Part shown: positions 1-64,000 of the stretch, piece after piece | Numbering within the stretch: the first letter of the stretch is position 1 | How the letters are laid out: each line of letters starts with the position of its first letter | Assembly: GCA_947460575.1 (NCBI GenBank) | Contig: CANHIJ010000003.1 | Location: forward strand, 19,093-83,092 | Direction: 5' to 3' | DNA: 64,000 nucleotides | Source: Verrucomicrobiales bacterium | GTDB taxonomy: Bacteria; Verrucomicrobiota; Verrucomicrobiia; Verrucomicrobiales; V1-33 | Made by a program: the position numbers and the translations under genes | The notes under the pieces: generated by a model | Told to the model about the DNA's origin: nothing | Seen by the model: only the letters and a program-made list of their open reading frames with translations | Database searches by the model: none

Positions 1-176
1 GCGAGGACCTCCTGGCCAGCTTGCTGGGCGTGATCAACGCCCCTGGTTCTTCCATCGCCCGCGCCATTCGCGCCAAGGCGGAAAAGGACGGCGGTCCTCT
101 CCCTGCGGAAGACGAAGCCCCCGCTGCGGAGGCCTCCGCCGCGGAGGAAGCCCCTGCCGCCGCTCCCGAAGCGTAA
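1..176 (+). CDS. rplJ: 50S ribosomal protein L10, 3' end (partial)
   Basis: Frame from position 3 reads EDLLASLLGVINAPGSSIARAIRAKAEK...PEA, stop TAA 174-176; L10 C-terminal helix; directly upstream of rplL. Confidence 0.85.
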   Translation, partial: EDLLASLLGVINAPGSSIARAIRAKAEKDGGPLPAEDEAPAAEASAAEEAPAAAPEA

Positions 177-314
177 CCCCTCTTGCACCCGCTCTGCGGG
201 GGCAGTCCCAAACCCACTGAAACACCAACGATAAACCCAGTTCCTTGCCGGATGGACGGCTGTCCATCTCAATCCCTCCGGGGCTCCGGAGTTCGGCGAT
301 ACTGACCCAAGCAT

Positions 315-683
315 ATGGCCAACCTAGAACAAATCATCACTGACCTCAGCGCCCTCACCATCCTGGAGGCTTCCGAACTCGTCAAAGCCCTCGAAGAGAA
401 GTGGGGCGTCAGCGCTGCTGCCCCTTCCGGTGGCGGTGGCCCAGTCGTCGCCGCGGTGGTCGAAGAGAAGACTGAATTCGACGTCGTCCTCGTTGAAGGC
501 GGCCCGAACAAGATTGCCGTCATTAAGGAAGTCCGCGGCGCGGTCGCCGGCCTCGGCTTGGCCGAAGCCAAGGCCCTCGTCGAAGGCGCCCCCAAGGTGC
601 TCAAGAGCGGCATCCCCAAGGCCGAAGCCGAAGAGATCAAGAAGAAGATCGAATCTGCTGGCGCCAAGGTCGAAATCAAGTAA
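315..683 (+). CDS. rplL: 50S ribosomal protein L7/L12
   Basis: [48 protein letters not shown] motifs. Confidence 0.98.
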
Positions 684-697
684 TTGCCCCGTTTTTT

Positions 698-730
698 CTG
701 GCGCCCCTGGTCTCAGGGGCGCCGGATTCT
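698..730 (+). terminator. Hairpin after rplL (terminator/attenuator-like)
   Basis: CTGGCGCCCCTG-gtct-CAGGGGCGCCGG stem; weak U tract. Confidence 0.5.
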
Positions 731-1006
731 CCCGCCCTGCCGACCGGATATCCAGGATCTTTTTCGCTTCGCCCCGTATTTTTCGCCCTTCCTCCGGTAG
801 CTCGGCCGCCCCCTCTTTTCCAGACCCAGACCAAATTTGAATCGCCGCCCGTTTCAAGTCCAGTTTTCATAGCCGCGCAAGTATGGCGTTCCCCCCCTCA
901 GTAAGTAGGGATGGAACCTCATACTTCTTCGCGTTTTCCCCTTTTTGTCCCCCGCGCACGCCCCCGCGCGCTTCTCCCCACGCTCAACCCATATTCCATC
1001 GCCACT

Positions 1007-4843
<3,837 letters not shown>

Positions 4844-4927
4844 TTCTTCGCGGGGGGCCGCCCGTTGCCGGTCGGCCTTCCGCTTTCTCCTTCATTTTTC
4901 CATTTCCACTTCCCACTTCCATTTCCT

Positions 4928-7900
4928 ATGAGCGTTGAAACCCAACTGCGCGAACTGTTCGGCGGCGATGCCCGCCCCCAAGGCTTCGACCACGTGGCCA
5001 TCACGGTGGCTTCCTCTCCCACGATCCAAAGCTGGAGCCGGGGCGAGGTCAAGAACCCGGAAACCATCAACTACCGGACCTTCAAACCTGAAAAGGGCGG
5101 CCTCTTCTGTGAGCGCATTTTTGGACCGACCCGCGACTGGGAATGTTCCTGTGGCAAGTACAAGCGCATCAAGCACAAGGGCGTAGTCTGCGACCGCTGC
5201 GGCGTCGAAGTCACCCTGTCCCGGGTGCGCCGCGAGCGCATGGGCCACATCGAATTGGCCGTCCCAGTCACTCACATCTGGTTTTACAAGTGCATGCCGA
5301 GCCGCTTAGGTTTGGCCCTCGACATGACCGCCCGCCAGCTCGAGCGCGTCATTTATTATGAGGACTACGTGGTCATCGACCCGAAAAACACCCCTCTGAC
5401 GAAGGCGCAGCTCCTCACCGAAGTCGAGTTCCGCGAAGCCGAAGAGCAATACGGCGAAGACGCCTTTGTGGCTTCCATGGGCGCCGAAGCGGTGGAAGAC
5501 CTCCTCGCCAGCATCAACCTCCCTGAGCAGATCGTCGAGCTCCAGGAGGCCATGACCAAAACCCGCTCCAAGCAGACCCGCAAAAAGCTCGCCAAGCGCC
5601 TCAAGCTGGCCCAGGGCTTCCACGGCAGCCACAGCCGCCCCGAGTGGATGGTGATGCGCGTGCTTCCCGTGATCCCGCCCGACCTGCGCCCGCTGGTGCC
5701 CCTCGAAGGCGGCCGCTTCGCCACGTCTGACCTCAACGACCTCTATCGCCGCGTCATCAACCGCAACAACCGCCTGCGCAACCTCCTGTTGCTCAAGACG
5801 CCCGACGTCATCATCCGCAATGAAAAGCGCATGCTCCAAGAGGCCGTCGACGCCCTCTTCGACAACGGCCGCCACGGCCGCGCCGTCACTGGCGCCGGCA
5901 ACCGTCCGCTCAAATCCCTCAGCGACATGCTCAAGGGCAAGGGCGGCCGCTTCCGGCAAAACCTTCTCGGCAAACGCGTCGACTACTCCGGCCGCTCCGT
6001 CATCGTCATCGGGCCTGAATTGAAGCTCAACCAGTGCGGTCTTCCCAAGAAGATGGCCTTGGTGCTCTTCGAACCCTTCATCATCCGCCGCCTGAAGGAA
6101 CTCGGCTACGTGCACACGGTGCGCTCCGCCAAGAAGATGATCGAGCGCCGCACCCCAGAGGTCTGGGACATCCTCGAGGAAGTCACCAAGGGCCACCCCG
6201 TCCTCCTCAACCGCGCCCCGACGCTCCACCGCCTCTCCATCCAGGCCTTCGAGCCCGTCCTCATCGAAGGCGAAGCCATTCGCGTTCACCCGCTCGTCTG
6301 TACCGCCTACAACGCGGACTTTGACGGTGACCAAATGGCGGTCCACGTGCCTCTCTCGGTGGAAGCCCAAATGGAGGCTCGCCTCCTCATGTTGGCGACC
6401 AATAACATCTTCTCGCCTTCCAGCGGCAAGCCGGTCACGACGCCTTCCCAGGACATTACCCTGGGCGCCTACTTCCTCACCCAGACTCGCAACCTTCCCC
6501 CCCAAAAGGGCGAGATCGAGCCCCGCAAGCCGCTCTTCGAGACCATCTCGGAAGTCGAAGCCGCCCTCTACGACGGCGCGGTCGAGATCCACCAGATGAT
6601 CCGTTTCAAAAACCCCGACCGCGGCAAGACCACCATTTTCGGGAATCCCACCGACACCGTGGTCGAAACTACGCCCGGCCGCGTCTGCTTCAATGAAATC
6701 TGGCCGCCCGCCATGGGCTTCGTCAATAAAAACGTCGGCAAGAAGCAGCTCTCCGACATCATCTGGCGCTGCTGGCAAACCGCGGGCCATCAGGAAACGG
6801 TGTACGCCCTCGACCGCCTCAAGGAGCTCGGCTTCAAGGCCGCGACCCAATCCGGCTGTTCCATCGGCATTACCGACATGGTCATCCCCGTGGAGAAAAA
6901 GGGCGAACTCGAAAAAGCCTACATCCGCCTCGAGGAACTCGACAAGCAATACAAGCGCGGCGTCATCACCGACCGCGAGCGCCACAACATGATCATCGAC
7001 TTGTGGACCCAAGCGGGCGACCACATCCAGCAAAGCCTCTTCCGCACCCTCGAGTTCAACGAAGGCAAGAAGAACGCCAACCCGCTGTTCATGATGGTCG
7101 ATTCCGGAGCGCGCGGCAACAAGCAGCAGATCAAACAGCTCGGCGGGATGCGCGGCCTCATGGCCAAGCCCTCCGGCGAAATTATCGAGCGCCCCATCAC
7201 CGCTAACTTCCGCGAAGGCCTCTCGGTGCTCGAGTACTTCATCTCCACCCACGGCGCCCGCAAGGGGCTCTCCGATACCGCCCTCAAGACCGCCGACTCC
7301 GGCTACATGACCCGCAAGTTGGTCGATGTGGCCCAAGACGTCATTGTCTTCGAGCACGACTGCGGCACCACCAATGGGATCACGGTCGGCTCCCTCTACG
7401 AAGGCGACGAAGAAGTGGTCGATCTCAAGACCCGCATCTACGGCCGCGCTTCCTGCGAAACCATCAAGGATCCGGTCACCAAGGCGAACATCATCAAGGC
7501 CAACAGTATCATCACCGAAAAGCAGGCCGACTCCCTGATGAAGATCGGCGTGGAGCAACTCAAGATCCGCTCGGTCCTCACTTGCGAAAGCAAGCGCGGC
7601 TGCTGCGTGCTCTGCTACGGCTTGCACCTCGGCACGGGCTTCGAAGTCAAGATCGGCGAGGCCGTCGGTATCGTCGCCGCCCAGTCGATCGGCGAACCCG
7701 GCACCCAGCTGACGATGCGTACCTTCCACGTCGGCGGCGTTGCCGGCACCAGCTTCAAGCAACCGATCGTCAAGGTCAAAAACTCCGGGACGGTCCGCTA
7801 CAACGACCTCCGCGCGGTCTTGAGCACTGATGGCAACCACATCGTCCTCACCAAAAACGGAACCGTTTCCGTCCACGACGAATCCGGCCTCGAACTGGAA

Positions 7901-9070
7901 GGCCACAAGTTGGTGGTCGGTTCGGTCATCTACAAGCCCGAGGGCGCCCTGATCAAGAAAGGCGAAACCCTCGTCACTTGGGAACCGCACTCCGTCCCCG
8001 TCATCACCGAACGGGAAGGCGTGGTCGATTTCCGCGACATGATCCAAGGCATCACCCTCGGCAAGGGCGGTGAAAAGGGCAGCGAAGGCGCCATCGTCCT
8101 CGAACACAAAGAGGACCTCCACCCCCAGATCGTCATCGTGGATAACAAGACCAAGGAAGTCCTCGCCAGCTACTCGATCCCCGCGGGCGCGTTCCTTTCC
8201 GTCAAGAAGGGCGACAAGGTCTCCGCCGGTACTACCCTCGCCAAGACCCCTCGCAAGGTCAGCAAGGCCAAGGACATCACCGGGGGTTTGCCCCGCGTCG
8301 CCGAGCTCTTCGAAGCCCGCAAACCCAAGGACCACGCCGAAATTGCCAAAATCGACGGCGTCGTCGCCATCGGCGGCATGGTTCGCGGCAAGCGCAAGGT
8401 CATCGTCCGCGATGAGGAAACCGGAGACGAAGAAGAACACCTCGTCCCCCGCGGCAAACACATCATCGCCTTCGAGGGCGACCGCGTGAAAAAGGGTGAC
8501 CAACTCACCGAAGGTCCCGTGGTTCCTCACGAAATCCTCGACATCCTCGGGCCCCACATGCTCCAGGAACACCTCGTCAACGAAGTCCAAGAAGTCTACC
8601 GCCTCCAGGGCGTGGAAATCAACGACAAGCACATCGAGATCATCATCCGCCAGATGCTTCGCAAGGTGAAAATCACCGATCCCGGCGACACCGAATTCCT
8701 CTGGGGCGACCAGGTGGAGCGCATCGCCTTCGAGGAAGCCAACGCCAAGATCCTGGAACAAGGCGGCAAGCCCTCCGAGGCCGAGCCCGTCCTTCTCGGG
8801 ATCACCAAGGCCTCCCTGGAGACCGATTCCTTCATCTCCGCGGCCTCCTTCCAAGACACCACGCGCGTCCTCACCGATGCCGCCACCTTGGGCAAGGCCG
8901 ACTGGCTGCGCGGCTTTAAGGAAAACGTCATCATGGGCCACCTCATCCCGGCCGGTACCGGCTTCCTCCGCAACCGCGACATGCGCGTCAAGGAAGCAGG
9001 TGAAACCACCACCACCGAAGGCCTCGACTCCATCGAGGACGAAGCCGATTCGTTCCTCGCCGGTCTCTAA
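4928..9070 (+). CDS. rpoC: DNA-directed RNA polymerase subunit beta'
   Basis: [12 protein letters not shown] catalytic motif, N-terminal Zn finger, [18 protein letters not shown]; start set at ATG 4928. Confidence 0.99.
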
Positions 9071-9107
9071 GCCAAACGCGCTCACCCTCCCCGCCCCGCG
9101 GGCCCTC

Positions 9108-9143
9108 AGCCGCAGCTCCCTTCCCCGGGGGCTGCGGCTTTTT
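9108..9143 (+). terminator. Rho-independent terminator of rpoBC
   Basis: AGCCGCAGCTCCC...GGGGGCTGCGGCT stem followed by TTTT, about 40 nt after the rpoC stop. Confidence 0.8.
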
Positions 9144-9201
9144 CCTTCAGACTCCCTCCCCGCCCGCGCCGGGATGTGCTTGCAGCCCCTGCAATGCCCC
9201 G

Positions 9202-10010
9202 GGGAACGCCGAGCCCCAGCTCGGCGCCGAAAACCATCGGAACCCCTGGGCGACGCCAATTATAAGTGACCCCCGACGACAATGAAAACAGCGCGCCAAG
9301 GGGGCGGCATCCCTCAGCCCAGGGCAAGGCCCTGGAATTACCACGCGCCAAAGGAATTCAAGCCCTGTAGGGGCGGCCAGCGCTAGCCCAGGGCAACGCC
9401 CTGGGTTTACCCAGTACAAAAAGAATGGAAGCCCTGAAGGGGCGCCCTAAAATCGGCTCCGGCCGCATCCCCCGGTCGCCGGACAGGAAAATAACGCGGT
9501 GCAAACCCGCGCCCAGTCGCGGGCGCCGCACCGCGGCGCGGGTTTGGTCCTCGTCCACCGGGCCGCGGCGCTCCTTCAGAGCGCACCGGTGCGCGGCCAA
9601 CCCAACCCAGGGCGTTGCCCTGGGCTGGTATGCAAAGCCCCGTTGGGGCTTGGGCCAGGCCGATGACCTGGTCGATGGCGGCATCAGGACGCCAAGGGGC
9701 TGGGTCATGGCGGCGCCACGAGCGATCCCGCCGTGTCCGCGAGTGACGCCCCGTCCCCGTCGGCCGCGCCGGTTCTTTGCGGGAAAATAGGCCGATGTGT
9801 CGGGAAAATGGCATGTGTCGTCTACCTATTATGTAGCCCCTTCAGGGCTTGGGGCGATTTTTGGGCGGATAGACCCAGGGCGTTGCCCTGGGCTGGCGTA
9901 GGCCGCGCCGTTGGCGCTCTCAAGGCTGCGCCGATGGCGCTGTGAAGCCGCGCCCCAACGGGGCCTCCCATCTCATCTCATCCCATCTCATCCGAGGGTG
10001 GCACCCTGGT
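9202..10010. repeat. Cluster of REP-like extragenic palindromes
   Basis: AGCCCAGGGCAA(C/G)GCCCTGG at 9316 and 9385, inverted copies CCCAGGGCGTTGCCCTGGGCT at 9606 and 9874, flanked by short hairpins (AGCCCTGAAGGGGCG, GCCCCAACGGGGC types); separate CGCCGAGC-ccca-GCTCGGCG at 9207-9226. Confidence 0.85.
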
Positions 10011-10155
10011 ATGGCCCGCGGGGCGCGATTTGAGCCAAGGGCAGGCGGCCTGTTCGCCTTTGGCCCCGGCGGGGCCCGCGGCGCGCGGCCCGGGGCGCCC
10101 GCGGTGGGCGGGCGGTTGGGCGCGGACACGCGGTGGCATTTCCGGCGGGGGGAGG

Positions 10156-13100
10156 CTAGCGCCAGAGGCCGCTGGCGGTGAATTGGGTCCAGGCCCAGCG
10201 GATCAGGCGGAGGAGGGTGAAGGCGAGCCAAAGGCACCAGGCGAGCATGAGGCCGCGGTAGACCCAGATGGAGACGGAAAAAACCGAGGTTGCAGGCAGG
10301 GCGGCGGGGCTGCGGTCTTGGTACCACTGGAGGGTATTGAGCCAGGATCCTTCGCCGAGGATGAACATGGTGGGTCGGCCAAGCAGGCCGGCATGGACCA
10401 TGAAGACCACCACGGCCGCGGCCAGGAGGGCTCCGATGGCGAGGGTGACTTGCTGGAGCTTGAACCAGCCGGGGGTCAGGCGGCCCCCGCTTTGCCCGCG
10501 CCACGCGAGCCAGAAAAGCCACAGCACCAGGAAGCCGCCGCCGATGAGCGGGATTTGAGTAAGGCCGGGGATGAGGAGGCTCCATTGGCGCCGGGTGAGC
10601 GGGGAGAGGGGGATGCTGGCGAGGATTTGGGCGAAGAGGACGGCGGCCAGGAGCACGGCCCAAAAGCGCACCGCGGGGCCGTTGAGCGGGCCGCGGGTCC
10701 AGAGGATCCAGCGGTTGTCGGGAAGTTGCATCGTCGTCGTGATATTAGCGCTCTCCACCGGCAGGACCACGGTGCCGGAGGTGGCTGCGGTGGCGAGGGG
10801 GAGGGCCTGGGACCAGGCCGCGGCGATGCGCTGTTTGCCAGGGCGGATCGGGATGATGAGGCGGCCGTCCTCGCGGCGCACCGGGGTCGCCTGGCCGCCG
10901 ATAGTTAGGGAAGTGATATCGGCGTCGCCGGGGAGGGCCACGGGGAAGTCGCGGCCGAGGCTGGCTTCGACGTCGAGGGTCAGGGTGGTGGAGCGCCGCT
11001 GGGAGGAGAGGGCGAGGGCTTGGGTGACGCGGCTGACGGTGGTGGTTTCGCCTGCAAGGGGTTCGGGGCGGGTGATGGCGAGGCTGACTTTTTCGCCGGG
11101 CCAGGGGTGCCAGGTGGGGATGAGGTCGGATTCCTGGGCGGCGAAGATGGGGCTGAGGCCCTCGAGGGCGACGTTCCAGAGGGGGGAGGTTTCCAGGTGC
11201 CAGCGCTCGATCCAGCGGTCGGTCGATTCGGCTGATAGGGTGATGGCGGGCTGGACGGGGAGTTCGCTTTCCCAGGTGAAGGAGGCCTCGGCAGCGCCGA
11301 GGCGGACGTCGACGCGGCCGTTGGCTTCGGTGAGGCCGCCGGTGAGGATGCGCTCGCTGGGGAGGAGGGGAAGGGAGAGGGAGAGGGCCTTGCCGGGGGC
11401 GGATAGGCGGGTGATTTTGGTGTGGACTTGCCAGACGAGGCCCAATTCGAGGTGGCGGTCGACGGCGACGACGGCGTTGAAATCGCGTCGGTCGTAGGCG
11501 GCTTCGGTTTGGCTGCGGGCCTGTTGGCGGGCGAAGAAGACCTGGGCTTCGGGGACGCCGCTGGGGTTGACCCCGGTGACGGTCCAGCCGGGGGCGGCGA
11601 TTTCGACCAAGCGGGGTTTGAGTTCGAAGGTCCACTGCCATTCGGTGGCGGAGGGGACAGCGCCGCGCACCGTGACGCGGTGGGAGCCTGGGGGCAGGGC
11701 GATCCAGAGGAAGCCGTCGCGGCGGGCCACGGCGGGGGCGGGTTGGCCGACGATTTCGACCGCTGCGGGGGACCAGGCGGGGAGGCGGCCGGGGAGGGGG
11801 ACGGCGGCAAAGGTGGCGGTGTGGATGACGGCCTCCATGGTGAGCTGTCTATCCGCTAGGGTGAGTTTGACCCAAGGGATTTCGGCGGCGCGGGGGAAGG
11901 CGTCGGAGGGTTTGAGGAGGAGGTCGCGGAGTTGGTCGAGGAGGGCGGGGGAGGGAAAGGCCGCGGGGCTGGGATCGGCGGAGGGTTGAGCCAAAGGATC
12001 GGCGGGGCTCTGGGCCGCGGGGCTCTGGGCGGAGGCGGGGCTGGAGAGGAGGGCGAAGAGGAGGGCGGCGGAGGCGGCGGCGAGGGCACCAGGGAGGGGA
12101 GGGGGGCCGGATGGGGGACGGCTTTCGCGGGGGGTGCGGCGCTTCCAGAGGATCCCGCAGAGGGCGGCGAAGAGGCTGAGGCGGACGGCGACGAGGGCGC
12201 GCTGGACCCAGGAGGGCAACAAGATGGGGTGGATGGTTTGGGAGGCGGAGACGGGGCCATTCCAGCCGAAGTAGATAGTGCGCCACTGCCATTCGGGGAG
12301 GGCGGGGCCGGTTTGGATTTGGGCTTTTTGGTCGTAGATGAGGTTGGATTTGAGGGGGGCTTTTTGGCTGCGCTCCTGGCTGGGGGTGGCTTCGCTCTGC
12401 TCCCCGCTGTAGCTGGAAGCTACAAATTTGGTGATAACTGGGCTAAACAGTGAGGGGGTGGCGCGGAGTTTTTCGACTTGGGGAAAGAGCATGCCGGTGA
12501 CCTGCTGGCTGATGAAGGGGAGGGCCACGGCGGCGAGGGCGAGGAGGCTGAGCCCTTGGGCGGCCGCGAGGATCTTGGCGGCGCGGCCGCCGAGGGGCAC
12601 GACTTTCACCAGGGCCAGCACCGCGACCAAGGCAAACCAGGTCCAGCGCGGGGCCCCGGGTTCTTGCCAGGAAAGGAGCAACAACAGCAGGGCGACGAGG
12701 CCGCCGCCCAGGCCGTAGAGGCGGTAAACGGATAGCGAGAAGACGAGCAGAAGAAAGACATCGAGCAGCGACCAGGCGGTGAGCCAGTCGCCCTCGGTCC
12801 ACTCGGGGCCAAAGAGGGCAAAGAGGCGCCAGCCGGGGGGAAGGTGGAGGGTGCCGCCGAGGGTTTCGGCTCCGCTGGTCCAGCCGGTGGCGGGGACGGC
12901 GCCCGTGAAGGGGGCGCGGCCGGTGGCTTCGAGTTGGATGTCGCGGGTGCGCACTTCCACGCCTGGTTCCTGGGTGAGGGGGTTGCGGGTGATGAGTTGG
13001 CCAACGCCGCCGATTTTGACGGCGCCGAGGGCGTGGCCGGGGGCGGCGTCGAGGCGCCAGGTGCGCTGGGCGGAGCCAGTGAGGCGGTCCCGGTAGGTGA

Positions 13101-14175
13101 CGCTGCGGCCGACTTCATCGAGCCAGAATTCGCGCTGGAATTTCAAGCCGGGCGGGCGCTCGTGGCCCATGCCGCGGAGTTTTTCTTCGATTTGGAAGGG
13201 GATTTTGGAATCCCAGAGGAAGATGGGGAGTTGGCGCCAGGCTTCGGGGAAGGTGGTTTGGGAGACGTCGATGGAGGAGATGCCGCGTAGTTCGATGACG
13301 CGCAGTTGGGGGGCGGCGCGAAGGGCGATCAGTTCGCTGTCGGCCTGGGGTTGGGCGCCGTCGGCGTAGCGAAATTGCGCGAGGGGCGCGGTGCGGAAGG
13401 CGGTGTATTTCAGGGTCCATTTGCCGGCGCGGACCTGGGCCTTGAGGCGACCGGCTTCGTCGACGGCGCAGGGGATGGGGGCGTCGAGGGAGCTAAGGAG
13501 CCAGCCTTCGGGGAGGAGGTTGCCGAGGGATTCCTCGCGGCTTTTTCCGGCCACGGAGAGTTCGATTTCGCTGTGAAGAAGCATGGGAATGCCGTCTTCG
13601 AGGACGCGGTAGACCTGGCGGGTGAGGAGGTCGCGGTCGGCGGCCTCGGCGCGAGTGCGCTTGAGCCAGAGGGTGCCGTCGGGCTCCCAGTCGGGGGCTT
13701 CCACGGGTTTTCCGTCGGTCGTGAGGGCGAGGAGGCCGATCTCGGGCGGGACCGGGAGGCGTTCCGGCATGGATTTCCAGGGGAAGGAGCCGGCGACGGT
13801 GTGCTTGCCGGGAGCGAGGCGAAGGGAAGGACGGGACTCGCGGGCGAGGACGGGGGCGGGCTGGCCGTCGAGGGTGACCTCTTGCGGCCAGGCTTCGGGG
13901 CCGCCGGGGAGGGGTAACCAGGCGGGATCGAAGGCTTCGACGCTCAGGGAAAAGGTGCCGCCGGAGGGGGTGGCTTGGAGTTGCAGGGTGGCGGGCCAGA
14001 GGCTAGGGCGCTGGGTGGGGTCGGAGTAGAGCGGGGGGCTGTGGGCCTGCGGGGCCTCGCGGAGGGCCCAAGCTTCCCAGCCGCGGAGGGCCTCGGGCAC
14101 GGGCGGAGGCGACTGGGCTTGCAGGGCGGCGCCGAGTTGACAGGCCGCGAGGAGGAGGGAAAGGCGGAGCATCAT
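10156..14175 (-). CDS. Large exported/multi-TM hypothetical protein (~1340 aa) with internal duplication
   Basis: Long ORF, signal peptide MMLRLSLLLAACQLGAALQA, two hydrophobic helix bundles. Confidence 0.85.
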   Translation of the reverse strand: MMLRLSLLLAACQLGAALQAQSPPPVPEALRGWEAWALREAPQAHSPPLYSDPTQRPSLWPATLQLQATPSGGTFSLSVEAFDPAWLPLPGGPEAWPQEVTLDGQPAPVLARESRPSLRLAPGKHTVAGSFPWKSMPERLPVPPEIGLLALTTDGKPVEAPDWEPDGTLWLKRTRAEAADRDLLTRQVYRVLEDGIPMLLHSEIELSVAGKSREESLGNLLPEGWLLSSLDAPIPCAVDEAGRLKAQVRAGKWTLKYTAFRTAPLAQFRYADGAQPQADSELIALRAAPQLRVIELRGISSIDVSQTTFPEAWRQLPIFLWDSKIPFQIEEKLRGMGHERPPGLKFQREFWLDEVGRSVTYRDRLTGSAQRTWRLDAAPGHALGAVKIGGVGQLITRNPLTQEPGVEVRTRDIQLEATGRAPFTGAVPATGWTSGAETLGGTLHLPPGWRLFALFGPEWTEGDWLTAWSLLDVFLLLVFSLSVYRLYGLGGGLVALLLLLLSWQEPGAPRWTWFALVAVLALVKVVPLGGRAAKILAAAQGLSLLALAAVALPFISQQVTGMLFPQVEKLRATPSLFSPVITKFVASSYSGEQSEATPSQERSQKAPLKSNLIYDQKAQIQTGPALPEWQWRTIYFGWNGPVSASQTIHPILLPSWVQRALVAVRLSLFAALCGILWKRRTPRESRPPSGPPPLPGALAAASAALLFALLSSPASAQSPAAQSPADPLAQPSADPSPAAFPSPALLDQLRDLLLKPSDAFPRAAEIPWVKLTLADRQLTMEAVIHTATFAAVPLPGRLPAWSPAAVEIVGQPAPAVARRDGFLWIALPPGSHRVTVRGAVPSATEWQWTFELKPRLVEIAAPGWTVTGVNPSGVPEAQVFFARQQARSQTEAAYDRRDFNAVVAVDRHLELGLVWQVHTKITRLSAPGKALSLSLPLLPSERILTGGLTEANGRVDVRLGAAEASFTWESELPVQPAITLSAESTDRWIERWHLETSPLWNVALEGLSPIFAAQESDLIPTWHPWPGEKVSLAITRPEPLAGETTTVSRVTQALALSSQRRSTTLTLDVEASLGRDFPVALPGDADITSLTIGGQATPVRREDGRLIIPIRPGKQRIAAAWSQALPLATAATSGTVVLPVESANITTTMQLPDNRWILWTRGPLNGPAVRFWAVLLAAVLFAQILASIPLSPLTRRQWSLLIPGLTQIPLIGGGFLVLWLFWLAWRGQSGGRLTPGWFKLQQVTLAIGALLAAAVVVFMVHAGLLGRPTMFILGEGSWLNTLQWYQDRSPAALPATSVFSVSIWVYRGLMLAWCLWLAFTLLRLIRWAWTQFTASGLWR

Positions 14176-14394
14176 GGAGCGGGATGGGTTGGGGAAAACT
14201 AAGGCCAAAAGGGCCGCGGCGCCGCTTTATTTTGCGGCGGCCGGGCGGGCCCGCGGCGGGGCCTCCGGGCGAGCCGCCGATGCCCTCTTGCTCTGACAAC
14301 GCGGCGTCTCTATGGGGGACCGCGCCGCGCCCCGTGACCGGGAAACCTTGAGAGGCGCGGGCCCGCGGCCGACGTAGTCTAGTTTTTTATCTCT

Positions 14395-16149
14395 ATGCGA
14401 ATGACCCCTTGGTGCTCTCTGATTCTCCGCGGCGGCGCGATGTGTTTTTGCGCTGGGGCCCCCCTGCGCGCTGCCTGGGACCTTCGCCCCGACAGTTGGG
14501 TGGCCACCGACGGCCTGGGGCGGAGCCTGCCCAGCGCCGCCGAGGTAGGCTTGCCCAAGGCGAACCGCGCGGTAGGGCTTTTTTATTTCCTGTGGAATGA
14601 GGGGCAAAACGCGGTCTACGACCTCACCAAGTTGGTGGCCGCGAACCCCGCGCAGCCTGCCTTGGGCCCGCCGGGCGCCTTTCACCACTGGGGCGAGCCC
14701 CTTTTTGGATACTATCGCCAGGACGATGTCTACGTCCTGCGCAAGCACATTCAAATGGTCAGCGATGTTGGGGTAGATGTGCTTTTTCTCGACGTCACCA
14801 ATGCCCTCACTTATGATGGGGTGCGGGACCGCCTTTGCGAGGAGCTGAGCCAGCGGCGCGCCCAGGGGCAGGCGGCGCCCGCGATAGCTTTTCTGGCTAA
14901 CAGCAACAGTGCGCAGACCGTGGAGCACTTGTACCGGACCTTTTACCAGCCCGGGAAGGGGCGCGAGCACTGGTTTATGTGGCTAGGCAAGCCGCTGCTG
15001 CTGAGTCCGCCCGAGGGCTTGAGCGAGGAAGTGAAGGCCTTTTTTACGATCCGGCATTCGTGGGCCTGGACCAAGGACCAGGCGTGGTTTGGGGATGGGC
15101 GGGACAAGTGGCCGTGGCTCGACCACACGCCGCAAACACCCGGCTGGCACCTCAGCCGCGAGCAACCAGAGCAGATCGTGGTCTGCGCCGCGGAGCACCC
15201 CATTTCTAACATTGGGCGCAGTTTCCACGGCGGCCAGCAGCCTCCTCCAGAGCGGTGGCAATCCGCCGCCGGGGCCTACTTTGCGGAGCAGTGGCAGCGG
15301 GCGCTCGAAGTTGATCCGCCCTTGGTTTTTCTCACGGGTTGGAACGAGTGGATCGCGCAGCGCTTCATCGACAAGGACGGCTCCATGCGCATGGCCGGGC
15401 GCCAATTGCAGCCGGGGGATTCCTTTTTTGTGGATCAATACTCGGCCGAATTCAGCCGCGACCTTGAGCCCATGAAGGGCGGGTTTGGCGACGCCTATTA
15501 TTATCAAATGGCCGGGGCCATCCGGCGCTACAAGGGAGCCCGTCCGCCCGAGCCGGTGGCGGCCACGGCCATCGCCGTGGATGGCCAATTTGCCGACTGG
15601 GAAGCCGCGGCGCCGGAGTTCCGCGATACTTTGGGCGACCCGGCGCGGCGCGACCATCCCGGTTGGCAGGGGGAGCCGGCCTTTCTCGACCAGTCGGGTC
15701 GCAACGACCTTGCGGTAGCCAAAGTGGCCCAGGATGGGGCGCAGCTCTATTTCTATGTGCGCACGAGCGAGGCGCTGAGCGAGCCATCGGCGGATTGGAT
15801 GCAGCTGTGCCTGGACAGCGACGGCAATGCCGCCACTGGTTGGCTGGGATACGACTACGTGGTCAATCGCCGCGGCTTGGCGGGCCAGCGGGGCACTTTG
15901 GAGAAGTTCCAGTCGGATGGCAGTTCCCGCGCCGTGGCGGTGGAAATCCCCCTGCGCTGGCAAAATAACCAGCTCGAACTAGCCATTCCGCGGGCGGCGC
16001 TCGGGCTGTCCGGCGGCGCGGCGGCGATCGATTTCAAGTGGGTCGACAACATCACCCTGGGCGGGGAGGCCGCAGCCTTCACGCTGCACGGCGATGCCGC
16101 GCCCAACGACCGCTTTAACTTCCGCGCTCTGCTTTCCGCGCTTCCATGA
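14395..16149 (+). CDS. Secreted putative glycoside hydrolase (GH99/GH71-like barrel) with C-terminal carbohydrate-binding-like domain
   Basis: VGLFYFLW, HHWGEPLFGYY, GVDVLFLDVTN, TGWNEW motifs; C-terminal IAVDGQFADW...LYFYV...LELAIP pattern; start codon uncertain. Confidence 0.6.
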   Translation: MRMTPWCSLILRGGAMCFCAGAPLRAAWDLRPDSWVATDGLGRSLPSAAEVGLPKANRAVGLFYFLWNEGQNAVYDLTKLVAANPAQPALGPPGAFHHWGEPLFGYYRQDDVYVLRKHIQMVSDVGVDVLFLDVTNALTYDGVRDRLCEELSQRRAQGQAAPAIAFLANSNSAQTVEHLYRTFYQPGKGREHWFMWLGKPLLLSPPEGLSEEVKAFFTIRHSWAWTKDQAWFGDGRDKWPWLDHTPQTPGWHLSREQPEQIVVCAAEHPISNIGRSFHGGQQPPPERWQSAAGAYFAEQWQRALEVDPPLVFLTGWNEWIAQRFIDKDGSMRMAGRQLQPGDSFFVDQYSAEFSRDLEPMKGGFGDAYYYQMAGAIRRYKGARPPEPVAATAIAVDGQFADWEAAAPEFRDTLGDPARRDHPGWQGEPAFLDQSGRNDLAVAKVAQDGAQLYFYVRTSEALSEPSADWMQLCLDSDGNAATGWLGYDYVVNRRGLAGQRGTLEKFQSDGSSRAVAVEIPLRWQNNQLELAIPRAALGLSGGAAAIDFKWVDNITLGGEAAAFTLHGDAAPNDRFNFRALLSALP

Positions 16150-16294
16150 GCATTTTGGTGCTAGGCACGGGCCATTTGGGCAGGGTGCGGAGCGCGGCGG
16201 CGCGGGTAAATGGGCTGGTGCGGGGCGGCAATCTGAGCGAGAAGGAGGCCTTCTCGCTCTGCCGGAGGGCCGCGGGAGGGCTTTTTATTCTAAC

Positions 16295-17263
16295 ATGCAA
16301 CTGCCCATGAGTCGACTTCCCGCTGCTCACTCCGCCGCCCCAGCGACGCGGCGCCGCTTTTTGGGCGGTCTCGCCGGGGCCGCGGTGGCCGGTCCCTTGC
16401 TGGCCGCCCCTTCTCGGACTGAGCCCGCGCTGAAGGCGGAGGACTGGGTTTTCATCGATAATGGCAAGCTGCGCCTGGGGGTGAAGCGGGCCTCTGGGGC
16501 CGGAATCGGCTGGCTTTCCGCGAGCGGTTCGAAGGAAAATCTGCTCGACCACTGGGACCACGGCCGCCTCATCCAACAAAGCTATTACGGCAAGGAAGAT
16601 GGGTCGCGCTGGGTCGACAAGCCCTGGCGCTGGAATCCAGTGCAGGGCGGCGACTACCGGGGCCAGGCCGCCGAGGTGTTGGAGTTGCAGAGCGACGCGG
16701 TTTCCCTCACCGCGAGGATTCGGCCGCGCAATTGGGCCGGTGGACAGTTGCTCGGAGACTGCGAAATGCGCCAGCGCATCCGTTTGGAGGGCGATCTCGT
16801 GATAGCCCGGATGGGTTTTCGCTATACCGGAAAGGAAAGCCATCCCGCGGTCCACCACGAGGTGCCCGCGGTCTTCCTGGCGCCGCGCTTTGCCACCTTG
16901 GTGCACTACCAGGGCGACCAGGCGTGGACGGGGGGGGCGCTGCAGCGGTCCCGGCCGGGCTGGCCTAACGAGAGTCGGTCGATCCCGGAGCACTGGGCGG
17001 CCTACGTCGACGAGGAGGACCGCGGGCTGGGAGTGTTTGTGCCGATCGCCCAGGAATTGACCTGCTATCGTTTTGGGGCTTCGGAGGCGGCCGCGGGGGC
17101 CTGTTCTTATTTTGCGCCGCTGGTGACATTTGCGATTACTCCGGGGCTGGATTTCAGCTACGACATGGTTTTGGCGGTGGGGCGCCCGCCGGAGATGCGG
17201 GCGGCTTTCGCGGGGATCAAGGACCGGCTGGCGGCAACCCTACCTGCTTCTCAGGCGAAATGA
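16295..17263 (+). CDS. Tat-exported hypothetical protein
   Basis: TRRRFLGGLAGAAVAG twin-arginine signal after ATG 16295; beta-rich body; stop overlaps the lutA start (ATGA). Confidence 0.7.
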   Translation: MQLPMSRLPAAHSAAPATRRRFLGGLAGAAVAGPLLAAPSRTEPALKAEDWVFIDNGKLRLGVKRASGAGIGWLSASGSKENLLDHWDHGRLIQQSYYGKEDGSRWVDKPWRWNPVQGGDYRGQAAEVLELQSDAVSLTARIRPRNWAGGQLLGDCEMRQRIRLEGDLVIARMGFRYTGKESHPAVHHEVPAVFLAPRFATLVHYQGDQAWTGGALQRSRPGWPNESRSIPEHWAAYVDEEDRGLGVFVPIAQELTCYRFGASEAAAGACSYFAPLVTFAITPGLDFSYDMVLAVGRPPEMRAAFAGIKDRLAATLPASQAK

Positions 17264-17976
17264 AAATAGCGCTTTTTATTCCCTGTTTTATCGACGCGGT
17301 TTATCCCCGAGTGGGGATCAGCATGGTGCAGATTTTGGAGAAGCTGGGGCACCAGGTAGAGTTCGCGGAGGCCCTAACTTGTTGTGGGCAGCCGCCCTAC
17401 AATTCGGGTTATTGGCCGGAGGCGCGAAAGGTGGCCCGGCGGGTGGTGGCGGGGCTGGCGGAGGCCGAAGTGGTCGTGATCGGGAGCGGGTCGTGCGGGG
17501 CCATGTTGAAAGTTTGCTATGGAGAGCTCTTTGCGGGCGAGCCCGAGGAGGCGGCGGCCCGCGCCTTGGCGGCAAAATGCTATGAGTTTTCCGATTTCCT
17601 GGTGAACCGGCTGGGGGTGGTGGATGTGGGGGCGGCGTTTCCGCACCGGGTGACCTTCCACGACGGCTGCCACGGGCTGCGGGAAATGAATGGGAAGGCC
17701 CCGCCGCGGGAGCTGCTCCAGCAGGTGCGCGGTCTGGAGTTAGTGGAGATGGGAGAAGCCGAGACCTGCTGCGGTTTTGGCGGCACCTTTGCGACCAAAT
17801 ATCCCGCCATCTCCACCGCCATGGGCGAAGTCAAATGCGCTTCCGCCGCGGCGACCGGCGCGGACTTCATGGTCTCGAACGACTCTAGCTGCCTGATGCA
17901 CCTCCAGGGCTTGCTGGACCGTCAGGGGCGGCCGCTCAAAACCCTGCACCTCGCGGAAATCCTGGCCTGCTCATGA
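17260..17976 (+). CDS. lutA: L-lactate utilization Fe-S protein A (LutA/YkgE)
   Basis: Two CCG domains (TCCGQP, TCCGFGGTF), FHDGCH, SCLMHL. Confidence 0.92.
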   Translation: MKIALFIPCFIDAVYPRVGISMVQILEKLGHQVEFAEALTCCGQPPYNSGYWPEARKVARRVVAGLAEAEVVVIGSGSCGAMLKVCYGELFAGEPEEAAARALAAKCYEFSDFLVNRLGVVDVGAAFPHRVTFHDGCHGLREMNGKAPPRELLQQVRGLELVEMGEAETCCGFGGTFATKYPAISTAMGEVKCASAAATGADFMVSNDSSCLMHLQGLLDRQGRPLKTLHLAEILACS

Positions 17977-19400
17977 ACCCTAACGCGGCCCAGTTCCAGA
18001 CCGACGCCGGGCGGCTCGCTGCCGACCTGACGCACCGCCAGCGCATTCAGAGCGCGATGGCGAAATACTACGCGGCGCGCCTGCCGCGGCAGGCCCTTTT
18101 TCGGGATTGGCAGGAGGGGCGGCAGACCGCGGCCGAGACCAAATGGGCCGCGCTCCAGCAGCTCGACGAGCACCTCCTCGCCTTTGAAAAAAACGCCACT
18201 GCCCGCGGCACGCAAGTACACTGGACGAGCACGAGCGAGCAGGCTCGCCAGGTCATTGTGGACATCATTCAGCGGCACCGCGCCCAGCGCATCGTCAAGT
18301 CCAAGGTCATGACGTCCGAGGAAATCCACCTCAATCAGCTGCTGGAATCGCTGGGCTTCGAAGTGGTAGAAAGCGACCTCGGGGAATACATCCAGCAGCT
18401 CAAGGGTGAGCCCCCCTATCACTTTGTTTTTCCCTGCATGCACCTCAGCCGGGAGGAAATCAGCGACCTCTTTGAGAACCACCTGGGCACTGCCCAGACC
18501 CACGACCCCGAAGCCCTGACGATGATTGCGCGGCGGGTGCTGCGGCAAAAGTATTTGGCGGCGGACGTGGGGATCACTGGGGCTAACTTCATTGTGGCGG
18601 AGACCGGGATGGTTTCCATTACGGAAAATGAGGGCAACGCCCGGCTCACGGCGGCCTTGCCGCGGGTCATGATCACCTTGGTGGGGATTGAGAAAATCTT
18701 GCCGCGGCTGTCGGACCTAGCGCTTTTCTTGCCGATGCTGGCGACCGCCGGGACCGGCCAGCCGCTGACCTGTTACAACACCATGTACGGCGGTCCGCGC
18801 CAGTCGGGCGAGGCCGATGGGCCGGAGGAATGGCACGTGGTTTTGTTGGACAACAACCGCACGGCGCTCCTCGCCGACCCCGAGCAGCGCGACGCCCTGC
18901 ACTGCATTCGCTGCGGCGCCTGCCTCAACGTGTGCCCGATTTTCAAGAATGTGGGCGGCTTCAGCTACGGCACTACCTATCAAGGGCCGATTGGCGCGGT
19001 GATCACCCCGCACCTGCGCGGGCTGCAAGATTGGAAGCATTTGTCCGCTGCCTCTAGCCTCTGCGGGGCCTGCACCGAAACCTGCCCCGTGAAAATCGAC
19101 CTCCACCACCACTTGCTGCAAAACCGCCGCAACGCCGTCCAGCAGGGCGGGGGCGGCTGGGAGGGCCTGCTGTGGCGCGCTTTTGCCTTTGTGATGAACC
19201 GCCCGCGCCTCTACCGCCTCGCGGTCCGACTCGGGCGCTGGGCCCAACCGCTTCAGGGCCTGGTGCAGGGGGAAGCCTTCGATCCGCTGCAAGCTTGGAC
19301 GAAAACCCGGGACCTTCCGGACTTGGCGCCCCAGTCGTTCCGCGCCTTTTGGGCCCAGCGCGTCTCGGCCCCGGCGCCGGAGGAAAGGAGGCCCACATGA
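17973..19400 (+). CDS. lutB: L-lactate utilization Fe-S protein B (LutB/YkgF)
   Basis: KSKVMTSEEI, ESDLGEYIQQL, ENEGN, CIRCGACLNVCP, SSLCGACTETCP. Confidence 0.93.
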   Translation: MNPNAAQFQTDAGRLAADLTHRQRIQSAMAKYYAARLPRQALFRDWQEGRQTAAETKWAALQQLDEHLLAFEKNATARGTQVHWTSTSEQARQVIVDIIQRHRAQRIVKSKVMTSEEIHLNQLLESLGFEVVESDLGEYIQQLKGEPPYHFVFPCMHLSREEISDLFENHLGTAQTHDPEALTMIARRVLRQKYLAADVGITGANFIVAETGMVSITENEGNARLTAALPRVMITLVGIEKILPRLSDLALFLPMLATAGTGQPLTCYNTMYGGPRQSGEADGPEEWHVVLLDNNRTALLADPEQRDALHCIRCGACLNVCPIFKNVGGFSYGTTYQGPIGAVITPHLRGLQDWKHLSAASSLCGACTETCPVKIDLHHHLLQNRRNAVQQGGGGWEGLLWRAFAFVMNRPRLYRLAVRLGRWAQPLQGLVQGEAFDPLQAWTKTRDLPDLAPQSFRAFWAQRVSAPAPEERRPT

Positions 19401-20086
19401 CTGAGCGCGACAAAATCCTGCAGCGCATCCGCCAAGCGCTGGTCATGCCTTCGCCCAAGCCGGGCTCGCACGGGACGGTTTTCGGCATTGGCGCGGCCCG
19501 CACCGCGGCGCAGAGCGCCCGGGACTGGCTGCCGCAAGTGGGCCCGAGCCAAGGCGATTGGGTCACCCGGTTCACGCAAAATTGCAGCGAATTGAAAACC
19601 GAGGTCATAGTGGCGGCGGATGCGGCCGCGGCCCAGGTGCAGTTGCAGCGCTTGGCGGCCGCGGAGCAGTGGCGATCGGTTGCCACCCACGGCGCGGGCG
19701 AGGCGGCGGCGGCGGCGGCGTCCCTGGGACTGCCAGTGTTGCGCACTGACGGGGGGTACCGCGCGGAGGAGTTAGAAGCGTGCGGCGCGGGGATTACCGA
19801 TTGCGACGCCCTGGTGGCCCAGACCGGCTCGATTCTCCTCACGGCGCGCAGCGGGGGCGGTCGGGCCCTCTCGGTGCTGCCCCCGCACCATGTGGTGGTG
19901 GCGCGCCGCGAGCAGTTAGTGCCCGATCTTCCGGCGGCCTTCGCGTGGCTGCACCACTGCTATGGACCGGCGGCTTGGCCTAGCATGATCACCCTCATCA
20001 CTGGCCCAAGCCGCACGGGGGACATCGAGCGCATCTTGGTGCTGGGGGCCCACGGGCCCAAGAAACTCACCGTTGTGATCTACTGA
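19397..20086 (+). CDS. lutC: L-lactate utilization protein C (LutC/YkgG)
   Basis: GRALSVLPPHHV, ITGPSRTGDIE...GAHGPK; ATG 19397 overlaps the lutB stop. Confidence 0.9.
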   Translation: MTERDKILQRIRQALVMPSPKPGSHGTVFGIGAARTAAQSARDWLPQVGPSQGDWVTRFTQNCSELKTEVIVAADAAAAQVQLQRLAAAEQWRSVATHGAGEAAAAAASLGLPVLRTDGGYRAEELEACGAGITDCDALVAQTGSILLTARSGGGRALSVLPPHHVVVARREQLVPDLPAAFAWLHHCYGPAAWPSMITLITGPSRTGDIERILVLGAHGPKKLTVVIY

Positions 20087-20226
20087 GGTGCGCCGACCGC
20101 GGTTGGCCCGCGGCGTTGGATTGGCGGCGCGAACGGGCGCTTGGCTGCTGGGGCTTCCTGTCGTTTTCCTTTGTGCGGTTGGCCTTTTGCTGCTCCCCTA
20201 CGGTAAATCTAACCTCGCTATTGCTC

Positions 20227-21300
20227 ATGGACAAATCCGCCAAAGCCTTCCTGCACCAACTCCTCGGAACCCCTAGCCCGACCGGTTTTGAAATCACCGG
20301 GCAGCGCGTCTGGGCCGCCTACGTCAAAGCGTTCAGCGACCGGGTAGAGAGCGATGCCTATGGCAGCGCCTGGGCGGTGCTGGAGGGGAAGTCGCCCGTC
20401 AAGTTGATGCTCGAAGCCCACGCCGACGAGATCGGCTACATGGTTAAGCATATCACCAAGGAGGGTTTCATCCACGTCGACCGCATCGGGGGCAGCGACT
20501 ACGCCACGGCGCGGGGGCGCAAGCTGATTTTCCAAGGCGACAAGGGGCCGGTCAAAGGGATCATCGGCAACACCGCGATCCACATTCGGGACCGGACGGG
20601 TGGAGAGAAAGCGCCCGAGGTGCATGAATTGTATGTCGATGTCGGGGCCGACTCCGACAAGGAAGTCGCCAAGTTGGGCCTGCGCGTGGGGCATCCGGCG
20701 GTGTATGCGGATAGCTTGGAGGAATTTGGCGCGGGTCGCCTCTGCGGGCGCGCCATCGACAACCGCATGGGGGGATTCATCATCGCCGAAGTGATGCGCC
20801 GCTTGCACAAGCAGCAGGATAAACTGGCGGTCACGGTGGTGGCGGCTAACTGCGTGCAGGAGGAAATCGGAGGCTATGGGGCGCGCATGGTCACCTACCG
20901 CTTGCAGCCCGACGTGGCGATTTGCCTCGATGTGACCCACGCCACGGACACCCCGGGAATTGAGAAATCGAAGCACGGCAGCATCAAGTTAGGGGCGGGC
21001 CCCAGCGTGACCCACGGCACGGCCTGCCATCCCCTGGTGGTGCAGCGGATCGAAAAAGTGGCGGCCAAGGAAAAGATTCCGCTGCAGCACGAGTCCTCCT
21101 CCCGCTACAGCGGCACCGACACCGATTCGATGTACCACATCCGGGCCGGGACGCCGTGCGGGCTGGTTTCGCTGCCGCTGCGCTACATGCACAGCGTGGT
21201 GGAATTGGTCGACCTCCAGGACGTCGAGCAGGTCATTCAATTGCTCACCGCTTTTGCGCTCAGCTTGAAGCCCGAAGACAGCTTCGCGCACCAACTCTAG
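20227..21300 (+). CDS. M42 family metallopeptidase
   Basis: AHADEIG, RAIDNR, VQEEIG, DVTHA, GTDTD, RYMHS metal-ligand motifs. Confidence 0.92.
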   Translation: MDKSAKAFLHQLLGTPSPTGFEITGQRVWAAYVKAFSDRVESDAYGSAWAVLEGKSPVKLMLEAHADEIGYMVKHITKEGFIHVDRIGGSDYATARGRKLIFQGDKGPVKGIIGNTAIHIRDRTGGEKAPEVHELYVDVGADSDKEVAKLGLRVGHPAVYADSLEEFGAGRLCGRAIDNRMGGFIIAEVMRRLHKQQDKLAVTVVAANCVQEEIGGYGARMVTYRLQPDVAICLDVTHATDTPGIEKSKHGSIKLGAGPSVTHGTACHPLVVQRIEKVAAKEKIPLQHESSSRYSGTDTDSMYHIRAGTPCGLVSLPLRYMHSVVELVDLQDVEQVIQLLTAFALSLKPEDSFAHQL

Positions 21301-21318
21301 GCGCGCCGGGAGCGGCAT

Positions 21319-21353
21319 AAAAAAGCCGGGCCCCGCGCGGGGTCCGGCTTTTT
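21319..21353. terminator. Bidirectional terminator between convergent genes
   Basis: AAAAAAGCCGGGCCCC-gcgc-GGGGTCCGGCTTTTT. Confidence 0.85.
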
Positions 21354-21380
21354 GCATGGGAGGTGCGAGGGGCGGGGGCC

Positions 21381-22808
21381 TTAGCCTTCGTCTTCGACCA
21401 CGTCGGGCCACTCGGTGTGGAAGGGCTTGCCTTCGGGCTTGTCGAGGCGCTCGTAGGTGTGGGCGCCGAAGAAGTCGCGCTGGGCCTGGAGGAGGTTAGC
21501 GGGGAGGCGGGCGGCGCGGTAGCTGTCGTAGTAGCCGAGGGAGGCGCTGAAGGCGGGGACGGGGATGCCGTTAGTGACGGCGAGGGCGACGGTTTCGCGC
21601 CAGCTTTGTTGGAACTGGTTGAGGAGGTCCTTGAAGAAGGGATCCAGCATCAAGTTAGTGAGGCCGGGATTGCTGCGGAAGGCGTCGGTGATGCGGTTGA
21701 GGAACTTGGCGCGGATGATGCAGCCGCCGCGCCAGATGGCGGCGATTTTGCCGAGGTCGAGGTCCCAATGTTTCTTTTCGCCCATGGTCTTGATGAGGTC
21801 GAGGCCCTGGGCGTAGGAGATGATTTTGGAGGCAAAGAGGGCGTCGTGGACCTTGGCCACGAGGACTTGCTTCTCGATGCTGATGTTGGCCACGGGGCCT
21901 TGGAGGTGGGCGCTGGCGGCGAGGCGCTGCTTGCGCTGGCTGGAGAGAATGCGGGCTTCGACGGCGGCGTTGATAGTGGAAATGACCACCGCGTTTTCGA
22001 CCGCGTTTTGCAGGGTCCACTGGCCGGTGCCTTTTTGGCCCGCTTTGTCGACGATCAGCTCCACGATGGGGGTGCCGGTTTCCTCGTCTTTTTGGGCGAA
22101 GATTTTGGAGGTGATCTGGATGAGATAGGACTCGAGGTCGCCGTTGTTCCAGTCGGTGAAGACTTGGGCCATTTCGTCGGAAGAGAAGTCGGCCGCTTTG
22201 AAGATGTTATAAGCTTCGCAGATGAGCTGCATGTCGCCGTACTCGATGCCGTTGTGCACCATTTTGACGTAGTGGCCCGCGCCGCCGGGGCCGATATGGG
22301 TCACGCAGGGCTCGCCGTTTACCTTGGCGGAGATGCTTTCAAAAATGGGCTTCATAACCTCCCAGGTGCTGGCGGGGCCGCCGGGCATGATGGAGGGACC
22401 TTTGAGGGCGCCTTCTTCGCCGCCGGAGACGCCGGCGCCGATGAAGCGGAGGCCGAGTTCGCCGAGTTCGGCGTCGCGCCGCTCGGTGTCGCTGTAGAGG
22501 CTATTGCCGCCGTCGATGATGATGTCGCCCTTGTTGAGCAGGGGGACGAGGGCCTCGATGACGGCGTCCACCGGGGCGCCGGCTTTGACCATGATTTGGA
22601 TCTTGCGCGGGGTGGAGAGGGACTCCACGAAATCCTCCAAGGTGCGGCAGCCCACTAACTTTTTCTCGGGATTGTCGGCGATGAATTGGTCGGTGACCGC
22701 CGTGGTGCGGTTGTAGACGCTGACTTGGAAGCCGCGGCTTTCCACGTTGAGGACGAGGTTTTGGCCCATGACGGCCAGGCCGATTAATCCGAAGTCGCTT
22801 TTGCTCAT
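21381..22808 (-). CDS. gndA: 6-phosphogluconate dehydrogenase (NADP+, decarboxylating)
   Basis: GLAVMGQNL, GVSGGEEGA, KMVHNGIEYGDMQ, QRDFFGAHTY. Confidence 0.98.
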   Translation of the reverse strand: MSKSDFGLIGLAVMGQNLVLNVESRGFQVSVYNRTTAVTDQFIADNPEKKLVGCRTLEDFVESLSTPRKIQIMVKAGAPVDAVIEALVPLLNKGDIIIDGGNSLYSDTERRDAELGELGLRFIGAGVSGGEEGALKGPSIMPGGPASTWEVMKPIFESISAKVNGEPCVTHIGPGGAGHYVKMVHNGIEYGDMQLICEAYNIFKAADFSSDEMAQVFTDWNNGDLESYLIQITSKIFAQKDEETGTPIVELIVDKAGQKGTGQWTLQNAVENAVVISTINAAVEARILSSQRKQRLAASAHLQGPVANISIEKQVLVAKVHDALFASKIISYAQGLDLIKTMGEKKHWDLDLGKIAAIWRGGCIIRAKFLNRITDAFRSNPGLTNLMLDPFFKDLLNQFQQSWRETVALAVTNGIPVPAFSASLGYYDSYRAARLPANLLQAQRDFFGAHTYERLDKPEGKPFHTEWPDVVEDEG

Positions 22809-22892
22809 ATTCTATCAGGTTTTGCTCTTGAAGTGGGGGAAGGGCAGGGGTTTGGGGGGAAGGGCAAAGTGTCCCGCTCCCCTTGCTTGGCA

Positions 22893-23294
22893 ATGGAAAA
22901 TGCGTCCGTCTTGATAACCCTCGGCCCCGAGCCGGTGCCGTCGCCTCCGCCTGCGGACAGCGGGGCGTGGGGGGCGCAAGTGTGTTTTTGGGGGCGGGTG
23001 CGGGACTCCGAGGACGGGCGACCGCTGCGCGGCATTACCTACAGCGCCTATCCGGCGATGGCCCTGCGGGAGCTGGAAGCGGTGGCGGCGGCCCTGCAAG
23101 AGGCGTTTGGGCCGCACCCCTTGAGGCTGCACCACCGCACGGGTTTTGTGGCCAATGGCGAGGCCTCTTTGCTGATCGCGGTGGCGGGTCGACACAGCGC
23201 GGAATCATTTGCGCTCTGCGCCGAGTATGTGCGACGACTCAAGGTGGCCGTGCCGGTCTGGAAGCACCCCGAGTTCCTCCCCAGCGCGCCCTGA
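22893..23294 (+). CDS. moaE: Molybdopterin synthase catalytic subunit
   Basis: GAQVCFWGRVR, YSAYPAMA, HRTG, LKVAVPVWK. Confidence 0.8.
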   Translation: MENASVLITLGPEPVPSPPPADSGAWGAQVCFWGRVRDSEDGRPLRGITYSAYPAMALRELEAVAAALQEAFGPHPLRLHHRTGFVANGEASLLIAVAGRHSAESFALCAEYVRRLKVAVPVWKHPEFLPSAP

Positions 23295-23304
23295 TCCGCG
23301 CCCC

Positions 23305-23889
23305 ATGAACCTGCCCAATCAACTCACGGTATCTCGCCTAGCCTTTACTGGCGCCTTTGTTGTGGCGACTTCGGTGCCTGGGCCCTACGCGTTCACCCTG
23401 GGGTTGGGCCTCTTCGTCCTGGCTTCCATCACCGACTGGCTGGATGGAAAAATCGCCCGGGAGCGGAATTTGGTAACCGCTTTTGGGGAGTTGATGGACC
23501 CCCTGGCAGACAAAATTTTGCTGGCGGCGGCCTTTGTGACGCTGATGGAACAGGGGCTGATGCCCGGCTGGCTGGTGATCGCCATCCTGGCGCGCGAATT
23601 TCTCGTCACCGGCCTGCGCCTGGTGGCGGGGGCCCGCGGGGCGGTGCTGGCGGCGGACCGCCTGGGCAAGCAGAAGACGCTGTGGCAGATCGTGACCGCC
23701 TGTTATTTGCTCTTTTACTTGGCGAGCCGCGAAAGCCCTCTGGCCTTTGCGCGGCCTCTCTTTGAGCTGAAGGGGCTTGGGGTGTCGACCCTGTTGCCGC
23801 TGCTGCTGGGGCTAACTTTGGCAACTACGCTGTATTCGGGGCTGGCCTATTTTTGGAAAAACCGGCAAGTGGTGCTCGACCAGATGTGA
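23305..23889 (+). CDS. pgsA: CDP-diacylglycerol--glycerol-3-phosphate 3-phosphatidyltransferase
   Basis: MNLPNQLT, DWLDGKIAR...FGELMDPLADK, REFLVTGLR. Confidence 0.93.
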   Translation: MNLPNQLTVSRLAFTGAFVVATSVPGPYAFTLGLGLFVLASITDWLDGKIARERNLVTAFGELMDPLADKILLAAAFVTLMEQGLMPGWLVIAILAREFLVTGLRLVAGARGAVLAADRLGKQKTLWQIVTACYLLFYLASRESPLAFARPLFELKGLGVSTLLPLLLGLTLATTLYSGLAYFWKNRQVVLDQM

Positions 23890-23942
23890 GCGCTGCGCCT
23901 GCGCTTTACGTCCGCTCCTTTCCATGTCACAACTCCCTATTT

Positions 23943-24593
23943 ATGAAATCTGACCCTTCCCGAGCCCTGCCACTTTCCGCTCTCCGGCGCGCCCTGCTGC
24001 TGGCCGGGAGCACGGCGCTGATCGCCTCCTCCTGTGCCGACCGCCCTGCCTATGGGCCGGAGAGCAATGTCTTTGCCCCCCGCTACGGGTACGGCAGCGC
24101 CCCAGCCAACTTGGAGGAGCGCCCCGCCGCCCCAGCCGATGCGCCAGGGCGCGCCAATCCCCAAGTCCAGGACGGTCAACCCCGCAAGGTCCCAGAAATC
24201 TTGCGCGACCCCTCCAATACCACGGTCGACCTCAGCCCTCCGCCCAGCAAGGCCGCTCCAGGGCAAGCCCCGGAGCAGACCGCTCCCCCGGCGGAGGCCG
24301 CCCCCGCCCGGACCCCGGCCCCAGCCTTGACCAAAGCCCCGGCGGAGGCCGCTCCAGCCCCGGCCCCCGAGGCGGCGGCGCCCGCCCCCGAGCGGATTGC
24401 GGCTCCGGCCCCCGCTCCCGTCAAGCCCGCCGTGGCGCGCGAGGACTTACCCTTTGGCCAGCCGGTGGTGGGCAAGAAGGGCTTTGTCTACAGCCCCTAC
24501 GCCCCGGACAAGGGCCAGGTCGACGTCCAGGATATTCCCTCGGGCACCAAGGTGAAGTGCCCGTACACCAACAAGGTTTTCCGCGTGCCTTGA
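23943..24593 (+). CDS. Pro/Ala-rich lipoprotein with small C-terminal domain
   Basis: Lipobox LIASSC; C-terminus GKKGFVYSPYAP...VDV...GTKVKCPYTNKVFRVP. Confidence 0.75.
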   Translation: MKSDPSRALPLSALRRALLLAGSTALIASSCADRPAYGPESNVFAPRYGYGSAPANLEERPAAPADAPGRANPQVQDGQPRKVPEILRDPSNTTVDLSPPPSKAAPGQAPEQTAPPAEAAPARTPAPALTKAPAEAAPAPAPEAAAPAPERIAAPAPAPVKPAVAREDLPFGQPVVGKKGFVYSPYAPDKGQVDVQDIPSGTKVKCPYTNKVFRVP

Positions 24594-24739
24594 GCGGCCG
24601 ATTGGCCCGCGGCCGGAGCCCCGGCCGGAGCTCGCCTTGCCCGGCGCCGGCCTTCACGAGGCCTGCGCCGCGCTTTTTTCCCCGACTTCTCCGTTGCCGG
24701 GCGGCTTGGGCGCCTCCTGATGGGATAGGTCCTTTTTTC

Positions 24740-25603
24740 ATGAAGTCATTTTCCGACATTTCTCTGGCCGTCTTTGGCCCCGGCCTTTTGGGCGGTTCGC
24801 TGCTGCTGGACGCCCGCCTCCACGGCGTGGGCGACCTGCGGGTTTGGGCGCGGCGCGAGGAAAGTCTCGGCGAGGTGCGCCAGCGCGGCCTGGCCGACTT
24901 TGCCTCCACGGAAGCGGCGGCAGTGGCCGAAGGAGCCGACCTCCTGGTACTCTGCGTCCCCGTCGGCGGGATGCCCGCCCTCGCGGAGCAAATCGTGCGG
25001 GCCCGCCTGGGGGCGAATCCGGTGGTCACCGATGTCGGCAGCGTCAAGGCTTCGGTGGTGGCGGGAGTGGGCGGAGTGTGCCGCCGGGCGGGCCTGGCTT
25101 TTGTGGGCAGTCATCCCATGGCGGGGGCGGAGACCGCCGGCTTGGGCGCGGCTCGGTCTGGGCTTTTCCAGGGGGCGGCCTGCATCCTGACTCCTGAGTC
25201 GGAGACGTCCCCCGCTGCCCTGGCTAAAGTGGAGGCCTTCTGGCAGGCCTTGGGTTGCCGCACCGCGCAGATGGATGCGGCGCGGCACGACGCCTTGGTG
25301 GCGCGGATCAGCCACTTGCCCCACCTCGCCGCGGTGGCCGCTACCCTCGCCGCCTTCAAGCCGGACCCCTCCATGGCCCAGTTCGCCGCGGGCGGCCTGC
25401 GCGACACCACCCGGGTGGCCTCCGGCCCCCCGGAAATGTGGCGCGAAATATTGCTAGAAAACCGCCTGGCGATCCTGCCGGCCCTGGCCGACCTGCACCG
25501 CGCCACGGGCGAACTGCTTGAAATTTTGGAGAAAGCGGACGAGGGCCAGTTGCTCGCCCGCCTCGAGGAGGCCCAGCGCCTGCGGGCGACCCGCTATCCC
25601 TGA
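24740..25603 (+). CDS. tyrA: Prephenate/arogenate dehydrogenase
   Basis: GPGLLGGS, TDVGSVK, GSHPMAG, HD...ISHLPH, GLRDTTRVA. Confidence 0.92.
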   Translation: MKSFSDISLAVFGPGLLGGSLLLDARLHGVGDLRVWARREESLGEVRQRGLADFASTEAAAVAEGADLLVLCVPVGGMPALAEQIVRARLGANPVVTDVGSVKASVVAGVGGVCRRAGLAFVGSHPMAGAETAGLGAARSGLFQGAACILTPESETSPAALAKVEAFWQALGCRTAQMDAARHDALVARISHLPHLAAVAATLAAFKPDPSMAQFAAGGLRDTTRVASGPPEMWREILLENRLAILPALADLHRATGELLEILEKADEGQLLARLEEAQRLRATRYP

Positions 25604-25673
25604 GTCCCCTCCGGCCCCGTTCCTCTTTCCCCTTTTTCGCCCCTTTTTCGCCTCCCTTCGACCCCGCTTTGCC

Positions 25674-27071
25674 ATGTCAGAATTTCGCGTTAGAAAAGCC
25701 CACCCCATCGCCACAGAAATCACCGTTCCCGGTGACAAAAGCATCTCGCACCGCGCCATCATGTTTGCCTCCCTAGCGAATGGGACGAGCGAGATTACCG
25801 GCTTCCTCCCCAGCGGCGACTGCCTCAGCACCGCGGCCGCTTTTCGCGCCATGGGGGTGGAAATTGCTTTTTTCCGGGAAGACGGCAGTCCCTGGCAGCC
25901 CACGCCCGCGGGGGAGGGACCGCACCGCGTCGTCGTCCACGGCCGGGGCCTGCGGCTCCACGCCCCCACGGGCCCGGTGGACTGCGGAAACTCCGGCACC
26001 ACCATGCGCCTGCTCGCGGGCATCCTCGCGGGGCAAGCATTCACCGCCGTCATGACCGGCGACGAGTCCCTTAGCAAGCGCCCTATGAAGCGCGTCACCG
26101 AGCCACTTTCCCTGATGGGAGCGCGCTTTGAGGCCACTGGCCCGGGAGGCACGCCGCCCCTCACGGTGCACGGCCGCCCCCCGCTCGAGGCCATCACCTA
26201 TGCGCTGCCCATGGCCAGCGCTCAGGTGAAAAGCGCCGTCCTCCTCGCGGGACTTTACGCCGAGGGCAAGACCACGGTGATTGAGCCCGCGGTGACGCGC
26301 AATCACACTGAGACCATGCTGCGCCATTTTCGGGTCAAGACGGTTTGCCAGGGCCCGGCCATTTCGATCTATGGCGGCCAGGTGCCGGAAAGCCGGGACT
26401 TCCATGTGCCCGGAGACATTTCCAGCGCCGCCTTCTGGCTGGTGGCGGCCGCCGTGCAACCGGGCTCCGACCTCGTCATCAAGGGCGTCGGCCTCAACGA
26501 GACCCGCACCGGCATTCTCAAAGTCCTCCTGCGCATGGGCGCGCAAATCGCCGAGGACGTCACCGATGGCGCCGACGGCGAACCCCGCGGCACCCTCATC
26601 ATCCGCGGCGGCGGCTTGCAGGGCACCTGCATCGAGGGCGCAGAAATCCCCAACGTCATCGATGAACTCCCCATCCTAGCGGTGGCCGGGGCCCTGGCCC
26701 ACGGCACCACCATCATCCGCGACGCCGCGGAACTCCGCGTCAAGGAGACCGACCGCATCGCTGCGGTAGTCGAAAACCTGCGGCGCTTCGGCGTCTCCGT
26801 CCGCGAGCTCCCCGACGGCATGGAAATCACCGGCTCGGGCGGCCGCCCCCTGGTCGGCGCCAGCGTCACCAGCTTTGGCGACCACCGCATCGCCATGGCC
26901 TTCGCCATCGCCGGGCTCTTTTCCGAGGGCGAATCAATCATCTCCGACGTAGACTGCGTGAGCACCTCCTACCCTGGCTTTGCCGAACACCTGCGCCTCT
27001 TTCAGTCCCGGGACGTCACCGGCACGATCACTCCAGTCATCGACCGCCTGCCCGGGTCCCTGCCCCTCTGA
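25674..27071 (+). CDS. aroA: EPSP synthase (class II)
   Basis: PGDKSISHRA, DCGNSGTT, ASAQVKSA, ELRVKETDRI, GDHRIAM. Confidence 0.97.
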   Translation: MSEFRVRKAHPIATEITVPGDKSISHRAIMFASLANGTSEITGFLPSGDCLSTAAAFRAMGVEIAFFREDGSPWQPTPAGEGPHRVVVHGRGLRLHAPTGPVDCGNSGTTMRLLAGILAGQAFTAVMTGDESLSKRPMKRVTEPLSLMGARFEATGPGGTPPLTVHGRPPLEAITYALPMASAQVKSAVLLAGLYAEGKTTVIEPAVTRNHTETMLRHFRVKTVCQGPAISIYGGQVPESRDFHVPGDISSAAFWLVAAAVQPGSDLVIKGVGLNETRTGILKVLLRMGAQIAEDVTDGADGEPRGTLIIRGGGLQGTCIEGAEIPNVIDELPILAVAGALAHGTTIIRDAAELRVKETDRIAAVVENLRRFGVSVRELPDGMEITGSGGRPLVGASVTSFGDHRIAMAFAIAGLFSEGESIISDVDCVSTSYPGFAEHLRLFQSRDVTGTITPVIDRLPGSLPL

Positions 27072-27075
27072 GCCC

Positions 27076-27738
27076 ATGCCCGATTCCTTTGTCATCGCCA
27101 TCGACGGTCCCGCCGCCTCCGGGAAAAGCAGCGTCTCCAAGGTTTTGGCGCGCCGCCTCCACTGCTCCCACGTCAACAGCGGCGCCCTCTACCGCGCCGC
27201 CACCTGGGGCATCTTGCAAGCCGGCGCCGACCCCGCCGACCCCCGCGCCGTCGCCGCCGCGCTCGCGGCCCTCCACCTCGATTGCCTCCCCAGCGGCTCC
27301 GGCTTCACCATTTTAGTCAACGGAGTCGACCCCGGCGACCAACTCCGCCAGCCCGCGGTGGCCTCCCAGGTCTCCTCCGTCGCTAGCATTCCCGAAGTGC
27401 GGGATCTCCTCACCGCGCAATTGCGCCGCCTCGCGGAGGGGCGCAGCCTGATTATGGAGGGCCGCGATATCGGCAGCGTGGTTTTTCCCCACACTCCTTA
27501 CAAGTTTTACATCGACGCCAGCGAAGCCGTCCGCCTGAGCCGCCGCCGCGCCCAGGGCGAAGTCGATTCCCTGGTCACCCGCGACCAACAAGATTCCACC
27601 CGCAAAACCGCTCCCCTCGTGGTCGCCCCCGACGCCCGCGTCATCGACACCACCGCCCTCGAACTCGACCAAGTGGTCGCCGAAGTCCTCGCCGCCCTGG
27701 TGGCCCGCGGCCTCCCCGCAGGCAGCGCCGAAAGCTGA
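27076..27738 (+). CDS. cmk: Cytidylate kinase
   Basis: IAIDGPAASGKSS, GALYRA, MEGRDIGSVVFP. Confidence 0.95.
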   Translation: MPDSFVIAIDGPAASGKSSVSKVLARRLHCSHVNSGALYRAATWGILQAGADPADPRAVAAALAALHLDCLPSGSGFTILVNGVDPGDQLRQPAVASQVSSVASIPEVRDLLTAQLRRLAEGRSLIMEGRDIGSVVFPHTPYKFYIDASEAVRLSRRRAQGEVDSLVTRDQQDSTRKTAPLVVAPDARVIDTTALELDQVVAEVLAALVARGLPAGSAES

Positions 27739-27830
27739 AATTTTTGCGGGAAAGGGCCAAAATCTACTTGCGCCCCGCCGCTTCCCGCGCATTCTGATGA
27801 CCCGCAGCGCTGGCTGCGTTTCCCACAAAA

Positions 27831-27905
27831 GACCCTTTCGTCTAACGGTTAGGACACGACCCTTTCACGGTTGTAATACGGGTTCGATTCCCGTAGGGGT
27901 CGCCA
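27831..27905 (+). tRNA. tRNA-Glu (TTC)
   Basis: Cloverleaf: acceptor GACCCTT/AGGGGTC, anticodon arm CGACC-CTTTCAC-GGTTG, T arm ACGGG-TTCGATT-CCCGT, encoded CCA. Confidence 0.96.
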
Positions 27906-28271
27906 CTTTTGTAACATATACGTTACCCCAAAAGTGGCGGCCGAAAGCGCCCGCCGCGCCAGCGCCTCGCTGATCTGTTTATTTTTCTATCCACCGACAG
28001 GTGGCGGAAAGCGGAAAATCGCCCCCGCGCCCCCCGCGCCTGCCGCCCCCCAACTGCCCCCCTCAACTGCCAAACATGGGCGCCCTCAACCGCGGAGCGG
28101 TTGCCCCATGCGGGGCCGCCCTGGGTTTTCCTGGCGGGGCTCTGGCCCATTTTCGGGGCGGGGCATCGCGGGCCATTGCGGGGCGGCCCCGCTTTTGCGG
28201 GTTGAGTTTTCTTGCGGTGGCTGTCATGGTCGCCCTCCCCGGCACGGTTCCGGCTTCTTCCCCCTTTTATT

Positions 28272-28586
28272 ATGCCTGCCCGCCCCCGGTCCCCTTTGGC
28301 TGCTCCAGACGCTGTGGAGACATCCTTTGAGCAGTCCATTGAGGAATTGGATCAGATTATCCAGGCCCTGGACGGGGATCCGCAGGGTTTGGACGAATTG
28401 GTGGCTCGCTATGAGCGGGGCATGCAGTTGCTGAGCCGGTGCCAGCAGCAGTTGGACGCGGCCCAACTCCGCATTGAACAGATTTCCCGCCGCGCCGAGG
28501 AGGGACCCGCCGCTGCGCCGAGCCCCCCGAGCCCTTTGCCTCCTTTGCCCCCTGTTGCTTCCGATGATGAAATCCGACTCTTTTAA
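28272..28586 (+). CDS. xseB: Exodeoxyribonuclease VII small subunit
   Basis: SFEQSIEELDQII...LDELVARYERGMQL...CQQQLDAAQLRI; typical xseB-dxs synteny. Confidence 0.9.
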   Translation: MPARPRSPLAAPDAVETSFEQSIEELDQIIQALDGDPQGLDELVARYERGMQLLSRCQQQLDAAQLRIEQISRRAEEGPAAAPSPPSPLPPLPPVASDDEIRLF

Positions 28587-30474
28587 CCCAGAGGATCTCC
28601 CCGAGATCCGCTCCCCCGACGACGTCAAGCGCCTCAGCGACAAGCAGCTGCTGCAGTTGGCGGAAAAGGTGCGGCGCGATTTGATTGAGACGCTCGCCAA
28701 CACGGGAGGTCACCTCGGTCCTAACCTTGGAGTGGTGGAGTTGACGATTGCGCTGCACCGGGTGTTCCATTCCCCGCAGGACAAGTTCATTTTTGACGTC
28801 AGCCACCAGGGCTATGTGCACAAAATGCTGACGGGCCGCTGGGATCGGCTCTCCACGATGCGGCAATACGAGGGCCTCAACGGCTTTTTGCTGCGCAGTG
28901 AGAGCGAGCACGATTGCTATGGGGCGGGACACGCGGGCACGGCGATGAGCGCCGCCCTGGGCTTCGCGGTGGCGCGGGACTTGAAGGGCACGGACGAGCA
29001 CGTGGTCTGCGTGGCGGGCGATGCCGCCTTCACTTGCGGGCCGACCTTTGAGGCGCTCAACAACGTGGCCTCCTCCACCAAGCGCTTTATCACGGTCCTC
29101 AACGACAACGAGTGGTCGATCGACAAAAACGTCGGGGCCATCGCCCGCTATTTTACGGCGCTTTCGACTAATAGCGCCTACGCCCACCTCCACGACAAGG
29201 CGGCCCAGTTTGTGGAAAAGATCGGAGGCAAGGCGATGCGCAAATTGGTCGGCAAGGTCGAGGGCAGCGCGAAAAACCTCATCCTGCCGAGCGTCATTTT
29301 CGAAGAGTTTGGGATGCGCTACTACGGGCCCATCGACGGCCACAATCTCCCGTTGTTAGTGAAGACCTTTGAGTTTCTCAAGACGCAGAGCGAGCCCGTG
29401 ATTCTCCACATCATCACCGAAAAGGGCCGCGGCTACGAGCCCGCTCTAGCCAATCCCGGGAAGTTCCACGGGCTGGGCACCTATGAGATTGAGACCGGGG
29501 AGACGGCCCCTAGCCCGACGCCGACCTGTTCCCAGATTTTTGCGGAATCGCTGGTCCGCTTTGCCCGGGAGGACCGCAAGATCGCGGCCATCACCGCGGC
29601 CATGCCGGGCGGCACTGGCTTGGGCTATTTTAAGAAGGAGTTGCCGGAACGGTACTTTGACGTGGGGATTGCGGAGGAACACGCCGCGCTTTTTGCCTGC
29701 GGCCTGGCGGCCCAAGGCCTGCGCCCTTTCCTGGCCATTTACAGCACGTTCATGCAGCGGGCCTACGACATGATCATTCACGACATGGCCTTGCAGAAAC
29801 TGCCAGTGCGCCTGTGCATGGACCGCGGCGGCCTGAGCGGCGACGACGGCCCGACCCACCACGGGCTGTTTGACATTGGCTACTTGCGCCACGTGCCGGG
29901 GCTGATCCACATGCAGCCCAAGGACGAGGATGAGTTCGTGGACATGCTGTGGACCATGGCCAACTACGAAGCCGGCCCCACCGCGATCCGCTACCCGCGC
30001 GGCGCCATCACCGGGCGGGCGATCAAGGAAAAGCCGCAATTGCTCGAGATCGGCGAGGCCGAAGTAGTGGCCGACGGCACCGATGTGGCCCTGATCGGGC
30101 TGGGGAGCATGTTCGATATGGCCGCGCAGGCCAAGATTCAGCTCGAAGCCCTCGGGTACTCCGTGGCGCTGATCAACCCGCGCTGGATCAAGCCGCTCGA
30201 CACCGCGGTGCTAGAGCGCTATGCCCGCCGCTGCCGCGTCCTCTGCACCTTGGAAGACCACGTCCTCCACAACGGCTTCGGCTGCGGCGTCATCGAGCAC
30301 CTCCACGGCGTCGGCCTCTACACCCCCGTGGAGCGCATCGGCTGGCCGGATGCATTTGTCGAACACGGCACCCCCGCCATCCTGCGCGCCAAGCATGGCC
30401 TGACTCCCGAGGACTGCGTCCGCAAGGTCCTGCAGCAACTCCAAGCCAAGCGCGCCGTCCCCGCCTTCGTCTGA
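28564..30474 (+). CDS. dxs: 1-deoxy-D-xylulose-5-phosphate synthase
   Basis: GGHLGPNLG, DVSHQGYVHK, DVGIAEEHA, YSTFMQRAYD, DGPTHHG. Confidence 0.98.
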   Translation: MMKSDSFNPEDLPEIRSPDDVKRLSDKQLLQLAEKVRRDLIETLANTGGHLGPNLGVVELTIALHRVFHSPQDKFIFDVSHQGYVHKMLTGRWDRLSTMRQYEGLNGFLLRSESEHDCYGAGHAGTAMSAALGFAVARDLKGTDEHVVCVAGDAAFTCGPTFEALNNVASSTKRFITVLNDNEWSIDKNVGAIARYFTALSTNSAYAHLHDKAAQFVEKIGGKAMRKLVGKVEGSAKNLILPSVIFEEFGMRYYGPIDGHNLPLLVKTFEFLKTQSEPVILHIITEKGRGYEPALANPGKFHGLGTYEIETGETAPSPTPTCSQIFAESLVRFAREDRKIAAITAAMPGGTGLGYFKKELPERYFDVGIAEEHAALFACGLAAQGLRPFLAIYSTFMQRAYDMIIHDMALQKLPVRLCMDRGGLSGDDGPTHHGLFDIGYLRHVPGLIHMQPKDEDEFVDMLWTMANYEAGPTAIRYPRGAITGRAIKEKPQLLEIGEAEVVADGTDVALIGLGSMFDMAAQAKIQLEALGYSVALINPRWIKPLDTAVLERYARRCRVLCTLEDHVLHNGFGCGVIEHLHGVGLYTPVERIGWPDAFVEHGTPAILRAKHGLTPEDCVRKVLQQLQAKRAVPAFV

Positions 30475-30506
30475 ATCCACTAATCCCAGCCCACCACTCA
30501 CGGCCT

Positions 30507-31634
30507 ATGACTCCCTCCTTTCCAGCAGCGCTCCGCGGCGGGGCCCCCTTCACGCTGTGGCTGGATCCGGCCCGTTGGCCTGCGCCCGCCGCCGCGGCAC
30601 CCGCGGCGTCCGCGGCGCCTCCAGCCCAGGGGCGGCCTGCGCCGATCCAGCTGCCCGGCGCTGGATTTACGCTGTGGCTCGACCCCGCCCGCTGGCCTGC
30701 GGCCGCCGCTCCTCCAGCCCAGGCGCCGCCCGCGCCGCTGCAGTTGCCCGGCGCCGCCTTTACGCTGTGGCTCGACCCCGCGGGTTGGCCGACCGCGGCC
30801 CCGGCCGTCTCTGAGCCGACCCCAGCGACCCCTGAGCCGACGCTCGGCGGCGCCGCGGCGCCTCCAGCCCCGGCGGTGGCCCCGCGCATTTCCCTGGCGC
30901 ACAGCCGGGCCTTTACGCTGTGGACCCGCCCTGGCCAGGTGGTGCCGTTGCCGATGAAAAATGGTTTTACGGCCGCGCAATTCGCCGCCTCCCTCGCTAC
31001 CCCAGCGCCGACCGCGGCTCGCCCGGCGGCCTGCGAAGCTGCGGTCGGCCCGCCGCCAATCGCCTGGGAGCGCTGGATGCCCCTCGGCACCGCGGCGGTC
31101 GCGGTGCTCGGCCTCAATGCCTTGACTGCCGCGGCCGATGCTAGGAAATCCGTCGCAAGCCAAACGGAGATCACCGGGCTGACTCGGCGGGTGGAAGAAG
31201 ATGCCCAGCGGGTCACCTCCTTGGCTCACGGCCTGGGGGAAAGCCTAGCCAAGGCTGAATCCCGCGCCGCTCAGCTGCAGAAACAAAACGCCCGCCTCAG
31301 CGCTGACCTTGCCAAGGCCCAGGAAGCGAGCCGCCAGGCGGAAACGCGCGCCGCTAGCCAGGAGGCGGTGATTGGCGGGCTCGGGGCGCAATTGAAGGAG
31401 GCCCTCCAAGCGGCGGCGGCGGCGGCCGTCCAGGCCGAGACCGCCATGGTGGGAGCCCAGGAGGAATCGTCCCGATTGCAGCGCGAGTCTGGAGCGGCGC
31501 TGGTGGCCCTCCGGCAGACCCTGGGCGGCCTGGAAGCGGAGAAAGCGGCGGCCATCAAAGCGGCGGCCGATGCCGCGGCCGCGCTAGCAGTCCTGCAGGC
31601 CAAATGGGATGCCCTGCCCAAGGCGGCGCCCTGA
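30507..31634 (+). CDS. Hypothetical protein: FTLWLDP repeats, one TM segment, coiled coil
   Basis: ATG 30507; four FTLW repeats; hydrophobic LGTAAVAVLGL; Ala/Glu/Gln-rich heptads. Confidence 0.7.
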   Translation: MTPSFPAALRGGAPFTLWLDPARWPAPAAAAPAASAAPPAQGRPAPIQLPGAGFTLWLDPARWPAAAAPPAQAPPAPLQLPGAAFTLWLDPAGWPTAAPAVSEPTPATPEPTLGGAAAPPAPAVAPRISLAHSRAFTLWTRPGQVVPLPMKNGFTAAQFAASLATPAPTAARPAACEAAVGPPPIAWERWMPLGTAAVAVLGLNALTAAADARKSVASQTEITGLTRRVEEDAQRVTSLAHGLGESLAKAESRAAQLQKQNARLSADLAKAQEASRQAETRAASQEAVIGGLGAQLKEALQAAAAAAVQAETAMVGAQEESSRLQRESGAALVALRQTLGGLEAEKAAAIKAAADAAAALAVLQAKWDALPKAAP

Positions 31635-31700
31635 GGCGGTCCGCGGGCTTGGCAGGTCCGGGCTGGCGCGGGGAGCGATCTTGACTTAAAAGTTCCGCTT

Positions 31701-32657
31701 ATGCCTTTCGCTCGCCGCCGCTTTCTCTGGCTCGCCGCTGCGGCCGCCGCTGCCCCGGCGGCCCCGGCTCAGGCGGGCATCGACCACTTGCCGATCCATA
31801 CCACTTTTGTGAACCGGGAGCGGTTCCAGGCGATCATGGCCAAGGCCCGCGCCGCGGGCTGGGCTCGGCTGCCCATGGGGACGCGCCTCGCCCTGCTGGG
31901 CCGGGAATGCCTGGGGATTCCTTATGTCGGCTACACCTTGGAAATTGACGACCGCATCGAGTGCCCGTCTGCTAACTTTAATGGATTGGATTGCTGGACG
32001 TTTTTTGAAATCGCCCTGGGGATGGCGCGCTTGTTAGAGCGGCCCGGGAGCGCGGGGGCGCCGCCGGATTTGCTGAAGGAAATTCAGTGGACGCGCTACC
32101 GGGCGGGGCGTTGCCAGGGGAATTATCTGGAGCGGATTCACTATCTCAACGAGTGGTTTATCGACAACGAGGCGCGGGGCAACGTGCAGGACATCACGCG
32201 CCGCCTCGGCGGGGCGGTGCGCCTGGAGGGGCGGGAAAGCCGGGAGATGACGGTGCTGTGGAAGGGCTATCGCTACCTGCGCTGCAATCCCGCGCTGCGC
32301 CCACACATGGCGCGCCTGGAAGCGCGGGTGAATGCGCTGCCGGTGTGGTACATCCCGAAAAGCGGGGTGGCCCAGATTGAGGGGCAGCTGCAAGACGGCG
32401 ACATCGCGGGCATCGTGGCCAAGGATCAGGGCGGGGTTTGTTCCCACGTGGGCCTGATCACCCGCAGCGGCGGCCAGGCGCGCTTGATGCACGCGTCCAA
32501 AAACCATCGACAGGTGGTGTTAGACCAGGCCATTTCTAAGTACCTCAACAGTTTCACGAGCCACGCCGGCCTGATTGTGGCACGCCCCTTGCCCACCGCT
32601 CGGGAGGTCACCTCGCGGGCCGCCTACGAGGCCAATTTGCGGGCTTTGGGCGCGTGA
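31701..32657 (+). CDS. DUF1460 (NlpC/P60-like) peptidoglycan amidase, Tat-exported
   Basis: RRRFL signal; LGIPYVGYTLE, LDCWTFFE, RIHYLNEW, SHVG, MHAS. Confidence 0.85.
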   Translation: MPFARRRFLWLAAAAAAAPAAPAQAGIDHLPIHTTFVNRERFQAIMAKARAAGWARLPMGTRLALLGRECLGIPYVGYTLEIDDRIECPSANFNGLDCWTFFEIALGMARLLERPGSAGAPPDLLKEIQWTRYRAGRCQGNYLERIHYLNEWFIDNEARGNVQDITRRLGGAVRLEGRESREMTVLWKGYRYLRCNPALRPHMARLEARVNALPVWYIPKSGVAQIEGQLQDGDIAGIVAKDQGGVCSHVGLITRSGGQARLMHASKNHRQVVLDQAISKYLNSFTSHAGLIVARPLPTAREVTSRAAYEANLRALGA

Positions 32658-32677
32658 GCGGGGCTCGGATAAGAAAG

Positions 32678-33103
32678 TTAGGGGCGGCGGCCTTCGTCGC
32701 AGTCGTAGTAGTCGAAGAAGGTCACAATATCTGGGCGGTCGGCTAGGCGGGAGGCGATTTTGTGTTGTTCAAGGCGTCCGGTGGCGCCGGTGTCGTCGTC
32801 GCGCCAGCCGGTTTTGGAGGCGTATTTGTTCCAGACGAGCATTTCTTCTTCGCTGGGCCGACGGCCCTGCTGAAAGCACCATTCGAGGAGGGCCTCGTCG
32901 CTGGCGGGGTCGGCGGCGCGCTCGCGCAGGGCGCGGTAGTCGACGTGGAGAAAGCGGCAGATGCGGCCGTCAAATCCCTCGCCGAGCATGGGCAGGTAGT
33001 CGGCGGGAAGTTCTCCGGCGCGGAGAAGGCGCATTTTGTCGAGCATGCGGGCGAAGTAGAGCAGGCCGAGGGTGGGGTCGTGGGCGGAGCGGGGGAAGGG
33101 CAT
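32678..33103 (-). CDS. DUF5069 family protein
   Basis: PRS...GLLYFARMLDKMRL...GELPADY...FDGRICRFL...TFFDYYDCDEGR. Confidence 0.8.
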   Translation of the reverse strand: MPFPRSAHDPTLGLLYFARMLDKMRLLRAGELPADYLPMLGEGFDGRICRFLHVDYRALRERAADPASDEALLEWCFQQGRRPSEEEMLVWNKYASKTGWRDDDTGATGRLEQHKIASRLADRPDIVTFFDYYDCDEGRRP

Positions 33104-33123
33104 GGGGCTGGGGCGGCGGGAGG

Positions 33124-33990
33124 TTAGCCTCGGGCGAGGAGATCGTCGAGGATGGGACCGGCTTGGTTGGTAAGGATGGAATAATGGCCGTCCTCGCAGG
33201 CGTGGAAGGTGGCGGTGGGAAGGCCGGCGGCAAAGGCGGCGGCGGCGGAGCAGGCGAAGTTGCGGTCTTGGGTGCCGTGCCAGAAGCTGAGGGGGGAGCG
33301 GATTTCCGCGGGGTCGAAGGGCCAAGCGAGGGCGTAGGGTTGGGCGTCTTCCCAGAGTCCGCGCATGCCCGATTGCATGGCGCGGCGAAAGGCCGGGTAA
33401 AATTGAGCGAAGCGCTCTTTGGGCCACAGGGCGGCGCGGTCGCGGGGGCCGAGGATGCGCAGGGCGAGCCAGAGGGCGGCGCGAGGCGGGGGGATGCGGC
33501 CGAGGCGGACCGCGGCGGCGAGGGCGGCTTGGAGGAGCCAGGGGGCGCGGTCGTGGAGCGCCAGCATGGCTTGGTAGACTGGGGAGAGGTGGCGGCGCGC
33601 GGGGCCGGGGGCGGCAGGGAGGGCGCCGCAGACGATGGCGGTGGCGCGGACGCTCGGACCCAAGGCCCAGGCGGTCGCCAGGGCGTAGGGGCCGCCGCCG
33701 GAAAGTCCGAGGACGAAGCTTCGGTCGAGTTGTAGGTGGTCGGCCAGGGCTTGCACCAAGGGGGGCCAGTCGAGCAGGGAGCGCCCGGCCTGACTCGAGG
33801 AGGCGCTGATGCCGGGGCGATTCGGGGCGATGAGGCGGAGGCCGCGGTCGAGGGCGGCCTGGTGGATGAGGGAGCCTTGTTGGGCTTCGCCGGGCCAACC
33901 GTGGAAGAAAAAGAGGGCCGGACCGCGAGGGCAGCCGTACTCGCGGAAGCTGAGGACTTGGCCCGAGGGAAGCCGAAAAGTGTGGAGCAT
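33124..33990 (-). CDS. Alpha/beta hydrolase
   Basis: FFHGWPG, GLSGGGPYALA nucleophile elbow, WHGTQD, DGH. Confidence 0.88.
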   Translation of the reverse strand: MLHTFRLPSGQVLSFREYGCPRGPALFFFHGWPGEAQQGSLIHQAALDRGLRLIAPNRPGISASSSQAGRSLLDWPPLVQALADHLQLDRSFVLGLSGGGPYALATAWALGPSVRATAIVCGALPAAPGPARRHLSPVYQAMLALHDRAPWLLQAALAAAVRLGRIPPPRAALWLALRILGPRDRAALWPKERFAQFYPAFRRAMQSGMRGLWEDAQPYALAWPFDPAEIRSPLSFWHGTQDRNFACSAAAAFAAGLPTATFHACEDGHYSILTNQAGPILDDLLARG

Positions 33991-34080
33991 CTCTGCCAGC
34001 AAGGCGGAAAACGGGGGAGGCGCAAGGGCGGGCCCGGGCTGAGCGCCCAGCTAGGGGCGGCAAAAGGACTTGAATTCCAG

Positions 34081-34108
34081 TTGCATCGGGGCACAGCGTC
34101 CCTAGTAT
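34081..34108 (+). promoter_or_regulatory. Sigma70-like promoter of rpmE-prfA
   Basis: TTGCAT-N16-TAGTAT, about 85 nt upstream of rpmE. Confidence 0.5.
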
Positions 34109-34191
34109 GCCCTCCCGATTTCCGGGGTTTTGGGCGGCGGAGTTCCGCGGCTCACCGGTAATACTTCGTCCACAGTCAACTGCTGCCTGCC

Positions 34192-34476
34192 ATGAAACCT
34201 GATCTCCATCCGAAACTAAACCACGTCGTCTTTGTGGATACCGCTTGCGGTGCCCGCTTCATCACCCGCTCCACCGCCACCTCCAAGCAGGTGGAAGTCA
34301 TCGACGGCGTCGATCACTACGTGGTAGCCCTGGGCATCACCTCGGCGTCCCACCCCTTCTTCACGGGCGAGCAAAAGTTTATCGATACCGCCGGGCGGGT
34401 CGAGAAATTCGCCAAGCGCTTTGGCGCCACCGCGACGCGCCGCAGCGCCCCCAAGCTCACTGGTTCCGCTTCTTAG
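34192..34476 (+). CDS. rpmE: 50S ribosomal protein L31 (type B, no Zn-binding CxxC pairs)
   Basis: MKPDLHP, ITSASHPFFTG, DTAGRVEKFAKRF. Confidence 0.95.
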   Translation: MKPDLHPKLNHVVFVDTACGARFITRSTATSKQVEVIDGVDHYVVALGITSASHPFFTGEQKFIDTAGRVEKFAKRFGATATRRSAPKLTGSAS

Positions 34477-34500
34477 CGCGTTGCCCCCCTTTTTCAGCCG

Positions 34501-34537
34501 AACGGTGCCGCATTCCCCGCGAATGCCGCACCGTTTT
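34501..34537 (+). terminator. Terminator-like hairpin after rpmE
   Basis: AACGGTGC-CGCATTC...GAATGC-CGCACCGTT followed by TT. Confidence 0.6.
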
Positions 34538-34605
34538 GCTTTGTCCAGCGGACCGCCGCGGACTGTTTGCCCTCCCTGTTAGTAACGCCCCACCCTCCTC
34601 CCGCT

Positions 34606-35685
34606 GTGGACTACGCCCCGCTGATTGAAAAACGACGCCAGCGCCTCGCCGAACTGGACGAGGCTATCTCGTCGCCCGAGTTTTACCAGGACCCCAAAAA
34701 AGCGGGGCTGCTGACCCGCGAGCACGCTCAGATCAAGAAGCTGTTAGCGCTGTGGGAGGAGCACCAGAGCGTGCGGCGGCAAATCGCGGAGAACGAGGCC
34801 ATGGCCAAGGGCGACGACGCTGAATTCGCCGCCCTGGCGGCGGAGGAATTGCCCGGCCTGCGGGGGCGCGAGGAAACTCTCGCCACCCAGGTGCAATACG
34901 CCCTCTTGCCGCGCGATGTCACCGAGGACCGCGACGCCATTGTCGAAATTCGCGCGGGGACGGGCGGGGACGAGGCCGGGCTTTTTGCGGCCGATTTGCT
35001 GCGCATGTACACCCGCTACGTCGACGCCATGGGTTGGAAAATCGAGCCCATGGATGCGAGTACTTCGGACGCGGGCGGCTACCGGGAAGTGGTCTTCAAG
35101 GTCACGGGGGAGGAAGTGTTTCGCTTTTTGAAATACGAGAGCGGGGTGCACCGGGTGCAGCGGGTGCCCGCCACCGAGGCCCAGGGCCGCATTCACACGA
35201 GCACCGCGACGGTGGCGGTGCTGCCGGAGGCCGATGAAGTCGACGTGGAGATTAAGCCTGACGAGTTGCGCATTGAGGTCTGCCGCGCCAGCGGCGCGGG
35301 CGGCCAAGGGGTCAACACCACCGACTCCGCGGTCCAGGTTTTGCACCTGCCTACGGGCTTGATCGTGCGTTGTCAGGACGGGCGCAGCCAAATCAAAAAT
35401 AAGGAGAAGGCGATCACGATTTTGCGCTCCCGATTGTTAGAACGCAAGCAGCAGGAGGAAGCCGCCAAGTACTCCGCTAACCGCAAGGCCCTGATCGGCA
35501 GCGGCGGGCGCGAGGAGAAAATTCGCACCTACAACTACCCGCAAAATCGGGTCACCGACCACCGGGTCAATCTCACCCTCTACAACCTGACGGGCTACAT
35601 GGAAGGCGACCTCGCGGGCATGATCAGTACCTTGCAGGCCAGCGAAATGGCCGCCCGCCTGGAGGAAGCGGGCCTGGGGAACTGA
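34606..35685 (+). CDS. prfA: Peptide chain release factor 1
   Basis: GGQ motif (RASGAGGQ), RF1-specific PAT, EIRAGTGGDEA; probable GTG start at 34606. Confidence 0.97.
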   Translation: MDYAPLIEKRRQRLAELDEAISSPEFYQDPKKAGLLTREHAQIKKLLALWEEHQSVRRQIAENEAMAKGDDAEFAALAAEELPGLRGREETLATQVQYALLPRDVTEDRDAIVEIRAGTGGDEAGLFAADLLRMYTRYVDAMGWKIEPMDASTSDAGGYREVVFKVTGEEVFRFLKYESGVHRVQRVPATEAQGRIHTSTATVAVLPEADEVDVEIKPDELRIEVCRASGAGGQGVNTTDSAVQVLHLPTGLIVRCQDGRSQIKNKEKAITILRSRLLERKQQEEAAKYSANRKALIGSGGREEKIRTYNYPQNRVTDHRVNLTLYNLTGYMEGDLAGMISTLQASEMAARLEEAGLGN

Positions 35686-35705
35686 GCGCTTTTTGGTTAA
35701 AAAAG

Positions 35706-36371
35706 CTATTGGATGGCGACGGCGAGGCGGTAGAAGGCGCGGCCGCCCGCGGCGAAAGGCAGGCCGAGGCGCAGCTTGAGTCGCTCGTAGGCGGGGGCCA
35801 CGGAAGTGGGGCCGCTCAGCACCGCGTAGAGGGCGGGCGCCCAGGTGGCGAGCTGGAGGGAGGATTCGGGGAGGAAGCGTCCGGCATTTTTGCGGCGGAT
35901 GAATTCTAGGGTGAGATAGGGGGCACCGTCGATGATTTCCTCGCGGAAGCAGGGCAGGCCGCCGGTGGTTCCTGGTCCTGCTAGAGGAGAGCCGGGGACG
36001 AAGGGCGAGAGGTTGAAGGCGAATTCGAGCAGGTTGGGGACGAGGTCGCCATCGGGGTCGCCGTAGGGTCCGGCTTCGGGTTCGCTCGGGCTTCCAAAGA
36101 AGGCGGTTTGCCAGGCGGCGAAGGCCGCGGGACCGGCCCCGCTGCTGGCGGCGTCGAGGAGGCCGGTGAATCCGCCGAGCTGGAAATACGGGCCGCTGGC
36201 GGCGCTGCCCCCCCAGCTGGAGAGGGCTTGCTGCACCGCGTAGCTGGAAGATGCCGCGGGGCCGCCCCCGGAATCGAGGGCTCCATCGATTTGATAGGGT
36301 CCGCCCGCGCCTGCGGGGGCGGTGGGGGCGGCGGCGAGGAGCGCGAGACCCGCGCGGAGCCAGAGGGTCAT
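35706..36371 (-). CDS. Exported protein: short Gly-rich N-domain plus DPDGD...FYRL C-terminal domain
   Basis: Signal peptide; YQIDGALDSGGG...GGFTG; WQTAFFG...DPDGDLVPNLLEFAF...AFYRLAV; start overlaps the upstream stop. Confidence 0.75.
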   Translation of the reverse strand: MTLWLRAGLALLAAAPTAPAGAGGPYQIDGALDSGGGPAASSSYAVQQALSSWGGSAASGPYFQLGGFTGLLDAASSGAGPAAFAAWQTAFFGSPSEPEAGPYGDPDGDLVPNLLEFAFNLSPFVPGSPLAGPGTTGGLPCFREEIIDGAPYLTLEFIRRKNAGRFLPESSLQLATWAPALYAVLSGPTSVAPAYERLKLRLGLPFAAGGRAFYRLAVAIQ

Positions 36372-38080
36372 GGGCGCTGGTAGAGATAGAAGGTTTGCCC
36401 TACGCGGTAGCGGCCTCCGGCGCTGAAGCCGACGCCGTTGGATCCGCCCCAGACGATCATTTCGCTGCCCGTCCATTCCATGTTAGGGAGGACTCTGGCC
36501 GCGGGGGCGCCGGAGGCGGTGAGGGAAGTCCAGGTGCTGTTGGTGGGGTTGTAGCGGGCGCCGCTGCCGCTGTAGGCGAGGGAGGTGGCGCTGGTGGATC
36601 CGCCCCAGACGATCATTTCGGAGCCGGTCCAGACGGCGCTGTGTTGGATGCGGCCCTCGGGGGCCCCGGCGGCGGCGAGGTCCTTCCAGGAATTAGTGCT
36701 AGGAGAGTAGCTGGCCCCGCTGTTGTAGGCGGAGCTGGCGCCGGGGATGGTGCCACCCCAGGCGAGCATTTCGCTGCCGGTCCAGACCGCGGTGTGGTAG
36801 AAGCGGGGGTTGACGGAGGGGGCGGCGGCAGTCCAGGTCCCGGCGCCGAGGGGGTTGAAGCGGAGGCAGTCGCTGAAGGCCGCGAGGCCGTTAGTGCCGC
36901 CGTAGACGAGCATTTCGGAGCCAGTCCAGATGGCGCTGTGGAGGTGGCGGGGGGCGGGAGCGGCGGCGGCGGGAAGGGCCGTCCAGGTGCCGCCGACGCC
37001 GAGGCCGGGATGATAGCGGGCGCCGTCGCCGAGGACGCTGCTGCCGTTGTTACCCCCGAAGAGGAGCAGTTCGGCGCCGGTCCAGACGGCGGTGGCGTTG
37101 AAGCGGCCGACCGGAGCGTTTGTCAGGCTCATGGCCGTCCAGCGGTCGGTGCTGGGATTGTAGCGGCCGCCGGAGTTGGGATAGGCCCCGGCGCTGCGGC
37201 CGCCCCAAACGATCATTTCCGTGCCGGTCCAGATGGCTAGAGGGTTTTCCCGGTTGGCGGGCTGGCCCTCAGCATTCATGGGGGTCCAGGCATTGGTGGC
37301 CGGGCGGTAGCGCCAGCCTTCGGCGCCGTCTCCCCAAATCAGCATTTCGCTGCCGGTCCAGACGGAGGCGGCGCGGTCGCGGGCGGAGCCTCCAGCGATG
37401 GCGGTCCAGGTGTCGCCGGACTGGAGCGTCCCGGCGGGGACGTAGCCGGCGTCGCGGAGAGCGGGGGCGTCGGCTTGGAGGGAAACCAGGGCCGCGCCGG
37501 GAGGGACGGTTCCCTGGCCGGAGGCGGCGAGGCTGTCGGCGACGGCGGTGGGGGCGAGGGCGGCGGCGGAGACGGAACCTGGGGCTATTTTGCTAGCGGT
37601 GACGGCGCCCGGGGCGAGTTGGGCGGTGCTGATGGCGCCGTCGCGGACTTGGTCGGCCATCAGGGCGTAGGCCACGGCGGCGAGGCGCTGGTCGGGGCTG
37701 AGTTGTTGCCAGCCGTTGAGGCCGTCGCTGAACCAGACGCGGAGGTGGACGTCGCCGTGGCTGAAGAGGCCTGCGGGGAGCGGGCTCATGCCGGGGCGCG
37801 TGGCGTCGCCTAACATTATACTGTAGAGGCCGCCCTGGACGCCGAGGGAGACCGCGGCCGCGGGAGCGGAGCCGCCCGCGCTGGTGCCGTCGTTGCTCCA
37901 ATAGGTCGTGGCGCCATTGGCGCTGAGGAGGGCGAACTTGAATTGGCCGGTGCCCGTGAAGTCGGCCCCGCTGACGCGCGCCCGACCTTGATAGTGGAGC
38001 AGCTGGGGGACCTGGGCCGCGAGGGGCAGGGCGCTGGCCCAGCAGGCGAGGAGGGCGGGGGCGAGGAGGGAAGAGCGCAT
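36368..38080 (-). CDS. Exported Kelch-like repeat (beta-propeller) protein with fibre-like N-terminus
   Basis: Signal peptide; VPQLLHYQGR domain; GAISTAQLAPGAVTASKIAPGSV repeats; seven WTG(S/T/A)E(M/L)xx(W/F/Y)G repeats. Confidence 0.85.
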   Translation of the reverse strand: MRSSLLAPALLACWASALPLAAQVPQLLHYQGRARVSGADFTGTGQFKFALLSANGATTYWSNDGTSAGGSAPAAAVSLGVQGGLYSIMLGDATRPGMSPLPAGLFSHGDVHLRVWFSDGLNGWQQLSPDQRLAAVAYALMADQVRDGAISTAQLAPGAVTASKIAPGSVSAAALAPTAVADSLAASGQGTVPPGAALVSLQADAPALRDAGYVPAGTLQSGDTWTAIAGGSARDRAASVWTGSEMLIWGDGAEGWRYRPATNAWTPMNAEGQPANRENPLAIWTGTEMIVWGGRSAGAYPNSGGRYNPSTDRWTAMSLTNAPVGRFNATAVWTGAELLLFGGNNGSSVLGDGARYHPGLGVGGTWTALPAAAAPAPRHLHSAIWTGSEMLVYGGTNGLAAFSDCLRFNPLGAGTWTAAAPSVNPRFYHTAVWTGSEMLAWGGTIPGASSAYNSGASYSPSTNSWKDLAAAGAPEGRIQHSAVWTGSEMIVWGGSTSATSLAYSGSGARYNPTNSTWTSLTASGAPAARVLPNMEWTGSEMIVWGGSNGVGFSAGGRYRVGQTFYLYQRP

Positions 38081-38170
38081 CAGTTTAGAAAAAAGGGGAG
38101 GGCGCCAGGCCATGGCCATGAGCTGTAGGGAGGACGCCGCGAAAAGTCGATGCCCTTCTCCAGGGCCCAC

Positions 38171-39043
38171 CTAGGCGGGTGCGGGCGGGCGTCGGCCAAA
38201 AAGTCCCTTGGTCCAGGCCCCGGCCACCAGGCGGGCCTTGCGCAGCGACGACAGGCGGTAGCGCTGGTCGAACACGCGGTAGCCATCGGCTTCAAGGAGG
38301 TCGAGGGTTTCACTGTAAATGCGGCGCATCGCTTCCGCGGCGAGCAGGGGGCGGCGGTCCCGCTTGACCAGGGCGGCGCGGGCCAGCTCGTAGTAGGACC
38401 GGGCGCGGGCTACTTCCTGGCGCATCAGGCGCACAAAAGCCTCGTTGTATTTTCTGTTAGAGAGGTCGGCCACGCTGTACCCGGCGGCCGCGAGGTCGTC
38501 GAGGGGCAAGTAAACGCGCTGGCCGTTTTCCCAGTCGGCGCGGATATCCCGAAGAATGTTCGTAATCTGGAGGGCGTAGCCGAGGTTGATGGCGTAGTCG
38601 CGGCTGCGCTCGTCGCGGCAGCCGAAGATGCGCACGCTGACCAGGCCGACGCAGCTGGCGACGCGGTAACAATAGAGCTTGAGGTCTTCCCAGGTTTGAT
38701 AGGGATGGGGGTCGATGTCCATGGCTACGCCGTCGATGATGGCGGTCATTTCATCGGCGGGAATGTGGTGGCGGTGGCGGAGTTCGAGCAGATCGCGCTC
38801 GAAGGGGTCGCAGTTGGGGGCTTCGCCGCGGACCACGGCGCGCCAGCGCTCGAGGGCCTGGAGGCGCTCGGGGGTGGTCCAGCCCTCGTCGTCGGCGATG
38901 TCGTCGACGATGCGGCAGAAGGCGTAAAAAACGTACATGTCCTGGCGGCGGCGCTTGGGGAGGCAGGCGAGGGCGAAGGCCAAGTTCGATCGGCTGCGCT
39001 TCACGATGTCGTGAGCGGAGGGGCCGGAAGAAGTGGAGCTCAT
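38171..39043 (-). CDS. Phytoene/squalene synthase family (HpnD/CrtB-like)
   Basis: YAFCRIVDDIAD, YCYRVASCVG, LGYALQITNILRD, RVYLP. Confidence 0.92.
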   Translation of the reverse strand: MSSTSSGPSAHDIVKRSRSNLAFALACLPKRRRQDMYVFYAFCRIVDDIADDEGWTTPERLQALERWRAVVRGEAPNCDPFERDLLELRHRHHIPADEMTAIIDGVAMDIDPHPYQTWEDLKLYCYRVASCVGLVSVRIFGCRDERSRDYAINLGYALQITNILRDIRADWENGQRVYLPLDDLAAAGYSVADLSNRKYNEAFVRLMRQEVARARSYYELARAALVKRDRRPLLAAEAMRRIYSETLDLLEADGYRVFDQRYRLSSLRKARLVAGAWTKGLFGRRPPAPA

Positions 39044-40110
39044 GGGGATGGGGCGGCGCGCCGACGGAGGGGGCGGGCTGGGGGCGGGGGCGGTTCCGCC
39101 CGCAAGTTGACCCATGCGCTGAGTGCCAGCACCGTCAAGCCTATTTGGACGAGGGCGTGGGCGACCGCCAAGAGGACCTGCAGCCCGGGGGGGGCGCTGG
39201 AGCTGGCCTTGGCCAATGCTCGGCCGGCCAGGCCCCACAGGTGTGCTCCCAGGCCTGCGGCGGCGAGCCAGGCGAGGGCTTGCCAGCCGCGGGAACGCCA
39301 GAGGGCGCCGGCTTGTTGGGCGCCCTGGCCCCAGAGGTCCGACGAGCGCAGGTGGAGAAAGAGGAGCGGCGCAAAAGCTAGGGCGAGGCCGAGGGCGGCG
39401 AGGAGGGCGCGCCCGGCGGGGAGGGCTTCGGGGGGCAGCCAGCGCCCCAGCCACCAAGCGCTGCCGTGGCCGAGGGCCCAGGGCCAGAGCCTCAGGGAGT
39501 GGGCGGCGGAGGATTCCAGCCAGCGCACCCCGGCGACTTTTTTGGGGGCGCGGTCTTCGGTTTCTGCTAGGAGGAGGAGCCCCGCGAGGACGGCGGCGGA
39601 GGGCCAGCCCACCAGGGGGATGGCGAGCAAGGTGGCCCCGGCGTGCCAGACCGCGGGTAATTGGAATCTGGCTAGGGAGGCATCGGCGATGAGGGCGGCG
39701 GCGCCGATGAGGAGGAGGGCGAGCCAGCGCGCCCCGGATTGGCTAGTGACGGAGGAGGTTCCTTTGAGAAAGCCTTGGCGGAGCCCTGCGGCGTTGGCGG
39801 CGAGCAGGCCTGCGGAGAGGAGGGCCACGGCGGGGCCGAAGGTAAAGCCGTGCCAGGCTTGGAGCAGGGCGGCCGCGGTTCCGGCTAGGGCGGGCTCGGT
39901 TGGCAGGTGGGGCAGGGTGTGGGCGCGTCCATGGGCGGCGAGCGCTTCCGCGCCGAGGAGGGCGGCAGGCAGCGCCGCGGCGGCGGGGTATTTTCGGATG
40001 AGATGGGCGCCGCGGCGGAACTCCGCGCGCCAGGGCTGGACCGCAAAAAAGAGGGCGGCGCAGGCCGCCGCCCCGGCTCCCCAGCACCATGGCAACCAGC
40101 GCGGGTCCAT
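39040..40110 (-). CDS. Hypothetical integral membrane protein
   Basis: 356-aa hydrophobic ORF between lepB and the synthase; stop overlaps the next start. Confidence 0.7.
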   Translation of the reverse strand: MDPRWLPWCWGAGAAACAALFFAVQPWRAEFRRGAHLIRKYPAAAALPAALLGAEALAAHGRAHTLPHLPTEPALAGTAAALLQAWHGFTFGPAVALLSAGLLAANAAGLRQGFLKGTSSVTSQSGARWLALLLIGAAALIADASLARFQLPAVWHAGATLLAIPLVGWPSAAVLAGLLLLAETEDRAPKKVAGVRWLESSAAHSLRLWPWALGHGSAWWLGRWLPPEALPAGRALLAALGLALAFAPLLFLHLRSSDLWGQGAQQAGALWRSRGWQALAWLAAAGLGAHLWGLAGRALAKASSSAPPGLQVLLAVAHALVQIGLTVLALSAWVNLRAEPPPPPARPLRRRAAPSP

Positions 40111-40129
40111 CGGGAAGCGGGCCGGGGGC

Positions 40130-41404
40130 TCAGCGAATCAACCCAAAGTGGGGGAGGAAGGGCCAGTAGACGAAGAGGGCGGGCCCCACTAAGTTTTGCT
40201 CGGGCACCGGCCCCCAGTATCGGCTATCGGAACTTTCCGGGCTGTTGTCGCCCATGGCCATATAGGATTTTTCCCCGAGTTGCACGGCTTGCTCGCCATG
40301 GACGTAGTCGCCGTTGACGATCGTATAGCCGCGGTAGCCATTTTCTCGGCTCATGACCTTGCGCATGCCGACTTCGGCGGCGGGGGCGCCGTTGATTTGC
40401 AGCGCGCCGACTGGTTGCGGGGCCCGGCCGGGGATGCTGACCACGGATTCAGTGGCAGAGAGTGATAGGCGGTCGCCCGGCAGCGCGGTGAGGCGCTTGA
40501 TGTAGTGCTGGGAATCAATCCCCGGGGGGGGCTGGATGCCTTTGATGTCGGCAGTGGAGAAGACAAAGACCTCGCCGCGGGTCGGGGTTCTGAAGTGATA
40601 GGCCATTTTGTTGACGAGCACCTGATCGCCGGTGTCGATGAGGCCGCGCACCAGCAGGGTGCCGGGCGCTAGCTCGTGGCCCTTGACGCGGACTTCGAGG
40701 GTTTCCACGCCGCTGAGCAAAGTGCGCTCGCCATCGCCGGAAACGGTCGGCTTGGGTCCCACCCAGAGGCTTTCCCACATTTGGCGGGTCGGAACATAGC
40801 CCGTGAGGGTCCGCTCTTGGTGCAGCGGGTCTTCGAAAATGAGGTCGGTGACCGTAAAGAAGTGCAGGGTGGAGCGCTGGCGGATGGCGACCAGGCGCAC
40901 TGGACCCCAGTCCGCGGGGAGGCGCATTTCCACGTAATTGCGGCCGCGGGCGAGGTATTCGAGGCCTCTCAGCAGGGGGTTAGGGAAGGAATCGCTTTCG
41001 GGCAGGGCCCGGGCGGTGATGCCGTTGAGGGTCGGCTGCATGGAAGCCGTGGGAATTTTGAAGGGCTGGAGGAAGTAGGCGCGGATCCCCAGGGCCACCA
41101 CGATGGCCACCACGATGACTTCGATGTTCTCCTTGATGGCCGAGGACCGATAGCCCGGGACGGAGCCTTCGCAGGCTATGATCAACTCCCGCTCGAGTCC
41201 GGCGGTGGCTTCCTCGTTGCGGCGGCGCAGCGCGGTTTGGTGCTGCTTTTGCAGCTGGCGCACCCAGTCCTGCTTCTCGGGGTGCATGAGGTCGGCGTTG
41301 TACTGGAGGAATTTCTTTACGCCGTCTGATAGGTGGATGGCCTTCTTCATCCATCCGGGCTTGAACAGGGGCAGGCGGGGGTCGGGAGCGAGTTCCGGGG
41401 GCAT
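40130..41404 (-). CDS. lepB: Signal peptidase I
   Basis: FKIPTASMQPT (Ser), YIKRL (Lys), MGDNSPESSDSRYWG; start uncertain. Confidence 0.95.
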   Translation of the reverse strand: MPPELAPDPRLPLFKPGWMKKAIHLSDGVKKFLQYNADLMHPEKQDWVRQLQKQHQTALRRRNEEATAGLERELIIACEGSVPGYRSSAIKENIEVIVVAIVVALGIRAYFLQPFKIPTASMQPTLNGITARALPESDSFPNPLLRGLEYLARGRNYVEMRLPADWGPVRLVAIRQRSTLHFFTVTDLIFEDPLHQERTLTGYVPTRQMWESLWVGPKPTVSGDGERTLLSGVETLEVRVKGHELAPGTLLVRGLIDTGDQVLVNKMAYHFRTPTRGEVFVFSTADIKGIQPPPGIDSQHYIKRLTALPGDRLSLSATESVVSIPGRAPQPVGALQINGAPAAEVGMRKVMSRENGYRGYTIVNGDYVHGEQAVQLGEKSYMAMGDNSPESSDSRYWGPVPEQNLVGPALFVYWPFLPHFGLIR

Positions 41405-41640
41405 GGGCGGCAGGACTGGTGTTGGACGAACCTTCCCCTCATGGGGCCTTTCCCGGCTCCCCGCAAGGCAAAGTCCGGAGCCGCCGGGGGCGGAATCGAT
41501 TTGGCTTGCCATGGCGCCGACTTGAGTTGAGGAGAAGGCGGCCGTTTTTCCTATCGCTAGCGCCCGGCGTGCGCTGCGCCGCGCCGCATCTCGCTGGGGA
41601 AATCGGGGCGCCCCGTTTTTGTTCCAACCCTACATTTTGC

Positions 41641-42828
41641 ATGATCCGCTGCTGTCCTGGACTCCTGTGCATCGCCTTGATTTGGCCGCTGCTGGCGACG
41701 GCCTGCCGCGAGGAGGTGGTCGTGCCTCCGGCCGCTCCGGCGCTGGTCAAGGTGGCCAAGCCGCTCCGGGCGGACGTGCCGGTGGTGGTGGAGGTCATCG
41801 CCCAGACCGAGGCCACCGCTAACGTGGAGGTGCGGGCCCGGGTGGAGGCCACGGTGGAGCGGATCGCCTTTCAGGAGGGCACCGCGGTGAAGCCGGGGGA
41901 CCTGCTTTTCGTGTTAGACAAAAAACCCATTGAGCAGCGCTTGGCGGCCGCGCGAGGTAACCTCGGGCAAGCCGTGGCCGCTCTGGGCCGCACCCGCCAG
42001 GACGTGCTGCGCCTTCGGCCGCTCGCGGCCCGCAGCGCCGTGCCGCAAAAGGACCTCGACACCGCCCTGGCCCTTGAGCAGCAGGCCCAGGCCGCCGTGG
42101 ATACGGGCGAGGCCCAGGTGAAGAGCGCGGAATTGGACCTCAGCTACACCGAGGTCACCGCCCCCGTCGCTGGGATGATCGGGGCCAAACAGGTCGACGT
42201 CGGCTCGCTGGTGGGCAAGGGCCAGCCCACGTTGCTGGCGGTGATTTCTCCCCTCGATCCCATCTGGGTCAACTTTGAAACCAGCGAAGTCGCCTATTTG
42301 AATAATGCAGCGCGGTTTCGCGAGGTCGGCGGAGCGGCGGATTTCTCGCTCGTTCTAGCCAATGGCAAGCAGCATCCCCACCCGGGGAAACTGGCTTTCG
42401 TGGACCGCATCGTCAACGCATCAACCGGGACGATCCGGCTGCGCGTGGAGTTTCCCAATCCCGAAAAAATCCTCCGCCCCGGGCAATTTTGCCGGATTCG
42501 CGCCCTGGCCCGCACTCTGCCGGGAGCCCTGTTGATTCCGCAGCGCGCGGTGCAGGAGTTGCAGGGGCTGTGCAATGTCATTACGGTGGGGCCGGACGGC
42601 AAGGCCGCCCACAAGCGCGTCCAAATGGGCAATCGCATCGGGTCCCTCTGGGTGGTGGAGTCCGGCCTGGGACCGGACGACCAGGTCGTCGTCGAGGGCC
42701 TGCTCAAGGCCCGGGACGGAGCTCCGGTGCAGGCCCAGCCGACTGCGATCGATGACACTTCGCTACAGGAATTGCGGCGCAGCGTGCCCGGCGGGGCTCC
42801 TCCCGCGGCGGCGCCAGTCGCTCCTTAA
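41641..42828 (+). CDS. RND efflux periplasmic adaptor (MFP) lipoprotein
   Basis: Lipobox LATAC, VEVRARV, GDLLF, YTEVTAPVAG, FPNP...LRPGQF. Confidence 0.93.
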   Translation: MIRCCPGLLCIALIWPLLATACREEVVVPPAAPALVKVAKPLRADVPVVVEVIAQTEATANVEVRARVEATVERIAFQEGTAVKPGDLLFVLDKKPIEQRLAAARGNLGQAVAALGRTRQDVLRLRPLAARSAVPQKDLDTALALEQQAQAAVDTGEAQVKSAELDLSYTEVTAPVAGMIGAKQVDVGSLVGKGQPTLLAVISPLDPIWVNFETSEVAYLNNAARFREVGGAADFSLVLANGKQHPHPGKLAFVDRIVNASTGTIRLRVEFPNPEKILRPGQFCRIRALARTLPGALLIPQRAVQELQGLCNVITVGPDGKAAHKRVQMGNRIGSLWVVESGLGPDDQVVVEGLLKARDGAPVQAQPTAIDDTSLQELRRSVPGGAPPAAAPVAP

Positions 42829-42850
42829 GCCCCTTCACGGAAGCTCCCCT

Positions 42851-45800
42851 ATGGCTGACTTTTTTATCCGACGGCCCATCGTGGCCATGGTGATCTCCAT
42901 TTTGTTGGTGATCATCGGATCCTTTACCCTAACGCGCCTTCCGATTTCGGAATACCCTGAGGTAAGTCCTCCCGTGGTGCAAGTGAGTGCTAACTTCCGC
43001 GGGGCCGCGGCGGAGGCGGTGGAGGCCTCGGTGGCCACGCCGCTGGAAGCGCAGATCAATGGGGTGGAGGACATGCTCTATATGAAATCGGTCAATGCGG
43101 CCGATGGCTCCATGAGCCTCAGCGCCACCTTCGACCTTGGCAGCAGCGTCAGCTTGAACCAGGTGAACGTGCAAAACCGGGCGTCCCTCGCTTTCCCCCG
43201 CTTGCCCGAGGCGGTGACCCGCGAGGGGGTCAGCGTGAAGCGCTCTAGCCCCGACGTCCTCCTGGTGGTGGGCTTGGTTTCGCCTCAGGGGACCTACGAC
43301 GCGGTTTTTCTGTCCAACTACGCGACGATCAACATGATCGACGCCATCGCGCGGGTCAGCGGAGTGGGGGATGTGCGCAATTTTACGGCGCAAGACTATG
43401 CCATGCGGCTCTGGATCGACCCCGAGCGCCTAGCGGCTTTTGGGTTGACGCCGGCGGACGTGATGGCCGCGGTGCGGGAGCAAAATGCTCAGGCCGCCGC
43501 GGGCCTGGTGGGAGCTGAGCCGGCCCAGAAGGGGCAGGAATTTCAGTACAACGTGGTGGCCAGCGGGCTGCTCCAGGAGCCCAAGGAGTTTGAGGAAATC
43601 ATCGTCCGCTCGAATCCCGATGGATCCCAAATCAAAGTCAAGGACGTGGCCCGCATTGAGATGGGTGCCCAGGTGTACAAGAGTACCGCCCGCGTCAATG
43701 GGGCCCCGGCCGCGGCGCTGGGCATTTATTTGGCCCCGGGGGCCAATGCCCTGGCTACCGCGGGGGCCATCAAGCAGCAACTAGCGGAAATGGCGCTGCG
43801 CTTTCCTCCCGACGTGAAGGTGGAAATCACCCTCGACTCCACCCTTCCGATCAGCGCTTCCATGGAGTCGATCGTGCACACCTTGATGGAAGCTTTGGTG
43901 TTAGTGATCTTGGTGGTCTTCCTCTTTTTGCAGAGCTTTCGGGCCACCTTGATCCCCATGCTGACGGTGCCGGTGGCTTTGCTGGGGACATTTATGGTTT
44001 TCCCGCTGCTCGGTTTTTCGGTGAATACCCTGACGCTTTTTGGTCTGGTGTTGGCGATTGGGATTGTGGTGGATGACGCCATTGTGGTGGTGGAGGCGGT
44101 GATGCACCACCTGGAGCACGGGCTGAGTCCGGTAGAGGCCACCAAGAAGGCCATGAAGGAAGTGTCGGGGCCGGTGGTGGCGATCGCTTTGATTCTCTGC
44201 GCGGTGTTTGTGCCGGTGGCCTTCATACCTGGGCTGACGGGGACGCTTTACCAACAGTTTGCCATCACGATTGCGGCCTCGGTGATTTTTTCGGCGATCA
44301 ATGCGCTCACCCTCAGCCCGGCGCTGGCGGCACTGCTGCTGCGTCCGCCCCAGGAGCGGCGCGGGCCACTGGGCTGGTTTTTTGGGCGCTTCAATCGAGG
44401 CTTTGAAGCAGTGACGGCGCGCTACACGGGGGTGGTGGGTTTTCTGGTGCGGCGCTCGGCGCGGGCGATGCTGCTTTTAGTGGCGGCGGGGGTGGGCATC
44501 GTATGGATCGGCAAGCAGGTGCCGGGAGGCTTCGTGCCGGATGAGGACAAGGGTTACTTTTTTGTGGCGGCGGAGTTGCCCGACGCAGCCTCGCTGCAGC
44601 GCACGCAGGCGGTCAGCCAGCAGATTGAGGCCCTCCTGCAAAAAACCGAGGGAGTGCAATCCTTTCTCAATATTGCGGGCTTCAGCATCATGTCGAACGT
44701 GTCGTCGCCTAACGCGATTACCTTTTTTGTGAGTTTGAAGGACTGGAAGGAGCGCGCCGCGCCGGAGACGCACGTGAAGGGGATCATCAAGCAATTGATG
44801 CGGCAATTTGCGGCGATCCCGGAGGCCCGGGTGTTGGCTTTTGGGCCGCCCTCGCTGCCGGGCTACGGCAACGCCTCAGGTTTCACCTTTGAGTTGCAGG
44901 ACCGGGTCGGCGGCAGCGTGGACGAGCTGGCGGAAATGACGAAGAAATTTATGGCGGCGGCGGCGCAGCGCCCGGAATTGGCGCGGCTCTACACCGGATT
45001 TCGCCCGGCGGTGCCCCAGGTCAAAGTGGACCTCGACCGCGAGAAGTGCCGGGTCTTGGGAGTGAGCGTCAGCGATGTTTACGCCACCTTGCAGGCGTAT
45101 CTTGGGGGGGCCTATGTGAACGATTTTAACCGTTTTGGGAGGGTCTACCGGGTTTACCTGCAGGCTGAGCCGCGCTTCACTAGCAAGCCCGAGGACATTG
45201 CCAAATTCTACGTGCGCAACAAGGAGGGCAAGATGGTGCCGCTGGATACCCTGGTGAAGGTCTCCCAGGTCAATGGCCCGGCCTACACGACGCGCTACAA
45301 CCTATTCCGCGCCGTGGAAATCACGGGGGCCCCGGCCCCGGGCTTTAGCTCTAGCCAGGCGCTGGAGGCCATGGAAGCGGTGGCCCGCGATGTCCTGCCC
45401 GCGGGTTTTGGCTACGAGTGGACTGGCCTTACCTACCAGGAGAAGAAAGCGGCGGGCCAGGCGGGTTTCATCTTGGCGCTGGCGTTCGTCTTTGTTTTCC
45501 TCCTGCTGGCGGCGCAATACGAGAGCTGGGCGCTGCCCTTTAGCGTGCTCCTAGCCACCCCGCTGGTGGTGCTGGGCACCTTTTTGGGGCTGTTGATGCG
45601 CGGGTTTGACAACAACATCTACGCCCAGATCGGGGTCATCATGCTGATTGGCCTAGCGGCCAAAAATGCCATTTTGATTGTGGAGTTCGCCAAGGCGGAA
45701 TGCGACAAGGGGATGCCCTTCGCAGAGGCCGCCATCCTGGGGGCGAAGCTGCGGCTGCGACCTATTTTGATGACATCGTTTGCCTTTATTTTGGGGGCGG

Positions 45801-46006
45801 TTCCCCTAGCCATTGCTACGGGTTCGGGAGCCGAGTCTCGCAAGGTGATGGGCACCGCGGTGGTCTTCGGCATGAGCGTGGCTACGGTCATCGGGGTGTT
45901 TATCATCCCGGCCTGCTATGCCTTTGTGATGCGCCTTTCCGGGGCCGGCCGGACCCCGCCCCGCCCCGAGATTTCTTCAGCTCCTCCCACCCATGTCGCC
46001 GAATAA
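42851..46006 (+). CDS. RND efflux permease (HAE1/AcrB family)
   Basis: FFIRRPIVA, GIVVDDAIVVVE, GLAAKNAILIVEFA, RLRPILMTS. Confidence 0.96.
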   Translation: MADFFIRRPIVAMVISILLVIIGSFTLTRLPISEYPEVSPPVVQVSANFRGAAAEAVEASVATPLEAQINGVEDMLYMKSVNAADGSMSLSATFDLGSSVSLNQVNVQNRASLAFPRLPEAVTREGVSVKRSSPDVLLVVGLVSPQGTYDAVFLSNYATINMIDAIARVSGVGDVRNFTAQDYAMRLWIDPERLAAFGLTPADVMAAVREQNAQAAAGLVGAEPAQKGQEFQYNVVASGLLQEPKEFEEIIVRSNPDGSQIKVKDVARIEMGAQVYKSTARVNGAPAAALGIYLAPGANALATAGAIKQQLAEMALRFPPDVKVEITLDSTLPISASMESIVHTLMEALVLVILVVFLFLQSFRATLIPMLTVPVALLGTFMVFPLLGFSVNTLTLFGLVLAIGIVVDDAIVVVEAVMHHLEHGLSPVEATKKAMKEVSGPVVAIALILCAVFVPVAFIPGLTGTLYQQFAITIAASVIFSAINALTLSPALAALLLRPPQERRGPLGWFFGRFNRGFEAVTARYTGVVGFLVRRSARAMLLLVAAGVGIVWIGKQVPGGFVPDEDKGYFFVAAELPDAASLQRTQAVSQQIEALLQKTEGVQSFLNIAGFSIMSNVSSPNAITFFVSLKDWKERAAPETHVKGIIKQLMRQFAAIPEARVLAFGPPSLPGYGNASGFTFELQDRVGGSVDELAEMTKKFMAAAAQRPELARLYTGFRPAVPQVKVDLDREKCRVLGVSVSDVYATLQAYLGGAYVNDFNRFGRVYRVYLQAEPRFTSKPEDIAKFYVRNKEGKMVPLDTLVKVSQVNGPAYTTRYNLFRAVEITGAPAPGFSSSQALEAMEAVARDVLPAGFGYEWTGLTYQEKKAAGQAGFILALAFVFVFLLLAAQYESWALPFSVLLATPLVVLGTFLGLLMRGFDNNIYAQIGVIMLIGLAAKNAILIVEFAKAECDKGMPFAEAAILGAKLRLRPILMTSFAFILGAVPLAIATGSGAESRKVMGTAVVFGMSVATVIGVFIIPACYAFVMRLSGAGRTPPRPEISSAPPTHVAE

Positions 46007-47420
46007 CTCATTTCTTTGTTGGCTCGGAGTGGTCCCCGCCCTACTGCTAGGAGGCTGCGCGGTCGGTCCCCACTACGAGCGCTCTGGGCCAGTGTTGGGA
46101 GAGACTTTTCGCTTTGGCAGCCGCGCCGCGGGCCCCAGCTTGGGGGAACTCGACTGGCGCTCGGTTTTCCAGGACCCGGTGCTGCAGGGGCTGATCGGCG
46201 AGGCCTTGGCCAACAACCCCGACCGCCAAATCGCCGCCTCCCGAGTGCTGCAGGCTCAGGCCAGCCTGGAGGTCGTGCGCTCCCAGTTGTTTCCCAACCT
46301 GGGCGCCAGCCTGAATTCGGCCCGCCGCGGCGTCTCCGCGTCGGAGGCCGGAGGGCCTGCCGCCACCAGCGAATCGACCAGCGCGGGGCTGAACTTGCTG
46401 ACGTACGAGTTCGACTTCTGGGGCAAGTTTCGCCGCGCCAGCGAGGCCGCGCGGGCCCGCCTCCTCGCCACCGCGGAAGGCCAGCGCCTGGTGGAGTCCG
46501 GCCTGGTCTGCAGCACCGCGATCGCCTATCTGACCTTGCTAGAGGAAGACCAAGAGTTGGCGATTTCTCAACGCACTTTGGCGAGCCGCCGCCAATCGCT
46601 GGAGCTCATCAGCATCCGGCAGCAGGGCGGCCAGAGTGCCCTGACGGATGTTCGGCAGGCGGAAGTGTTGGTGGCGGAGGCCGACGCGGCGATGAGTTTG
46701 ATCCGCCGACAGGTGGGCCAGCTGGAGAACTTGTTGAGCACCTTGGCGGGGCGCGCCCCGGGGCCGATCCGGCGGGGCCAGTCCTTCGCCTCGGCTAAGA
46801 TCCTCAGTCCGGCGCCGATGGGGCTGCCGTCGGAGTTGCTCAATCGCCGACCTGATTTGCGGGCCGCGGAGCAGGAATTGATCGCGGCCACGGCGGAGAT
46901 TGGGGTCGCCGAAGCCAAGCTCTTGCCCAGCTTTAGCCTAACAGCAGGGGCTGGTTTGCGCAGCGCGGCCTTTGCCGATCTGTTCAAAGATCCGGCGCGG
47001 TTTTGGCAGTTGGGCCCGTCGGTGGAGGTGCCGGTGTTTGCCGGGGGCCGCCTGCGGGCGGGCCTGCGGGGCAGCCAGGCGGCCCGCGACGAGGCCGAGG
47101 CCAAGTACCGCAAGGCGGTGCTGGAGGCGCTGCGGGAGGTTTCCGACGCCCTGATTGCCCGGCAGCAGAGCGCTGATTTCAGCGCGGCGCAGGCCCGCGT
47201 GGTCGCCGCCCGGTCCGGGGCCTTGGTCCTGATTCGCGAGCAGTACGACAACGGAGTGACGAGTTATTTGGAGGTCCTCTACAACGACCAACAGCTTTTC
47301 CTAGCCGAGATCAGCCAGGCTAGGGCGCAACTCGATGCCCTGACGGCCACGGTGCAATTATACCGCGCCCTCGGGGGCGGCTGGGACAAGTCAAGCATTC
47401 CTGTGGGGCGGAAGCCCTGA
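45993..47420 (+). CDS. RND outer membrane factor lipoprotein (OprM/NodT family)
   Basis: LLGGCAVGP lipobox, PSELLNRRPD, LYRALGGGW. Confidence 0.95.
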   Translation: MSPNNSFLCWLGVVPALLLGGCAVGPHYERSGPVLGETFRFGSRAAGPSLGELDWRSVFQDPVLQGLIGEALANNPDRQIAASRVLQAQASLEVVRSQLFPNLGASLNSARRGVSASEAGGPAATSESTSAGLNLLTYEFDFWGKFRRASEAARARLLATAEGQRLVESGLVCSTAIAYLTLLEEDQELAISQRTLASRRQSLELISIRQQGGQSALTDVRQAEVLVAEADAAMSLIRRQVGQLENLLSTLAGRAPGPIRRGQSFASAKILSPAPMGLPSELLNRRPDLRAAEQELIAATAEIGVAEAKLLPSFSLTAGAGLRSAAFADLFKDPARFWQLGPSVEVPVFAGGRLRAGLRGSQAARDEAEAKYRKAVLEALREVSDALIARQQSADFSAAQARVVAARSGALVLIREQYDNGVTSYLEVLYNDQQLFLAEISQARAQLDALTATVQLYRALGGGWDKSSIPVGRKP

Positions 47421-47433
47421 GCCGCCCGCCGCT

Positions 47434-49593
47434 TCAGTAGTGGACCGCGCTGACGGCGTCGAGGTCAAAGCCGGAGCTGCCCTTGCCGCTGAGGGGGTTG
47501 AAGGCGGGGTCGTCGGGGTGGCGGATGAGGTCGCCGCCGATGTCGTCGCAGCGGGCTTGGTCGCCGGTGGATTGGATGCGGACATAGCGGATCCAGCTGA
47601 GGTCGGCGGCGGCGGCATCGAGGTCGAGGCTGTCGCCGCCGCTGCGCGCGGGATTGGTGGGGTCTTCGCCGGTGGTGCCGTTGCGCCCGGCAAAGCCGCG
47701 CGCATAGTAGAAGGGATCGCGGAGGTCCAGCGCTTGCCCGGCGGCGGGCGGCACGGCGTCGCAAGGCAGGGCGCGCCATTCACCGGGGAAGAGGGCCACG
47801 CTGACCACGGCGGGCTCCATGAAGCGCTGATTGGCGCTGCCGCCGATGAAGAGGACATTTTCGAAAATGGTGAGGTCTTCCCCGGGGGCGATTTCGACGA
47901 TATTGTCGGTGAATTCGAGATCAATGCGGCCTCCCGCGAAGGGTTTGGCGTGAAGGGAGAGCACTTCGCCGGGTTTGTAAGCGGGGGCGTAGGTGCTGCG
48001 GCCGTCGGGCGGGCCGGTCACGTTGCGGGGCAGGTTCGCGGAACCATAGCCGTTAGTGCTGAGGGGTTGGAAGGAGACTACGCGGTCGGCGTAGGGATCG
48101 CCCGTAGACCCGGGCTGGGCGCGCTCCAAGGTCTGAGGCAAGACGGCGGTTTCCTGTTCGGCGAGGGCCTGCGCGGCGCCGTCGCTGGTGAGGGCGACGA
48201 GGGTGTAGCGGGGGGTGCTGCCGGTGGGCAGGCCGCGGTCCACGAAGTTGCTGCCGGTTCCTTGATAGACGGGCCGACCGTCGCGCAGCACGCGGAAGGT
48301 GCTGGCCGTGAGGCCACCGGCGGCGAGCAGTTGAGAAACCCGCGCGGGGTGCCAGGCGACCCCGACCTTTTCCCGGCTGGGGACCAAGGTCAGGAGGTCG
48401 CTGACGGCGAGGTGAAACGTTTTTTGAAACGTGGCCCCAGCGGCGTCCGTGACCACTAGAGAGAACTCGGCCCATTGGCTATCCGGCCCGCCGCGCCCCC
48501 GCAGCACGCCCTCGGGGGACAGTTCCCAGGAGGGGTCGGGGAGGCGGCCCGAATCGAGCTCCCATGTGTAGGGCGGCGTGCCGCCCTCGGCGGCGAAGGT
48601 GCCTTGGTAGGGCTCCCCGGGCGCGGCGGGGGGGAGGGCGCTGGGGGTGGCGATGGAGACGCTTTCGGCAACGGTGAGGAGGAAGTCGCGCCTAACGCGG
48701 GTGAGCTGAGCGTCGATAACTATTAGGGTAAAGGGGTACTCGCCGGCTTCCAGGGGGGAGCCGGAGCAGAGGCCGGTGGAATCGATCGGAAGGCCACCGG
48801 GAGCGTGGGGGCTGCTGTCCCAGGTGTAGGGGGGGACGCCGCCGGTGGCTTGAAAGGAGAGGGTGAAAGGCAGGCCGACGCTGCGGGGATCCAGCGCGGC
48901 AGTGGCGATGGCGAGGTCCTGAGCGGGTTTGATAGTGAGCGTTAGGGCGGCGGAGTCGCTGGCCCCGGCAGCGTCGGTGACGGTGAGTTTGAAAGGGGTG
49001 TGGCGGGGGACGGCGCTGGTGCCGCGGAGGGTGGCGTCGGGTGGATTGAAGAGGAAGGGGCCGGGCTCTGCGGGGAGGTCGACCGACCAGGTGTAGGGCG
49101 GGGAGCCGCCGATGGCTTCGGCTTGGTAGGAGAAGGGCTGGTCGACCTTGCCAGGCGGGGGATTACCGGTGGCGATGGAGAGGGGGATAGCGGTGAGGGG
49201 CGGGGGGCCGCCGCCGGGGTGGGGGCCGGGGGAGTAGACGGGAAACCAGACCCCATTTTTTTTGACGGCGCGATTTAGGCCGGTGCCGCCTTCGCCCTCG
49301 ATGGAAGTTAGGCCTTTGGGGAGGGCTTTGGGGTCGTAGGTGCGGAGGTCGGCGGCTGCGCGCATCGGGCCGCTGGGGGCGGCGGGGGGGGAGTCGGGGC
49401 GCCCGGCGGCGGCGGGCGAGATATCAGTTAGAGTGGAATCGTCCGGGTCGGCGGCGGGGCCAAGCCAAGCGGCGAGCCAGCGCGGGCGGTGCTGCGGGGA
49501 GGTCGCGGCCCACCAACTCCAGCCGCCCAGGGAGAGGCCGAGCAGGAGCAGGAGCAGGGCGACGGGGGAGCGGAAGGGGCGCGGGGGCTTCAT
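47434..49593 (-). CDS. Membrane-anchored surface protein: 3 putative Ig repeats, FN3-like domain, C-terminal BtuH-like domain
   Basis: N-terminal TM; GG(S/V/T)PPYTW x3; C-terminal DPYADRV...DLTIFEN...GFDLDAV; ATGA overlap with the upstream gene. Confidence 0.75.
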
Positions 49594-51623
49594 GGGAGCA
49601 GGCGCAAGCGCAGGCGCAGGAAATGGCTCGAAGAGGGTGGGGAGGAGTCGCGCAGGGTCACTGCAACGACCGGTGGGAGGGCGGTTTCCTGGATGGCGGG
49701 GGCGGCGAGAGCGAGGGGGGCGAAGGCTTGGCCGCGCGCGCTTTCGGCTATAGTGATCCAAGGGCCCGCGAGGTGGTCGGAGGCTTCGACGGTGTACGAG
49801 AGGTCGGTGCGGAGGGGGTGGCGACAGAAAGATAGGGTGGCTTGGCCGCGGCTGAGGCCGGGGACCAGGGGGCTGGGACCGGGGACGAGGGGCGGGGTGT
49901 GGAAGGCGTATTCGAGGAGGTTAGGGGAGCCGTCGCCGTCGGGGTCGGCTTGGGAGTTATTTTCCTGATGGGAGGCGGCGGGGCCGAAATGGAAAGCCTG
50001 CCAGGAGGCGAAGGTTTCGGGGACGTCGAAGGCGCTGAGGGGGGCGAGGCCGTGGCGGAGGGGGCTGCCGGGGGTGCCGGAGAGGTCGGAGGCGAGAAAG
50101 GCGACGTAAGCTTCGCCGCGGCGAGAGAAGGTTTGGACTTGATAGAGGGGGTCGAAGTCGGGGGGGAGGGCGTCGGGTTGGAGGCGGCGGGAGGCGCCGG
50201 TGGTGGGGTCGAAGACTTGGAGGGAGGGGGTTTTGAAGCCGCTGGCCCAGAGGCGGCCCTGGGCGTCGACGGCTAGGGAGCTGGCGCTGTCGAATTGGAA
50301 AACGGGGGTGCCTTGGGAGCCGGAGAGGCCGGTCTGGCCGGACTCGAGGGCGACGATGGCGGCGTCGATTTGGGCGGGGGAGAAGCGGCGCACCCATTCG
50401 GCGGCGGCCTGGGCGGGGCTGCCGGGCAATTCATATTGGGCGGCGAAGACCTGGCCCGCGGAGTCGGCAGCGACGGCGGCGCTGTAGGTGCTGAGGCGCG
50501 CCACGAGGGGGCCGAGGAGGCGGCCGGAGGGGGTGAGAAAGCTCAGTCCGTGCTGGCCGGTGGCGCTTTGGATGCCGCCCACGATCCAGCCGGAGCGGCC
50601 GCTGGCGGGGGAGTGCCACCAGCTTCCGCAAAAGTTAGGGAGAGAGGCCAGGGGAGCGGCGGGGAGGGCGGGCGCAGGCGGGGAGGGGTCGAAGAGGTAG
50701 AGGCCGGTGGCGCCGCCGAAGGATCCGCCGCCTCCGAGGAGGGCGCGGTTGGCGTCGGCGACGGCGATAAAGGCGGGGTCGAAGGCAGCGTCGCCAGAGG
50801 CGATGGGGAGGTGATCGGCTTGGCCCCAAGCGGCTTGGATGTGGAGTTGGCCCTGGGCGCCGAGGAGGAAGCGGCCGTCGGGGAGGTGGGCGAAGGCGGT
50901 GGCGTTGACGCCGGTGCCGTCGAGTTGATCGACGGTTAGGGTTTGCCAGGATTGGAGATGGATGACGCCGATGGCGTCGAGGTCGAAGCCGGCGGATCCG
51001 CTCACGGGAAAGGGATCGTAGATCGGGCGACTGGCGGAATCGCGGGACCGGCCGTCGCCGATGACATCGATGAGGCGGACGTGAGAAACTTGGTCGAGGC
51101 CGAGGTCGGCGAGGTCGAAGGGTTCGCCGAAGGCTTGGCGGAATTTGCCGGCGAGGCCTTGGACGTCGCTGGGGTCGATGCTGCCGAAGGGCCCGACCGG
51201 GTTGGGGGTGAGGGAGAAGTTGGGGAAGCGGGTGAAGTGGACGCCGTCGCAGGAGACTTCGACGTAGGCGAGTTCGAGGAAGGTGTCGCTGAAGCTGTTT
51301 TCGAAGATGGCGAAGTCGGGGCCGGGGCCGTCGTGGATGAAGCCGGGAAACGATAGGGTGATGCTGCCGCCGGAGCCGAGGGAGGCGACGTGGGTGGGGT
51401 CGTCGGTGGCGGGACCGAGGGATTTGGTAGGATCTTGCCAGGCGGGGGAGGCGTCGGACCCCGCGGCGTAGGCAGGAGCGCGGTTGGCCCAGGCGGTGAA
51501 GCGGGGGTCGCTGCGGTGCATGGCGGTGGAGCCTAGTTGCTGGGCGGCGGGAGAGTAGGGTCCGGCGGGGGCAGGGGAGGCCGCTAGCAGGGCGAGCCAA
51601 GGGGTGAGCAAGCGGGCTCTCAT
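49590..51623 (-). CDS. Exported protein: BtuH-like domain, putative beta-propeller, DPDGD...FLRL C-terminal domain
   Basis: Signal peptide; [12 protein letters not shown]...DFAIFEN...VEVSCDG...GFDLDAIG; C-terminal [15 protein letters not shown]...HFLRLRL. Confidence 0.75.
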
Positions 51624-51682
51624 GGCGAGGGGAAGGCGGGCCCGCGCCCTGGGGAGGGGGGCGCGGGCGGCTCGGGGGGTGG

Positions 51683-52360
51683 CTAGGGGCGGCGGCGCCA
51701 GAAGCCCGCGCTGGCGAGGGCGAGCAGGGCCGGGGCGGCGGGCTCGGGGATGGGAGCGGGGGCTGGAATGGGCCGGGCGGGGCTGGCGGTGCCGTCGCTG
51801 TAGATCCAGCCGTCCCAGGAGCCGTGGGCCAGGGGTCGGCCGAGTACGCCGGTGTTAGAGGGGATCCACGCGCCGGGGCCGCCTTCGTCGTAGGGGCTGC
51901 CGAGGGGGGGCAGGAGGTGGGCTCCGGCGGGGGCGGCGCCGTCGCTGTAGTTGCCATCCTGCTGAAGGTTGTTGACGAAGTAGTTGAGGTACGCGCCGGT
52001 GCTGGGGTTGTAGGCGGGGAAGCTGAATTCCGCGGCGCCATCGAGGTCGGCATCCCAGCGGAGGTCGCTGACAAAGGCGTCGCCGACCAGGGAGAAGCGG
52101 GGTTCGACACCTGCTAGGGCGAGGAGGAGGTCGCGGCCCTGGCGGGGCGCGGCGGGGTCCCAGCGGAGGCCCCAAGCCCAAGCGGATTGGCCGGGCCACT
52201 GAATGACGAGGACGGCTTCGCTGAGGCCGGGAGCGGCGTCGGGGCCGATCCAGGTGGAGACGTCGGAGGTGAGGAAGGCCGCGCCCTGGGAGGGGGAGAG
52301 CAGCGCCGCCGCGAGGAGGGCGCCCGCGGTGAGCGGGCGCATCGTTTTTGATGGGGTCAT
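51683..52360 (-). CDS. PEP-CTERM surface protein
   Basis: Signal peptide; WIG...AVLVIQW...WGLRWD domain; C-terminal [22 protein letters not shown]. Confidence 0.85.
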
Positions 52361-52406
52361 GGATTCGGACCGGCTTTGGAATCGAGCCGGGGTCGAGGGG
52401 TTGAGA

Positions 52407-52580
52407 TCCGCACATCAAGTGTTCTGACTCCCGGCTTCAGACCTCGGCCCCGCCTTCACCCAGGGGGCTCGCTTCTTACAAGAAGAGGCGGGCTTGATTG
52501 GATTGGCAATGTGGGACTTTGTAACCGGATACAGCAGCGCCAACTGTCCCGGGATCTAACCGGGTTCCATGCTGCGCGGA
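52407..52580 (-). promoter_or_regulatory. Cobalamin (B12) riboswitch
   Basis: Minus strand: P1 TCCGCGCA/TGTGCGGA; GGAA-CCCGG-TTAGATC-CCGGG (P4 T-loop); CAG-TTGGCG-CTG (P5); CTGTA; GCCAAT...GAAGGC; B12 box AGTCAGAACAC. Confidence 0.9.
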
Positions 52581-52585
52581 CGATG

Positions 52586-52616
52586 ATTTTTACACGGGAG
52601 CGCGGGGAGCTGTCAA
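52586..52616 (-). promoter_or_regulatory. Sigma70 promoter of the B12-regulated operon
   Basis: Perfect TTGACA (52616-52611), 18-nt spacer, TAAAAAT; the predicted start near 52580 coincides with the 5' end of riboswitch P1. Confidence 0.65.
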
Positions 52617-52707
52617 CCTGCCATTGGGCTGGGGTGGGGCGGAGTTGGGCGGAAAAAGGGTGGAGCAAATCCCCGTATGCGGAGCGGAGCGGGTTGTGCC
52701 ACGCTCG

Positions 52708-55700
52708 ATGCCCATGAATAGCGACGAACGGATCCTCGAATTGCCTCAGCCCATTATCGACCGCTTGCGGGAGGTGATTGGGCGGGTTCGGCGGCACCAG
52801 TGGATTAAAGGGGGGCTGTTGACGGTGGCGGCGGCGGTGGGGGCGGTGGTGGGGGTGATGGGGTTGGATGCGGCGTTTGCGCTGGAGGCGCTGCCGCTGC
52901 GTCTAACGCTTTCTCTGAGTGGCCTGGGGGTGGTGGGGTGGGCGGCGTGGACGCAGTGGGTGCGGCCGCTGCGGCGGAAGATCAGCCTGACGGCGGTGGC
53001 CCGCTGGGTGGAGGGGCGCCACCCGGAATTGCAGGAGCGGATTTCCACCGCGGTGGAGTTGTTGGGGGGGGGCGCAGGCCGGGAGGGGCAGGAGTCGCGG
53101 GAGTTGTTGCGGGCGGTGGTGGAGGATGCGGTGGCCGACGTGGGCCGGATGAATCCGGCGGAGGAATTGGGTGCCCAGCGCTCCCGTCCGGCGAAGTGGC
53201 TGGCGGGTTCCGCGGTGGCATTTTTGGTAGGATTGGCAGCGCTTTGGCCCAACCAGGTTCCGCGCTTGTTGGCGCGGGCCTTGGCGCCGCTGTCGGATGT
53301 GGGCAATGCCTGGGCGGACCGGTTGCGGGTGTTGACGCCGAGTCAGGTGGTGGCCTGGGGGGACCCGCTGAGCATTGAGGTAGCGCTGCGGGGGCGGCGG
53401 GAGCGGGTCGAATTGCGCTTCACTGGCCCGGACGGGTCGGAGTTGGTGGAAACCCTGGCGCCGGACGGAGCGGTGCCGGTGTTAGTGGGCGAACAGGGCT
53501 ATGCGCTGCGCCTGCCCAAAGTGGAGCACGGTTTTTCGGCTAGGGTGGTGGCGGGAAAAGCGGTGAGTGCGACCTTTCGCATTGAGGCCATCGCCCGGCC
53601 GGAAGCAGGCCCCCTGACGATAACCTATGACTACCCTGACTACACTGGTTTGCCGGACGCGGTGAAGCCTGGGGCTTCGGGGGAGATTGCGGCGCTGGAG
53701 GGGACGCGGGTGTCGGTGGCGGCGGATCTGGTGGGCGCGGTGTCGCGGGCGCGGGTGACGATTGGGGGGGAAGAATGGGCGGGGGTAGAGTTGTCGGGCG
53801 AGGCGGCGGCGCCCCGGGTGCGTTGGAGCGCGGTGATGGCGCCGCAGATGGACGCGGCGTGGTCGCTGCAGCTAGAGGAAGGGCATGGGCTGGCGAGTCG
53901 GCCGGTGGGGGGGAGGATCCGGGCCACGGCGGACTTGCCCCCGAGCATTGTGCTAGAGAATCCCGTAGAGGACCGCCTGGAGCTGCGGCCGGTGGAGCGC
54001 TTGGCCTTGACTTATTTTGTGGCGGAGGATTGGGGGCTTTCGGCGGTGCAGCTGCGGATTCGCCCGCAGGAGGGCGCGGAATATTTTTTGCCCGCGGGGG
54101 AGCTGCCAGAGGCGGTGCCGGATCGGGCGGGGGAGTACCGGGGGCGGGCGGAGTTGGATTTGTCTAAACTGGTAGTGCCGGAGGGTCAGGAGATCCGGGT
54201 GAGTGTGATGGCGGCGGACCGCTTGCCGACCGAGCGGCAGGGGCCGCAGCGGGCCTATAGCCGGGAGATTGTGATCCGGCTGAATCGCTGGACGCGCCCG
54301 CAGGTGGAGCAGAAATTTGCCGCGCAGCACCAGGAGGTGCGCCAGAAGATGGAGGAGGTGAAGCAGGCGCTGCAGTCGGCGCGGGGCTTGTTGGCCGACA
54401 AGCCGGAGCGCCTCAAGACAGAAGAAAAGCTCAGTGCCGAGACACTTAAGGATTTGGAGGCGGGAGCCCAACAGATGAAAGAGGCCCGCGGGATGATGGA
54501 AAAATTGCAGGAGCGCATCAAGGAGACGGCCTATGCGAGGCAGAAGGGGGGGTTGCAGGAGATTGCCCAGGACATGGTGCGGCCCGCGGAGGCGGCGGCC
54601 AAGGATGTTCCGCTGAGCGATCAAAAGGCGGCGCGGGCGGCCCTGGCGCAGACGGCGCGCAATCTCTTGGACGACGCTATCAAGAAAATGGAGCAGGAGC
54701 AGCAGCAGATGGATCAGGCCCGGGAGGCGGTCCAGAAGGTGGCCCAGCTTTCCGATATCGCAGAGCAACAGCAGCGGCTCGCGGCGGAGGCGGCGGCGGC
54801 GGAGCGCCCCGCGGCGGCGGCGAGTCCTGACAAATTGACAGAGGCTGGCGCCGCGGCGAGCCCGGCGGCCCCGACCCCGGCGGCGGCGGGGGCCCCGGCC
54901 GAGGAAGCACAGCAGAAGTGGCTAGAGGACCAGCGCGCCGTGGCGGCGCGGGCGCGGCAATTGGCGGAGGAGGTGAAGCAATCCAATCCCCAGGCGGCCC
55001 AGGACCAGTTTCGGCAGGCGGCCGCGCAGGCGGTTTTGCTGGCGGCGGAGGCCGAGGCTTTAGGGCAAAAGCAAAGTGGCCTAGCGGCGGCGCTGGCCTC
55101 GGCGAGCCCGCCAGAAGCGAGGCTGCAGGGCGCCGCGGCGCAGGTAGACTTGGCCCGGCAGGTGGCCGCGCTGCAGGAAAAGGCCACGGGATTCCAGCAG
55201 GGATCGGCGAGGCAGATCGACCAGAGTTTGGCGACCCAGGAAGCGGCTTATGCGGCGCAGGCGAATTTGCAGGAGGGGGCGGGGCTGGCGCGCCGCGCGG
55301 GCGAGGAGTTGGCCGCGGCGGCGGCACCGGCGGCGGCCGCGACTCCGGCAGCAGAACCGGCTTCGACTCCCGCGGCGGCGACTCCGACTCCGACTCCGAC
55401 TCCGGCGGCGGGGCAGCAGGCGGCGCAGGACAGCGCGCGGACGCTGGCGGCGGCGGCGGCTTCGCTGAAGGCCTTGGGGGTGGAATTTCAGGGTTTGGCG
55501 GGGCAGGTCGCGGAGCACGGGAAGTCGCTCGGGGAGGGGGCGGAGCAGGCTGGGGAGGCGGTGGCGGCGGCGGAGCAAGGGGCGGGGCAGGGGATGCAGC
55601 AGGGGGCGGCGGCGGCGCAGCAGGCGGCGGAGCAATTGGCGCTGGCTGCTAACACCGCGCTGCAGGCGATGAGCATTCCGGCGAGTGCCAAGTCTTCGCA

Positions 55701-55983
55701 GGCCTCACCGCCCAGCGCGGGGCCGGGGCAGGCCAAGGATGGGCCGCCCAGTCCGTCGGGCGATCCGGGCCAGGAGGGCAAGGATGGGCTGCAGGGGGAT
55801 GCCGCGAGCGGGGAGTTGCCCGCGGAGTTGGCGAAGTTGGGATTGACGCCGGACGACTGGATGAAGTTGCGCAGCGCCCTCCAGGGGGTAGAGGGAGCCC
55901 GCGACGAGGCCATTCCGGCGGAGTACCGGGACCTGGTGAAAGCGTATTTTGGAGCCCTATCAAAAGGAGGAAAAATCAAATGA
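52708..55983 (+). CDS. Large membrane-anchored coiled-coil protein (DUF4175-like)
   Basis: N-terminal TMs, HPELQERISTAVEL, YDYPDYTG, DLPPSI...EDWGL, Ala/Gln-rich coil, C-terminal IPAEYRDLVKAYF. Confidence 0.7.
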   Translation: MPMNSDERILELPQPIIDRLREVIGRVRRHQWIKGGLLTVAAAVGAVVGVMGLDAAFALEALPLRLTLSLSGLGVVGWAAWTQWVRPLRRKISLTAVARWVEGRHPELQERISTAVELLGGGAGREGQESRELLRAVVEDAVADVGRMNPAEELGAQRSRPAKWLAGSAVAFLVGLAALWPNQVPRLLARALAPLSDVGNAWADRLRVLTPSQVVAWGDPLSIEVALRGRRERVELRFTGPDGSELVETLAPDGAVPVLVGEQGYALRLPKVEHGFSARVVAGKAVSATFRIEAIARPEAGPLTITYDYPDYTGLPDAVKPGASGEIAALEGTRVSVAADLVGAVSRARVTIGGEEWAGVELSGEAAAPRVRWSAVMAPQMDAAWSLQLEEGHGLASRPVGGRIRATADLPPSIVLENPVEDRLELRPVERLALTYFVAEDWGLSAVQLRIRPQEGAEYFLPAGELPEAVPDRAGEYRGRAELDLSKLVVPEGQEIRVSVMAADRLPTERQGPQRAYSREIVIRLNRWTRPQVEQKFAAQHQEVRQKMEEVKQALQSARGLLADKPERLKTEEKLSAETLKDLEAGAQQMKEARGMMEKLQERIKETAYARQKGGLQEIAQDMVRPAEAAAKDVPLSDQKAARAALAQTARNLLDDAIKKMEQEQQQMDQAREAVQKVAQLSDIAEQQQRLAAEAAAAERPAAAASPDKLTEAGAAASPAAPTPAAAGAPAEEAQQKWLEDQRAVAARARQLAEEVKQSNPQAAQDQFRQAAAQAVLLAAEAEALGQKQSGLAAALASASPPEARLQGAAAQVDLARQVAALQEKATGFQQGSARQIDQSLATQEAAYAAQANLQEGAGLARRAGEELAAAAAPAAAATPAAEPASTPAAATPTPTPTPAAGQQAAQDSARTLAAAAASLKALGVEFQGLAGQVAEHGKSLGEGAEQAGEAVAAAEQGAGQGMQQGAAAAQQAAEQLALAANTALQAMSIPASAKSSQASPPSAGPGQAKDGPPSPSGDPGQEGKDGLQGDAASGELPAELAKLGLTPDDWMKLRSALQGVEGARDEAIPAEYRDLVKAYFGALSKGGKIK

Positions 55984-57032
55984 AGCGCCATTTTGTTATT
56001 TTGCTATTAGTTCTGGGAGCCTCGGCGGCGGCAGGGCAGGAGGCGGGGGAGGTTTTTCAGAAATACGAGGCCCGGGTGAGTTCGGCGGTGGACCGCGGCT
56101 TCGAGTACCTCCTCGGGGTGGAACAGCCGGACGGGAGTTTTCCAGAGTCCCACGGGCGGAGCACCGGGATATCGTCGCTGGTGGGGATGAGTTTTCTCGC
56201 CAAGGGCCACGTGCCGGGGCAGGGGCGCTATGGGGAGGCGATCAATCGCCGGATCGACTACGCCTTGGCGCACACCACCAAGGAGGGGCTGGTCGACTGC
56301 GGGGACCACGGCAACGGGCCGATGTACGCGCACAATATCAGCACGCTTTTTTTGAGCGAGGTTTCCGGAATGGTGGACCCGGGGCGGCAGGCCAAGCTGG
56401 ATGTGGCCCTAGCTAAAGCTATTCAAGTGATCCTGCGGGCCCAGGCGGTGCCTAAATCGAAGGATCACAAGGGGGGCTGGCGCTATCAGCCTAACAGTAA
56501 TGATAGCGATCTTTCGTGCAGCGGCTGGGCGCTGATGGCGCTGCGCTCGGCGCGCCTGAATGGGGCTCCGGTGCCGCCGCAGGCGATCATCGACGCGGTC
56601 GAATACACCTTGGGGCGCCTGGAGCGGAAGGTGGGGCATTTTGGCTACATGGACCAATATCAGCACAAGGACTCGCTGACCGGGGCGGGCTTGATGTGCC
56701 TGGAATTGTGCGGTCGGCACGCTACGCCGGAGAATTTGCTGGTGGGGGACTGGATTTTGGCGAACCACCAAAGTCTGCCGCGCTGTGAATTTGAATTTTA
56801 CGGCAACTACTACAATGCGCAGGGGATGTTCCAGTTGGGGGGAAAATACTGGGAGGCCTATGCGGAGTGGATGTACCCGCACTATCTAGAGGAGCAGGCC
56901 GAGGATGGGGCGTGGATGGGCGAGCGCTTTGGGCGCGTCTACGGGACCGCGATGATGATATTGGCGTTTACGGTGCCGGCGCGGCAGTTGCCGATCTACC
57001 AGCGCGACGAGCGGGCGGACGAGGGGCCCTAG
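55980..57032 (+). CDS. Exported prenyltransferase/squalene-oxidase-repeat (alpha/alpha barrel) protein
   Basis: Signal peptide; EQPDGSF, GGWRYQP...SDLSCSGWALMALRSA, QAEDGAW; ATGA overlap with the upstream gene. Confidence 0.85.
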   Translation: MKRHFVILLLVLGASAAAGQEAGEVFQKYEARVSSAVDRGFEYLLGVEQPDGSFPESHGRSTGISSLVGMSFLAKGHVPGQGRYGEAINRRIDYALAHTTKEGLVDCGDHGNGPMYAHNISTLFLSEVSGMVDPGRQAKLDVALAKAIQVILRAQAVPKSKDHKGGWRYQPNSNDSDLSCSGWALMALRSARLNGAPVPPQAIIDAVEYTLGRLERKVGHFGYMDQYQHKDSLTGAGLMCLELCGRHATPENLLVGDWILANHQSLPRCEFEFYGNYYNAQGMFQLGGKYWEAYAEWMYPHYLEEQAEDGAWMGERFGRVYGTAMMILAFTVPARQLPIYQRDERADEGP

Positions 57033-57050
57033 CGGGTTTTCGGGACGGGC

Positions 57051-57902
57051 TCAGGGGGCGGAGCGGGGGGAAATGGGGACCGCGATGGCGGCGTAGGGGG
57101 CGGCTGGGCCCGGGAGCCAGGAGCCCTGGGCAAAGAGCAGCCCGCGGAGCTGGGTTTGGTCGGGCGGGAGGAAATCAGATAGAGATAGGAGGACTTGATA
57201 GCCATTTTCGTAGGGGAGCCAGGCTTGGCGCGGGTGGGAGCAGATGAGGTTGTCGAGGGAGAAGAACTGGGGGGCGCTGGGGAGGGGCAGTCCGGGGGGA
57301 GGGAGGGCGGTGAGTTCGATGGCGGCATCGCGGCGGCGCGCCGTGAGGGTCCAGCTCTCCAACGGGGGGGGCTGGGCGGCGCGGAGGGCGGCAAAGCGGG
57401 GGCTCCAGGTGGCGTTAGGGATGCTGGGGGAGCCGCTGCGGATGGTGAGGGAGAGCTTGGCAAAGCCGGGGTTGCAGGTGCGCTGGCAGCACATCCAGCT
57501 GGCCTCTGCAGGAATTGTTAAGAGTCCATCGGAGAGATGGGAGGGGGCGGTGATCGGGAGGGCGAGGAGGACGTCGCGTTCATAGCCGTGGACGCGGAGG
57601 GCGGCCATGTGGACTTTATCGGGAGGGGGAAAGAGGAGGGGGCCGACGGTGAAGCCGGGGGGGAGTTGGGGGCGGAGTTGGGTGGGGAGGCCGGCGATGC
57701 CGGGGTTTTGCCAGTAGGTGTGGTAGCCTGGCTGGTGGCGGATCCAGAGGCCGAGGTGGAAGGTTTGGCCGGGTTGGACGACGTCGGCGTCGCAGACGAG
57801 TTCGACGGCTAGGCCGGGGCCGGAGAAGGTGGCGGGGGGCGCGGCGGCGCGTCCCGGGGCGGCGAGGAAGCAGAGCAGCAGGAGGGCGAGGAAGGGGCGC
57901 AT
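57051..57902 (-). CDS. Stand-alone DsbD N-terminal-domain protein
   Basis: Signal peptide; GYHTYWQNPGIAGLP, SWMCCQRTCNPG. Confidence 0.8.
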   Translation of the reverse strand: MRPFLALLLLCFLAAPGRAAAPPATFSGPGLAVELVCDADVVQPGQTFHLGLWIRHQPGYHTYWQNPGIAGLPTQLRPQLPPGFTVGPLLFPPPDKVHMAALRVHGYERDVLLALPITAPSHLSDGLLTIPAEASWMCCQRTCNPGFAKLSLTIRSGSPSIPNATWSPRFAALRAAQPPPLESWTLTARRRDAAIELTALPPPGLPLPSAPQFFSLDNLICSHPRQAWLPYENGYQVLLSLSDFLPPDQTQLRGLLFAQGSWLPGPAAPYAAIAVPISPRSAP

Positions 57903-58010
57903 GGGGGACATACCAGTGAGGCGCGAAGGGTTTATCAAGGGGAGGGCTGGGGAGGCGAGTGGGAGAAAGGGCTTGGAAGCAGCGTAATGCCTGGCCTATC
58001 CTGTCTTCCC

Positions 58011-60320
58011 ATGCGCGCCTGCTCTGTACTTTTTGGTAGTTCCCTGATTGGTTTTCTCGCTGCGGCTCCGCTGTGGGCGCAGGACACGGCGGCGCGTCCG
58101 GCGCCGGGCCATTCGCTGCACGGCAGCAATTTTAGCGAGGGGCCGCGCCGCCGGGGGCCGCTGCTGCCGGGCATGGGGGAGGTTTCGTTTCCAGTGAGCA
58201 CGGCCAATGGGGAAGCGCAGCAGTGGTTCAACCAAGGGGTGGGCCAGCTGCACGGCTTTTGGTATTGGGAGGCGGAGCGCTCGTTTCGCACCGTGCTGGC
58301 GCTGGATCCGGGTTGCCTGATGGCGAACTGGGGATTGGCGATGGCGAGCTTGGACAATGGGGATCGGGCGCGGGCCTTTTTGGAAAAAATGACGGGGGCG
58401 GCGCTGGACCCTTTGAGTGCGCGGGAGCGGTCGTGGATGGAAGCGACGCGGCGCTATCTGCAGCCGCAGAAAGACGACGGGGAGCGCAAGAAGGCGCTGC
58501 GGCAGTTTTTAAGCGACTTGGAAGACATTGCGGCGACGCATCCGGAAGACTTGGAGGCGCGGGCTTTTGTGTTAGGGTTGCAGTGGGGCAAGCAGTCGGG
58601 GCTGGGTTTGGACAATGCGAGCCACTTTGGGATGGACGCCATTGGGCAGGGGATTTTGGCGCAAAACCCGCGGCACCCAGCGCACCATTATTTGATCCAC
58701 TTGTGGGATGGGGACAAGACGGCGCGCGCGCTTAAGGCGGCGGCGATGTGTGGTCCGGCGGCGCCGGGGATTGCCCACATGTGGCACATGCCGGGGCATA
58801 TTTATTCTGGGTTGCAGCGCTGGGCGGACGCGGCTTGGCAGCAGGAGGCGGCGGCCCGGGTGGATCACTTTCAGATGATCCGTTCGCATACCATGCCGGA
58901 CCAGATTCACAATTTCGCCCATAACAGCGAGTGGCTAGTGCGCAATTTGAATAACCTCGGGCGGGTGCGGGATGCGGTGACGATTTCCACTAACCTCATT
59001 GAGATGCCGCGGATTCCGCGCTCTGCCAAGGTCGAGGACAAGCCCAATCAGCAATACAGCGACGAGCGGGGAGCCTGGGACCATGGGACCAACCGCCTGC
59101 GGGACACTTTGCTGATGTGGGAGCGCTGGGATTTGGCGCTGCAGTTGGCGGAGACGCCCTGGCTGGCGGAGGCAGGAGGATTTGACGACCGCTGGAAGCG
59201 GCAGCAATTGATCGGACTAGCGGCTTTTCGGAGTGGGGATGTGGCCCGCGGGGAGGCGGCGGCGGCCGGTTTTGCCAAGCAGATGGAGGCCTTGCGGGCG
59301 GAGCGCGCCGCGGCGGTGGATGCGGCGGACCAGCAGGCGCGGCGCGAAAAGAAGGACGGCAACGCCATCCAGCAGGCCATGGCCGAGGCCCTCAAGCCCT
59401 TTACCGCCAAGCTCGACGCCCTGGAGCCAGCTTGGGCGGAGTTGACATTACTAGCTGATTTGGCCCATGGTCGCAAGGACGAGGCCAAGGCCAAGCTGGA
59501 GCAACTTAAGGGCGTTCACGAGCAGCGCATGATCGCGATTCACCTGCAGCTGGGAGACCTGGACAAGGCGGTGGAAGTGGCCACGAGCTATGCGGCACGC
59601 AGCGATGACCAGGTGCAGCCGCAGGCGATCCTGACCGATGTGTTGTGGCGCGCGGGCAAGCGCGAGGAAGCGCTCAAGGCCATGGCGAGCCTGCGCGGGC
59701 TGGCGGGCTCGGCCGATTTGGACACTCCGCTGCTGGCGCGCTTGGCTCCGGTGGTGGAAGCGGCGGGCTTGACGGGGGACTGGCGCCAACCAGCGGCGGC
59801 GGCCCCGGATTTAGGGGAGCACCCGGCGCTAGCCAGCCTGGGGCCGATGCGCTGGGAGGGCTGGATGGCTCCGAGTTGGACCGCGGCGGCGCCGGATGGC
59901 AGTCGGCCGGGGCACGCCAGTTTGGCGGGGCGGCCGTATGTGGCGCTGTTAGTTTTGGGCGGTTCCTGTGCGCACTGCAACGAGCAGCTGAAGGCGTTTG
60001 GGGAGAAGAAAGAGGCCTTTGCGGCGGCGCAGCTGCCGGTGGTCGTGGTGACTACGGATGCGGTGGGCGAGCTGGCGGGCGAGACGGCGTTCCCGACGTG
60101 GAGCGGGTCCGATGGGGAGGCGTTTAAGGCGCTGGATGCGTGGGACGACTTTGAGAACCAGGCGCTGCACACCACGGTGTTAGTGGACGGGGCGGGGCGG
60201 ATTCGCTGGCAGCACAGCGGCTACGAGCCGTTTATGCGCCCAGATTTTCTGCTGGAGGAGGCGCAGCGCCTCTTCAAGTTTGACGCCACGCGTCCGGAGA
60301 CCTTGGCGGTGGTCCATTGA
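58011..60320 (+). CDS. Exported TPR-like protein fused to a C-terminal AhpC/TSA (redoxin) domain
   Basis: AQQWFNQGVGQLHGFWYWEAERSF, HMWHMPGHIY; CAHC motif; LHTTVLVDGAGRIRW. Confidence 0.82.
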   Translation: MRACSVLFGSSLIGFLAAAPLWAQDTAARPAPGHSLHGSNFSEGPRRRGPLLPGMGEVSFPVSTANGEAQQWFNQGVGQLHGFWYWEAERSFRTVLALDPGCLMANWGLAMASLDNGDRARAFLEKMTGAALDPLSARERSWMEATRRYLQPQKDDGERKKALRQFLSDLEDIAATHPEDLEARAFVLGLQWGKQSGLGLDNASHFGMDAIGQGILAQNPRHPAHHYLIHLWDGDKTARALKAAAMCGPAAPGIAHMWHMPGHIYSGLQRWADAAWQQEAAARVDHFQMIRSHTMPDQIHNFAHNSEWLVRNLNNLGRVRDAVTISTNLIEMPRIPRSAKVEDKPNQQYSDERGAWDHGTNRLRDTLLMWERWDLALQLAETPWLAEAGGFDDRWKRQQLIGLAAFRSGDVARGEAAAAGFAKQMEALRAERAAAVDAADQQARREKKDGNAIQQAMAEALKPFTAKLDALEPAWAELTLLADLAHGRKDEAKAKLEQLKGVHEQRMIAIHLQLGDLDKAVEVATSYAARSDDQVQPQAILTDVLWRAGKREEALKAMASLRGLAGSADLDTPLLARLAPVVEAAGLTGDWRQPAAAAPDLGEHPALASLGPMRWEGWMAPSWTAAAPDGSRPGHASLAGRPYVALLVLGGSCAHCNEQLKAFGEKKEAFAAAQLPVVVVTTDAVGELAGETAFPTWSGSDGEAFKALDAWDDFENQALHTTVLVDGAGRIRWQHSGYEPFMRPDFLLEEAQRLFKFDATRPETLAVVH

Positions 60321-60333
60321 TGCCGCCGCCTCC

Positions 60334-60855
60334 GTGACTGAATTGATCTTGAACCGCGAGCACTACACGCGCCTCATCGCCGAGGAGGTGGGGCAGGCGC
60401 GGGCATTTCTTTGGATCGCCACCGCGGACTTGAAGGATCTGCACGTCTCGCGGGGGAAGCGGATGGTGCCTTTTTTAGCGGTGTTAGCAGAGTTGGTAGG
60501 GCAGGGGGTGCATGTGCGGCTGATGCACGCCAAAGAGCCCGGTCCGCGGTTTCGGGAGGATTTTGACCGCTATCCGGAACTGCTCCACGAAGAGCGCTTC
60601 GAGCGGATCCTTTGCCCTCGCCTCCACACCAAGGCCCTGATCATCGATGGGCGCCGCGCCTACTTGGGGAGCGCCAACTTGACGGGCGCGGGCATCGGGG
60701 CCAAGAGCGAGCACCGGCGCAATTGGGAGGCGGGCATCTTGACGGACGATCCCGCCCTAGTGGGGCCCTTGATGGAGGAGCTCGACACCCTCTGGCGCGG
60801 GGGGCATTGCCCCGCTTGCCAGCGGCGCGCGTTTTGTCCGGATCCGATTGCCTAG
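60334..60855 (+). CDS. Phospholipase D/nuclease family protein (single HKD)
   Basis: LHTKALIID...GSANLT; C-terminal CPACQRRAFC; probable GTG start. Confidence 0.85.
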   Translation: MTELILNREHYTRLIAEEVGQARAFLWIATADLKDLHVSRGKRMVPFLAVLAELVGQGVHVRLMHAKEPGPRFREDFDRYPELLHEERFERILCPRLHTKALIIDGRRAYLGSANLTGAGIGAKSEHRRNWEAGILTDDPALVGPLMEELDTLWRGGHCPACQRRAFCPDPIA

Positions 60856-60871
60856 CATTTATTCTCAATCT

Positions 60872-62998
60872 ATGAAATCATCTCACCTTCCTCTGGCGGC
60901 CCTCCTCTTGACTTCCATGCCATCCCTAGCCACTTCCTTGACCTATCCAGCGGCGCGGCGCGCCGACACTGTGGAGCAACTGCACGGGGTGGCGGTGGCG
61001 GATCCTTACCGTTGGATGGAGGACATCGACAGCGCGGAGACGGTGGCCTGGGTGGATGCCCAGGCGGGGTTGGCGCAGGGATTTCTTGGGAAATTGCCGC
61101 AGCGGGCGCGGCTCTGGGAGCGGCTCAAGCAATTGCAGGACTACGACAAGCACGGGCTGCCGCAGCGGGTGGCGGGGCGCTTATTTTATGCGCGCAAAAC
61201 GGGGCTGCAGGGGCAGGCGATCACCTACTGGCGGGAGGACGCGCCGGGGTCGGTGGAGCATGTCTTGCTCGATCCCAATGGGCTTTCCAAGGACGGCACG
61301 GTGGCGCTGACCGGCTACGATATCACCGAGGACGGCAAGTGGATGGCCTATGGATTGTCGGAGGCGGGGAGCGACTGGGAGCGGTGGAAAGTGCGCGAGG
61401 TGGAGAGCGGGAAGGATTTGGCGGACGACTTGCGCTGGGTGAAGTTTAGTGGGGCGTCGTGGTCGGTGAAGGGGGACGGCTTTTATTACTCGCGCTACGC
61501 GGCGCCGGAGCCGGGGCAGGAGCTCAAGGAGCAGAATCTCAATCAGAAGCTCTATTTTCACCGGGTGGGAGAGGCCCAGGAGAAGGACGTGTTGATTTAT
61601 GAGCGGCCGGACCATCCGAAGTGGGGGCTGCACGGGGGGGAGACCGAGGATGGGAAATATCTGATTATTTCGGTGAGTCAGGGGACGCGAGATGAGAATG
61701 CGATTTTTTACCGCGATCTCGGGGCGGGGGCGGGGTCGCCGGTGGTGGCCTTGCGGCCGGATTTTGATGCTGATTATAGCTTTGTGGGCAATGAGGGCGG
61801 GGTGTTTTATTTTCTGACGAGCCACCAAGCGCCCAACAAGAAAGTGATTGCGATCGATGTGGCGCGTCCTGAGGTGGCGCAGTGGCGCACCGTGATCGGA
61901 GAGTCGCCGCGGGTGATCACGGGGGCTCATTTGATAGGAGGGAAGTGGATCATTGAGCGGATGGTGGATGCGCACGACGAGGTGGCGGTCTACGATGTGG
62001 CGGGGGCGGGGGAGGGAACGATTCCGCTGCCTAACTTTGGGTCTGCGGGTGGTTTTGGGGGGAGGCAGAGCGATGGGGAGACGTTTTACAGTGTGACGGG
62101 ATTTGACACTCCGGGGACGATTTACCGCTATGACTTGAAGAGCGGGAAAAGCACGGTGCACCAGGAGAGCAAGTTGGATTTTGACGCTAATGGGGTGGAG
62201 GTGCGGCAGGTCTTCTTTAAGAGCAAGGATGGGACGGCGGTGCCGATTTTCTTGTTTCACAAGAAGGGGTTGGTGCCGGACGGGAACCATCCGGTGCTGC
62301 TGTATGGCTATGGGGGATTCAACATATCGCTGACGCCGTCGTTTTCGCCGAGTCGCCTCGCGTGGTTGGAAATGGGGGGCATCTATGCGCAAGTCAACCT
62401 GCGGGGGGGCGGCGAATACGGGCAGGCCTGGCACGAAGCGGGGATGAAGGAGCGGAAGCAAAACGTGTTCGACGACTGCATTGGCGCGGCGGAGTACTTG
62501 GTCAAAGAGGGTTGGACCAAGTCCTCGCGGATGGCCCTGATGGGGGGAAGCAATGGCGGATTGCTTGTGGGCGCGGTGATCAATCAGCGGCCGGATTTAT
62601 TTGCCTGCGCGATTCCGCAAGTGGGGGTGATGGACATGCTGCGCTTTCACAAATTCACCATCGGTTGGGCTTGGCAGGAAGAATACGGCAGCCCGGACGC
62701 GGCGGCAGATTTTGCGGTGCTGCGGGCTTATAGTCCGCTGCACACCCTGCGGGCCGGGACGCGCTATCCGGCCACGTTGGTGATGACGGGGGACCACGAC
62801 GACCGGGTTTTTCCGGCGCACAGTTTTAAATATGCGGCGGAACTGCAGCACTTGCAGCAGGGGGAGGCTCCGGTGCTGCTGCGGGTGGATCGGCGCGCCG
62901 GTCACGGGGCGGGCAAGCCAACCCTCAAAGCCTTGGACGAAACCGCCGACGCCTATGCCTTCATGGCCCAGGCCCTCAAAATGGAGTCGACAAAGTAA
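60872..62998 (+). CDS. Prolyl oligopeptidase (S9A), exported
   Basis: DPYRWME, LYGYGGF, GGSNGGLL (Ser), DHDDRV, AGHGAGK. Confidence 0.96.
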   Translation: MKSSHLPLAALLLTSMPSLATSLTYPAARRADTVEQLHGVAVADPYRWMEDIDSAETVAWVDAQAGLAQGFLGKLPQRARLWERLKQLQDYDKHGLPQRVAGRLFYARKTGLQGQAITYWREDAPGSVEHVLLDPNGLSKDGTVALTGYDITEDGKWMAYGLSEAGSDWERWKVREVESGKDLADDLRWVKFSGASWSVKGDGFYYSRYAAPEPGQELKEQNLNQKLYFHRVGEAQEKDVLIYERPDHPKWGLHGGETEDGKYLIISVSQGTRDENAIFYRDLGAGAGSPVVALRPDFDADYSFVGNEGGVFYFLTSHQAPNKKVIAIDVARPEVAQWRTVIGESPRVITGAHLIGGKWIIERMVDAHDEVAVYDVAGAGEGTIPLPNFGSAGGFGGRQSDGETFYSVTGFDTPGTIYRYDLKSGKSTVHQESKLDFDANGVEVRQVFFKSKDGTAVPIFLFHKKGLVPDGNHPVLLYGYGGFNISLTPSFSPSRLAWLEMGGIYAQVNLRGGGEYGQAWHEAGMKERKQNVFDDCIGAAEYLVKEGWTKSSRMALMGGSNGGLLVGAVINQRPDLFACAIPQVGVMDMLRFHKFTIGWAWQEEYGSPDAAADFAVLRAYSPLHTLRAGTRYPATLVMTGDHDDRVFPAHSFKYAAELQHLQQGEAPVLLRVDRRAGHGAGKPTLKALDETADAYAFMAQALKMESTK

Positions 62999-63010
62999 GG
63001 GGTAGGCGGG

Positions 63011-63132
63011 GGGCGTGGCCCTGGGCTAGGGCAGGCCGCGCCGTTGGCGCTCTGGAGTTGCGCCCCAAGGGGCACGCTCTAATGGTGTGCCCCGACGGGG
63101 AAAATGAAGATAGTCCAGGGCAAGGCCCAGGG
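63011..63132. repeat. REP-like palindromes, same family as the 9.3-10 kb cluster
   Basis: 63011-63053 matches 9878-9920 at 39/43 nt; further degenerate GCCCCAAGGGGC and CCAGGGCAAGGCCC units. Confidence 0.8.
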
Positions 63133-63285
63133 CCCGGTGTCCTGGAGGCCAGAGAAAACGGATCGGGCCCCGTGCTTATCGTAGCGCCTAAAAACGGGAG
63201 TTGACTAGCTTCATTCGCGAGCGCGAGGTCTCGGGGTGTTAGGCTTTCTCCTGGCGCGTTGGGCATTTTTGGGGGTGCGGAGCGA

Positions 63286-63645
63286 TGGCACCCCTGCCGG
63301 GGTGCGGATGATACGAAAACGGAGCAACCGGTGGTGTCGCTCCGCTCAACCACCGGCTACCGGCTGAGATGCCTCCGGCATCGGGATGTCTCTGGCATCA
63401 GGCGGGTCTGTTGCTGGCATTGCCGCTGGGCGTGTCGACCATTCACGGTTCGGTAGGGGCATGTGCCAACGGAAGGGATTCACCCAATGGGTGAGGCCTT
63501 TGCGCGGTCAAAAGCCCCCATAGCGTGGCCGCTAGACACGTCGGGCGGCGATGCCGAAGGCATCCCAGCGGGTAGCCGGTGGTTGAGCGAAGCGACACCA
63601 CCGGATTCCATTCCCGAGAGGGCCCGCACCCCGGCAGGGGTGCCA
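63286..63645. mobile_element. Non-coding 360-bp REPIN/MITE-like element with ~97-bp inverted ends
   Basis: 63286-63307 is the exact reverse complement of 63624-63645; 63328-63382 vs 63550-63604 match at 51/55 nt inverted. Confidence 0.7.
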
Positions 63646-64000
63646 GCGCGGCCGCCCCCAAATAGCCCACGCGCCAGTGCTCTGCGCCCACCGAATACGC
63701 TAGTCAACTCCCGCTTTTAGGCATAGAGGCGTGATCGCAAAAATTATTTTGATATTTGATGGAGATCATTTTCAATTTTGTCCCAAAAGGGAAATCGTTG
63801 CCAATTTACTAGCAAATAATCCGACTGGGGGGCGGGGTGCGGTTGGAGCCGCCCTTGGGGTGATCACAGGAGGCCGGCCGCGGGGCTCAGGGGGGCTCAC
63901 TCAAGGTGGGGGCGGGCTCGGCGAGGCCGTAGGCTGGGGCGGGGGAGTTGCTCGGGAGGAAGGGTCCTAACAGGGCGTCGCAGGGGAAGAGGAGGAGGGT

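Follow-up and report, generated by a model that had tools for sequence, protein, structure and literature searches.

In the window (the whole 64-kb stretch of DNA that was analysed), a cobalamin riboswitch heads three genes for exported proteins, all on the minus strand. The features are:

47434-52616 (-): riboswitch-led three-gene operon, in the order gene 1, gene 2, gene 3 from the riboswitch
52586..52616 (-): promoter-like elements recognised by eye, TTGACA at 52616-52611 and TGTAAAAAT at 52594-52586
52419..52568 (-): cobalamin riboswitch aptamer (RF00174, 46.4 bits, E 1.8e-8)
51683..52360 (-): gene 1 (P0001, 225 aa), signal peptide, predicted transcobalamin-type beta domain and PEP-CTERM anchor
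51782..52288 (-): gene 1 domain, residues about 25-193, modelled as a beta-grasp of the transcobalamin/intrinsic factor/haptocorrin beta-domain type
51689..51754 (-): PEP-CTERM sorting motif of gene 1, residues 203-224 (PF07589)
49590..51623 (-): gene 2 (P0002, 677 aa), signal peptide, BtuH-like H domain, possibly propeller-like middle and DPDGDG...FLRLRL tail
50928..51560 (-): H domain of gene 2, residues 22-232, BtuH-like fold (model pLDDT 96.6)
49989..50948 (-): middle of gene 2, residues 226-545, possibly an NHL/YncE-type beta-propeller
47434..49593 (-): gene 3 (P0003, 719 aa), membrane-anchored at its N-terminus, followed by a linker, three He_PIG Ig domains and a C-terminal H domain
47437..48096 (-): second H-domain copy, at the C-terminus of gene 3, residues 500-719 (BLASTP E 6e-7 against the copy in gene 2)

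The first-pass annotation had described an operon of exported proteins in which genes 2 and 3 are coupled; all three are indeed exported, and the ATGA overlap was read in the sequence at 49593-49590. Its statement that the unit is without btuB agrees with a tblastn search of the whole window, in which TonB-receptor, DUF4465 and prepilin-like queries gave zero matches; the operon is without a transporter gene. Pfam searches found the three Ig stretches of gene 3 (E 1.8e-15) and no family match for gene 1 (E<=1) or gene 2.

The cobalamin riboswitch, also proposed in the first-pass annotation, was confirmed by the Rfam covariance model, the score exceeding the gathering score of RF00174 (31.5 bits), with a match that spans only model positions 47-167 of 189. 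A P1-like pairing in the minimum free energy (MFE) fold suggests that the closing helix probably extends to about 52404-52581, and in an alignment with 17 related riboswitches 50 columns of the aptamer were invariant. Neither a terminator (by scan) nor a clear expression platform (by scan and MFE fold) was found. The claimed promoter fared less well: a sigma-70 consensus scan of 47300-52800 returned 0 sites, and because it did not report the two elements seen by eye, these are unconfirmed.

A common H domain in genes 2 and 3

Residues 84-222 of gene 2 and 553-718 of gene 3 align in BLASTP with 27% identity (E 6e-7), and the gene 3 copy aligns within the alignment of the H-domain family at 30% identity. 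The resemblance of this common domain to the binding domain of BtuH, noted at first reading, was borne out by structural comparison. The model of the gene 2 domain matched BtuH2 (7biz_B; Z 13.3, rmsd 2.5 Å, 153 residues aligned) and the H domain of BtuG1 (8blw_B, residues 392-660; Z 12.2) as the top two among 48,161 solved chains, at 17-20% identity. The C-terminal extension of BtuG1 is reported to be homologous to BtuH2 (10.1101/2022.11.17.516869). The discoidin/CBM32 fold, of which the H domain is an example, is very common: CBM32, discoidin and lectin domains came next (Z 8-9.8), and Foldseek placed BtuH2 only 11th (E 2.6e-3), with such domains at similar E. Sequence likeness to the BtuH family is at the edge of detection: the sole significant match of the H-domain family profile among PDB sequences was BtuG1 (8blw_B; E 0.0027 over 95 residues), BtuH2 was not matched by the profile, and single-sequence searches matched neither protein. 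The family is large, with 2370 cluster representatives matching at E<=0.001. From the model, the shared domain is predicted to have the BtuH2-type C-terminal globular fold.

The likeness to Bacteroides systems extends beyond the domain. Gene 3 has the layout of BtuH2, an Ig-like stalk with a C-terminal binding domain; gene 2 possibly corresponds to BtuG1, in which a propeller is combined with an H domain, although the domain order of gene 2 is reversed; and both the operon and the Bacteroides BtuH family belong to riboswitch-controlled B12 loci. The BtuH proteins of Bacteroidota are outer-membrane lipoproteins, whereas gene 2 has a plain signal peptide and the DPDGDG...FLRL tail and gene 3 an N-terminal membrane anchor instead. 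Unlike the BtuG/BtuB loci of Bacteroides, the operon contains neither btuB nor btuG. According to the available accounts (10.1101/2022.11.17.516869; a 2026 review), homologues of BtuH occur in Bacteroidota and in three Firmicutes.

For the middle of gene 2, the earlier description as propeller-like could not be substantiated beyond weak leads, namely ESM feature scores of 0.88-0.89 to NHL/YncE clusters and matches to the NHL domain of TRIM71 (E 0.18-0.9). Pfam gave no match of this region to the BtuG propeller family (PF16819), and the family of the middle region is narrow (39 proteins).

Gene 1: anchor and modelled fold

Gene 1 has the C-terminal PEP motif, hydrophobic helix and basic tail of a PEP-CTERM/exosortase substrate, as the first-pass annotation had stated, and an exosortase is encoded in the genome. 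Its PF07589 score (19.9 bits) is just below the cut-off of 20.7, the motif was matched in 24 of the 36 members of the gene 1 family (best E 3.1e-5), and three homologues of the exosortase EpsH (PF09721) were found in the same genome (G000).

The model of gene 1 superposed on the whole beta domain of transcobalamin-type proteins (97-102 residues, rmsd 2.2-2.8 Å, Z 9.9-10.6). In VIA-align, Z was 10.6, 10.4, 10.2, 9.9 and 8.9 for 4kkj, 2pmv, 2bb6, 5no0 and 3u7z, respectively, the last being a bacterial DUF4430 structure; the next fold followed at Z 6.0, and generic beta-grasps ranged between 4 and 6. Transcobalamin-type proteins also occupied ranks 1-16, with gaps in the ranks, among the Foldseek matches listed (E 0.05-0.43), and the neighbours of the independent ESM Atlas model include DUF4430, BtuG-family (PF16819) and PKD clusters. 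The mean pLDDT of our model is 57.6, with 83 of 225 residues below 50, and a conserved long Gly/Pro-rich loop (residues 131-164) is poorly modelled. By sequence, none of the 36 family members matched DUF4430 (PF14478) at E<=10, hhalign of the family with one true DUF4430 protein gave E 0.73, and a transcobalamin match was absent when the gene 1 profile was compared with PDB sequences. The family was found in Verrucomicrobiales relatives only, in 35 of 37 genomes of the organism's own family and patchily elsewhere.

The identity of gene 1 with DUF4465/BtuJ (PF14717) was considered and rejected: Pfam gave no match at E<=1, and hhalign against an alignment of 12 DUF4465 sequences paired only the 26 columns of the PEP-CTERM tail. 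The DUF4465 fold is described as an augmented beta-jellyroll (10.1101/2025.08.21.671476), whereas gene 1 models as a beta-grasp. Compared with transcobalamin, intrinsic factor and haptocorrin, the model covers the whole beta domain, yet gene 1 is without the alpha/alpha toroid partner; from DUF4430, a transcobalamin-like SLBB family, it differs by the missing Pfam match, by its own Gly/Pro-rich insert and by its PEP-CTERM anchor. According to the title of PDB entry 5np4, the beta domain of a member of the transcobalamin clade was crystallised alone with cyanocobalamin, and B12 binding was predicted for secreted bacterial transcobalamin-like SLBB members (Burroughs et al, 2007; PMC1796856). Gene 1 is retained as the candidate B12 binder that it was initially taken for, modelled with only moderate confidence as a transcobalamin-type beta domain.

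A true DUF4430 lipoprotein gene in another genome of the phylum sits after an AdoCbl riboswitch-like element.

Linkage to B12 loci and B12 gene content

Homologues of both binder types should lie behind B12 riboswitches or near btuB if the first-pass proposal is correct, and this was the case. A cobalamin riboswitch lies directly upstream of the gene 1 homologue at 28 of 29 loci and in three of three further genomes (31 of 32 in all; the related genomes compared are kin and so not independent samples). For the H domain, the 80 best-scoring of at least 566 loci were inspected, the counts from which are likewise not independent samples: 56 carried a cobalamin riboswitch (40 detected with our own model R1 and a further 16 with Rfam), 57 DUF4465 and 44 a TonB receptor, and 73 had at least one among riboswitch, DUF4465, TonB receptor and a prepilin-like gene. 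This linkage spans Verrucomicrobiota, Planctomycetota, Desulfobacterota, Proteobacteria, Spirochaetota, Myxococcota and others, and at 16 loci the H domain and DUF4465 share one open frame. DUF4465 proteins are reported to bind B12 (10.1101/2025.08.21.671476).

Gene 1 occupies the cassette position of DUF4465, first behind the riboswitch, and shares its PEP-CTERM tail with DUF4465 proteins of PVC relatives; the partners are also alike, an H-domain protein and, at some loci, a TonB receptor. DUF4465 was found in none of five genomes carrying gene 1. Judged by these arrangements, gene 1 appears to replace DUF4465 in the cassette. At two loci (L041 and L042), a TonB receptor lies between the homologues of genes 1 and 2, and at another (L040), the gene 1 homologue follows a riboswitch without an H-domain gene within 14.5 kb.

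MetH was present in all five genomes examined, and CbiC and the BtuF-type family PF01497 were found in none of them. As MetH is present and the corrin synthesis marker was not found, the organisms must import B12 somehow. In comparison with the BtuB-BtuG/BtuFCD route, the same binders adjoin a TonB-dependent receptor behind the riboswitch in other lineages, whereas the operon studied here is without a receptor. The receptor suggested to be encoded elsewhere was not found: a close orthologue of the cassette BtuB turned up in none of the five family genomes searched. Matches to the Plug region of the cassette receptor were weak in G000, G011, G070 and G114, and G062 had no match and no Plug-domain protein at all. 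One RF00174 match was obtained in the organism's own genome and one in each of five related genomes, always before the operon; one riboswitch per genome is a lower bound, because scoring was restricted to 137-150 of the several hundred candidates from the first look.

A candidate corrinoid-capture system and its rivals

We consider it probable that the operon is a B12-repressed envelope corrinoid-capture system of the kind formed by BtuG, BtuH and BtuJ in Bacteroides. When corrinoid is scarce, the riboswitch would permit expression, and three exported candidate binders would be made: a PEP-CTERM-sorted transcobalamin-like protein, a secreted BtuH-type protein and a membrane-anchored BtuH-type protein on an Ig stalk. 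Their joint task would be to trap corrinoids, either outside the envelope or in it, and to hand them inward. Beyond the riboswitch, the modelled folds, the conserved linkage to B12 loci and the gene content of the genomes, we infer corrinoid binding by the operon proteins, their putative positions at different envelope layers, the order of hand-over and the route across both membranes.

In one rival reading, corrinoid is bound by the BtuH-like domains alone, and gene 1 is an adaptor or anchoring partner with a beta-grasp unrelated to B12. The low confidence of the gene 1 model, the lack of a sequence link to DUF4430 or transcobalamin and the commonness of the beta-grasp fold, whose generic members reach Z 4-6, speak for such a role. 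Its five top matches, however, all belong to the transcobalamin clade and lie far above those generic folds (Z 8.9-10.6), the Atlas neighbours point the same way, gene 1 stands where the proven binder DUF4465 stands, and the homologue at L040 follows a riboswitch in the absence of a nearby H-domain gene, all of which makes an adaptor unlikely. That all of these proteins are glycan-binding or adhesive (CBM32-like, Ig-like), B12-regulated by chance and devoid of corrinoid binding would fit the matches of the H-domain model to CBM32, discoidin and lectin domains (Z 8-9.8, with similar Foldseek E), but linkage to the riboswitch, DUF4465 and the TonB receptor persists across many phyla, and the H domain is fused in one frame with DUF4465 at 16 loci; we regard this reading as highly improbable.

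Because the operon is without a transporter gene, uptake and sequestration are indistinguishable from its content. The binders might accordingly form a reservoir, or sequester corrinoids competitively, on the envelope or matrix with no obligatory relay to a transporter, as would suit the description of BtuJ1 as an extracellular vitamin reservoir (10.1101/2025.07.01.662609) and the sorting of PEP-CTERM proteins by exosortase, of which the genome encodes three. This is nevertheless quite unlikely, given that in other lineages a TonB receptor lies between these same domains in one riboswitch-controlled operon, and that the vitamin must be imported by organisms with MetH and no detected marker of corrin synthesis. 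The operon is apparently the sole B12-regulated locus in B12-requiring bacteria that lack the usual uptake genes, and under the favoured reading, capture and inward transfer, the captured corrinoid would serve the B12-dependent methionine synthase, the organism itself being presumably unable to make the corrin ring.

A cobalamin riboswitch and three exported proteins

On the minus strand of the window, three genes for exported proteins follow a cobalamin riboswitch, as the first-pass annotation had read from the sequence.

Features of the candidate corrinoid-capture operon (coordinates within the window)
52419-52568, minus strand: cobalamin riboswitch; Rfam RF00174, 46.4 bits (gathering score 31.5), E 1.8e-8, model positions 47-167
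51683-52360, minus strand: gene 1; 225 aa, signal peptide, C-terminal PEP-CTERM motif
49590-51623, minus strand: gene 2; 677 aa, without Pfam family
47434-49593, minus strand: gene 3; 719 aa, three He_PIG Ig stretches

Genes 2 and 3 are joined by an ATGA overlap, and the N-terminal domain of the former is related to the latter's C-terminal one (BLASTP, E 6e-7); this common, BtuH-like domain is referred to as the H domain. The PEP-CTERM motif of gene 1, scoring 19.9 bits against a cut-off of 20.7, is matched by 24 of 36 relatives, and the genome encodes three exosortase homologues. A promoter had also been reported; scanning for the sigma-70 consensus did not recover it, and what can be seen by eye ahead of the riboswitch is TTGACA and an A/T-rich element. 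Neither a TonB receptor nor DUF4465 (the BtuJ family, PF14717) nor a prepilin-like gene was found in the window.

The best-supported reading of the operon is that of a B12-repressed corrinoid-capture system with three differently anchored candidate binders. The product of gene 1 would be sorted by exosortase, that of gene 2 secreted with a C-terminal tail, and that of gene 3 anchored in the membrane on a stalk, an arrangement analogous to the BtuJ-BtuH-BtuG relay of Bacteroides. The data show the riboswitch, the folds, the genomic linkage, and the auxotrophy markers; ligand binding, the location of the proteins, the direction of transfer, and the transporters are inferred. What the first-pass annotation had observed was confirmed, and the main points of its interpretation found support. 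To our knowledge, detailed descriptions of surface B12 capture with the help of accessory binders exist only for Bacteroides from the gut (BtuG, BtuH, BtuJ); the locus is a new version of such capture, with two unannotated domain families.

As to the surroundings, the plus strand at 42575-47420 encodes, judged by translation, an RND-type efflux pump (∼1040 aa within a 1143-aa frame) and a lipoprotein of the outer-membrane factor type (475 aa), both converging on the end of the operon. On its other side lies a divergent open frame of 1119 aa (52624-55983, plus strand), which starts ∼50 bases from the putative riboswitch promoter region. Besides a membrane segment, it comprises a long part that is rich in Ala, Gln, and Glu and resembles a coiled coil, as well as low-complexity stretches rich in Ala and Pro. 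A tRNA gene (RF00005, 59.7 bits) is located at 27831-27902 on the plus strand.

The H domain and its linkage to B12 loci

Searched against a library of 1.84 billion proteins, residues 22-232 of gene 2 matched 2370 cluster representatives (E ≤ 0.001), and the structural model of the H domain, built from 40 aligned sequences, reached a mean pLDDT of 96.6. When it was compared, all against all, with 48,161 solved chains, the C-terminal domain of BtuH2 (7biz_B), a B12-binding lipoprotein from Bacteroides thetaiotaomicron, ranked first (Z 13.3, rmsd 2.5 Å over 153 residues, 17% identity) and residues 392-660 of BtuG1 (8blw_B) ranked second (Z 12.2). The third-best match had a Z of only 9.8, with CBM32 and discoidin domains coming after. 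According to 10.1101/2022.11.17.516869, the C-terminal extension of BtuG1 (∼250 residues) is itself a BtuH2 homologue. In Foldseek, 8blw_B was the top match (E 9e-4) and 7biz_B ranked eleventh (E 2.6e-3), and the H-domain family profile had BtuG1 as its sole match among 177,635 PDB sequences (E 0.0027); searching PDB sequences with each of the three proteins singly yielded nothing useful. The weak NCBIfam matches over the domain (LIC_13355 lipoprotein, E 0.041 and 7.8e-4) were far below the 120-bit cut-off. The structural top matches, together with the profile match to BtuG1, point to a distant kinship of the H domain with the binding domain of BtuH, a resemblance that the first-pass annotation had proposed.

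BtuH genes with PKD or β-propeller partner domains are described in the BtuH paper. Gene 3, with its Ig stalk and H domain, is laid out like the BtuH plus PKD form, and gene 2 may represent BtuH plus β-propeller in reverse order, the propeller being suggested by weak leads.

Scanning one genome per species returned at least 566 H-domain relatives, the 80 best-scoring loci of which were studied. These stem from Verrucomicrobiota, Planctomycetota, Desulfobacterota, Beta- and Gammaproteobacteria, Spirochaetota, Myxococcota, Bacteroidota, Lentisphaerae, and others; the domain is present in at least eight phylum-level groups. DUF4465 was encoded in 57 of the 80 loci (16 of which have it in one open frame with the H domain) and a TonB-dependent receptor in 44. 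A covariance model derived from 18 Verrucomicrobial riboswitches (R1) detected a riboswitch in 40 loci; scanning all 40 loci missed by R1 with Rfam uncovered 16 more, which means that counts based on R1 only understate the linkage. The total was 56 of 80, and in 55 of these the riboswitch was on the same strand and upstream of the H-domain gene. The order riboswitch-DUF4465-receptor-H domain occurred in 10 loci, and a riboswitch followed by a single frame for DUF4465 plus H domain in 11. Seven loci, some of them cut by a contig end, lacked riboswitch, DUF4465, TonB receptor, and prepilin-like gene altogether. Whether homologues are enriched behind B12 riboswitches or near btuB was the check proposed in the first-pass annotation, and the frequencies of riboswitch and receptor bear out this linkage.

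No Pfam model covers the H domain, yet it is widespread, and together with DUF4465 and BtuB it makes up a conserved cassette. B12 binding by DUF4465 proteins, including one Verrucomicrobium member, is stated in 10.1101/2025.08.21.671476; the neighborhood analysis, as outlined there, used Pfam domains, for which reason the H domain could not register. BtuH and Verrucomicrobia were not found mentioned together in the literature searched, and the supplementary tables on BtuH and DUF4465 may list relatives from outside Bacteroidota.

Some of these loci showed further peculiarities. In an uncultured Desulfobacula (L078), what directly precedes the genes for DUF4465 (609-1442) and an H-domain-like protein is a match to the c-di-GMP-I-GGC riboswitch (RF03167, 64 bits versus a cut-off of 59; 508-591); a cobalamin riboswitch was sought at this locus and none was found. 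Three Planctomycetota loci (L067:2327-8248, L091:5902-11952, L093:1366-7428) contain, behind a cobalamin riboswitch, giant open frames of ∼2000 aa whose N-terminal part comprises H domain and DUF4465, with ∼1500 residues beyond. A 7.4-kb locus from an uncultured Spongiibacteraceae (L120) harbors two cobalamin riboswitches (1-167 and 3973-4167), one ahead of the H-domain gene and the other downstream.

Fold and distribution of gene 1

The family of gene 1 comprises 71 proteins, nearly all at least 50% identical and with uninformative names. Numerous tryptophans are invariant among them, and a Gly/Pro-rich stretch is conserved. Its AlphaFold model is of moderate confidence (mean pLDDT 57.6; 70-90 in the core). 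The Foldseek matches listed as ranks 1-16 (with gaps) were intrinsic factor, transcobalamin, haptocorrin, and 3u7z (E 0.05-0.43), and a second structure search, independent of Foldseek, arrived at the same proteins.

Structural matches of the gene 1 model in the second search
Haptocorrin, 4kkj: Z 10.6
Intrinsic factor, 2pmv: Z 10.4
Transcobalamin, 2bb6: Z 10.2
Isolated transcobalamin beta domain, 5no0: Z 9.9
Bacterial DUF4430 structure, 3u7z: Z 8.9
Generic beta-grasp proteins: Z 6.0 and below

In the ESM Atlas, clusters neighboring its own model of gene 1 carry DUF4430 (PF14478), the BtuG propeller (PF16819), PKD, and PEP-CTERM, which is taken as a lead only. Sequence methods found no link from gene 1 to transcobalamin or DUF4430, so that gene 1 cannot be placed in the Pfam family, although its predicted fold is of that type. 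According to Burroughs 2007 (PMC1796856), which defined a transcobalamin-like clade of soluble-ligand-binding β-grasp domains, secreted bacterial members occur in Firmicutes and planctomycetes. Judged by titles and the beginnings of abstracts, none of the listed papers that mention DUF4430 deals with a bacterial role in B12. The complex predicted for the gene 1 domain and the H domain of gene 2 scored 0.00, which speaks neither for nor against an interaction.

A search of the order, covering 301 genomes and among them the window's own, returned homologues of gene 1 in 45; these include 35 of the 37 genomes that belong to the window's family. The loci of the 30 best matches, again including the window's own, and those from three further genomes were analyzed. 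RF00174 lay directly upstream of the homologue in 28 of the 29 other loci, the exception (L020) being cut by a contig end, and the same adjacency was found in the three further genomes. In the genome of the window as well as five more, of which two are single-contig assemblies, the sole RF00174 match found was the one before the operon, one riboswitch per genome being a lower bound because only 137-150 first-look candidates were scored. In nearly all loci, gene 1 is followed by a gene of the gene 2 type, which often is shorter and lacks the middle region; in two genomes from a sister family, a TonB receptor of 659-665 aa is encoded between the two.

That gene 1 is a diverged DUF4465 was rejected: it has no Pfam match, and what it has in common with DUF4465 is the PEP-CTERM tail only. 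Moreover, DUF4465 was found in none of five gene 1-carrying genomes, and Luteolibacter and Haloferula records contain a riboswitch-DUF4465-receptor-H domain cassette in place of gene 1. Judged from these sequence comparisons, gene 1 looks like a non-homologous replacement of BtuJ. Frames of ∼590-670 aa in which a gene 1 homologue runs into a gene 2 homologue without a stop occur in at least 13 genomes (for example, L037:11074-12990, L038:9932-11839, L043:1442-3421, and L044:1528-3297). The reading of these frames as domain fusions was rejected, and they were not counted as Rosetta-stone evidence, because the PEP-CTERM segment and another hydrophobic segment are retained mid-frame and exosortase cleavage would part the two portions.

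PF14478 was found in 2 of 301 genomes of the phylum. In another Verrucomicrobiota genome (L151:1035-2555), a true DUF4430 lipoprotein (176 aa, 48.8 bits) is encoded behind an AdoCbl riboswitch-like element (RF01482, 49.2 bits versus a cut-off of 50), which R1 matches too. The next gene at this locus, ATGA-coupled, encodes a DUF1559 prepilin-type protein of 267 aa.

Candidate third components and the route of B12 import

A gene for a prepilin-type protein (∼260-310 aa, N_methyl motif, some with DUF1559/PF07596) resides inside the riboswitch-controlled cassette in 18 of the 80 H-domain loci (L067, L073, L075, L083, L084, L089, L091, L093, L096, L103, L104, L106, L112, L128, L131, L137, L140, L142) and in 6 of 15 extended gene 1 loci (L033, L036, L038, L040, L043, L044). 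All are from PVC bacteria, with such cassettes in Planctomycetota and Verrucomicrobiota, and in eight Planctomycetota loci it is the first gene after the riboswitch. A TonB receptor was present in none of the 18 loci, compared with 44 of the 62 others, a contrast that taxonomy confounds. No prepilin-type orthologue was found in gene 3-bearing genomes. Judged by this distribution, the cassette seems to have three alternatives for its third component, namely gene 3, the prepilin-like protein, and the receptor.

MetH's B12 domain is encoded in all five genomes inspected (G000, which is the window's own, and G011, G062, G114, and G168), CbiC was found in none, and full-length MetE in one only. The whole family of freshwater Verrucomicrobia therefore appears, as far as gene content can tell, to rely on external B12. 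Recognisable BtuB and BtuF genes seem to be lacking as well. PF01497 (BtuF type) was found in 0 of the 5 genomes versus 13 of 14 control genomes, and the receptor from the Haloferula cassette, used as query, gave weak matches to the Plug region only in G000, G011, G070, and G114, and none in G062. Plug-domain genes numbered two in G000, four in G011, nine in G114, and zero in G062; absences in G000 are soft, the assembly being 89.6% complete. Proteins of the SbmA/BacA type (560-650 aa) are encoded in three of the five genomes (G011, G062, G114). As a mycobacterial member of this family is a B12 importer, these proteins are candidates for carrying out the step at the inner membrane.

It is conceivable, if rather unlikely, that PVC bacteria without BtuB and BtuF import B12 without a TonB receptor, by handing it from outer binders to a partner anchored in the inner membrane. 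The outer binders would be a transcobalamin-like or DUF4465 protein and a BtuH-like protein; the recipient would be gene 3 in the present operon and the prepilin-type DUF1559 protein in Planctomycetota and other Verrucomicrobiota. In the literature searched, DUF1559 and B12 were found together in one paper, with a single mention of each. If such a route were true, a member of DUF1559, a large and uncharacterised family, would for the first time be given a ligand and a role, and B12 uptake would be seen to employ a transcobalamin-type domain in bacteria. The prepilin-type genes of the cassettes may be a first functional clue to this family. If the modeled fold is correct, a bacterial protein with the transcobalamin beta-domain fold, tied to a B12 riboswitch and apparently replacing BtuJ, would bear on the proposed bacterial origin of the animal B12 carriers. 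For the family of freshwater Verrucomicrobia, in which neither BtuB nor BtuF is recognisable, the route of B12 import has become a testable question.
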